Source: a virus
Lineage: Duplodnaviria > Caudoviricetes
Reading direction: 5' to 3' (one strand)
Virus record (IMG/VR): IMGVR_UViG_3300032274_000029
Location: 1 to 34,459 of that record
Length of the DNA stretch: 34,459 bases
Each line of letters opens with the position of its first letter. Position 1 is the stretch's first letter. The position numbers were made by a program, and so were the translations under genes. Shown one piece after another: positions 1 through 34,459 of this stretch. A model generated the notes under the pieces. The model was given only the letters and a program-made list of their open reading frames with translations, ran no database searches and was not told the origin of the DNA.

Positions 1-348
1 CTCTCTGTAAAACCCATCAACTGCAGGAACACTTAATAACATGTCTTGATATATTGCAGTTCCTGTGCTAAAAACTTCTCCAAGTGCCATATAAACTGAA
101 ACACTTGAGCCACCAATACAGAATAAATCTGAGGCAGAGTTGCTATTAAATTGTAAACTAACTAAATTTTCATCACAATTACCACATGTTTGTGGAGCTT
201 CTAATTTACAATTTGTTAATTTTCTTGAAACTACTCCATCAGAATACCATCCATCAGGTGCACAAATTGTTTGATCAAAATCAGTAAAGACTTTTGTTGC
301 AGTTGATAAACTCGATCCATTCAAATAATAATTTCCTAAAGTAGCCAT
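1..348 (-). CDS. Cys-rich virion/tail-associated protein, 5' part only (runs off window)
   Basis: ATG at 348 reads MATLGNYYLNGSSLSTATKVFTDFDQTICAPDGWYSDG... open to the window edge; follows the tail gene. Confidence 0.7.
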   Translation of the reverse strand, partial: MATLGNYYLNGSSLSTATKVFTDFDQTICAPDGWYSDGVVSRKLTNCKLEAPQTCGNCDENLVSLQFNSNSASDLFCIGGSSVSVYMALGEVFSTGTAIYQDMLLSVPAVDGFYRE

Positions 349-349
349 A

Positions 350-505
350 TTAATTCTTTACTGTAAAATTTAATAACGTTAATATAAATTTCTTTTTTAA
401 AATATCAATATGAATTTTAATAAAACTTATTTTTCCTAACCTTAAATTAAAATCAATTATATCCCACTTTTTTGCGTTTGATTTCCAACTATTTATATAT
501 TTCAT
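350..505 (-). CDS. small hypothetical protein (51 aa, MKYINSWKSNAKKWDIIDFNLRLG...)
   Basis: manual translation; fills the gap between flanking co-oriented genes. Confidence 0.65.
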   Translation of the reverse strand: MKYINSWKSNAKKWDIIDFNLRLGKISFIKIHIDILKKKFILTLLNFTVKN

Positions 506-515
506 AATTACTTAT

Positions 516-3500
516 TTAACAGTTACACGTTTGACTATATATTGTTATTTCAGGGTCTCTGCTTACGATTGATTTAATACAACTTGAATAGGCTGAGAAT
601 GGAAGCATAAGTTGTGTAACAGTTGTTCCTGTACAATTAACTACGGTTACTGAACCATTTACGCTTGTGTTGTTTTCAAATTGTATAAAATTACATTCAT
701 TATCGCAACTGTCTCCACTTATAGATGAGATAATTATGTCTGGTGTTACGAAAGTATAACCTACAACTTTCCATAAACATCCTACACCTGAAACATTAAC
801 AGTTGTGTTTAAAGCTAATTGCGTTGGATAACTTCCCACTAAATTTTCTCCTGTGACACAGTCTTCAATAACATGATTTTGCACTGGGCAATCGCATGAC
901 TGCCAAACTATGCTAAAATTAGCAGACTGGTCTATCGCCTGAGCCGTACAGACTTGTATTGTTTCTAATTCACCTATTACTACATTAGTGTCTTTAATCC
1001 CACCACAGTCTCTATAAGTAAAAGTTTGTGGTCCAGGACCTGCTCCTGTAACATTATAATAATTACAAACATCACTGCAGTCTGCTACAGGATTTAAAGA
1101 TGTTACATTTGTTGTAACACTTCCTGAAACAAATGCTACTACTTCGTATACACATGAGTCTGTATTAACACTAACTAAATCTCCAATGGTATAGCCTGCA
1201 TCTGTTGCGTATTCTGTATTACCACTTAACACACTCCAATCTAAAACACATCTTTCTAATTGAACTAAATTTGCTATGTTACATTCACAATTACTCAAGG
1301 TAATGGTAACATTTGCAGGAATAGGGTCAATTGATCTTGCACATATTTTTACAGAAGTATTTTCTGGTAAACTTACAGTTTGAGGTAAGAAATTACAATC
1401 AACATAATCAATGTCTGTAGTGCCTGGGTTTGTACTAATTAAATCATATTCTTGACAGAAATTATCACAATCTGTTCCTAAGCTAAGAGCTGAAACTGTA
1501 TCAGTAACCTCATCAGTAGACGAGCTAGTTATTTCAAAGTAACAATCAGGTAGTCCTGCTAATTGTACAAATTGACCTACGGTATAAGGACCTTGAATTA
1601 CTTCGGTATTTACAACGCCATCTAGTCTACACTGTGTTGCAATAAATTTAGCTGCATCAGCACATCCACAACACGCATCAAAAGCACTTAGGGTTGAATA
1701 ACACAACTCTGCTAACACAGGCTCTCTGTAATCATATATTAAATAAAGCTTATCAAAATCATTACCAGAAGGCATTATAAATTGCGACAAGTAGGTTGAG
1801 GTTGCTCCTGAAGCATCCAAAATACCTTGTGTTGATGCATTGATTAAATCTTGTATCGATGCAGGAGTATCAACATATAGTGTGCTGCTTCTTAAATACT
1901 TAAAGTTCATTGGTGGATTTGCAAAAACAAAGTCATCAGTTGGTAGTATCTTTTTTGAAATTATTGATACAATTGCACCATCTGCAGGAATAATCCCTGC
2001 TCCCTGTGGTCCTGAAACTGAACTGTATTGAGATATCAGTGGTGATGTGTTAGAAGATTTTAACTTCACCTGCTCTTGGTGTAATGGAGAAACAAATACT
2101 CCATCAATCCATCGGTATTGATTATGTATAGATTGTCCTGCATCTACTTTATCTGACACACATACTTGTATTATCTCAATAGTATCAGGTATAGGACAGT
2201 TTACAATAAATTCTACATCAGCATTTAATGTGCCTGAAAAAGTTAACTCAACAGTATCTGTTAATACCTTGTCTTTCTCAAAAGTTAATGTGTTTGAACC
2301 TGTGTTTAAATTAATCAAAGACGTATTGCCATCATAAATAGCAGTTAGTGTAAAAGGTCCATTTGATAAATTACTAACAGTAACATCAATATTTACATAT
2401 CCTACTAACTGCCCTAAGTTGAAACAAAAGACTCTAGAAACCTGACTAAATACAAATACTTTTGTAATACCACAATCTATACATGGGTCTTCAATAGGCA
2501 ATAAATCATCATTAGTACTAAAAACATATTCATCCATGTAAGGGTCATAGCCACCAAGTTTTTGTGTGTTAGGAGCTGCAATAAATCTATCTCTAAACCA
2601 TGAACGCATTCCTGCTTCAGATATAACTGTAAGTTGCTCATTACTATAAGCACTACCTTTTAATTGAATTAATACGCCACGTTTTTGATCAGAAAAATAT
2701 TTATCGTATCCATACACTGCAAAACTTTCTGGATTAAAACTTATACCAAACTCTTCAAGTCTTGCTATCTGAGTTCCAAGAACTTCAGGCACAGAAGTTA
2801 TAGCTCCTCCAACGGCAGAATCAGATAATAAATTTTTACCTGCTAATACGTAAGATATTTTATCTTCTTGAAGAGTAAGTATATCGGTACTTCTAGCAAA
2901 TAATTTTTGTATAGGACCAAACGACTCTTCTGTTCTTTTGAAGTTTAATAAACCTAAATTAAATTCATTAAGTTTATTTACATTACTTTCATCATTGTAT
3001 ATTCCACTATATGTAATATCAGCAAATCTATTAGCTTGGCGATAATCTTCTGAAGATGTAGTTGTAACTCTGTTACCTAGTAAAAGTGGTCTTCCAACCA
3101 AAGAGTCTCTTATTTTATAACTCTCAACACCATTACCAAAAGCAAAACAATTAAAAAACGATGTGTCTATAATTGCAGACTGAGATAATGTCTGAGATTG
3201 TATATTTCCAAGGTGAACGTTTTCTACCGATGTTGTAAGAATTGTTATGTTTGCAGGGTCATCAGGTGGCGTAGATGATGATGTAGCCATAGAATTACAA
3301 TCACCGTTTATATTTGACATTGATTCACCTGGCTCTAAAATAACTTGTTCTTGAAATCCATTTAGCGTATACTCGAATGCTATTGGATTTGTTTCTGAAG
3401 AAGAAACACTTAAATCAAACAAACAACCTTCTTTTACAATGTCAAAAGTTTCTGAGCCTTCATACCACACATCAGGTTGTGCGTCTGTTGGAAATGTTTC

Positions 3501-6329
3501 AAAAACAATAGTACTCTCTGCTCTAAATATTTCAAAAGTAACTTCTACTTTAGACCTTCTTTTTGACGTTGATCCACAAGCTCTTGTACCAGAAGCTATA
3601 AAACGTATTTCTTGAGTACTGTTGTTTTTATACCATCTGTAAAAATTAGTACATAATGATGGTGTAATACCATAATTATTAGAAGATGAAATCGCAAGAG
3701 TTGGGTCGTATTCGTTTTCTACATCACATCCACCTCCACCAACTTCTTGTTGACCTGTGTTTAATATTTCTTGTACATTGTCTCCGTTCCACCAATCTAT
3801 AATATCGTCATAATCTTGAGACGCAGTTAGCGTAGATTCTAAATTATACACTCTACGTTCACATCTATTGTTACCTTGACTAGGACCTCTTCTTCGAAAT
3901 TTAAAATTTAACTTAATCCTACTTCCTGAAGGAATTGTATAATTTATAAAATTACCTGAACCATCATCTTCTCCAAAATTTTTATATGCTAATATAGGGT
4001 AGTTATCGTTTCCTCTTACAGTTAAGCTTTGTTTGCCTGGTAAAATAAATGGATTATCACCTAAAGCAACAGAGAAATCTTGAGCTTTCATTTTCATGTA
4101 AGTACCTGCAGGAATAGGTACTTCATTATCTTCGTCATCTAAAATTGGAGGCACAATAAAATCTGCCTCTTTAGCTTCTTTTTCTAAAACAGTAGCATAA
4201 GCACATCTTAACAAAGAACCACTTGTATCTGCTTTTACAATATACCTATCTCCTGTCTCTACTTTTCTTTGGTTTTCTCCTTCTAATAAAAAGTATGTTT
4301 CGTTAGTTGTTGGGTCTGTAAAAAATATATTTGTATAAATTGTTTCATAGCCTTCAGCACTAGGCTTTATTGCGAACTTATATTTTGTTGCCCAGTATGG
4401 AGGTCTTTGTTGTGTCGGTATAGTTACTTGAATAGAATTTTTTTGGTCTGAAAACCCACAGGGGACATGTTCAGCATTTAATGGACTTACTAGAGCAGTA
4501 GATGCTCTATTATATTCATCCATATAAATTATACCTATCTCATAATCTCTATTACTATGAAGGCTTTTAGTGTCAGATATTTTTTGGTAAGTAACTTCAG
4601 CAAAATTCCATCCATAGTATTCGTAAGCATTTTGAGTTGGAGCAGCAACATCGTCTACTCTACGCATAGCTATTAATTCAAAACCAATAGTGTTTGACCC
4701 TATAGAAGTAACAATGCCTACTGGTTGATTAGCTGAAGATATTCCACTTTCAAATTTTGTCCAACTTGTTGGTTGTGAAGCATCCAAAATATTAGGAATG
4801 TTACAGTTTATTATATCTGTTAAAGTAAATCCATCACAAGAAGTCTCTACTAATGGGTCTGAGTCATATACTGGTTTTAAAGTACCAACACCTACTTTTT
4901 CTTGAAAGTCTAAACTTGTGGCTAAATCATATACACTGTTAAAATCTTGTGGTAATACATAACTCCACTCAATATTTGTTTGTGGAGTTGTTTCTGTAGG
5001 AGTGTTACCTTGAAAATCTCTATGAATAAAAGAGGCATCAATAGATATTAATGAACCTGCTACTAACTCTACGTCTTCTAGGTCTATAACAAGACCACCA
5101 TCTACTATGTTTACGGTTGCACCAAAAGTATAAGATGCGTTATCTGTAGAATCTTCAATTGACTCTAAACCTATAAGTTCAGAAATTAGTTCTGTTTCAA
5201 ACTCGAACCTTACAGGTGAGTCATTAATGTCAACTAAGTTATAGTTTTCAATGTAGTTTCCATACATTAACCTATTACCCATTAAAGTTTGAGATTTTGC
5301 AAACAAAGGAACATTGTCATATAATCTTAACAACTCAGACTCTGGAAGTATTGTAAATATTTTACTATTCCTAAATGTAAAAGTATAATTAGTGTTATCT
5401 GCTAATCCTAAATCAGATTTTTTAATTTTTTCTATAACCTTAATTATAGTGCCATCGCTATCTTTAAACAACAAATCTATAGCAGTAACTAAAGGTCCTC
5501 CTGAATTATATGTAATAATAGCAGTATTAAACCTATTTACTACACCTTCATTTAAATAAGACTCTGAACTAAAATCAAAAGGACTTGTATTAAAAGCTGC
5601 ATCTGAAAATTGCGATGTAGCTGAGTATTCATCGTCTTGATATTCGTATCTATAAGCAAATGAAATAAATCTTTCTTCTAAATAATTTTCATCTCCACCA
5701 GTTGTTGAGGTTAGTTCTATTGTTGGTGCACTATGAGGTGGCTTTTTAATGACTAGAAACGACTCTTCAAGCAAGGCTGCATTGCCATTTCCATCTACCC
5801 TTGGAGTTCCACTAGGAATTTCGTAGCTACGGCTTACATTTATAAATCTTGGTGCATTATAATTATCTGTCCAAAATAATAAGCCATCAATTAAATCAAT
5901 CCCTGTAATAAGATATTTTTCATTTAGGTTTAAAACAGTCTCTGTAGGATTAATTCCACCTTTAGAAACACTAATAACATGGTATATTGTATCGTTGGTT
6001 ACTGTATTAAAAGAAATAATTAAATCTATTTTTCCTGTAGGACTGTTCCCTAAAAACGTAGGGTCATGAACCCACCAATAAATAGTTTCATTTGCTCCAT
6101 CATCATATGCTCCAATGCACTTAGCGTTTCCACTTAGGCTTTCCCCTTCATAAGATAATGCTGCAATTAAAGTATTACCTTTAGAATTTTCAACTGCACC
6201 AACTTCTGTTGACTCAGATGATCCTAATCTAACATTTACTGCATCAATATATTGTCCGTTAGGAACGAGTCTCTCGTCAACGGATTTATTCATTTTACCT
6301 GCTATAAAGTTTCTTTGGAATGTAGCCAT
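516..6329 (-). CDS. large tail (stabilisation/nozzle-type) protein with C-terminal Cys-rich repeats
   Basis: 1937 aa; N-terminus (GKMNKSVDERLVPNGQYIDAVN, LFWTDN, ERFISFAYRY) resembles podovirus/crAss-like tail stabilisation proteins; lies after the ring genes. Confidence 0.7.
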   Translation of the reverse strand: MATFQRNFIAGKMNKSVDERLVPNGQYIDAVNVRLGSSESTEVGAVENSKGNTLIAALSYEGESLSGNAKCIGAYDDGANETIYWWVHDPTFLGNSPTGKIDLIISFNTVTNDTIYHVISVSKGGINPTETVLNLNEKYLITGIDLIDGLLFWTDNYNAPRFINVSRSYEIPSGTPRVDGNGNAALLEESFLVIKKPPHSAPTIELTSTTGGDENYLEERFISFAYRYEYQDDEYSATSQFSDAAFNTSPFDFSSESYLNEGVVNRFNTAIITYNSGGPLVTAIDLLFKDSDGTIIKVIEKIKKSDLGLADNTNYTFTFRNSKIFTILPESELLRLYDNVPLFAKSQTLMGNRLMYGNYIENYNLVDINDSPVRFEFETELISELIGLESIEDSTDNASYTFGATVNIVDGGLVIDLEDVELVAGSLISIDASFIHRDFQGNTPTETTPQTNIEWSYVLPQDFNSVYDLATSLDFQEKVGVGTLKPVYDSDPLVETSCDGFTLTDIINCNIPNILDASQPTSWTKFESGISSANQPVGIVTSIGSNTIGFELIAMRRVDDVAAPTQNAYEYYGWNFAEVTYQKISDTKSLHSNRDYEIGIIYMDEYNRASTALVSPLNAEHVPCGFSDQKNSIQVTIPTQQRPPYWATKYKFAIKPSAEGYETIYTNIFFTDPTTNETYFLLEGENQRKVETGDRYIVKADTSGSLLRCAYATVLEKEAKEADFIVPPILDDEDNEVPIPAGTYMKMKAQDFSVALGDNPFILPGKQSLTVRGNDNYPILAYKNFGEDDGSGNFINYTIPSGSRIKLNFKFRRRGPSQGNNRCERRVYNLESTLTASQDYDDIIDWWNGDNVQEILNTGQQEVGGGGCDVENEYDPTLAISSSNNYGITPSLCTNFYRWYKNNSTQEIRFIASGTRACGSTSKRRSKVEVTFEIFRAESTIVFETFPTDAQPDVWYEGSETFDIVKEGCLFDLSVSSSETNPIAFEYTLNGFQEQVILEPGESMSNINGDCNSMATSSSTPPDDPANITILTTSVENVHLGNIQSQTLSQSAIIDTSFFNCFAFGNGVESYKIRDSLVGRPLLLGNRVTTTSSEDYRQANRFADITYSGIYNDESNVNKLNEFNLGLLNFKRTEESFGPIQKLFARSTDILTLQEDKISYVLAGKNLLSDSAVGGAITSVPEVLGTQIARLEEFGISFNPESFAVYGYDKYFSDQKRGVLIQLKGSAYSNEQLTVISEAGMRSWFRDRFIAAPNTQKLGGYDPYMDEYVFSTNDDLLPIEDPCIDCGITKVFVFSQVSRVFCFNLGQLVGYVNIDVTVSNLSNGPFTLTAIYDGNTSLINLNTGSNTLTFEKDKVLTDTVELTFSGTLNADVEFIVNCPIPDTIEIIQVCVSDKVDAGQSIHNQYRWIDGVFVSPLHQEQVKLKSSNTSPLISQYSSVSGPQGAGIIPADGAIVSIISKKILPTDDFVFANPPMNFKYLRSSTLYVDTPASIQDLINASTQGILDASGATSTYLSQFIMPSGNDFDKLYLIYDYREPVLAELCYSTLSAFDACCGCADAAKFIATQCRLDGVVNTEVIQGPYTVGQFVQLAGLPDCYFEITSSSTDEVTDTVSALSLGTDCDNFCQEYDLISTNPGTTDIDYVDCNFLPQTVSLPENTSVKICARSIDPIPANVTITLSNCECNIANLVQLERCVLDWSVLSGNTEYATDAGYTIGDLVSVNTDSCVYEVVAFVSGSVTTNVTSLNPVADCSDVCNYYNVTGAGPGPQTFTYRDCGGIKDTNVVIGELETIQVCTAQAIDQSANFSIVWQSCDCPVQNHVIEDCVTGENLVGSYPTQLALNTTVNVSGVGCLWKVVGYTFVTPDIIISSISGDSCDNECNFIQFENNTSVNGSVTVVNCTGTTVTQLMLPFSAYSSCIKSIVSRDPEITIYSQTCNC

Positions 6330-6330
6330 A

Positions 6331-7254
6331 TTATTTTATCCACTTGTCTCGACCTCTCAGATTCATTAATAATCTTCCTGGGTGTATATTGCTTAATCTT
6401 ATTTTTGCGTTTCTAAGGAGTGCTGATTTAGCTTTTTTAGCTCTATTAACAACATACTCTTGTACGCCTAATTTACTATTTAATATTTGATAACTAATGT
6501 AGGCATAAACATAATCTTCAAATAACTTATTTACAGTCACCTGTGTATCGTCTCCACTTTCCATTCCATCAGACACATATTCTAATATGCAACTTTCATC
6601 AGCCATAGTCGAATCAAAGTTTATAACCCCTGCTTTTTTATCAATTCTAAAAGTAGGATTAGCATTTGCAGTTTCTGTATTGAGACCATATCTAGCACCT
6701 ACTGCGAAATCAAAATACCAACACCCCTCATATTCGTAGCCTAATAATCCATTGTATGGACTCAAGCTATTTAAATAAATACTTGGTTGTTGTCCTGTAA
6801 TTCTTGTAAAGTCTAAAGGAGAATATTCTGGTTGTAAGGCTTTACCATCTTGGTCGAAAAGTATTCTACAATCATTAGCTTGTAAGTAAGCTTTGGCAGA
6901 ATTTACTTGAACATTTTCTACCATAGGTCTTATAACACCATCTTTATAATAAGATATTCTTACCCAATTTACATAATCAGAAGGTAAAATAAACCTAAGC
7001 TCTTCACAAACAGTTAACTGTAAAACTTTAACTTCTTTAAAAGCATCATAATTTAATTCTTGAATTGCTCTTTTAGCATGAAAAAGTATCTTATATCTTT
7101 CCTCATTGTTTATTAAAGAGTGGTTACCAGAATACATTAACTGATAGTTTACAACTATATCTTTTAATGACACGTATTGGTACGAACCCCAATTAGCATC
7201 TTCAGGAGCATTACCTCCATTTTCGTAATATTCGTATTGGCTGATGTATGACAT
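6331..7254 (-). CDS. putative tail ring/adaptor structural protein
   Basis: 307 aa; position between capsid and large tail gene; LP.DYV motif typical of tail tubular/adaptor proteins. Confidence 0.55.
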   Translation of the reverse strand: MSYISQYEYYENGGNAPEDANWGSYQYVSLKDIVVNYQLMYSGNHSLINNEERYKILFHAKRAIQELNYDAFKEVKVLQLTVCEELRFILPSDYVNWVRISYYKDGVIRPMVENVQVNSAKAYLQANDCRILFDQDGKALQPEYSPLDFTRITGQQPSIYLNSLSPYNGLLGYEYEGCWYFDFAVGARYGLNTETANANPTFRIDKKAGVINFDSTMADESCILEYVSDGMESGDDTQVTVNKLFEDYVYAYISYQILNSKLGVQEYVVNRAKKAKSALLRNAKIRLSNIHPGRLLMNLRGRDKWIK

Positions 7255-7256
7255 AA

Positions 7257-7979
7257 TTATTTTTCACTATTAATTTCAGTAGCTTCTTCAGCTCCTGCAT
7301 ATTGAACAACTGATGCCTCTCTAATTGAAACTCCTGCGTATTGTAATATTTTCATTGTTAAATCCGTTGCATCGTCTGGAAACAGTTCAAAGTCTTGATA
7401 GTCAGGTTGTGTTTGGTCAAATACAGGTTCATTGTTTGTTCCTAAATCTACATAAGTCCATTTTGGAGCTTTAGGATAACGTATGTACTGACAATTAACA
7501 GTTGGTAATGTGGCAGGTGTTGGATAAATTGTAGCAACACTACCCTCTGTTGTATATGCAGGGAACATTGTAGATGGTGCAGTTAAAGGAGAAGAATTAA
7601 GTAATAGTATTTTACTTTGTTCAATTCTTTCCAACTCTGTACTACCTGTAAATATTTTATTAATTAAATAATAATCACTACCTGTTGTGGAAATTGATGG
7701 CAGAAAAAATTTATCTAAATTTGCTCCAACCTGAGATAGAGCAGTCGTTACAGAAAAAAAATCAATAACTTCTACGTATCCTTTTTTTATGTCAGCATAA
7801 CCTGTTCCAGATGTCCTTTGGTTTTCTTTGTTTACTTGATAATTATATGCGTAAAAATAATCCTCAAACAAATCCATTTGAGCTTGTTGTGCATATAGAT
7901 TAAAATCTTGTGGAGAGATGTATCCGTAGTTGTTTTTATTTAATACGGCTAAAACCGTATTTCTAATATCGTTTATCAT
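7257..7979 (-). CDS. putative head-tail adaptor/ring protein
   Basis: 240 aa; NKNNYGYISPQDFNLYAQQAQ and YIRYPKAPKW motifs like Bacteroidota podophage ring proteins; synteny. Confidence 0.6.
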   Translation of the reverse strand: MINDIRNTVLAVLNKNNYGYISPQDFNLYAQQAQMDLFEDYFYAYNYQVNKENQRTSGTGYADIKKGYVEVIDFFSVTTALSQVGANLDKFFLPSISTTGSDYYLINKIFTGSTELERIEQSKILLLNSSPLTAPSTMFPAYTTEGSVATIYPTPATLPTVNCQYIRYPKAPKWTYVDLGTNNEPVFDQTQPDYQDFELFPDDATDLTMKILQYAGVSIREASVVQYAGAEEATEINSEK

Positions 7980-7996
7980 CCTGACTATTATTTACA

Positions 7997-8004
7997 CAAA
8001 GATA
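7997..8004 (-). promoter_or_regulatory. Bacteroidota-type -7 promoter box (TATCTTTG)
   Basis: TAnnTTTG 17 nt upstream of the start at 7979, right after a terminator. Confidence 0.6.
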
Positions 8005-8007
8005 ATC

Positions 8008-8037
8008 AAAAAAAAAAGAGGTCTTAAAATAGACCTC
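8008..8037 (-). terminator. Rho-independent terminator
   Basis: GAGGTCT/AGACCTC stem followed by 10 T on the minus strand. Confidence 0.75.
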
Positions 8038-8052
8038 CCTCCAAATATTTTT

Positions 8053-8799
8053 TTAATCCAACAATTGTTCTAGATGTTTTAATGCATCTATTCCATCATC
8101 AGATTGGAAATAGGATGATACTATGTAAATTGGGTCTTCTCCAAAAGGAATAGTACAAAGTCTTGTTTTGTTGGCTTTGGTGTTGAACCAAACTTCTTTG
8201 TTTTTATTTCTGTATTTAATAAGACCTTCTTCAAAGCATTTATGCACCGTTGCTTGTAACTTTAATACTGGATCATTTACAATAGACATAAACTCTTGAG
8301 GCTCTCTTTTAGCATAAACTAAAATATCTCTCTTCATTTCATCTGTACTTATCCTTGATGGGTCTTTTGAAAACAATACTCTTGTTAAGGTTTCTAGTTG
8401 TGCTATTGATAAAGAACGTGCCTCTATCATTGCATCAAGCTCTATGTTAATAGTTTCAACAATTTCTTGAGCATCTTTCGCTTTGTCTAATTCTTTAAAC
8501 TTAACGCCATTATGTGGGTGTACATCTAAAAACTTTTGTAATACCTGGTTAGATTTTGGTACTCTTAAAAAACCATCTTCAAAAACAATAGGCTCAATAA
8601 TTGCATTTTTATCTTGTTCATCTACGAATGGTGATTTTTGATTTCGAGCATAACGTAGTTCTCTGTTTACTCCTGTCTCTGGGTCTACCCAAAGTAATGG
8701 AAATCTTCTAGTGTGTCTTGTTGCAAGCATGAAAGATAAAGGTGCTGCATTCCTTGTTAACTTGTAGACTTTGTCTACTCTTTGTACTGTAGTTTTCAT
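8053..8799 (-). CDS. conserved phage protein downstream of major capsid gene
   Basis: 248-aa ORF flanked by terminators; function not recognisable. Confidence 0.75.
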   Translation of the reverse strand: MKTTVQRVDKVYKLTRNAAPLSFMLATRHTRRFPLLWVDPETGVNRELRYARNQKSPFVDEQDKNAIIEPIVFEDGFLRVPKSNQVLQKFLDVHPHNGVKFKELDKAKDAQEIVETINIELDAMIEARSLSIAQLETLTRVLFSKDPSRISTDEMKRDILVYAKREPQEFMSIVNDPVLKLQATVHKCFEEGLIKYRNKNKEVWFNTKANKTRLCTIPFGEDPIYIVSSYFQSDDGIDALKHLEQLLD

Positions 8800-8824
8800 T
8801 TGATATAATTTAATTTAATTTATA

Positions 8825-8855
8825 AAAAAGGAGTCTCTTTGAGGAGACTCCTTTT
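8825..8855 (-). terminator. terminator after major capsid gene; contains a variant of the 16-bp palindrome (GTCTCTTTGAGGAGAC, 8833-8848)
   Basis: AAAAGGAGTCTC/GAGACTCCTTTT stem with A/T tails. Confidence 0.75.
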
Positions 8856-8870
8856 CTTTGATTAGTGTTC

Positions 8871-10328
8871 TTAGTCTTGGAAGATAAAGAAGTTGTTTGC
8901 ACCTAAAGTACAAACTGCTCTTTCACTCAAGAAGTTTACTTCCATCGCATCTAAGTCAGATGTTTTTGCACCACCTGCTGAACCAGTGATCCAAGTTTTG
9001 TAACGTCTGTCTTCAGTTTCTGAAGCTCTGTATCGAACATGTAAGAATGGTCTCTTAGCGTTCTTTCCAAGGATTTGGTCATAAACAGTTGTAGACCCTG
9101 CAGGTACTAACAATCCGTTAATGCTTCCAGTACCATCAACTCCACCACGCATTGTTGGGTCGTTTAGGTATTTCCAATCAGACTTGTAAAAGTCATAACC
9201 TCTACGGAATCCTGTGAATCCTAGGTTAAGTGCCATCTCTTCATCATTGTCAAAAAGACCATAAGAAGTTCCACCTGCTCCGTAAGAATTTTGAGCAGCT
9301 AACATATCATCGATGTCAAATCCAAAGTCTCTGTTTAAGAAAATTACATTTTCTTCAATAGAACCTTGCTTATCTAAACGTGAAATGATCGCATCAAAAT
9401 CTGCTAAAGCATTAGGGTTTCCACCTGCCCATACATTTCCTCTTTGTTGTACTACATAGAATACACCTTCAGACCCCTTGTTTCCAACTTGGTCAGAAGT
9501 AACTTGTGTAGCAACACCAGAACCTGCTTCAGCAGGAACTGCTTCAATCATTGCAGTTTCTAAATAGTCATCGTAACGTAAACGAGTTTCGTGCTCAGAC
9601 TTCAAGTACCATAAGTAACCTGAAGCTCCGTTCTCAGTAGTAACCTCAATCCATCCGATTTGAGCCATATCAGAACCTGATACTGCGTACTTATCTTTGA
9701 TGATAATTGGAGAGTTCTCGAAAATGAAATCGTCAGATTCTAATGAACCTTGCATTCCGTTTGTTCCTTTCTTAAATTCAGAACCATAGATGAAAATACT
9801 TGCATCAGCATTTCCTAATCCTGAACCACCTGTGTAACCTGCAGCATCATAGAATGCAACAGTGAATTGGTTGTTTGCAAGGTCAACTGCTATAACAATA
9901 GCTTTGAACTCACCTGAACCATCGTTGTTTACAACAACAACTGTCTGACCAACTCTAATTGCAATCTGAACTGTTGCACCAGAACCTGGTTGAACAGTTG
10001 AGCCTGCAGGGTTAAGTACGTCATTCACTTGAAAAATTGCTTCTCCACCTGCTACTACTGCAGCAGTACCACAATCAACATACTTGGTGTGAAGTCTTCC
10101 TTGCTCTGCCCATTTGATAAGGTCTGAATTAGAAGGCATTTCTGCTCCTACCATTCTAATGAATGAGGAGATTGTTCGGTTACCATATCTTTCGAATTCT
10201 TTTTCGTAAGTATCTGGTAAATACTGATTCAAAAAGTTGAAGTCAGTAATATAATTTGAAGCCAAAGGCGTTTGATGCGAGCTAGGCTGCAAATCAAAAC
10301 CTGGCGTAGCTTGGACTGATCCTGCCAT
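8871..10328 (-). CDS. major capsid protein
   Basis: 485 aa; follows portal and scaffold; own terminator; QYLPDTYEKEFERYGN...KWAEQGRLH pattern of Bacteroidota phage capsids. Confidence 0.8.
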   Translation of the reverse strand: MAGSVQATPGFDLQPSSHQTPLASNYITDFNFLNQYLPDTYEKEFERYGNRTISSFIRMVGAEMPSNSDLIKWAEQGRLHTKYVDCGTAAVVAGGEAIFQVNDVLNPAGSTVQPGSGATVQIAIRVGQTVVVVNNDGSGEFKAIVIAVDLANNQFTVAFYDAAGYTGGSGLGNADASIFIYGSEFKKGTNGMQGSLESDDFIFENSPIIIKDKYAVSGSDMAQIGWIEVTTENGASGYLWYLKSEHETRLRYDDYLETAMIEAVPAEAGSGVATQVTSDQVGNKGSEGVFYVVQQRGNVWAGGNPNALADFDAIISRLDKQGSIEENVIFLNRDFGFDIDDMLAAQNSYGAGGTSYGLFDNDEEMALNLGFTGFRRGYDFYKSDWKYLNDPTMRGGVDGTGSINGLLVPAGSTTVYDQILGKNAKRPFLHVRYRASETEDRRYKTWITGSAGGAKTSDLDAMEVNFLSERAVCTLGANNFFIFQD

Positions 10329-10352
10329 AATTTTATTAGTTTTTTAAATTAA

Positions 10353-11441
10353 TTATTTTCTTTTAATACTTCTAATTTTAAGTCCCTTACCACTATCTGT
10401 GTTTAGAGACTTAAACTGTGTTCCTCCTTTACTTGTTACTTCAGGTGTTCTACGTTCCGACATATTAATATTCTTTGTCTTACGCATCACATCTTCAGTA
10501 GCATTAGCTTTACCTTGCTCATAAAAGAACTTAGCAAACTTTTCAGGATTCTGTGCAATTGCTACACTCCTATGAAAACCTTTAGAATCTTTTAAAAGAC
10601 CACTATCATCTAAATACTTGGTTGCCCAACTACCTGGATTTAATGCACTCTTTTTTAAATCTTCTAAACTACCTGGAGAATACGTTATGGTTTCTTCACC
10701 TATATTGAACTCAAAACCTTTGAACTCAGGTGTAAATACTTCTAACGTTTTAGAGTCATAAAACTCTTTCTTTCTAGCAGTCTCTTCTTCATAAGACTTC
10801 GCATCTGCGATGTATTGCTTATAGCCTTCCATTTCTTTGTCAGAAACATTTGAAGCTTGCGTTCCCCTTGACTCAAGTGGTTGCTTATACTTCTCTTGCA
10901 TTCCTTTAAAGTAATCTTTTGCTTTAGCAATAGCTTTTTTCTTCTTTAACTTAATTTTCTTTATGTCACCCTCATCATCTAAATCTTCATCAAAAGAATA
11001 ATCATCCATTAAGGTTTCAATATCCTCTTCATCAAGACCATCTTCGGTAGCACGTAAATAATCTTTAAGTAAAGAATCAGGATTAGATTCATCAAAGTCT
11101 TTTTGTAACTCCACAAAATCTTTAATACCTCTACCTGTATCTTTTTTATATTTAAAGTAAGCAGCGACATCTTCAGGTAATTCTTCCTGAGTTTCTCGCT
11201 GACTCATTAACTCATCAAATGAATTAATTTCTTTATTATATCTTTTTCCAATATATGAAAGAACGTCTTTATCGTTTAATTCAGCTTTTGGCTCTTCAGC
11301 TTTTGGCTCTTCAGCTTTTGGCTCTTCAGCTTTAGGTTGGTCATCATTAGTCTTTTCTTCATGCTTATCTAAAAGCTCTTGTTCTACCTGTTGTACTGAT
11401 TTTTCTTCACCTACTGTTACTTCTTTTACTTTGAATTCCAT
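10353..11441 (-). CDS. capsid scaffolding protein
   Basis: highly charged (E/K/D), helical, EEPKA repeats, between portal and capsid. Confidence 0.7.
   Translation of the reverse strand: MEFKVKEVTVGEEKSVQQVEQELLDKHEEKTNDDQPKAEEPKAEEPKAEEPKAELNDKDVLSYIGKRYNKEINSFDELMSQRETQEELPEDVAAYFKYKKDTGRGIKDFVELQKDFDESNPDSLLKDYLRATEDGLDEEDIETLMDDYSFDEDLDDEGDIKKIKLKKKKAIAKAKDYFKGMQEKYKQPLESRGTQASNVSDKEMEGYKQYIADAKSYEEETARKKEFYDSKTLEVFTPEFKGFEFNIGEETITYSPGSLEDLKKSALNPGSWATKYLDDSGLLKDSKGFHRSVAIAQNPEKFAKFFYEQGKANATEDVMRKTKNINMSERRTPEVTSKGGTQFKSLNTDSGKGLKIRSIKRK
11280..11333. repeat. 15-bp tandem repeat TTCAGCTTTTGGCTC x3.6 (EPKAE linker)
   Basis: seen directly. Confidence 0.9.
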
Positions 11442-11461
11442 ATGATTAAATTTAATTACTA

Positions 11462-11469
11462 CAAATATA
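11462..11469 (-). promoter_or_regulatory. -7 promoter box (TATATTTG) for scaffold/capsid operon
   Basis: TAnnTTTG 20 nt upstream of ATG 11441. Confidence 0.65.
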
Positions 11470-11496
11470 AGAAAAAAATAATACCGTTTTTAGACA

Positions 11497-13932
11497 TTAT
11501 CTAGGATCAAACTCTGCTAAATTAAATCCATCAAGACTATCTTCATTAGATTCAAAACGCTGAGGTGGTAAATTATTTTTTCTTTGATTAATTAATCTTG
11601 ACTGTTCCTCGTTAGCTTGAGATATTCTGGCAGACTTTGCACCTTCTCTTTGAGTCTCTCTTTGGGATAAAGCCTGTTCAGATACGTCTCTAAGTTTCAT
11701 GTTATAGTCAAACTCTTCAGCCATTAATCTTAATTTTAATTGTGCTTCATTATTTTGTTTTTCTATTTCAAAAGCTATTTCAGCCTGCTTTAATTGCATT
11801 TTTCCTTGTATCTCTGCCTGTTGAGCTTGCATTGCCATTTGCTGCTTCATCTCTTGAGACTTTAATGCCTGTTGAGCTTGCATTGCCTGAGCTTGCATTG
11901 CTTGTTGTTGCTGCTGCTCTTGTAGTGCTTTACGCTTTACTTTAAGTAATTGATTAGCAAGCTTGATGTTTTTAATCTCTCGTATATCTATAGCATCTTC
12001 TAAATTAATGTCTCCCTTAGACAATGCCATTTGTATGTTCGCTTCTAATTGTGCTTTTTGTTCTTCGTCTGGAGCTATTTCAATAAATATACCGAAGTCG
12101 TAGATGTATAAGTCTTTTATCTGATTAAGAATACTAACATTATACTTACCTATGGCATTAGCAAAATCATCTTTAAAGTCTGCGTACTGTAATATGTCGG
12201 CAACCCTGTAAGTAATTGCTTCAGCTAAACTTCTATATAAATACAAAGAGCCTTCAAGTATATGCCTAGTCGCAACATTAGAATTTAATGCTGCCAATTT
12301 CTGTAAACCAACCAAAGAATTAGGATCAGGAGTAGATGCATCTCTAGCTTCATTTAATCCTGTAACCTGCCTAATCATTCCTAAGTAGTGATTATAATTG
12401 GAAATCAGCATCTGTGTTTTACTTGCACCAGAACTTGACTGTAGTTCTTTAATTGGAATTTTACCTTGGTTATAGTCTCCATCTTGAGTATAACTTCTAC
12501 CAATTACAGAACCTGTTTGGAAATATAATCTTAAAGCATCTTCTGGATTGTAAGCGTTTCCTGTTCCTAAGTCTACTTCATTTAATCCATCAGCATCAAT
12601 ATACACACCATCAGGTACTACCCTTGAAATAACTTGTTGCAGTTTCAAGTGAGTTATTTGTATTAGGTCTGCAAATGGAATCATACGTCTAGTTAAAGAC
12701 TCAATAACCCCTTTATACATTCTAGGAGCTACTGCGATATAGTTTGGTAATGCGTGTTGTTGAGCTGATTTTGGTCGTACCATATTCTCAGCAAGCTCCC
12801 ACTTTAAAACAATATTAGTTCCCATAACCATAATACCCTCATACCACACATCAATGGTTTTTTCCATCTTTTCAAACCTTCCTTCCTCCATCATTTCGAC
12901 TGGTGGATTGAATTGGTCATCTTTTTCTATAACCTTTGTTCCTCCGTTTTCTAATATCTTTTTTTTATAAACTACTTTTTTAGTGGTCTTATAATTAAAA
13001 TACATTAATGTAACAGTGTCTCTATAAAAAATATCATTCTCATAAAACTGAGCCACATTATAATAATCATACCAACTCTGAGAATACTTTGATATTTCCT
13101 CTAGGTCCTCATTTGTTAAAGACTGATCAATCTTCATTAACTCAGTAATTGGAAGTGTTTTAATTTCTCCCCAATAGAAACAATCTTTAAAGTGTGGGTC
13201 TTCTGTATAACTATAAACAATATTTGCAGGGTCTACATATTTAAGTTCAACACCTGCTCCTGGCAAAAACTCATGCTTTGTACAACCAATACCTAAAACA
13301 GTTAAATCATAGTCAACTCTTTTTCTAATATCGTTGTAATGGTTTTCTGCAAAAATAGTATTAATAGCCTCCTCTTCAGCAATCTCTATAGCAGGCTTAT
13401 ATTTAAGCTGCATATATAGGTTTAGCTCCTCATCAGTTTGAGGAAGGTCATCAGGATTCATTACGAAAGGATCAGCTCCTGTTTCTTTTTGAACAATTTG
13501 CAATATGTCTTTTGCTGCAGCTTGACCTTGTATCATGTCTTGATACTTACTTCTTTGAGATTGTGACATTGCATCTTCAGCATATGCCTTTACATCAAAT
13601 AACCTGTCATTCATTCCGTTGACAACAACATCTACAAATTTTGGAATGATAGGAACAGGTGTCCAATCCAAGTTTAAGTAACTTAAATCACCATCAACTG
13701 CTAATTCATTTTTATATTTAGCAACCGACTGCTCACCTCTAGCATAAAGACGAAGTCTGTAAAAATCTCTCCACTGATTATAGTATCTACATTGGTTGCC
13801 ATCTTTCTTAAACCACTCATATTGAATAGCCTGACCTATTTGTAAGCCGAACTCTTCTGAAGCTTTTTCGCTATCAGAAACAAACTGACTTGGAAACCCA
13901 ACAGAAGAAACATTTATTTTTACGTCTTTCAT
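11497..13932 (-). CDS. portal protein
   Basis: 811 aa directly after terminase; PVPIIPKFVDVVVNG motif; Gln-rich coiled-coil C-terminal barrel as in P22-like portals. Confidence 0.85.
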   Translation of the reverse strand: MKDVKINVSSVGFPSQFVSDSEKASEEFGLQIGQAIQYEWFKKDGNQCRYYNQWRDFYRLRLYARGEQSVAKYKNELAVDGDLSYLNLDWTPVPIIPKFVDVVVNGMNDRLFDVKAYAEDAMSQSQRSKYQDMIQGQAAAKDILQIVQKETGADPFVMNPDDLPQTDEELNLYMQLKYKPAIEIAEEEAINTIFAENHYNDIRKRVDYDLTVLGIGCTKHEFLPGAGVELKYVDPANIVYSYTEDPHFKDCFYWGEIKTLPITELMKIDQSLTNEDLEEISKYSQSWYDYYNVAQFYENDIFYRDTVTLMYFNYKTTKKVVYKKKILENGGTKVIEKDDQFNPPVEMMEEGRFEKMEKTIDVWYEGIMVMGTNIVLKWELAENMVRPKSAQQHALPNYIAVAPRMYKGVIESLTRRMIPFADLIQITHLKLQQVISRVVPDGVYIDADGLNEVDLGTGNAYNPEDALRLYFQTGSVIGRSYTQDGDYNQGKIPIKELQSSSGASKTQMLISNYNHYLGMIRQVTGLNEARDASTPDPNSLVGLQKLAALNSNVATRHILEGSLYLYRSLAEAITYRVADILQYADFKDDFANAIGKYNVSILNQIKDLYIYDFGIFIEIAPDEEQKAQLEANIQMALSKGDINLEDAIDIREIKNIKLANQLLKVKRKALQEQQQQQAMQAQAMQAQQALKSQEMKQQMAMQAQQAEIQGKMQLKQAEIAFEIEKQNNEAQLKLRLMAEEFDYNMKLRDVSEQALSQRETQREGAKSARISQANEEQSRLINQRKNNLPPQRFESNEDSLDGFNLAEFDPR

Positions 13933-16098
13933 TTATCTTATTATTTCACTACGACTTCCTTTATTGTTGTACCTAGCAAAGTTAACAATAATATTTGATT
14001 GTTTTTTCACAGGTTGATAAAGGTGTCTTTGACAAGCCATTATTGCTAAACCTGAACTAATAGAGGCATCAAACTTTGTTCTATTGCTTATATCAAACTT
14101 TGCCCAGTCTTCTAGTGTTCTAGTAAAAGGCATATAACCCATTTCATCTGGACCTATTAATCCTACGTGAGATTCAATATGAGACTCAATAGCTGCTGCG
14201 TGAGCCTGCTTTACTGCCTCACTTGAGTTAGGTATACCCCCAAGTTCTTTCTCTGTCTTAGAGAGCTTGTGTTTGAGTTTGTCTGGTCGATTAATACTAA
14301 AGCCTCTGTAGCCTCTATTTTTAAAATGATACAGTAAACGAGGTTTATTGTTTTCTACTAATATAGGCATTCCATAGAACACACAAGCCATCAATACTTC
14401 CTCAAAAAATATTTCTGCAGTTTGAGGTCTAGCCACATACTCTAAAAAAAACTGATTACTAGGAGCATCATCCATGTTAAATTTTGTAATTCCATGCAAA
14501 GCACCATTTGAAGCTCCACCTCCAACTGTTCCAGATATGTCATAGCTATCACAACCAAAAGCACCAAGATGCTCGTTTGCAGGAAAAAAATCACCTCTAT
14601 GGTTTTTCTTATACCTATTCTGCATATTTTTTTTAGGTATCCAACTTACTAAAAATCTCCCCCTAGTGTTTGGAGTCCATATAACCTCAGTATCTTTGAT
14701 TCCATTCTTCCAAGAAAAAGACCCACGAGTTAAATGGTGTTCTTTTATAAGCGAGTCGTTGTAATCAATCTGCTGATATATTCGTGTGAGATTAAACAAT
14801 GACTGCTTGCTTTCATCCCTAAACGCATGAGATTCAGTACGAGGAAATTGTCTGTAAAACTCATTTAAAGCATCAGGATCATTTTTTAAACTTTCAACTT
14901 CGTTGTTCCAGTAATCAACAACATCCTCCATAGGCATGCCATACTCATCAATGTATCCTTCAAAGTTCCACTCCATTGGTATAAACAACGAATACAATCC
15001 ACTTTTTGTTTGACCATTATTACTTCTGTTATTAGGATTAGAATCGTAGTAAAGTTTTTTAAACTCTTCACCACCCTTGTTTAGTGCATTTGATGTTGAA
15101 CCCATCATGCACTTTCCAATAATTCTTCTACCCAATCTTAAACAAGTTTTAGTGACACGATAATTATTTAGTATATTGTTTGGCTTTAGCCATTTACCAC
15201 TTTCATCATGTGCTAATAAAAGCAACTTCTCACCATCATAAGAGTTGTCATCTGTATTTTTCCAGTCAATAGTGGTATCTAAGCCTTCCATCTCATCATC
15301 ATCGACATTATACATATTTTTTTTAGTAATCTTGGATGCAGGAATTCTAAACGCCAACTCTGTTTTAGGCTTATCCATACCATCCTGCACAGGTTTAAAA
15401 AAGAAGGGATAGTTTCTAACAATAGGAACAACCTTATCTGTAAACATTTTTTTTGCATCAGAACCTGACTTAGACAAAATACCTATACGAGAGTTTTTAG
15501 ATATTGTCCCAACATTTGCACACTCTTCGGAAGCCATAAATGAAAATCCAGAACGTCTAATTTTCAAGTATATCATTCCAAAACACCTAGGGTCTGCTTT
15601 ACATGCTTCCCAAAAAATGTAAAAAATTCTATTTGCTTCCCTGAAGTCAGGATACCCTACATCAATCTTTGTCCACTGAAGATACATGTAGTGTGACCCT
15701 GTAATGTATGTGTATGTTTTGTTGTTTACAAACCAGTGCCCTTGTTCTCTTTTATCAAACTCATCCTCAATGTAATCTATCCACTTAGCTTTAAATGTAT
15801 TTGGTTGCTGATTCCACTGGAATATAGACTGTATTTTTAGTAGTGCTTTAGGATAATTTTTTCTTTCCCACTTAGTTGTGTCTCTTTGAAGAGACTCAGG
15901 AGTTTTTGGTAAACCTATTCGTAGTCCATTAATATCATACACCTCGCCTACTTCGCCTGTTTTAGAAATAATAACTAAATCATACTTCTCATCATAACCA
16001 TATTGCCATGACTTGTTTCTGTTCTTTTTCTTTAATATTCCTTTTGGAATATAATTATCCAGAACTCTGTGTAGATTATGAAGACCTTCTTTCTGCAA
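13933..16098 (-). CDS. terL: terminase large subunit (TTG start; start uncertain)
   Basis: Walker A-like LKIRRSGFS, Walker B LLLAHDESGKW, motif C MGSTS, RNase H-like FGCDSYD and late D. Confidence 0.9.
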   Translation of the reverse strand: MQKEGLHNLHRVLDNYIPKGILKKKNRNKSWQYGYDEKYDLVIISKTGEVGEVYDINGLRIGLPKTPESLQRDTTKWERKNYPKALLKIQSIFQWNQQPNTFKAKWIDYIEDEFDKREQGHWFVNNKTYTYITGSHYMYLQWTKIDVGYPDFREANRIFYIFWEACKADPRCFGMIYLKIRRSGFSFMASEECANVGTISKNSRIGILSKSGSDAKKMFTDKVVPIVRNYPFFFKPVQDGMDKPKTELAFRIPASKITKKNMYNVDDDEMEGLDTTIDWKNTDDNSYDGEKLLLLAHDESGKWLKPNNILNNYRVTKTCLRLGRRIIGKCMMGSTSNALNKGGEEFKKLYYDSNPNNRSNNGQTKSGLYSLFIPMEWNFEGYIDEYGMPMEDVVDYWNNEVESLKNDPDALNEFYRQFPRTESHAFRDESKQSLFNLTRIYQQIDYNDSLIKEHHLTRGSFSWKNGIKDTEVIWTPNTRGRFLVSWIPKKNMQNRYKKNHRGDFFPANEHLGAFGCDSYDISGTVGGGASNGALHGITKFNMDDAPSNQFFLEYVARPQTAEIFFEEVLMACVFYGMPILVENNKPRLLYHFKNRGYRGFSINRPDKLKHKLSKTEKELGGIPNSSEAVKQAHAAAIESHIESHVGLIGPDEMGYMPFTRTLEDWAKFDISNRTKFDASISSGLAIMACQRHLYQPVKKQSNIIVNFARYNNKGSRSEIIR
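15880..15895. repeat. 16-bp palindrome GTCTCTTTGAAGAGAC inside terL
   Basis: identical to the copy at 28791. Confidence 0.85.
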
Positions 16099-16357
16099 AT
16101 CCTTGTTTGTTGTCTAGTTTAGTTGGACCTCGTTCTTCGATTTCCATTAAATTTTTTTCATTTTCTATTCTAGTCAATATATCAAACGCATCAAATATTG
16201 CTAGTTTTTTTGTTGCTGCAGCATTCTTTAATCTGTCAGCAGCCAACTCATCCTCTGGGTCTGGCTTTATAATGTCTTCTTTTGCAACTTTAATAAGCTG
16301 CTCTACGGCTCTCATCCCTGCCTGAATAATATTCTTTTTTAAAGTTTTTGAGTCCAT
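16076..16357 (-). CDS. putative terminase small subunit (ATG 16357; ORF open to 16411)
   Basis: small helical protein immediately upstream of and overlapping terL. Confidence 0.5.
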   Translation of the reverse strand: MDSKTLKKNIIQAGMRAVEQLIKVAKEDIIKPDPEDELAADRLKNAAATKKLAIFDAFDILTRIENEKNLMEIEERGPTKLDNKQGFAERRSS

Positions 16358-16411
16358 TGCGATTCGGATTATATTTGATTCTTGGTCGTTTTTTTCTTTT
16401 TGGCTTATCAC

Positions 16412-16975
16412 TCATAATTTTATTGTTATTTGATGGTCAAACATTCGATATAGTTTTTCCCCATCCACTTCAAACTCGTATTCACTTTCAGGTTTAAAAC
16501 AGACCTTGTCCCCTGGATTTACATTTTGTGAACGCAGATAGTCGTTGCTATACTTTATTTCACCAACCAAAGGTTCTTCATTGGTGTTCTTATATAAATA
16601 GTAGTCTTCTGTAGGAAGAGGTTTAGTAAAGCAATACCTGCCACTAGTATTCCACTGCTTGCCATCATGATACATGTAAAACTGATCAGGCTCAACAAAA
16701 AATAAATCATCCATAAAAAAACTTCTTCCACTTTTACGTCTGCCCTGCATGTCATTGTAAAACTTAAATACGTTATGATGGACTAATAATTTATCTCCTG
16801 GTTTAATAGGACCATCATAAACAATTGGAGTGGCGATAACCTCTGCAATTCGATTTGAAGCTTTGTGGTTTTCCTCTGAAGTACTTGTTATAAAGTCTAC
16901 ATCACTAATTTTTTTAGTGTTGTTATACCTTTTATTGTTTAAGGGTTTGGTAATAAATAAGTAAGGTGATTTCAT
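16412..16975 (-). CDS. GroES-like (tandem co-chaperonin fold) protein
   Basis: two repeats of the KP...EV/EI...PGDK hydrophobic pattern typical of GroES beta-barrels. Confidence 0.5.
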   Translation of the reverse strand: MKSPYLFITKPLNNKRYNNTKKISDVDFITSTSEENHKASNRIAEVIATPIVYDGPIKPGDKLLVHHNVFKFYNDMQGRRKSGRSFFMDDLFFVEPDQFYMYHDGKQWNTSGRYCFTKPLPTEDYYLYKNTNEEPLVGEIKYSNDYLRSQNVNPGDKVCFKPESEYEFEVDGEKLYRMFDHQITIKL

Positions 16976-17205
16976 TAGAAGTTAATATTATACTCAATAG
17001 ACACAGGCATATTAATAAACTGCTTCCATAACACAATTTCTTCATTATATGTAGATTCAATCCATATTTTAAAAGAGTCATTACTGTCATCATACCTTAT
17101 GTGGTGAATTTTATATGTGCCTTTTAGTATTTCTTGACCTACAACATAATGCATAGCTCCACCTTTGTAATCAGGACCTACTGCTATCTTACGAATATCA
17201 TTCAT
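16975..17205 (-). CDS. hypothetical protein
   Basis: 76 aa; upstream -7 box at 17227-17234; TAATG coupling to next gene. Confidence 0.75.
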   Translation of the reverse strand: MNDIRKIAVGPDYKGGAMHYVVGQEILKGTYKIHHIRYDDSNDSFKIWIESTYNEEIVLWKQFINMPVSIEYNINF

Positions 17206-17226
17206 TTAATTTGATTTGATTTATAA

Positions 17227-17234
17227 CAAATATA
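17227..17234 (-). promoter_or_regulatory. -7 promoter box (TATATTTG) for packaging operon
   Basis: TAnnTTTG just after terminator, 21 nt before ATG. Confidence 0.65.
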
Positions 17235-17237
17235 AGT

Positions 17238-17270
17238 AAAAAAAAATACCCCTAAATAAATAGAGGTATT
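17238..17270 (-). terminator. Rho-independent terminator
   Basis: AATACCTCTA/TAGGGGTATT stem followed by a T run on the minus strand. Confidence 0.8.
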
Positions 17271-17274
17271 CTAA

Positions 17275-17363
17275 GCGAAGAGGCGATCCTAATTGGCAAC
17301 TTCTCAAAGATGTAAGCCTAATTGACAATTTCACAAAGAAATAAGCCTAATTGAACACCTCGC
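17275..17363 (-). ncRNA. three-fold symmetric three-way-junction RNA with 3 x CAAUUAGG (29-nt period)
   Basis: repeat at 17288, 17317, 17346; stems contain G-U pairs valid only on the minus strand. Confidence 0.6.
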
Positions 17364-17378
17364 ATATTTTAAAACCCA

Positions 17379-18281
17379 TTAGTTCTTCTGCCTTACAGAA
17401 GGACCAGTAGCTCCTTGTGTTATTGTATATCCATTTACAAATTCATTATCATTACCATCATATTGATATTTTAACATTACTGGGTTTGATAAATCTCCAA
17501 ATATGTATGGCAACTCATGGTTTGTGTTTGTCCATGTAGGGTTTGGTATGCCTATAGCAAATTTCATTATAATTTGTGATGTTCTTAAGTCGAATGGATC
17601 ATCAGGAGTCACATTAGACCTAGGATGGTGTACCGTAAGCCTTGTACCCCAATAATTACCTGATGCCGTAGCAGGAAGTGAGGTCACTTCTGTATTTGTA
17701 CCATCAAACAAAAACGATAAAGGATTAAAAGGCACTTCAATATAAGTGGTAGGTCTCAGCGAAGCAAAGTCAGTTATCAATGATCCTGTCTTAGCAATCT
17801 TTAATTCACTATTTATATCCCACTCTGTTGTAATAGGAAATAAATTAAGATTAACCCCTGCATAAATAGCATCTTGTTGTGATGATGCCCAATTGCTTCC
17901 TGGAAAATTAGCTCTCTGATATAATCCATTGTCATGAGAAGGATGAATAAAATTAGCCCTTTTCATAACATACTCAAGAGAAGTAGGGTTCTTATAAGAT
18001 CTTGCCTTTTTATATCTAAACATAAAAAGCCTAGGATTTTTAGTTAACCACTCTGTTTCAACAGGTTTTTGCATATTTACAAAAGTACGTACACCAGGTT
18101 TTTTTAAAATATACATATATGGCGTAGGAATATCTAATGAGCCTGATGTGCCAATATATTCCTTTAATCCATCTACGGTAATGTTTTTAGTTACGTTTGT
18201 AGGCGTTCCATTTTCTTGACTAATAATAATCTTATCAGTCCCTTGTGGAGTTACGGTATTGTATGTGCTAATCTTTGGCAT
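17379..18281 (-). CDS. putative virion appendage protein
   Basis: 300 aa; N-terminal MPKISTY...TDKIII...TKNITV pattern common to tail appendage anchor domains. Confidence 0.5.
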   Translation of the reverse strand: MPKISTYNTVTPQGTDKIIISQENGTPTNVTKNITVDGLKEYIGTSGSLDIPTPYMYILKKPGVRTFVNMQKPVETEWLTKNPRLFMFRYKKARSYKNPTSLEYVMKRANFIHPSHDNGLYQRANFPGSNWASSQQDAIYAGVNLNLFPITTEWDINSELKIAKTGSLITDFASLRPTTYIEVPFNPLSFLFDGTNTEVTSLPATASGNYWGTRLTVHHPRSNVTPDDPFDLRTSQIIMKFAIGIPNPTWTNTNHELPYIFGDLSNPVMLKYQYDGNDNEFVNGYTITQGATGPSVRQKN

Positions 18282-18300
18282 AACTAATATTTTACTTTAA

Positions 18301-18308
18301 CAAATATA
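18301..18308 (-). promoter_or_regulatory. -7 promoter box (TATATTTG)
   Basis: TAnnTTTG 19 nt before ATG 18281. Confidence 0.6.
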
Positions 18309-18716
18309 CTATTTTTTATTTTTAAATATTGGAGCTACCTTATCTGCTATTTTTTCAGCACTTCTACCTATAACATATCCTCCAATACCTATGTCTAGTA
18401 AATTCCAAAACTCAGGCTCTAACTCAGGAGTTATTAAATGTGATGATAGCTGAGATATAAATTTAGTATAAATTATAATAAACCCAAATGACAACATAAG
18501 GATTGGTCTCCAACTTCTCTGAAGCCAATTACCTTTTGCTTCAGCTAAAATTATATCTGTCTGCATCTTCTGCAACTCAAGCTCTTTCTCTTGAAGAACT
18601 TTAAATATTTCATTCTTGGCTTTTATTCTTTCCTCATCGCTAGTAAACAACTCATCAACAACGTCACCAATTTGCTTAAATACTTTTGTTCCAAAAAACT
18701 CTAATATTTTTTTCAT
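18309..18716 (-). CDS. holin (GTA/3TM-type)
   Basis: NWLQRSWRP motif followed by TM helices and GGYVIGRSAEK; next to endolysin. Confidence 0.75.
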   Translation of the reverse strand: MKKILEFFGTKVFKQIGDVVDELFTSDEERIKAKNEIFKVLQEKELELQKMQTDIILAEAKGNWLQRSWRPILMLSFGFIIIYTKFISQLSSHLITPELEPEFWNLLDIGIGGYVIGRSAEKIADKVAPIFKNKK

Positions 18717-18717
18717 A

Positions 18718-19089
18718 CTAATAAGTCCACATTACTTGTTGAGACTTGTCAAAATCTAAGTCTACATGAATAAAGGTGTCAGCAACTCCTATTCTTTGAA
18801 AACCTGTTTCTTGCAATAGAAATATTAAATGAAATCTATCTGTAGAATTGTTGCATCTTATATCTGCAGCCAATCCATACATGTGGCTTGATCCCTTTGA
18901 TGTTTCTGTTTTAGGCTTCCCTCCTACTGCAGCATTATGCTCTTCTGTCCTGTAGCCACTATTTATAATGATAGGTTTACCAAATTTATCTCTTACCTCA
19001 TCAAGCATATCAAGAAAATCTTCATGCATTAACGAGCCACTTCCAGGCATGTCTGGAGAATCAAATTCATCATAGGTAAAGTAGTTCAT
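18718..19089 (-). CDS. endolysin, peptidase M15 (Zn D-Ala-D-Ala peptidase fold)
   Basis: SGYR...SSHMYGLAAD...FIHVD motif. Confidence 0.85.
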   Translation of the reverse strand: MNYFTYDEFDSPDMPGSGSLMHEDFLDMLDEVRDKFGKPIIINSGYRTEEHNAAVGGKPKTETSKGSSHMYGLAADIRCNNSTDRFHLIFLLQETGFQRIGVADTFIHVDLDFDKSQQVMWTY

Positions 19090-19241
19090 TTTTTTTCTTT
19101 ATAATTTGCATAAATTCTTTGTGCAGTATATACTATTGATCCAAGCAATAGTATTATTTTAAGTACTGCTTCTATTTCACTAAATGAAATTACTAAAGCA
19201 ATACTATTTAGTAGGTATATTTTCAAATCCGATAAGGTCAT
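19086..19241 (-). CDS. small 2-TM membrane protein, putative holin (51 aa, MTLSDLKIYLLNSIALVISF...KEKK)
   Basis: manual translation; hydrophobic with basic C-terminus; ATGA overlap with endolysin. Confidence 0.65.
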   Translation of the reverse strand: MTLSDLKIYLLNSIALVISFSEIEAVLKIILLLGSIVYTAQRIYANYKEKK

Positions 19242-19245
19242 TTTA

Positions 19246-19344
19246 TTAAACATTGTTATATTCATAATTAATTAAAACTGCTGAAAAACAAGAATTATCT
19301 TGAATATAATGATATGTAATGCTTGAGGGACTGCAGTATTTCAT
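19246..19344 (-). CDS. possible 32-aa peptide (MKYCSPSSITYHY...)
   Basis: manual translation; ATG 5 nt downstream of a -7 box. Confidence 0.35.
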   Translation of the reverse strand: MKYCSPSSITYHYIQDNSCFSAVLINYEYNNV

Positions 19345-19349
19345 ATAAA

Positions 19350-19357
19350 CAAAGTTA
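19350..19357 (-). promoter_or_regulatory. -7 promoter box (TAACTTTG) for lysis cassette
   Basis: TAnnTTTG upstream of holin/endolysin. Confidence 0.55.
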
Positions 19358-19432
19358 ACAAAATTTATTTAGATGTTTTAAACTAAGAACCAGGTGGAGT
19401 CGGAGGTGGAAATATCATAATTAAGGCATTTT

Positions 19433-20221
19433 TTAATTTATAAACTCTACAAGAATGTTGGTAATAATATTATTATCTGTAGATGGGTAAGGACTTGGAC
19501 TTCCTGACCCTCCAATAAATAGTAAACGAAACTCTATTTGGTCGTTACTAGAACCTGAAAAAGTTCCTGTTGCTGAATAATTAATATCAGTCTTAGCTCC
19601 TGATGCTGCATTACCCACATCATCAATTAATCCAAATTCAACTCCTGTAGAAATGTTTTTAATAAAACCTTCAACTATTATTCCGTTTGCTTGGTCAAAG
19701 AAGTGCATATTAACAGTAACTCTATATCGACCAGTAAAAGGAATATTAAAAGTTGTGTTTCCTGCTGACCCTGCTGCTCCGTTCCAAGTAAAAGTATATC
19801 CTCCTATTGTTGAGTCAGTAGAAAAGTTTGTTAAATCAGTGTTGAAAGGGACATTAAAATAAGAGCCATTAGTAAAGTTAAAGTAGTTTACATTACCTGC
19901 ACCTGGTTGAAACTCAGCATAGAGTACGGCTCTTACAGGAACATTAGGAAGTTTTGAAGGATTCTTAAATGCAGCTACTCCTGTAGGATCAATATATAAT
20001 ACATCATTAGCTACCTGATTGGATGCATCCGTTATTGCATCTAAAGCTAAAGATTGAGTTGTTTGTCCTGTACCACCTTTTGCGATTGCAAGTGTACTTG
20101 CAAGGTTATTAATATCTATATCTTCTACTTGAAACTTTACATTTAAAGCTCCATCTAAACCTACTATTTCTGTAGTTGGTGATGGTGTTACTGGTGTGAA
20201 TGCTGAAAATTTTGTTGCCAT
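19433..20221 (-). CDS. tail fibre/appendage protein with C1q/TNF-like C-terminal domain
   Basis: LAIAKGGTG fibre motif; FNIPFTGRYRVTVNMHF pattern like C1q-type heads. Confidence 0.55.
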   Translation of the reverse strand: MATKFSAFTPVTPSPTTEIVGLDGALNVKFQVEDIDINNLASTLAIAKGGTGQTTQSLALDAITDASNQVANDVLYIDPTGVAAFKNPSKLPNVPVRAVLYAEFQPGAGNVNYFNFTNGSYFNVPFNTDLTNFSTDSTIGGYTFTWNGAAGSAGNTTFNIPFTGRYRVTVNMHFFDQANGIIVEGFIKNISTGVEFGLIDDVGNAASGAKTDINYSATGTFSGSSNDQIEFRLLFIGGSGSPSPYPSTDNNIITNILVEFIN

Positions 20222-20222
20222 A

Positions 20223-20381
20223 TTATTCTATTATTAAAGGTGAACCACCTTCTGTTTCTATTATATCTTCGGATGGAGTAAATGCTAATTCAGTAACAAT
20301 ATAATTTATTACAGGAGGAGGTGTTGGTCCAATTTTTTGTACAAACGGTATTCCTATCCCTATTACAATTCCTAACGGCAT
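20223..20381 (-). CDS. small virion-associated protein (52 aa, MPLGIVIGIGIPF...)
   Basis: manual translation; fills gap between co-oriented genes. Confidence 0.6.
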   Translation of the reverse strand: MPLGIVIGIGIPFVQKIGPTPPPVINYIVTELAFTPSEDIIETEGGSPLIIE

Positions 20382-20384
20382 AAA

Positions 20385-21038
20385 TTAAGGTGTACAATTA
20401 GTAAAGTTAGGTTTTGGTAATATCCAAGATGGTGTGCTTGAGCTAAAAGAACTACAACTAACAACTTGAGTTACCACCCATCCACTTAGGTCTTGATTAT
20501 AAGTGGATGCTCCATTAAACATCTGAGCCATATTAGTAGCACTACTCACATCCCAATTTGATAAAGGTTGATTAAAAGCTAATGCATCATAAAACATATA
20601 TTGAAATTCTACCCCTTGTGCATTAAAAACCCAATTTGATAAAGGTTGATTGAATACATCAGCTTCATAAAACATAAAATTAAAATTACCACCAACAACA
20701 CTTAAGACATCCCAATTATTTAACGATTGATTGAAGGCTCTTGCTCTAGTAAACATCTGTCGCATGTTAGTAACACTACTTGTGTCCCAAGCACTAATAT
20801 CTCCATTGAAATTTATTTTATCTTCAAAAGCAGCAGTCATATTAGTTACCTGACTAACATCCCAATCCTGAATTTTACCATAGGGTACTAAGTCGTAATC
20901 TCCATTTGGGTCTTGAGCTAATATATCTGTAATCGCTTGATTAAATGTAGCGTCAGTTAGAGGCAGATTTCCTTCTCCTCCTGAACCAATTGCTGATAAT
21001 GTGGTTGATCCTATACTTGCTGCAATGGATATATACAT
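20385..21038 (-). CDS. BspA/DUF285-type repeat protein
   Basis: repeated FNQPLSNWDVS.VTNM..MF units of about 25 aa. Confidence 0.8.
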   Translation of the reverse strand: MYISIAASIGSTTLSAIGSGGEGNLPLTDATFNQAITDILAQDPNGDYDLVPYGKIQDWDVSQVTNMTAAFEDKINFNGDISAWDTSSVTNMRQMFTRARAFNQSLNNWDVLSVVGGNFNFMFYEADVFNQPLSNWVFNAQGVEFQYMFYDALAFNQPLSNWDVSSATNMAQMFNGASTYNQDLSGWVVTQVVSCSSFSSSTPSWILPKPNFTNCTP

Positions 21039-21039
21039 A

Positions 21040-21306
21040 CTACCAAAGTGCTAAAATACCTGAAGCAGTTGTGTTGGTTGCAAAAACTTTTATCACATTT
21101 ACTGGCAAAAATCCTCCATCTGGAAATCCTGCAAACACAACATCATCACCTCCTGAAGTTAATACTCGAAGGTCACCTCCTGTGCCTACATATAATACGC
21201 ATCCATTATTACCTCTTCCATTAGCATTAGAAACGCTAGGAATGTCTACTGTGTCACTTGGTGTAACTGATGAAGCTCTACTTGCTTGTAATTTTTGATA
21301 TGCCAT
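21040..21306 (-). CDS. small virion (spike-base-like) protein
   Basis: VTPSDT...LYVGTGGDL...V.ATNTTA pattern. Confidence 0.6.
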   Translation of the reverse strand: MAYQKLQASRASSVTPSDTVDIPSVSNANGRGNNGCVLYVGTGGDLRVLTSGGDDVVFAGFPDGGFLPVNVIKVFATNTTASGILALW

Positions 21307-21311
21307 TTTAT

Positions 21312-21893
21312 TTATTTTACGTGTTGAAATTCTATTGTTACTTCTACATCTTCTCCTGAATCTGCAAACCCTGTTGATGGTGTCGCCGTAAATGCAAAAA
21401 TATCACCTACATTAAAAACTTTATCTACTTGAAAAGATAAATCTTCAATAAATCCTGGGTAATCTCCTGAGCTACCATCCCAAACTGTATCTAAATCTAT
21501 ATAATCTGTCCAATTTGATGCATTAACTAACTGGGCATTTATGTCGGTGCATCTAGAAACTTTAAATGATACCTGAGCACCGCCTGCTGAAGCTTGATAG
21601 CCATTAATTGATGACCATTTTACAGAGATTTTTGAAACAATACATTTTGATTTAATAACAATATTCCCTAAATGATCTGCCTGAGTAATTGGATTTACTC
21701 CCCACGCTACAGTATCACCACCTAAAACATCTGAAGTTCCCCCTCCAAAATTTATAAATGTTCCTGAAAAAGTATCAGTCTTAAAATCTTCTATAGTATA
21801 AATATCTCTTTGAGAATTTGCTTGCTGCGATCCTAGATTTTTTGTAACTACATTTGGAGCTACTCCATGAAATTTTGTCCCTTGTGGTATCAT
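21312..21893 (-). CDS. virion appendage protein sharing N-terminal anchor with 22575-23873
   Basis: IP.GTKFHGVAP.V.T.N.GS...NSQRD.YTIE shared. Confidence 0.6.
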   Translation of the reverse strand: MIPQGTKFHGVAPNVVTKNLGSQQANSQRDIYTIEDFKTDTFSGTFINFGGGTSDVLGGDTVAWGVNPITQADHLGNIVIKSKCIVSKISVKWSSINGYQASAGGAQVSFKVSRCTDINAQLVNASNWTDYIDLDTVWDGSSGDYPGFIEDLSFQVDKVFNVGDIFAFTATPSTGFADSGEDVEVTIEFQHVK

Positions 21894-21897
21894 TTAT

Positions 21898-22065
21898 TTA
21901 TTTGTTATATGGAAATTTTCTATTCAAAGAATCTCGTCTTTCAGAACAACCACAGGGTTTGCCTGTTGCTTTAGCAACTGTGTTTACTACTTTTTTAATA
22001 CCAGTGGCAGATGTAAACTTTTCAATTGAGTCTCCTAATCCTCTTGATTTTTGATTTAATTTCAT
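21898..22065 (-). CDS. small GLGD...CGC protein (55 aa)
   Basis: manual translation MKLNQKSRGLGDSIEKFT...KPCGCSERRDSLN. Confidence 0.7.
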   Translation of the reverse strand: MKLNQKSRGLGDSIEKFTSATGIKKVVNTVAKATGKPCGCSERRDSLNRKFPYNK

Positions 22066-22271
22066 TATTTTTTTATTAGTCCTCCTATTTTTTTCTTTAC
22101 ATTATTGATGCACTCATAGGACATATTATGATCTCCTGAATATGCATGACCTGTTTTTTTCTTAGCCATCGCTTTTGATTCATCTCTACGAGACTTCATA
22201 GACTGAGACTTCTTTCCATTTTTTGCTCCTAAAGATTCATCTAATCTTGAATTATAACCTTGTTTTTTCAT
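22065..22271 (-). CDS. small Lys-rich protein
   Basis: 68 aa; -7 box TATATTTG at 22291-22298. Confidence 0.7.
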   Translation of the reverse strand: MKKQGYNSRLDESLGAKNGKKSQSMKSRRDESKAMAKKKTGHAYSGDHNMSYECINNVKKKIGGLIKK

Positions 22272-22314
22272 GATGTAAAGTTTTATTTAACAAATATACT
22301 AATATTTTTATTGT

Positions 22315-22569
22315 CTATTTTCTAGACTTAGCTCCAACACACTTCCACCTTTTACGTGACAAGTTATTTGGTGTGTTTGGATCATTTGCTTTTTTTCTAG
22401 ACAACCCTCTTTTTATACCTAAACTCCTAGCACAGTAGCTATCTCCTTTGCTAGTCCCTGGTCTTACCCTTGGACCTCCTCCTTTAGCCTTACCTGCTTG
22501 ACCGTAACTAACTTTTTTACCTGATGAGGTAATTTTTACTTTTGCTTTTCCTTTTCTTGGTGTCGCCAT
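22315..22569 (-). CDS. small basic protein (SYCARS...RWKC)
   Basis: likely start MATPRKG at 22569; motif seen in phage basic proteins. Confidence 0.7.
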   Translation of the reverse strand: MATPRKGKAKVKITSSGKKVSYGQAGKAKGGGPRVRPGTSKGDSYCARSLGIKRGLSRKKANDPNTPNNLSRKRWKCVGAKSRK

Positions 22570-22574
22570 TGTTA

Positions 22575-23873
22575 TTATTTTGCTTGTATTACTATCCAAT
22601 TAGTTCCATCCGACCAAATTGCAACTCCATTATATGGTTTGTTTATTTCATATGTTGCAGCACCATCAATAGTTTCACCAACAGGAGCAGCAATATCTAC
22701 CTTATCATTTGCACTAATAGTAGAGTCGTTTACTATCCTTAAAAACCTATATGGTATTGCAGTTGCTGAAGGTAGTGTTAAAGTAAAAGTTCCTGAACCC
22801 CCTGACCATGTCAGGTCAATTATATTTTTAGTAGTAGTAATGACTGAGCTTCCACCTGGTGTTGCAGTTATAAACTCAGGAATTAAAGTTACTGTTTCCT
22901 TTAAAATTAATTCATCGGTTGAAGCGTCATACTCAAGCTTAGAGCCATCAGCAGCACCTTGTTGAATCCCAGGAATTCTAAACTTATTTATATCTTGATT
23001 ACCTATAGTTAGCTCACCAATCACATTAGGTGCACTAGGTTCAGCTTCATCTCCAATAATTATATTTTTTGAACCTGTGGTTAATGTTGACCCTGCTCCA
23101 TTACCTATTGCAGTATTTCTAAAACCTGTGGTTAAATTATTTAAACTTTGAAATCCAATTGCAGTATTAAAGTTTGACGTTAATTTTGACTTTAAACTTT
23201 CACTACCAACTGCAGTGTTACCTGCTCCTGCTGATGCACTTGAAATAGCATCACGCCCAACTGCAGTATTATTAGAACCTCCAATATTAAGATTTAAAGC
23301 CTCTGCTCCTATTGCAGTATTTGAATTCCCTGTAGTGTTATCTTTTAGAGAGTTTAAACCTACTCCTGTATTTTGTGATGCAGTAGTAATTTCAGACATT
23401 ACATTCTCTCCAAAACCTGCATTAGAGTTTCCAGTTGTATTGTCAAGATTCCCTGCATTTGTTCCTGCGAAAGTGTTATTATTTTGTTGAAATAAATCTA
23501 AGAACCCTGTTACTCTTAAATCACCACCTACTCTAAACCCATAACTTGTAGTTTCACACTTTTTATCGTTGTTATAATAAAATAAAACTCCATTATCTGG
23601 TCTAAAAATAGCAATAACCTCACCTGTGGTTTTGCTTTTTATTGCTAAATCACCATCTGCAATAATTGAATCTCCACTTGTAAATTCAACATCTTTTCCT
23701 CCTGTTTCATTTCCATTATTTAAAACACTAGAAAGAGTTCCAACTCCACCTCCTGCTTGAATTTCTTCAATAGTATATGTGTCTCTTTGAGAGTTTGACA
23801 AACTTGATCCTCTATTTTCTGTTTCTACTTCTGGAGCTACTCCATGAAACTTAGTTCCTGCAGGTATTGCCAT
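22575..23873 (-). CDS. tail fibre/adhesin-like protein with 14-aa G.NTA.G..A repeats
   Basis: about 10 NTA(I/V)G repeats (beta-roll/YadA-like). Confidence 0.7.
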   Translation of the reverse strand: MAIPAGTKFHGVAPEVETENRGSSLSNSQRDTYTIEEIQAGGGVGTLSSVLNNGNETGGKDVEFTSGDSIIADGDLAIKSKTTGEVIAIFRPDNGVLFYYNNDKKCETTSYGFRVGGDLRVTGFLDLFQQNNNTFAGTNAGNLDNTTGNSNAGFGENVMSEITTASQNTGVGLNSLKDNTTGNSNTAIGAEALNLNIGGSNNTAVGRDAISSASAGAGNTAVGSESLKSKLTSNFNTAIGFQSLNNLTTGFRNTAIGNGAGSTLTTGSKNIIIGDEAEPSAPNVIGELTIGNQDINKFRIPGIQQGAADGSKLEYDASTDELILKETVTLIPEFITATPGGSSVITTTKNIIDLTWSGGSGTFTLTLPSATAIPYRFLRIVNDSTISANDKVDIAAPVGETIDGAATYEINKPYNGVAIWSDGTNWIVIQAK

Positions 23874-24121
23874 TACTTAGTGTATTTTTTAGTTACTTTC
23901 GCTTTTTTTGTATTTGAAACAAACTGTTTCTTTCCACCAGATGCTTTCTTTTTTCTAGCCGTTTTAGCTCGCTGCCTTTTACTTAACGCCCTAGCTTTTG
24001 CTAAAGGGAGGCATCTATCTGGATTTTTTTTGTTCTTGCTAGTACCACACTCGCCTTTGATTTCCCCATCAGTTCCAATGCGTACCCACTTTTCTGCTCT
24101 CCATTTAGCTAGTTCTCCCAT
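23873..24121 (-). CDS. small Lys/Arg-rich protein
   Basis: 82 aa, KWRAEKWV...CG...CLP. Confidence 0.7.
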   Translation of the reverse strand: MGELAKWRAEKWVRIGTDGEIKGECGTSKNKKNPDRCLPLAKARALSKRQRAKTARKKKASGGKKQFVSNTKKAKVTKKYTK

Positions 24122-24279
24122 TACTTTTTCTTTTTACCTTTAGCGTAGTTAGGATCTTTACAGTACTTACTAGCAGCCATGTTAGCATATGCAGATGGGT
24201 ACTTGTCAAATGTTCTCTTTGCCCATGCAATCCCTGCAGGACAAATCTTGTTACCTTTTGTTCTGCCTTTCTTTGCCAT
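24121..24279 (-). CDS. small basic protein (52 aa, ...FDKYPSAYANM...)
   Basis: manual translation; TAATG coupling on both sides. Confidence 0.7.
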   Translation of the reverse strand: MAKKGRTKGNKICPAGIAWAKRTFDKYPSAYANMAASKYCKDPNYAKGKKKK

Positions 24280-24404
24280 TATTTTTTACCACACTTAGCG
24301 TAAACACTATTTGCTATCTGCTTGTTCGATGGTAGTCCAAACTTCTCTGGTTTACCCTTCATGCTTTTGTTTGCTTGAGTAAAATACGGATCTAACTTTT
24401 TCAT
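24279..24404 (-). CDS. small basic protein (41 aa, MKKLDPYFTQANK...)
   Basis: manual translation; ATGA/TAATG coupling. Confidence 0.6.
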   Translation of the reverse strand: MKKLDPYFTQANKSMKGKPEKFGLPSNKQIANSVYAKCGKK

Positions 24405-24679
24405 GCTTTCTTAGTTTTAGGTGATAGTCCTTGAAGTCCTTGAAGACCTTGCAGTCCTGATATTTTAGTATACTTGTCAGACACATACTTTCTTTTTGCA
24501 TCTTTTTTCTTTTTCCTGTTAGCTGCTATGGTTTTCTTTTTGTTAGCCATTGCCTCAGAAGTAAGCTTTTTATTCTTTGACTTTAGATCAGCTATTGCCT
24601 TAGTAGTACTTGCCCTAAAGGTTGAGGTGTCGTTCTCTTTCTTTTTAGCAGCAGCAGCCTTTTTTTCTTCGTCAGTCAT
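24401..24679 (-). CDS. Lys/Ala-rich protein with GLQ repeats
   Basis: 92 aa; -7 box TAACTTTG at 24699-24706. Confidence 0.7.
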   Translation of the reverse strand: MTDEEKKAAAAKKKENDTSTFRASTTKAIADLKSKNKKLTSEAMANKKKTIAANRKKKKDAKRKYVSDKYTKISGLQGLQGLQGLSPKTKKA

Positions 24680-24685
24680 AATTTG

Positions 24686-24706
24686 TATCTTTACAACACA
24701 AAGTTA
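24686..24706. promoter_or_regulatory. face-to-face -7 boxes (TATCTTTA on +, TAACTTTG on -)
   Basis: 41-bp divergent intergenic gap contains both boxes. Confidence 0.5.
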
Positions 24707-24720
24707 CTAAATTAAATTTT

Positions 24721-25155
24721 ATGAAATCAGACTACTTAAAATACTGGAGAGTAGTACGTCAGTTTATCAAAGTAAAACATAAACTAAGCCAGTCAGACTT
24801 AGACATACTATTATTCCTAAAGTCCGAAGAATACTTTTCAAAAGATAAGTTTAAAGAATTTGATGACCTAATAAGTTGGGAAAGAAATCGATTTGAAAGA
24901 CTAAGACAGGAAGGATGGATTGAGGTGTTTAGAAAAAGAATGGGAAAGAGAAAGGCTCTATATCAGCTCTCTCAAAAAGCAAAAAGGGTTACCACATCAA
25001 TATACAAATATCTCAATGGGAAAGAAATTCCTACAAGTAATGATGGCAACCCTATGTTCCTTAGAAACGTGTCATACACCGACAAGGTGTATCGAAATTT
25101 TATAATTAAGATGAACGCATTTATAAAACAACAACGACATCAGACTCAGAAATAA
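24721..25155 (+). CDS. winged-helix (MarR-like) DNA-binding protein
   Basis: LSQSDLDILLFL...FERLRQEGWIEV...LYQLSQKAK pattern. Confidence 0.6.
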   Translation: MKSDYLKYWRVVRQFIKVKHKLSQSDLDILLFLKSEEYFSKDKFKEFDDLISWERNRFERLRQEGWIEVFRKRMGKRKALYQLSQKAKRVTTSIYKYLNGKEIPTSNDGNPMFLRNVSYTDKVYRNFIIKMNAFIKQQRHQTQK

Positions 25156-25378
25156 CTGTGTGCTGAGTTCCGTTAATTACCATCTTATATCCTGCCCTTG
25201 AGTCATAGTATATCTCATCGGTAGTCTTTACTACTGCCACATCTGTACCAGGCATAACAACCACACCCTTCTTATACCTTAGGTCTTTTGTGTCTTCAGC
25301 AGTTAAAAGTATTCCTGACTCGGTGCTGATCTCTTCTTTGATTTCATCAATCACGATATATTTTCCTATTGGCTTCAT
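25121..25378 (-). CDS. groES: co-chaperonin GroES
   Basis: MKPIG..IVI, TESGILL mobile loop, ISESDVV; ATGA overlap with groEL. Confidence 0.85.
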   Translation of the reverse strand: MKPIGKYIVIDEIKEEISTESGILLTAEDTKDLRYKKGVVVMPGTDVAVVKTTDEIYYDSRAGYKMVINGTQHTVISESDVVVVL

Positions 25379-26997
25379 TCTGTCTCGTATGATCTAGCCA
25401 TTGTGATAATGGCGTTGGTTGATAAAATAGTTACTGCAACAGACACTGCGTTCTGGAGTGCTGACCTGGTTACCTTGGTAGGGTCAATGACACCCATCTC
25501 TATCAGGTCACCATACTCCTTAGTCTTCAAGTCATACCCATACTCAAATCCACTAAGGTAGTGGTCCTTGAGAATATCATCAGGATCTAGTCCTGCGTTT
25601 ATAAGTATCTGTCTCCATGGAGCTTGCAGAGCATTGTACATAATATCTCTCGCTACCATAAGCTCCTTGGTTTCTTTTTCTTCATCTCTACTGAAGTGAA
25701 AGGGTGCACATATTTTTGCTAGTGCCATTCCTGCTCCTGGAAGAATACCCTCCTCTAATGCTGAACGTACTGCACACACTGCATCATCTACCCTGTCATA
25801 CAACTCCTTCTGCTCAAGGTCTGTGTTTCCTCCGACATGGATGACTCCTATCCCTCCTGTTAAGGAGGCGATTCGCTGAAGAATAAAGTCCTTGTCGTGC
25901 TTCTGCTTGGTTACCTTGTGTGCATCCCACAACTCAGCCACTCTCTGGTCCACATCCTTGTTTTCCTCAGCCTCACTTAAAATCACAGAAGAGTCCCTCC
26001 CAACTATCACCCTGGAAGCAAACCCTAAGTCTGTAAATTCAATGAGGCTTAAATCGTCACCTGTCTTTTCTGAAAAGTATGTAGCTCCAACAGACACTGC
26101 AATGTCCTGCATCAGCTCGTGCTGACGATATCCAAAGTTAGGTGGTGGAACTGTACATAAATGCAGTCCCCTCTTCTGAACATTGGCAGCCAAGGTCGCT
26201 ATCACATTGGTCGTACATGGTGATATAATTAATAATTTTTTCTTATCTTGTATGATTGGTTTCAACACATTCTCTATCTGTAGGATGTTACTGATCTCTG
26301 CATCACACACAAGTATGTGCACATCATCCAACACACACTCGTCTTTCTTTTGGTGGTTTATAAACATCGGTGACGAATATCCCTTGTCTATCTTAATACC
26401 CTTCGTGGTTTCATAAAAAGTATCTGGTGTTGGTGAGTTCTCAACAGTGACTATGCCGTTCTGACCAACCTCATTGTAGCAGTCAGAGATTATCTTGCCT
26501 ATAAACTTGTCGTTATTGGCTGATATAGTTGCCACATCAACTAGCCTCTTCTTTGTTACCTTCTTGCTATGCTTCTTTAAAGACTTAACTAAGTCCTCGG
26601 TCTCACTTGTCAGGTATCTAAGAACATCTGTCTTATTTACATCACTAGTAATCCTACCCAAACCTTGCTTGACCAGTGCCTCTGTCAACACTATAGCAGT
26701 GGTTGTTCCATCTCCTGCTGAGGTAGCAGTCCTAGACGATGCTTCTTTCATCATCTTTACTGCGAGATTGCCGACAGGGTCTGCCATGTCATAACTCTTA
26801 GCAACAGTGACACCATCCTTGGTGACTGTCATTCCATGCGTGTGATGTGGTGACTCAATTATTACTGTCTGACCCATAGGTCCTAGTGTGCTCTTGACTG
26901 CACTCGATATCATCTCGATACCATGAAGTAGTTTCTCTTGCGAGTCTTCACCTATTGTAAGTTCCTTAGGTGAATACCCTCCCATTGGATTATTCAT
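25375..26997 (-). CDS. groEL: chaperonin GroEL (start corrected to ATG 26997)
   Basis: TLGP.G, VTKDGVTVAK, AGDGTTTA, EEGILPGAG, GVIDP.KV.RSAL motifs; -7 box at 27024-27031 lies inside the longer ORF call. Confidence 0.95.
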   Translation of the reverse strand: MNNPMGGYSPKELTIGEDSQEKLLHGIEMISSAVKSTLGPMGQTVIIESPHHTHGMTVTKDGVTVAKSYDMADPVGNLAVKMMKEASSRTATSAGDGTTTAIVLTEALVKQGLGRITSDVNKTDVLRYLTSETEDLVKSLKKHSKKVTKKRLVDVATISANNDKFIGKIISDCYNEVGQNGIVTVENSPTPDTFYETTKGIKIDKGYSSPMFINHQKKDECVLDDVHILVCDAEISNILQIENVLKPIIQDKKKLLIISPCTTNVIATLAANVQKRGLHLCTVPPPNFGYRQHELMQDIAVSVGATYFSEKTGDDLSLIEFTDLGFASRVIVGRDSSVILSEAEENKDVDQRVAELWDAHKVTKQKHDKDFILQRIASLTGGIGVIHVGGNTDLEQKELYDRVDDAVCAVRSALEEGILPGAGMALAKICAPFHFSRDEEKETKELMVARDIMYNALQAPWRQILINAGLDPDDILKDHYLSGFEYGYDLKTKEYGDLIEMGVIDPTKVTRSALQNAVSVAVTILSTNAIITMARSYETE

Positions 26998-27056
26998 TTG
27001 ATTTGATTTAAATGTTATGCAAACAAATATACAATAATTATTCCATTGCAGAGGTC

Positions 27057-27255
27057 TGTGACAATGTGACAAATTTTTTTCCCTATACTCTTATATATTT
27101 TTACCTCCTTTATTATAAACTACTCCCTATACAACCTTTTAAAACTGTCACAAACTGTCACAACTCTAATAATCAAATAGTTAAGTATTTAAATTCGTCA
27201 TAAAGTTGACATTTAATTGTCACAAAACTATTATAAACTACTATAAACTGTCACA
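27057..27255. repeat. iteron-like array: 2 x TGTGACA followed by 4 x TGTCACA
   Basis: copies at 27057, 27065, 27146, 27156, 27218, 27249 in AT-rich DNA. Confidence 0.75.
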
Positions 27256-27262
27256 ATAAAAC

Positions 27263-27291
27263 AAAAAAAGAGGCAACATAAAGTTAGCCTC
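27263..27291 (-). terminator. Rho-independent terminator
   Basis: GAGGC(T)AAC/GTTGCCTC stem followed by T7 on the minus strand. Confidence 0.6.
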
Positions 27292-27311
27292 CCAAAAATA
27301 AACATAGAAAA

Positions 27312-27503
27312 TTATTTTAAAAACTTGCGAATAGCCTGTTTTGCAGATTTTCTGTCATCAGCTAATTCAATACCCAGAGCTATGTCCTGAGTTAAACTTC
27401 TTTGCTTGTTCTGTTTCCTTAACATAGCAGCCTGTGATATGCCAGAGATACCAATTGGGCGATCATTAATTAATCTCCCATCTTTCATTTTTAATCCATC
27501 CAT
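27312..27503 (-). CDS. hypothetical protein (likely ATG 27503)
   Basis: the ORF-track TTG start coincides with a -7 box TACCTTTG (27534-27541); own terminator. Confidence 0.65.
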   Translation of the reverse strand: MDGLKMKDGRLINDRPIGISGISQAAMLRKQNKQRSLTQDIALGIELADDRKSAKQAIRKFLK

Positions 27504-27812
27504 GGTTGGTCCTTTTAAATTATACGTATATCCCAAAGGTACAAAATTTTGTTAGATACATGTAGTGGTTGGGTTCTCATAGCACACACGACACACCCCT
27601 GCGATCCGAAAGTGATTTTTTTTTGCTCGACATTTTGAGATTTTTTTTCATGTTTCTGATTTTTTTAGCTTTTTTCTATAAGCACATCAGCAGGTAAGAT
27701 GCAGGCATAATATCCTAGGTTTATCCTGCCATATTACATGATACATTGCAGGTAAATTGATGGCATCAATCACCTATCTCGTGCAGGATATCTGAGAAGA
27801 GAAACTGAACAT

Positions 27813-27828
27813 GTCTCTTCGAAGAGAC
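27813..27828. repeat. 16-bp perfect palindrome GTCTCTTCGAAGAGAC
   Basis: seen directly. Confidence 0.9.
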
Positions 27829-28028
27829 TAAGACAATACCTTGTCAAAGCTACAAAGCTATTGAGACATACAGAGATGTCTCTTAACCTATTGCTACCTG
27901 CTATCCTGCCTAAACAATTTGCAGTAATCTAATCCTGCACCATCCATCTTTAGATATCACGAATCAAAGCGAAAAACAAAAGACAAAATTTATACTAGAA
28001 AAGACTAGGATTTAGACAAGATTTAGAC

Positions 28029-28036
28029 TATATTCG
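28029..28036 (+). promoter_or_regulatory. putative early promoter -7 box (TATATTCG) preceded by phased AGAC repeats
   Basis: one mismatch to TAnnTTTG; upstream of first + strand gene. Confidence 0.45.
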
Positions 28037-28093
28037 TATGGGGATATTCCCACATTAAATGAGTTAACATAAATAACTGAAAATCAACAAATT

Positions 28094-28363
28094 ATGAGAG
28101 ATTTAAACAACAAATCAAGTCAAAGGCATCTGATTACTGCCATCACTAAGAAGCATCAATCGATGGTAAACAGAGCATGTCAATGGCTAATCAAGTACAA
28201 TGAATCGAATGACCAAAGAGATTTAGCTGACAACAATGGGGATGAAAAGATGTACAGAAAGTACGATAGATTATGTGAAAAAGCATGGGACAAGTACGAG
28301 GATTACACATCCGAATTACCATCTAGAGAAGTAGCACAAATCGAGAAATCAGAATTATATTAA
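28094..28363 (+). CDS. hypothetical early protein
   Basis: 89-aa ORF with A-rich leader. Confidence 0.75.
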   Translation: MRDLNNKSSQRHLITAITKKHQSMVNRACQWLIKYNESNDQRDLADNNGDEKMYRKYDRLCEKAWDKYEDYTSELPSREVAQIEKSELY

Positions 28364-28383
28364 TCAAATAAAAACTAGAAATT

Positions 28384-28791
28384 ATGAGAACAAGAAATGG
28401 AAGTAGAGCAACAAAAGGATTTAAGAACAGAGAGATGAATGATGATACCTACAAGCTAAGAAGAGCAGTAATGACAATCATTTATGAATTCAAGCACAGA
28501 TACGATATACCAAGACAAACAATCAGAATCGTAGATAGAGTACATGGGGAAGAAACACATGATGGATGGCATAGAGTTATTGGGTATGCAGGTATGGGTC
28601 AAAACTATGTACATATCCGAGGAGATTGGGCAGGAAAGAGTAGAGCAAAATTACTGCCATTAGTAGCACATGAGATATGCCATTCGGTTAAGGCAATCAA
28701 TCACGATGATGACTGCAAGTTGATGTCACCAACAATTGTAGATATGACTGAAGATGAAGTATGGAAAGCATGTGACAAGTATCTAAGCTAG
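28384..28791 (+). CDS. zinc metallopeptidase-like protein
   Basis: AHEICHSVKAINH...CKLM (HExxH + third His + Met-turn-like). Confidence 0.65.
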   Translation: MRTRNGSRATKGFKNREMNDDTYKLRRAVMTIIYEFKHRYDIPRQTIRIVDRVHGEETHDGWHRVIGYAGMGQNYVHIRGDWAGKSRAKLLPLVAHEICHSVKAINHDDDCKLMSPTIVDMTEDEVWKACDKYLS

Positions 28792-28857
28792 TCTCTTTGA
28801 AGAGACAAACTGCAGGTGTCATGGATGACCTTGAGCAAAGCGAAATTGCTACCTGCA
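28791..28857 (+). ncRNA. 16-bp palindrome followed by a three-way-junction RNA motif
   Basis: GTCTCTTTGAAGAGAC, then TGCAGGT/ACCTGCA enclosing GTCA/TGAC and AGCAA/TTGCT hairpins. Confidence 0.55.
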
Positions 28858-28889
28858 TCTAATTTTAATCATTTAAAACAGAGTAAATT

Positions 28890-29525
28890 ATGAGAGAACA
28901 TTTATTACAGATTGAGAATGATTTCCTAGCATCATCAGAGGTTAGGAGTCACATGAACATCGCAAGGATTGATGCCTTGGCGATGGACATCAAAGACAAG
29001 CGAAAAAGTCAATTTGACCAATCGCTGAAGTTTGCAAAGCTAGTCAAAGCTAGTTACGATTGGTTTAAGTCTGAGGATGGTCAAACCACGTTTAACGACA
29101 ATGGATTGACATGGACAAATGAAGATTTTTACACCAAAGCAATTTGCATCAGCAAAGCACATTTCTACAGAGTTATCAAGGTAGCTAAGATTTGCGAAGA
29201 GAATCCACAGATTGTGACCAAGTACAAGCGAGAATGCACTGCTGAAGAGAATGCAGGTAATCCGACTGAGCGTAGTGTAGCTGAGTTAATCAAGAGAGCA
29301 AATGGCACAAGTACTAGCCAAGATGAGAACGAATCATCTACCGAAACATTGGTAACATTTTCGATGAAGAAAACCATGTTTGAAGATGGTAGAGGATTAT
29401 CGATAAGAATCTTATCTGATGGAGAGATTAAGACAAGTGGTGATGCACATGGAAAGATATCAGATGCGATGATGGAGCAGTTAAAAGCTATCTCAGTAGC
29501 GATTATTAATTCTAACAATAATTAG
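28890..29525 (+). CDS. hypothetical protein, possible HTH DNA-binding
   Basis: 211 aa; FYTKAICISKAHFYRVIKVA resembles an HTH recognition helix. Confidence 0.6.
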   Translation: MREHLLQIENDFLASSEVRSHMNIARIDALAMDIKDKRKSQFDQSLKFAKLVKASYDWFKSEDGQTTFNDNGLTWTNEDFYTKAICISKAHFYRVIKVAKICEENPQIVTKYKRECTAEENAGNPTERSVAELIKRANGTSTSQDENESSTETLVTFSMKKTMFEDGRGLSIRILSDGEIKTSGDAHGKISDAMMEQLKAISVAIINSNNN

Positions 29526-29527
29526 TT

Positions 29528-30493
29528 ATGATACATACACCAAAAGACGAAATCAAGTACGAAAAGACTAACGATTCATCGAGGGCATCATTATGTGGAT
29601 ATCATCATTCACCATCACCAAGAGAAATGCATAAGGGTGCAAAGTCTCATGATGTGCAGGGATTGAAGAAGAGAGATTTAGATAACCTGCTAACGATAGA
29701 TGGCGATTACACATCTAAGTTCACCATTGGAATTGAGATTGAGAAGAGCAGATTCTATCGCAGGGTTTACGAGGAGTTGAATTTAATCAAAGGATATGAG
29801 GAAGATGGGTCATGTGGATATGAAGCAATCACCAATATCCTGCCATTATTACCTGCATCGATTTGGAGACAAAAAGTCTTTAATATGGTTCATGAGGCAA
29901 AGTACATTATCGAGGATAGATATTCACCATCTAATAGTGATTGTGGTGGTCATATTACCATTGCATGTAATGGGATGGATTCAACTGAATTGCATCAACG
30001 ATTAAGAAAGCATGCAGGTATATTGTATGCGATGTTTCAGAGACGATTGAAGAATAGTTATTGCAGGCATAATATGAGAATGCTAAAGACTGAAGTAACA
30101 GGTAACAGGTGGAGACCTGCAAGAGAATTAGCAGGTGTTGATTACCAAGGTGATTTCCATCACAAGTATCAAGTTTGTCTTGACAAAGGCAATGGATTGG
30201 TAGAGTTTAGATTGCCATCTAGATTCACATCTGTAAAGCAAACCATGAGACGATATGAGTTGATGTATATCTTAATGGATGTGGCAGTAAATAAGCCTCG
30301 TACAAGCCATGAATCATTGATGAAAAGGGTTAAGCCTATCTTGATGTCGATGTACGAGAGAAACGAGGAGAAAGTAGCTTATGTGATGTCTCAAGCGAAA
30401 CATTACAGAGACTTTATTTTGAATGGCAGAATCCATCATGATATCTCTGAGTTTACTAGAAGTTATCAATACACCATCAGCAGAAATCGGTAA
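29528..30493 (+). CDS. putative amidoligase (COOH-NH2 ligase, glutamine-synthetase-like fold)
   Basis: FTIGIEIE, EDGS..YE, CGGHITI, KY, VEFR motifs in order. Confidence 0.8.
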   Translation: MIHTPKDEIKYEKTNDSSRASLCGYHHSPSPREMHKGAKSHDVQGLKKRDLDNLLTIDGDYTSKFTIGIEIEKSRFYRRVYEELNLIKGYEEDGSCGYEAITNILPLLPASIWRQKVFNMVHEAKYIIEDRYSPSNSDCGGHITIACNGMDSTELHQRLRKHAGILYAMFQRRLKNSYCRHNMRMLKTEVTGNRWRPARELAGVDYQGDFHHKYQVCLDKGNGLVEFRLPSRFTSVKQTMRRYELMYILMDVAVNKPRTSHESLMKRVKPILMSMYERNEEKVAYVMSQAKHYRDFILNGRIHHDISEFTRSYQYTISRNR

Positions 30494-30500
30494 TGGTAAA

Positions 30501-30534
30501 ATGTGGGGTGTCTCTTCGAAGAGACATCCTGCAT
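30501..30534 (+). repeat. extended hairpin containing the 16-bp palindrome (30510-30525)
   Basis: 15-bp stem with three G-U pairs, UCGA loop. Confidence 0.8.
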
Positions 30535-30584
30535 CTGTATCGAGATGTGCATCTCGGCTGACGATTCCAAAAGGATGAAACAGA
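30534..30584 (+). ncRNA. type III hammerhead ribozyme (predicted cleavage after GUA, 30539)
   Basis: UCUG-UA, stem I UCGAGAU/AUCUCGG, CUGACGA, stem II UCC/GGA, GAAA, CAGA. Confidence 0.8.
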
Positions 30585-30602
30585 AATCATTAAAATTAAA
30601 TT

Positions 30603-30911
30603 ATGAGAGAACAAATCAAATGCAACAACAGTGAATGCAATGGTATTCACAAGGTATCTTCAGTTAGAAATTGGGATGATACCATGGGTACATATGTAGA
30701 AAGATGTACAGAGTGCGAAATCAAGTACACTAGAGCATGGGGTCAAGAGGAGCATACTGAGTTTATGCGATGGATGATGAGTGACAACGTCATCAGAGTA
30801 AAGTCAGAGGGAAAACCTTATTGGTCAAGTCAAGATGCCATGTACAGAAACAAATTTTACACCATGTTAGATGCATGGAATTATTACAAAAAAGAATTTT
30901 TAATTTACTAA
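30603..30911 (+). CDS. hypothetical protein with CxxxxC...CxxC Zn-finger-like N-terminus
   Basis: 102 aa; CNNSEC...CTEC. Confidence 0.7.
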   Translation: MREQIKCNNSECNGIHKVSSVRNWDDTMGTYVERCTECEIKYTRAWGQEEHTEFMRWMMSDNVIRVKSEGKPYWSSQDAMYRNKFYTMLDAWNYYKKEFLIY

Positions 30912-30922
30912 TATTTATAGTT

Positions 30923-31114
30923 ATGAGAACATTTACAGAGTACGCAATTTTATTTTACACGTTAGCCATAGCATTGTTATTATGCGAGATGGCATGGAAC
31001 GGAATCGAGACCTATCACAATGGGCATTTATCATTTGTTGCAGTAGCAATGATTGGGGATGTAATCCTGCTAGCATTATTGAAGTTTACTAATCCTAAAA
31101 ACAAGAAGTCATGA
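30923..31114 (+). CDS. small 2-TM membrane protein (start 30923)
   Basis: two hydrophobic segments, basic C-terminus. Confidence 0.65.
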   Translation: MRTFTEYAILFYTLAIALLLCEMAWNGIETYHNGHLSFVAVAMIGDVILLALLKFTNPKNKKS

Positions 31115-31278
31115 ACAAAATACTAAATCACATTGTATTGCCAAGTGGATTGCATGCTTTACATATAGAGCAGGAAAACACAACGTCTATCAGGATAGAA
31201 ATCCTAACGGAAGAAGAGTACCAACATTTTACATGGTGGGAAAAAATATTAATGAAATTTAATCTAAGACAATCATGA
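31111..31278 (+). CDS. hypothetical protein (55 aa)
   Basis: manual translation; ATGA overlaps on both sides. Confidence 0.6.
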   Translation: MNKILNHIVLPSGLHALHIEQENTTSIRIEILTEEEYQHFTWWEKILMKFNLRQS

Positions 31279-31454
31279 GAAAAATAAGAGAATCATCTAC
31301 CAAATCGGTTGCACAAAGTTGGTTAGACCATTTTAGAAATGTAGCTAGAACAAACAGATATGCAAAAGGAAACGAGTACAAGATGACAGAAGAGACTAGG
31401 GTCAATACTCTAGGATTCAAAATAACATATTACATTATTAACCAAATCAAATAA
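31275..31454 (+). CDS. hypothetical protein (59 aa)
   Basis: manual translation MRKIRESSTK... Confidence 0.6.
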   Translation: MRKIRESSTKSVAQSWLDHFRNVARTNRYAKGNEYKMTEETRVNTLGFKITYYIINQIK

Positions 31455-31456
31455 CA

Positions 31457-31771
31457 ATGAGAATTACTAAAAAACAAAAACAGATTTACAAGGCACATCT
31501 TGATGCCTTTATGAACGACAATTTTGATGTCAAACATTTCGCTAAAAAGGATGACATTGAAATGGATTCAATCATCAGATTACACGAACTATTATCCAAA
31601 GGTAAAACCTGCAAGTCATTGTGGGAATACTTATGGGAAGCAAACGTTAGCATAGAGAGTCAATTGATGGCATCTAACGAGGTTTTAAGGCATGTAAGCA
31701 ACAAAGCTAAGAAAGATTCAAGAGATGCTTTTAGAGACTTTTTAAATAAACCAATGTTAAATATAAGATAA
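31457..31771 (+). CDS. hypothetical protein
   Basis: 104-aa ORF in tightly packed operon. Confidence 0.7.
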   Translation: MRITKKQKQIYKAHLDAFMNDNFDVKHFAKKDDIEMDSIIRLHELLSKGKTCKSLWEYLWEANVSIESQLMASNEVLRHVSNKAKKDSRDAFRDFLNKPMLNIR

Positions 31772-31773
31772 TC

Positions 31774-32082
31774 ATGGAACAGACAATTATTAAGTACGCA
31801 AGAAAGTGTGACATCACTAGCGAAGGCATGAACGAAGGTTACTGCATACTAGATGGAATGATGTATATAAAAAACGATTTTGATATGTTACAACATATTA
31901 CAGATGAAACCGATTACAATGATATTGAAGAGGCATATGAGGATGACTACTACTACTACACCGATTGGTTTGATACGATTGAGGAAGAAGATGAGTGGTA
32001 CACAGAGGATGGAAGTCTGATGAAAGATATGGGTGAAACTTGCAGGAATGGTAAGGAATGGGAAAAATGCGATTGTTGTTAA
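31774..32082 (+). CDS. acidic hypothetical protein
   Basis: very D/E/Y-rich, ends CDCC. Confidence 0.7.
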   Translation: MEQTIIKYARKCDITSEGMNEGYCILDGMMYIKNDFDMLQHITDETDYNDIEEAYEDDYYYYTDWFDTIEEEDEWYTEDGSLMKDMGETCRNGKEWEKCDCC

Positions 32083-32084
32083 TT

Positions 32085-32288
32085 ATGAAAGCGACAATTA
32101 AATTCAGAACAGACAGAGCAACTGATTGGTATGTTACCAGGGAGTTTGCTGACGAGAAACATTTAGACAATTACATTGGATACATATGTAGGACAAAGCA
32201 AGGCTACCTATGTGACGAAGTCTTTTACGATAGTGTAAAGGATGCAGAAGAACGTCATTGGGATACAGAGACCGTAAATCAAGATTAG
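32085..32288 (+). CDS. hypothetical protein (start 32085)
   Basis: AATTATG start context; precedes terminator. Confidence 0.65.
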   Translation: MKATIKFRTDRATDWYVTREFADEKHLDNYIGYICRTKQGYLCDEVFYDSVKDAEERHWDTETVNQD

Positions 32289-32302
32289 GGTTACACCTAA
32301 CT

Positions 32303-32341
32303 AAAAAAAAGCCTATGCGATAATTTGCATAGGCTTTTTTT
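32303..32341. terminator. bidirectional Rho-independent terminator
   Basis: A8-GCCTATGC...GCATAGGC-T7. Confidence 0.85.
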
Positions 32342-32396
32342 ATTGCCCATTATGGGCTAAAAATTCCCATTTGGGGAATGATGTCATATCTTCTTA

Positions 32397-32549
32397 CTAA
32401 GAAAGGATTGAGTACAATTGCAGGTAGTTTAGTCTACTGCAAAAATTAGGCTTGGCAGTATGCCATCTCTTGCCATGTAAATCCATAGCATGTTGCTTTA
32501 CGTTTATCTTCTGTTGCACAGATAGATTTGACCATTTAAAATTTTCCAT
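32397..32549 (-). CDS. small counter-oriented protein (50 aa, MENFKWSNLSVQQK...)
   Basis: manual translation; own -7 box TACATTTG (32566-32573); ends before bidirectional terminator. Confidence 0.55.
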   Translation of the reverse strand: MENFKWSNLSVQQKINVKQHAMDLHGKRWHTAKPNFCSRLNYLQLYSILS

Positions 32550-32574
32550 AATATTTTGTTTGATACAAATGTAA

Positions 32575-32621
32575 AATGCATTAGTGCATATTTAATGCAC
32601 AGATTAATGCATTAGTGCATA
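32575..32621. repeat. direct repeat AATGCATTAGTGCATA x2 (31-bp spacing), five TGCA cores
   Basis: seen directly. Confidence 0.8.
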
Positions 32622-32702
32622 AAAAGATCAGTTTAGGGAATTGTTAGGGAGTCCCTAAGCCAATGATAGCAAGGAATAGTTGCCTATGTCTAATTTTTGT
32701 CT

Positions 32703-32710
32703 TATATTTG
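32703..32710 (+). promoter_or_regulatory. -7 promoter box (TATATTTG)
   Basis: upstream of GATase-GGCT gene; embedded in phased GTCT repeats. Confidence 0.6.
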
Positions 32711-32731
32711 TCTAATATTAATCAGAAGTCT

Positions 32732-32747
32732 GTCTCTTCAAAGAGAC
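32732..32747. repeat. 16-bp palindrome GTCTCTTCAAAGAGAC
   Basis: seen directly, between promoter and ATG 32769. Confidence 0.9.
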
Positions 32748-32768
32748 TCTTCGCAAATCAGAATGCAC

Positions 32769-33836
32769 ATGTGTGTAATTATTATCAAACAGAAAGGCGA
32801 GGTAATGCCTAGAGAAATTGCCAAAACATCTAGTAAGATTAATCCTCATGGATTAGGAATTGTATGGCTCGATACATTCGAGGTAACTTATCACAAATCA
32901 AGCGAGTATCAGTTACTACTCACCAACAGACCTTTTATTGCTCACTTTAGATATGCTACCATTGGTGTTGTGTCTAAGGCTAATACGCATCCATTCAGAT
33001 GTGGCAACAACGTAGATGAGTTGCTCATGCAGAATGGTACAGTAAAAGGTTACGGCTCAAGTAAAATGACTGACTCAGAAGACTTAGCAATTAGGTTGGG
33101 AGATGTTCCTCGTGAACAATGGAAACAATCATTAGAGAAATTTGACTCAAGGTTTGTTACCATCAACACAAGAACAAGAACATTTCAAATGTACAACAGA
33201 GACCTATGGGTAAAACGTGGTGACATTTGGTATTCTAAACCAAACGTGTTGCAGGACAATCTTGTGGCTACGTATGGCACACTTAAAAAAGGCGAGAGCA
33301 ATCATCACTATGTACGAACTGCAAAGTACGTAGGAAGAGGTAAAACAGTTCAGAGGTATCCATTGGTCATCAATGGATTGCCATTCCTTTATAAAGAGGC
33401 AGGTGTTGGTTATCAAGTAGAGGTTGATGTATTCAAGGTTAGTGATTCAAGGTTAGAAAGAATGGATGCTTTAGAAAGTCACCCAAGATGGTACAAGCGA
33501 GAGCAGGTACTAATCGAGGTTGATGGTAAAGAGTTGACTTGTTGGGTATACTTTATGACTGATGCTAGAAACAAGCGTGAAGACCTGCATAAAAGTTTCA
33601 GCAGAAAACACAAGTCTAAATTCAGAACTCAATACACATTCGATAGCTTGTATAACATAGCTGATGAAGTTGATGAGGTTGAGCAGGCATCACTGTTTGA
33701 TTCAGTGTCGATAGAAGACGAAACTCCGTACTGTACGAATTGCTTTCACGACTTAGAGTATGATGGTTTCTCTCATTACCATTGTAACGGATGTGACTCG
33801 TGGTTCACAGAGACAGAGGCACAGTCTTCTATCTAA
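32769..33836 (+). CDS. class II glutamine amidotransferase fused to gamma-glutamylcyclotransferase and a C-terminal Zn ribbon
   Basis: M-C N-terminus, NPHGLG, HFRYAT, NTHPF, (Q)NG; YGTLKKG..NH...MDALE..P.WYKR; CTNC...CNGC. Confidence 0.85.
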   Translation: MCVIIIKQKGEVMPREIAKTSSKINPHGLGIVWLDTFEVTYHKSSEYQLLLTNRPFIAHFRYATIGVVSKANTHPFRCGNNVDELLMQNGTVKGYGSSKMTDSEDLAIRLGDVPREQWKQSLEKFDSRFVTINTRTRTFQMYNRDLWVKRGDIWYSKPNVLQDNLVATYGTLKKGESNHHYVRTAKYVGRGKTVQRYPLVINGLPFLYKEAGVGYQVEVDVFKVSDSRLERMDALESHPRWYKREQVLIEVDGKELTCWVYFMTDARNKREDLHKSFSRKHKSKFRTQYTFDSLYNIADEVDEVEQASLFDSVSIEDETPYCTNCFHDLEYDGFSHYHCNGCDSWFTETEAQSSI

Positions 33837-33842
33837 TCATTT

Positions 33843-33866
33843 GGGAGTCTCTTCAAAGAGACTCCT
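33843..33866 (+). repeat. hairpin containing 16-bp palindrome GTCTCTTCAAAGAGAC (33847-33862)
   Basis: GGGAGTCTCT/AGAGACTCCT. Confidence 0.85.
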
Positions 33867-33867
33867 T

Positions 33868-33918
33868 TCTGTTTACAGATGAGTGTCTGTACTGATGATT
33901 CTGAAAAGATGAAACAGA
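33868..33918 (+). ncRNA. type III hammerhead ribozyme (predicted cleavage after GUU, 33873)
   Basis: UCUG-UU, stem I UACAGAU/GUCUGUA, CUGAUGA, stem II UCU/AGA, GAAA, CAGA. Confidence 0.8.
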
Positions 33919-33943
33919 TTGGTTAAATTAAATTTTTTAAATT

Positions 33944-34183
33944 ATGAGTTTTACTCACACAAAAATTGAAGAGGCAAAATCCCTGCTAAAAGAGGCAGGT
34001 TATTTTACCGACAATCTTTGGCATGTAGATGATGTCCAAAGACAAGTTAAGCACATCAATGATGATGATGCTCAAGAAGTATTAGACATGGCTCTAACGA
34101 ATGAATTCGTCATGGAGTCTGTACACCAAGCAATCACATTTGCAATCAGGGAGATGAATCTTAAACTAGAGTACAATGAGTAA
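33944..34183 (+). CDS. hypothetical protein
   Basis: 79 aa, LWHVDDV motif. Confidence 0.7.
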   Translation: MSFTHTKIEEAKSLLKEAGYFTDNLWHVDDVQRQVKHINDDDAQEVLDMALTNEFVMESVHQAITFAIREMNLKLEYNE

Positions 34184-34367
34184 GGTTTATTACAAGGTAA
34201 GGTATGCTAAGAAACTAATCAAGCTAGTGTTAGCTGATTCTAAGTGGCATGCCATAGAGCAGGTGTACAGTCAGAACAAAGAGCATTATCCTTGGCTTGA
34301 GAGGTCTAAATTTAGTGCAGTTATTAACGATGCTAGGGCATCTAAAAGCTATTGGAAAACAAGATGA
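34176..34367 (+). CDS. hypothetical protein
   Basis: 63-aa ORF overlapping neighbours. Confidence 0.6.
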   Translation: MSKVYYKVRYAKKLIKLVLADSKWHAIEQVYSQNKEHYPWLERSKFSAVINDARASKSYWKTR

Positions 34368-34459
34368 AGTATCAAGTAAAATGTATGACAACAGACGATG
34401 TTCTGTTTGAATCACACGACAGACAAGAGTGTGGCGAATGGATAGACTACGAAGGTTTA
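34364..34459 (+). CDS. hypothetical protein, partial
   Basis: ATGA overlap; open to window edge. Confidence 0.5.
   Translation, partial: MKYQVKCMTTDDVLFESHDRQECGEWIDYEGL

What the first reader, a model, noticed from the sequence alone, without database searches (positions are those of the whole stretch)
17275..17363. Three-fold symmetric RNA with three CAAUUAGG junction repeats before a terminator
Seen on the minus strand: GAGGUG-UUC AAUUA GGC-UU-AUUUC-UUUGU-GAAAU-U-GUC AAUUA GGC-UU-ACAUC-UUUGA-GAAGU-U-GCC AAUUA GGA-U-CGCCUC, followed directly by a terminator. This folds as a three-way junction whose arms all open GG and close YC, joined by identical AAUUA linkers, with an exact 29-nt period. 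Three G-U pairs work only on the minus (sense) strand. Inference: a multivalent ncRNA, for example a protein sponge, a ligand for a trimeric protein, or a mimic of repeat-array antitoxin RNA (type III toxin-antitoxin antitoxins are short repeats followed by a terminator). I do not recognise it as a known family.
Basis: partly seen in the sequence, partly recalled or inferred. Interest (0 to 1): 0.75.

Follow-up and report, generated by a model that had tools for sequence, protein, structure and literature searches.

The report
Three-armed RNA partners phage fibre trimer
An 89-base stretch, predicted to fold as an RNA with three matching arms, sits directly behind one type of fibre-like phage gene and travels with it across distantly related phages; it likely binds three copies of that gene's protein, which is predicted to form a trio, and would help them assemble.

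Summary
The element is real. Three 29-nt units form a three-way junction: 23 of 27 pairs change on both sides in 33 relatives, and G-U outnumbers A-C 72 to 2 on the sense strand. No Rfam family matches. It does not follow the downstream terminase operon. It follows the unnamed C-terminal domain of the upstream 300-aa fibre-like gene: in 70 loci sharing this gene slot, 37 have domain and RNA, 33 have neither. Relatives at about 20-25% identity also carry a branched RNA right after the stop, three-fold repeated with a 28-34 nt period in 8 of 14 protein clusters; 2 of 41 control genes scored, one a missed family member. The domain has a basic hairpin, and a relative modelled as three copies scores 0.76 against 0.00 for controls. 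Best reading: the RNA binds the trimer, one arm per subunit, and templates assembly. Binding, expression and function are untested. The type III antitoxin reading is not supported. This scan noted the same kind of module on other phage DNA (e1-8182651, e1-9806600).

The parts
17275..17363 (-). Three-armed RNA: three 29-nt units (9-nt strand, 5-nt linker, 10-nt strand with one bulged base, 5-nt loop or its open equivalent)
17353..17361 (-). P1 5' strand (GAGGUGUUC); in this copy also complementary to the 5' arm of the terminator
17348..17352 (-). Linker 1 (AAUUA)
17324..17347 (-). Arm 2 hairpin
   Evidence: 8 of 9 pairs change on both sides
17319..17323 (-). Linker 2 (AAUUA)
17295..17318 (-). 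Arm 3 hairpin
   Evidence: 9 of 9 pairs change on both sides
17290..17294 (-). Linker 3 (AAUUA)
17280..17289 (-). P1 3' strand
   Evidence: 6 of 9 pairs change on both sides, 3 never vary
17238..17272 (-). Intrinsic-terminator-like hairpin and U-run
17379..18281 (-). 300-aa partner gene: N-terminal anchor (about residues 1-45) shared with fibre-like proteins, then an unnamed domain (about 50-300) with an Ig/FN3-like core and a basic hairpin (FRYKKARSYK...KRANFIHPSH)
18301..18308 (-). TAnnTTTG match 27 nt before the start codon (Bacteroidota promoter consensus, recalled); the gene and RNA would be one short transcript
   Evidence: a match lies within 70 nt of the start in 30 of 49 relatives
17227..17234 (-). 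TAnnTTTG match behind the terminator, ahead of the 76-aa, GroES-like, 111-aa, terminase and portal genes (context, not part of the module)

Best explanation
The element is a three-armed RNA structure, kept by compensating base changes, that lies directly behind the stop codon of one fibre-like phage gene and travels with that gene's C-terminal domain; it likely binds three copies of the domain, one per arm, and so likely acts as an RNA template that brings the predicted trimer together. Shown: the fold, the sense strand, the strict link to the domain, the 28-30 nt period. Predicted: the domain self-associates head to tail as three copies. Inferred: the basic hairpin of each subunit grips one linker and the stem beside it; binding pulls the RNA from its rod-like alternative folds into the junction; because the RNA is the 3' end of the same message, newly made subunits meet it first. 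Whether the RNA is released or stays on the particle is open.
For: Covariation: 93.7% of 891 cells pair, 23 of 27 pairs change on both sides, slid controls 33-52% paired; RNAalifold finds the same junction unprompted; 72 G-U against 2 A-C. Link to the domain: 37 of 70 loci have both, 33 of 70 neither, 10 of 80 dropped as too short; phages with the same anchor and terminator but another C-terminal domain lack the RNA (L063, L066, L067); RNA and domain stay together where the downstream gene differs (L238, L257, L258, L261, L270). Depth: 8 of 14 protein clusters show a three-fold repeat at p = 0.024, the floor for 40 shuffles, with periods 28-34; best period 28-30 in 56 of 60 near relatives; controls 2 of 41, one being a divergent family member found blind. 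The three units change together: 88% identical within an RNA, 69% between RNAs. Protein: basic hairpin kept through the family; three copies of relative P0128 score 0.76, best control 0.00, a mark reached by 20 of 30 solved pairs and 1 of 23 single chains, runs agreeing in at least 36% of contacts, pLDDT at least 66, with a residue 234-234 contact that fits an axis. The domain ends proteins with many different N-termini, several in tail, baseplate or fibre context.
Against: No binding, expression or assembly data. Nothing here separates an assembly template from a permanent part or a regulator. 6 of 14 clusters show no significant three-fold repeat (L280, L282, L290, L327, L344, L408), L280 has a larger RNA of about 220 nt, L254 has two units, and L298, L410 and L411 look more like three hairpins in a row. 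The complex model is of P0128, 23% identical to the window's protein and with no known locus; the test was calibrated on two copies, and only contacts of one copy are listed, so larger rings are not excluded. The fibre role is inferred from the anchor and gene context; the domain has no Pfam or PHROG match. Linker type follows the protein tree, but kin share labels, so this is no proof of co-evolution.
Confidence: 0.45

Rival explanations
1. Feedback switch: the trimer binds the three arms of its own message and thereby sets termination or message stability, in the manner of TRAP (recalled).
For: The RNA abuts a terminator in near relatives. In five distant members a U-run follows the closing stem closely (L281, L285, L327, L344, L408). 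In the window the P1 5' strand pairs better with the terminator arm than with its own partner (-13.0 against -10.4), and the GAGG/CCUC pairs hardly vary. The junction is not the lowest-energy fold (median 5.4 kcal/mol above), as a switch would need.
Against: The terminator pairing wins in only 1 of 38 sequences (median -7.3 against -12.9). The downstream operon has its own promoter-like match, downstream genes vary, and close relatives use the same terminator without the RNA.
Confidence: 0.2
2. The RNA stays on the mature particle as a structural or host-binding part of the fibre tip.
For: The domain fills a slot where relatives carry exchangeable tip domains on the same anchor. Its basic hairpin is kept across the family. 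Arm length is held at about 29 nt while loops and stems vary.
Against: No processing site that would free a short RNA was identified, and an internal promoter-like match near the gene end is seen in only 20 of 49. Exposed RNA would face nucleases in water (inference). No cultured phage with the module was found to check.
Confidence: 0.18
3. The domain is a nucleic-acid-binding or cutting effector carried on the particle, and the RNA masks it inside the producing cell, like an RNA antitoxin placed behind its gene.
For: His-Pro-x-His and Thr-Glu are the best kept residues and the domain is very basic; a ratio of three proteins to three RNA units is known from ToxIN (PMC3401426, passages).
Against: No nuclease or defence family matches; the core resembles Ig/FN3 sandwiches at Z 5.7 or less; several kept residues lie in the predicted subunit interface.
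Confidence: 0.1
4. A DNA-level site (packaging start, iterons, cruciform) or an RNA tied to the downstream terminase operon.
For: It lies 70 bases upstream of the operon with terminase and portal genes and has three direct repeats.
Against: Absent from 33 of 70 loci that keep that operon, present where the operon is replaced; pairs covary and wobble pairs fall on one strand, 72 against 2.
Confidence: 0.04
5. Mimic of a host type III antitoxin or a sponge for a host protein.
For: Tandem repeats followed by a terminator match the ToxI layout.
Against: Loops can form 4 pairs with a linker in at most 9% of sequences; the RNA was not seen without the upstream domain; linker sequence differs between subfamilies.
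Confidence: 0.03

Closest known systems
Tail-fibre assembly chaperones (T4 gp38/gp57A, lambda and Mu Tfa, C-terminal intramolecular chaperone domains; recalled)
   Same: Encoded directly behind the fibre gene, exchanged together with the C-terminal domain, matched to a trimer.
   Different: Those are proteins; here the partner is non-coding, and a chaperone role is inferred only.
Phage phi29 pRNA (PMC12084888, search listing and start of abstract; details recalled)
   Same: A phage RNA with a three-way junction that serves as a part in particle assembly.
   Different: pRNA is asymmetric, forms rings through loop pairing and serves the packaging motor. This RNA has three like arms in one chain, loop-loop pairing of 4 bases is possible in only 30%, and it does not follow the terminase genes.
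Type III antitoxin ToxI of ToxIN (PMC3401426, passages)
   Same: Short tandem repeats before a terminator; three proteins to three RNA units.
   Different: ToxI lies upstream of its toxin gene and forms pseudoknots; here the RNA lies behind its partner gene, forms nested stems, and no toxin family matched.
TRAP attenuation in Bacillus (recalled)
   Same: A symmetric protein ring reading repeated RNA units beside a terminator.
   Different: TRAP binds single-stranded triplets in a leader; here the units are stem-loops at a 3' end, and an antiterminator is not conserved.

Membership tests
Any Rfam 15 family | Score at or above the gathering threshold | tested here: not met
   0 hits in the window and in 20 loci chosen across subfamilies; best local match E = 0.095, 24 bits against a threshold of 52
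Type III toxin-antitoxin antitoxin | Repeats, then terminator, then the cognate toxin gene | tested here: not met
   The order looks alike, but the RNA follows the upstream gene and not the downstream one
Type III toxin-antitoxin antitoxin | Neighbouring ToxN-type endoribonuclease | tested here: not met
   No toxin family in Pfam, PHROGs or PADLOC for the 300-aa or the 76-aa protein; a very remote relative could be missed
Type III toxin-antitoxin antitoxin | Pseudoknot in each repeat | tested here: not met
   Nested covarying stems; loop-linker pairing of 4 bases in at most 9% of 33 sequences
Type III toxin-antitoxin antitoxin | Cut into monomers and neutralises the toxin | not testable with these tools
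   needs experiment
phi29-type packaging RNA | Tied to the packaging motor genes | tested here: not met
   Absent from 33 of 70 loci with the same downstream operon
phi29-type packaging RNA | Conserved complementary loops | tested here: not met
   4 or more pairs between the two loops in 30% of 33 sequences
Tail-fibre chaperone cassette | Partner encoded behind the fibre gene and exchanged with its C-terminal domain | tested here: met
Tail-fibre chaperone cassette | Partner is a protein | tested here: not met
   The partner is a 89-nt non-coding stretch between stop codon and terminator
Tail-fibre chaperone cassette | Client is a trimeric particle fibre | tested here: inconclusive
   Three-copy model passes for a 23% identical relative; anchor shared with a 648-aa fibre-like protein, 17 of 44 identical; presence in particles not shown
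Tail-fibre chaperone cassette | Needed for folding or trimer formation | not testable with these tools
   needs expression with and without the RNA
Protein-dependent attenuator (TRAP-like) | Conserved antiterminator that competes with the bound fold | tested here: inconclusive
   Wins in 1 of 38 (the window itself); -8 kcal/mol or better in 15 of 38

The most novel reading that the evidence does not exclude
A widespread class of phage fibre tips is a ribonucleoprotein: a trimeric domain clamps a three-fold symmetric RNA cut from its own message, and the RNA both templates the trimer and stays on the mature particle as part of the host-contact tip.
Probability: 0.18. Interest if true: 0.95.

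Novelty: categorically new. Interest (0 to 1): 0.82.

Why it matters
The RNA part of phage assembly that I know of is the pRNA of phi29-like packaging motors (recalled). Here an unnamed protein domain found on many kinds of phage fibre, tail and baseplate-region proteins keeps an RNA with three like arms and a spacing of about 29 nt, while protein identity falls to about 20-25% and the RNA sequence changes wholly. If the RNA templates or decorates the trimer, it is an RNA counterpart of tail-fibre chaperones and a natural symmetric RNA-protein scaffold with subfamily-specific linkers. It is small and directly testable: one domain of about 250 residues and one RNA of about 90 bases.

Tried and rejected
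Rfam: nothing. Pfam, PHROGs, PADLOC, PDB sequences and the ESM Atlas: nothing for the domain; phrog_7946 matched only N-termini. Fold searches gave no match with E up to 0.001 and only Ig/FN3-like rows at Z 5.7 or less; one viral model, A0A6M2VBU5, topped both searches (E 1.2e-3 and 3.7e-3) and could not be identified. Cultured phages: no domain match with five queries (one search matched only an N-terminus) nor by profile in two related genomes. Host genomes: 2 of 401 and 2 of 39 sampled, the centre genome included in each. Motif scans also returned non-family rows: 11 of 27, 45 of 47 and 29 of 42. RNA runs: four metatranscriptome contig sets held only short pieces of relatives, one touching a related element; they show nothing on expression. 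Literature: searches listed no paper on this module (listings only); six terms were not found in the searchable supplements of PMC10690425, but three of six files were not searched and three more could not be read, so the RNA may be among its unnamed candidates. Searches for particle proteomics of Elemovirus found nothing useful. An extra pairing of the linkers with each other was considered and dropped: AACUA is matched by AGUUA in some copies only.

Full report
Setting. The window is part of a phage genome with portal, large terminase, GroEL and two GroES-like genes. Its terminase is 46% identical to that of Flavobacterium elemo phages and 71% to an uncultured spring phage. The element lies on the minus strand between the stop of a 300-aa gene (17379-18281) and a terminator-like hairpin.

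The observation. Three copies of CAATTAGG are spaced 29 and 29 bases apart. Relatives settle the structure. From 60 distinct near relatives, 38 were of the window's type, and the 33 without insertions or deletions were aligned. Of 27 pairs, 23 change on both sides, 93.7% of cells pair, and slid controls give 33-52%. RNAalifold predicts the same junction. Wobble pairs fall on the sense strand, 72 G-U against 2 A-C, which fits RNA and not a double-stranded site. Each arm is three pairs, one bulged base and six pairs; linkers are AAUUA, AGUUA or AACUA. Units are 88% identical within an RNA and 69% between RNAs, so the three arms change together. No Rfam family matches.

What it travels with. I fetched 80 of 538 loci with the downstream 76-aa gene. 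In the 70 with enough upstream sequence, 37 have both the RNA and the C-terminal domain of the 300-aa protein, and 33 have neither. The upstream slot keeps a short N-terminal anchor and exchanges what follows; the anchor also heads a 648-aa fibre-like protein and, by eye, two proteins of a cultured elemo phage. Close relatives with another domain keep the terminator and lose the RNA. Conversely, 31 of 32 hits of an RNA-only pattern have the domain directly upstream; the other begins 10 bases into its contig. Among 105 loci found through the protein, 3 had no stop in the locus, one ended 14 bases after it, one (L254) has two units, and the rest show the three-unit RNA by eye, also where the downstream gene differs. 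A repeat test passes in 49 of 60 distinct near relatives, and the best period is 28-30 in 56 of 60. Linkers change by subfamily (AAUUA, AGUUA, AGUGU, CAGGUU, GGUUU) and follow the protein tree, which by itself shows only shared descent.

Depth of the link. A profile search found 136 proteins, most of them with the same domain behind varied N-termini. It has no Pfam or PHROG name. Motif scans located distant members: 13 of 13 hits in the first scan, and further ones. Clustered at 50% identity there are 14 groups with downstream sequence. Eight show a three-fold repeat at the floor p of 0.024, with periods 28-30 in seven and 30/34 in one; six do not. In sampled folds a branched structure with two long inner stems dominates in 9 of 15 representatives; it does not in the window, L327 or L376, and is partial in L279, L408 and L410. 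Of 41 unrelated genes from the same loci, 2 passed the repeat test; one, L298, proved to be a tail-like protein of 900 or more residues ending in a divergent copy of the domain, followed by three 29-nt hairpins. L411 also has 29-nt hairpin repeats, cut by the contig end. Neighbours include collagen-type fibre genes, a tail or baseplate gene and lysis-like genes.

The protein. AlphaFold gives a beta-sandwich (pLDDT 69 for the window's protein; 83 for relative P0128) resembling Ig/FN3 folds only weakly (Z 5.7, rmsd 3.7, 97 aligned). Two strands form a hairpin rich in Arg and Lys throughout the family. Three copies of P0128 (residues 36-273) score 0.76 against 0.00 for the best of three controls; that mark was reached by 20 of 30 solved pairs and 1 of 23 single chains; runs agree in at least 36% of contacts at pLDDT 66 or more. 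Each copy uses two different faces, and residue 234 touches itself, as expected near an axis. The test was calibrated on two copies, and P0128 is 23% identical to the window's protein.

Mechanism. Shown: fold, strand, strict pairing with the domain, conserved spacing. Predicted: self-association as three copies. Inferred: one arm per subunit through the basic hairpin. I put binding of the RNA by this domain at about 0.8. For its purpose I favour an assembly template (0.45): position and exchange pattern match those of tail-fibre chaperones (recalled), and a promoter-like match upstream would make gene and RNA one message. A feedback switch (0.2) has real support in this copy, whose P1 strand pairs better with the terminator arm, but that holds in 1 of 38. 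A permanent part of the particle (0.18) and an effector-masking RNA (0.1) remain open.

Comparison. By the criteria in PMC3401426 (passages) this is not a type III antitoxin: wrong partner position, no pseudoknot, no toxin match. It is not a pRNA: no tie to the terminase genes, no conserved loop pairing. Five literature searches listed nothing on the module (listings only), and part of the supplements of PMC10690425 could not be searched. Two unchecked notes of this scan describe the same kind of module on other phages; I did not see their sequences.

Verdict. Real, deeply conserved, outside the catalogued families, with a named candidate partner and simple tests. Interest 0.82; function unproven.

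Noticed in passing
window 33866-33920 (+) and 30534-30584 (+): Two hammerhead-like elements. The first matches Rfam Hammerhead_3 at E = 3.8e-4, 31.9 bits, below the threshold of 48.5; the second is a 75% identical copy. Each directly follows a hairpin of the family below.
   Followed up: partly
window 8820-8850, 28790-28811, 30497-30527, 32719-32749, 33834-33864: Dispersed hairpin family with a GTCTC...GAGAC stem; two copies bracket the 379-aa gene with a gamma-glutamyl cyclotransferase match.
   Followed up: no
L280 (also L286, L289), about 220 nt after the stop of the family gene: A much larger branched RNA closed by a long stem, behind the same domain; no three-fold repeat.
   Followed up: partly
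L254, after position 2383: Two-unit version of the RNA; a real loss of one arm or an assembly collapse.
   Followed up: no
L410, after position 2127: Three hairpin repeats with a 28-nt period, a terminator-like stem, then the start of a second copy of the same array.
   Followed up: no
L279 and L288, between the three-armed RNA and the terminator: A second hairpin, identical in two phages whose three-armed RNAs differ wholly.
   Followed up: no
L300 and L301: The family gene heads a run of paralogous genes with a shared N-terminus; one matches collagen-type tail fibres.
   Followed up: partly
L063, L066, L067, between the upstream gene and the terminator: Where another domain fills the slot, a different short conserved hairpin replaces the three-armed RNA.
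   Followed up: no
G002 (L407, L408): One Bacteroidetes genome bin holds two family genes with unrelated N-termini, each followed by its own branched RNA and a U-run.
   Followed up: partly
window 25121-27072 and 16412-16975 (-): Phage-encoded GroEL with a GroES beside it, and a second, 187-aa GroES-like gene in the terminase operon; the same layout occurs in cultured elemo phages.
   Followed up: no

Follow-up and report, generated by a model that had tools for sequence, protein, structure and literature searches.

Type III hammerhead ribozymes behind palindrome-tipped hairpins between early genes of a Flavobacteriia-type phage: a likely self-processing arrangement

The DNA analyzed here, referred to as the window, is the 34,459-nt stretch of the Caudoviricetes record IMGVR_UViG_3300032274_000029, from a marine phage. 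Two of the spaces between its early genes hold RNA cassettes of the same build (Table 1). Each runs from a stop codon through a hairpin into a type III hammerhead ribozyme, followed by an A/U-rich leader and an ATG 18–25 nt further on. This architecture was described in an original prediction and is present at both places. A sigma-70 promoter scan remained at chance level (29 vs 29.4).

Table 1. Positions of the cassettes, palindromes and neighboring features in the window.
Feature	Position	Strand	Description
Palindrome, one mismatch	8833..8848	-	Hairpin tip and U-tract behind the gene of a 485-aa virion structural protein
Palindrome	15880..15895	.	Inside the terminase large subunit (terL) ORF
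Palindrome	27813..27828	.	Non-coding region before the early genes
Palindrome	28791..28806	.	At the stop codon of the gene preceding e3
Three-way junction	28811..28857	+	7-bp outer stem, small hairpin, 5-bp stem, 7-nt loop AGCGAAA; tRNA-like geometry; hammerhead-type slot
e3	28890..29525	+	211-aa early protein; helix-turn-helix-like residues 75–97; predicted homodimer; candidate palindrome binder
Early ORF	29528..30493	+	321 aa; upstream of cassette 1; no family match
Stop codon before cassette 1	30491-30493		
Hairpin 1	30501..30534	+	15 pairs including G.U; palindrome core 30510-30525 is the tip
Type III hammerhead 1	30534..30584	+	GUA triplet; predicted cut 30539/30540; U10.1-U11.1 variant
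Hammerhead 1, stem III	30534-30538 with 30580-30584		
Hammerhead 1, stem I	30540-30545 with 30552-30557		Loop UGUGCA
Hammerhead 1, core and stem II			CUGACGA; U.U plus 3 bp, loop AAAA; GAAA
Leader and ATG	30585..30605	+	A/U-rich leader (18 nt); ATG (30603) of a 102-aa ORF
Palindrome without hammerhead	32732..32747	.	Leader of the GGCT gene
GGCT ORF	32763..33836	+	GATase-II-like and gamma-glutamyl cyclotransferase (GGCT); upstream of cassette 2
Stop codon before cassette 2	33834-33836		
Hairpin 2	33843..33866	+	10 pairs; palindrome core 33847-33862; U-rich stretch behind; terminator-like in the consensus scan
Type III hammerhead 2	33868..33918	+	GUU triplet; predicted cut 33873/33874; U10.1-U11.1 variant
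Hammerhead 2, core and loops			Loop I UGAGUG; CUGAUGA; stem II U.U plus 3 bp, loop GAAA
Leader and ATG	33919..33946	+	A/U-rich leader (25 nt); ATG (33944) of a 79-aa ORF

A descriptor search of the window returned exactly two hammerheads, copies 1 and 2; 200 dinucleotide-preserving shuffles of the window gave a mean of 0.02 and a maximum of one. Both copies have three covariation-supported stems, I and II closed by loops and III open, and a complete core (C3 U4 G5 A6 N7 G8 A9, G12 A13 A14, A15.1-U16.1 and H17). At positions 10.1-11.1 both carry a U-U mismatch instead of the usual G-C, which is found in 5 of 30 aligned homologs. U10.1-U11.1 is a natural, tolerated variant and appears in the text of PMC3088659, like the PaP3 ribozyme, among the active ones. 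The search with Rfam models that the original prediction had proposed gave a sub-threshold hit for one copy. For copy 2, RF00008 scores 31.9 bits (E 0.0037), short of the 48.5-bit gathering threshold; for copy 1 it returns nothing up to E = 1. The U.U pair and the short stem II are flagged as departures from the model. As judged from sequence, the hammerheads at both sites are genuine type III ribozymes in intergenic slots, with nothing unusual about them within a phage family that is known and very common. The GUU triplet of copy 2 is a rarer type (5 of the 103 hammerheads in the clade), and with this triplet and the U.U pair copy 2 may cleave slowly. A third match to CTGAYGA...GAAAC, at 32017, fails the stem test.

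The two hammerheads are only 75% identical, with the covariation in stems I and II that the original prediction had pointed out. Its expectation that the core would be conserved in relatives was also borne out. The 30 aligned homologs keep the core, and 94% of cells pair, compared with 36–47% in slid controls. Changes on both sides were seen in 11 of 15 pairs (6/6 in stem I, 3/4 in stem II and 2/5 in stem III). The stems covary and the core is kept, and therefore structure and catalysis appear to be selected rather than sequence identity. In the contact between loops I and II of hammerheads, loop I begins with U and loop II ends in a purine; U-G-N-G in loop I and AAA at the end of loop II are invariant in the alignment. 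A model built from the 30 sequences gave 71.5 bits for the hammerhead of Pseudomonas phage Clew-1, which is outside its training set. Clew-1 has a long hairpin upstream and a stem II identical to that of copy 1. Another cultured phage with a matching ribozyme is Flavobacterium phage elemoF, at the start of the early cluster. Pattern matches in three further loci (L002-L004) were due to chance, and no hammerhead is present there. Among the relatives, G001 is the closest that carries e3; hammerhead 1 is conserved in it and hammerhead 2 is absent. The hammerhead is dispensable, because two complete relatives (G006 and G011) are without one.

The position of the hairpin is coupled to the cut site far above chance. 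In 94 of the 103 clade hammerheads the predicted cut comes right after the end of a stable hairpin, as against 22 of 103 shifted controls, these being counts over related sequences and not independent events; the pairing of hairpin and ribozyme that the original prediction suggested looking for in related phages is found. In a set of 74 sequences chosen by the 3′ half of the ribozyme, the upstream hairpin was present in 43, compared with 3 of 74 shifted controls. At hammerhead sites, extension of the hairpin arms is confined to the transcribed strand (60/70 vs 13/70). The hairpin is kept despite loss of the palindrome in the second copy of L150, in L197 and in L205. An ATG follows within 45 nt of the hammerhead in 85 of 103, at a median distance of 26 nt. 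The clade thus presents a very regular natural design of stop, hairpin, cut, leader and ATG. In literature listings that mostly cover papers outside subscription journals, no description of the hairpin–hammerhead coupling or of the palindrome was found.

The palindrome, GTCTCT-N4-AGAGAC, occurs at seven sites in the window, and only two of these (30510 and 33847) precede a hammerhead. It had been presented as a part of the cassette; it does tip both hairpins, but of the 363 copies in the clade with an assigned strand, 293 are not directly followed by a hammerhead, and 29 of the 103 hammerheads have no palindrome. By its distribution the palindrome is therefore not just a cassette part. Its half-site is fixed at 5–6 bp and its spacer spans 4–6 bp. 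At hammerhead sites the spacer always has the same orientation (50:0), and at other intergenic sites one orientation prevails (92:27), a pattern that points to copying or to selection on the RNA and speaks against an operator. Of the 293 copies, 140 lie inside ORFs, where both orientations are used (76 TCAA to 44 TTGA) and the arms are not extended. The terL site has been preserved via a compensatory non-synonymous change (SLQRD vs CLQRH) and has decayed in five close relatives. No repeated palindrome family was found in 50 of the 59.8 kb of elemoF or in the whole record of Maribacter phage Panino.

The palindrome probably also serves as a DNA operator, a docking site of an e3 dimer, because it tracks e3 and e3 is a predicted dimer. 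Of the 62 loci that carry e3 and have 4 kb or more of downstream sequence, 61 have a palindrome family, and G001 has nine copies. In the nearest relatives by GroEL (94–95%), e3 is found in none of five and palindromes number only 0–2. The half-site also tracks the putative recognition helix (SKAHFY with GTCTC, QKS with GTGTCY, SKAQ and SKSR with GTGTCG), with helix and site changing together only about three times on a quick GroEL tree. Exceptions are L198, which has e3 and no clear palindrome family, L197 and MW202828, which have e3 and lack the terL site, and L173, in which e3 was not found (it is 54% complete) and the terL site is retained. L206 carries e3, and its "noE3" label on the tree is a filter artifact. 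The homodimer model of e3 scored 0.81, against 0.00 for the best control, with 94% contact agreement and pLDDT of 84 or more; 20 of 30 solved homodimers and 1 of 23 single chains attain the homodimer mark. Searches of e3 against Pfam, PHROG, Foldseek and PDB sequences gave no match. A structural match to residues 100–195 of Spo0J (1vz0) was weak (Z 5.4, rmsd 3.2, 88 aligned, rank 3), and DUF3102 occurs in 16% of the members of its Atlas neighbor cluster. A 144-aa "repressor" (24721-25155) was also considered as the binder and was rejected, relatives with 88–89% identical copies having no palindrome family nearby; its single-sequence model was poor (pLDDT 45).

ParB/Spo0J with parS, and KorB with OB, are systems in which a dimeric helix-turn-helix protein is combined with dispersed palindromes of about 16 bp, some of them inside genes. 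The candidate e3 system, with a predicted dimer that has a helix-turn-helix-like segment, would resemble them in these respects. Nevertheless, no Pfam ParB match was found among 26 e3 homologs, e3 shows no match to the ParB N-terminal domain, and the structural match is weak. Unlike parS and OB, the e3-associated sites are clustered in the early region and double as tips of RNA hairpins. If the palindrome is indeed an operator, one 16-mer would be read as both DNA and RNA.

Taken together, we consider it fairly likely that the hammerheads self-cleave the early polycistronic transcript of this phage, and that the 16-bp, lineage-specific palindrome at the hairpin tip probably serves another purpose as DNA, namely to bind the predicted e3 dimer. 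The fold and conservation of the ribozyme come from sequence comparison, and the coupling of hairpin to cut site from the statistics above. Cleavage at the two predicted positions is suggested by the intact core and by the tested relatives. An expression search returned only small shares, and in four sequencing runs made up of contigs, two of them labeled as RNA, no RNA contig was seen across either predicted cut; contigs do not show RNA ends, and this result weighs neither for nor against cleavage. The upstream message would then end in a stable hairpin plus 5–7 nt, and the downstream message would start with a 5′-OH, the ribozyme stems and a short leader. Hammerhead cleavage leaves a 2′,3′-cyclic phosphate and a 5′-OH. 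The hairpin would shield the new 3′ end from exonucleases, giving a terminator-like end without termination, and the stability or translation of neighboring genes would be uncoupled. Co-occurrence, covariation and the structure model suggest that an e3 operator was co-opted as the hairpin tip at gene boundaries. Present, absent and swapped states occur in close relatives, and the hypothesis of processing and stabilization is therefore directly testable.

A fairly unlikely alternative is that the hairpins are leaky intrinsic terminators or their remnants, with the hammerhead trimming read-through nearby and the unit attenuating downstream genes rather than stabilizing upstream ones. Hairpin 2, which has a U-rich stretch behind it and was called terminator-like, would suit this. 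So would the hairpin that follows the gene of the virion structural protein, here and in relatives, which is also tipped by the palindrome and runs into a long U-tract. Hairpin 1, however, has no U-tract, most hairpins before hammerheads run straight into the stem III strand, and the scan found four terminator-like sites where 3.0 were expected. We regard it as unlikely that cleavage switches the early genes off, the downstream piece with its 5′-OH being degraded fast by host RNases to leave a short pulse of protein. Such a role has a precedent in glmS, as covered in PMC6765202, and fits the early-region location, but stem I stands at the front of the downstream piece, and a leader and ATG are retained at a conserved distance.

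That the palindrome acts only as RNA, in the form of a short hairpin recognized by a protein of the phage or the host, with no DNA operator, is a doubtful reading though not a far-fetched one. It would account for the spacer orientation and the strand-specific arm extension. It sits poorly with the 140 unextended copies in ORFs, the compensatory change in terL, the fixed half-site and spacer, and the loss of the palindrome together with e3. A very improbable alternative is that early genes are shuffled by recombination, with the cassettes as its repeated handles and any RNA activity incidental. Gene content between cassettes does vary among relatives and slot content is swapped, but two hammerheads with such limited identity, covarying stems and a kept core are not what such handles would lead one to expect.

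The likely self-processing of the early transcript has a counterpart in the early RNase III sites of T7, at which cleavage between genes turns a long early transcript into messages ending in hairpins, the role proposed for the cassettes. T7 processing, however, requires the host enzyme and leaves 5′-phosphate and 3′-OH ends, whereas hammerheads leave the ends given above. Clustered hammerheads flanking phage and prophage genes, including the type III ribozyme of PaP3, were described by Perreault et al. 2011 (PMC3088659), who put forward the processing of phage polycistrons and demonstrated cleavage in three arrangements. Neither gene-flanking phage hammerheads nor the processing idea is thus new; both date from that paper. 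The hammerheads described there and those reported here are alike in being intergenic, in flanking single genes or short blocks, in the proposed role and in the U10.1-U11.1 variant. In contrast, no description of an upstream hairpin was found in that paper, the main text of which does not use the word "terminator", while the hairpin is near-universal in the present clade and is usually tipped by a genome-wide palindrome. Relatives of the present ribozymes may be among the 860 environmental entries in Dataset S1 of the paper. What self-cleaving ribozymes do biologically in bacteria and phages is described as largely elusive in PMC6765202.

About 10% of twister ribozymes have an auxiliary P0/L0 stem-loop, the role of which was stated as unclear (PMC11662667). 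Like the phage hairpin, it lies immediately 5′ of a self-cleaving ribozyme and varies in sequence; it differs in belonging to another ribozyme class and in its rarity, the phage hairpin being present in 94/103. By analogy the hairpin may damp cleavage rather than protect, because twisters with P0 show lower cleavage (0.40 vs 0.85; PMC11662667).

Other RNA folds occupy comparable slots. Relatives carry anticodon-less tRNA-like folds with canonical T-loops, as would be expected if the slot's job were to be cut. In G001 the slot of hammerhead 2 holds a different fold, the three-way junction. We give little credence to a broader proposal in which the early region is a two-layer module: the palindrome as DNA would be the operator of the e3 dimer, and as RNA it would tip a hairpin that caps the 3′ end after cleavage by one of several exchangeable elements (hammerhead, anticodon-less tRNA mimic or the 28811-28857 junction), the junction being a new class of small self-cleaving RNA. 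The junction had no meaningful Rfam match. In a pattern scan of 118 loci, its closing stem was found in six and the junction fold in three (L292, L315 and L336), which belong to lineages already in the comparison set.

Both cassettes of stop codon, hairpin, type III hammerhead, leader and ATG that the original prediction had placed between the early genes were recovered at their coordinates by re-inspection of the sequence and by a descriptor scan. The type III descriptor gave exactly two matches in the window, compared with a mean of 0.02 over 200 shuffles. The Rfam search proposed at the time was less favorable: copy 2 was matched, yet below the gathering score, and copy 1 was missed. The two copies share the U10.1-U11.1 (U.U) mismatch and a 3-bp stem II, and the triplet of copy 2 is GUU. 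In PMC3088659, U.U at the start of stem II is a natural variant (section 8) and the PaP3 ribozyme is listed among active variants; the text of Figure S6, though garbled, appears to show the same stem II. Moreover, the hammerhead of Pseudomonas phage Clew-1 has a stem II identical to that of copy 1. The expected conservation of the cores held for copy 1 but not for copy 2 in G001, the closest relative carrying the early protein e3. The evidence for the hairpin–hammerhead feature is thus good and the feature is real, while both the ribozyme family and the context it occurs in were known before.

Clustered phage hammerheads have been reported, with processing into operon- or gene-length mRNAs proposed and cleavage shown for three arrangements (PMC3088659). 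The role of self-cleaving ribozymes in bacteria is termed largely elusive in section 13 of PMC6765202; PMC13725137, on RNA viruses, contributed nothing further. Among the papers listed by literature searches, none was seen to describe the coupling of hairpin and hammerhead or the palindrome. The cassette is regarded as a new variant for three reasons: its hairpin is closely coupled to the ribozyme, its palindrome probably has two uses, and its slot can hold different occupants.

The pairing of hairpin and ribozyme was also to be sought in related phage genomes, and it was found there. Collection via e3 gave a clade of 79 loci; in 62 of them at least 4 kb of downstream sequence is present, and of these 56 contain a hammerhead and 61 a repeated palindrome. 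A strong hairpin ends 3–16 nt before the cut in 94 of 103 distinct clade hammerheads versus 22 of 103 in a shifted control. The palindrome is within 40 nt in 74 of the 103, and an ATG within 45 nt in 85. The hairpin often persists at sites without the palindrome. In a sister lineage the GTCTC palindrome is kept, but other structures precede its hammerheads, and the hammerhead is absent from some complete relatives.

When the 3′ half of the motif served as search pattern, 124 loci were returned, drawn from 23 of the 64 parts into which the viral collection is divided; the estimated number is about 340. The type III descriptor had 100 matches in 130 loci, and 74 cores were kept once duplicates, one weak match (L004) and rows whose flanks were too short had been removed; the search pattern for these cores excluded the hairpin itself. 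Counted over related sequences, not independent events, a hairpin of −10 kcal/mol or below ended 5–16 nt before the cut in 43 of the 74 (3 at a position 60 bases further upstream; shuffled mean, 1), and a 30-sequence alignment showed pairing in 94% of cells and covariation at 6/6 stem I pairs. The frequency of U.U in this alignment is inflated because the pattern scan, the source of 21 rows, fixes it. Hairpin sequences before hammerheads vary between lineages. In an unrelated phage group, whose leaders are of the Shine-Dalgarno type, these hairpins contain a palindrome particular to that group (core TTTAC-CA/TG/TA-GTAAA, both orientations), the same design as in the clade of the window with a different spelling. 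Before some hammerheads a recurring motif, CCTRAGYAAGAT...AAACTGCT, possibly a small pseudoknot, takes the place of the simple hairpin.

The palindrome (GTCTCT-N4-AGAGAC) is an element in its own right, beyond the hammerhead cassette. It has 7 copies in the window and 9 in G001. Spelled GTGTCT, it occupies 11, 7 and 10 sites in the relatives G002, G003 and G004, respectively, and spelled GTGTCG, it has 14 copies in the 40.8 kb of MW202828, where a search for a hammerhead found none. The 399 distinct clade contexts comprise 70 adjoining a hammerhead, 153 elsewhere between genes, 140 within predicted ORFs and 36 without strand assignment. At hammerhead sites the arms are extended on the transcribed strand (60/70 versus 13/70) and the spacer always has one orientation (50:0), which is taken as an RNA signature. 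Palindromes in ORFs lack the extension and occur in both orientations (76:44), hence a DNA signature. Of 19 relatives compared, 7 have the site within terL; its two arms change together, costing amino-acid changes, and it has decayed in five close relatives.

The palindrome is probably also the DNA operator of e3, although there are exceptions: L198 has e3 and no clear palindrome family, and L197 and MW202828 carry e3 but lack the terL site. The nearest relatives of the window by GroEL lack e3 and the neighboring early genes, and their palindrome copies are down to 0–2. One segment of the protein resembles a helix-turn-helix, and about three joint changes of its putative recognition helix and the palindrome half-site can be placed on the tree. 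The structure model of e3 is confident (pLDDT 83), with only a weak match to Spo0J, and the homodimer prediction scored 0.81 versus 0.00 for the best control; the mark set for this score is one that 20 of 30 solved homodimers reach, compared with 1 of 23 single chains.

In the nascent early RNA, the hairpin would most likely fold first and the hammerhead second, with a cut 5–7 nt 3′ of the hairpin. Although transcription had not terminated, the end gained by the upstream message would resemble one made by termination. The piece downstream of the cut would start with a 5′-OH and stem I, and retain an A/U-rich leader of 18–25 nt after the ribozyme. Hammerhead cleavage chemistry is established for the class, and 3′ hairpins generally protect RNA; for these messages, we infer the effect of cut and hairpin. 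The hairpin could instead be a leaky terminator, a reading that suits copy 2 only. Cleavage might also lead to switch-off by decay, with glmS as a precedent, or the hairpin might damp cleavage, by analogy with twister P0 as described in PMC11662667.

The slot has other occupants. The three-way junction of the window is made up of an outer stem of 7 bp, a small hairpin, and a stem of 5 bp that carries a 7-nt loop. A junction occurs at the equivalent place in G001, where a second, compensated version replaces hammerhead 2, and two further loci, L168 and L144, contain other versions. Junctions have the 7-nt loop AGCRAAA, compensated stems and intergenic slots before leader and ATG; an Rfam search of the junction gave no match. 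Across about 100 loci, a tRNA-geometry descriptor had 13 raw matches. Eight of these folds lack an anticodon and have a T-loop that is canonical or nearly so; they are situated before a leader and between early genes, four of them directly 3′ of a palindrome. The interchange of hammerheads, junctions and tRNA-like folds fits a slot that would serve for cleavage, either through the RNA's own activity or through the tRNA-processing enzymes of the host.

Positions of the features in the window and in the other viral loci compared
Feature	Locus	Position	Setting or remark
Hammerhead, copy 1	window	30534-30584	
Hammerhead, copy 2	window	33868-33918	
e3 gene	window	28890-29525 (+)	211 aa; no known family; predicted homodimer; candidate palindrome binder
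Three-way junction	window	28811-28857	3′ of stop codon and palindrome, 5′ of e3 leader
Three-way junction	L169	16024-16068	
Three-way junction	L168	17256-17300	
Three-way junction	L144	1480-1523 (minus strand)	
Anticodon-less tRNA-like fold	L204	14659	
Anticodon-less tRNA-like fold	L221	12317	
Anticodon-less tRNA-like fold	L238	6813	
Anticodon-less tRNA-like fold	L248	3318	
Anticodon-less tRNA-like fold	L249	6799	
Anticodon-less tRNA-like fold	L251	10634	
Anticodon-less tRNA-like fold	L252	2537	
Anticodon-less tRNA-like fold	L270	14206	
TTTAC-CA/TG/TA-GTAAA palindrome group	L023, L032, L038, L044, L046, L083, L090, L099, L100		upstream of hammerheads
CCTRAGYAAGAT...AAACTGCT motif	L064, L078, L115, L217, L268, L272, L280, L405-L407, L411		upstream of hammerheads
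Unannotated type III hammerhead, phage elemoF	L161 (NC_055853)	17863-17923 (minus strand)	head of early gene cluster
Non-coding stretch	window	27540-28090	
Coding repeat, 15-nt tandem unit	window	11280-11354	
Coding repeat, units of 75-81 nt	window	20493-20866	
Hairpin between A and U runs	window	32296-32343	end of first early block
TTG-20 nt-TATATTTG	window	32680-32710	21 nt upstream of palindrome at 32732

The window is the whole of a 34.5-kb virus record, with late genes (portal, terminase, virion proteins and GroEL) on the minus strand and short genes in a plus-strand block starting at 28094, which is called early in view of where it lies and of the annotation of comparable relatives. TerL shares 71% identity with its counterpart in MW202828, an uncultured phage from a spring, and 46% with those of Flavobacterium elemo phages. 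The host is likely a member of the Flavobacteriia, since the 87 matching records are mostly from Flavobacterium (68) and Cellulophaga (15) phages. The hammerhead found in elemoF belongs to a cultured Flavobacterium phage. Of the coding repeats, the 15-nt tandem unit lies in the gene after portal and the 75-81-nt units lie in a 217-aa gene. The long non-coding stretch separating the divergent late and early regions contains a palindrome copy, a second hairpin (GAGACAT/ATGTCTC) and many CTGCA/CCTGC words, and is possibly a genome end or origin. The hairpin between A and U runs resembles a bidirectional terminator and is the origin of weak Rfam leader matches. The TTG-20 nt-TATATTTG element, conserved in G001, resembles the Bacteroidetes housekeeping promoter.
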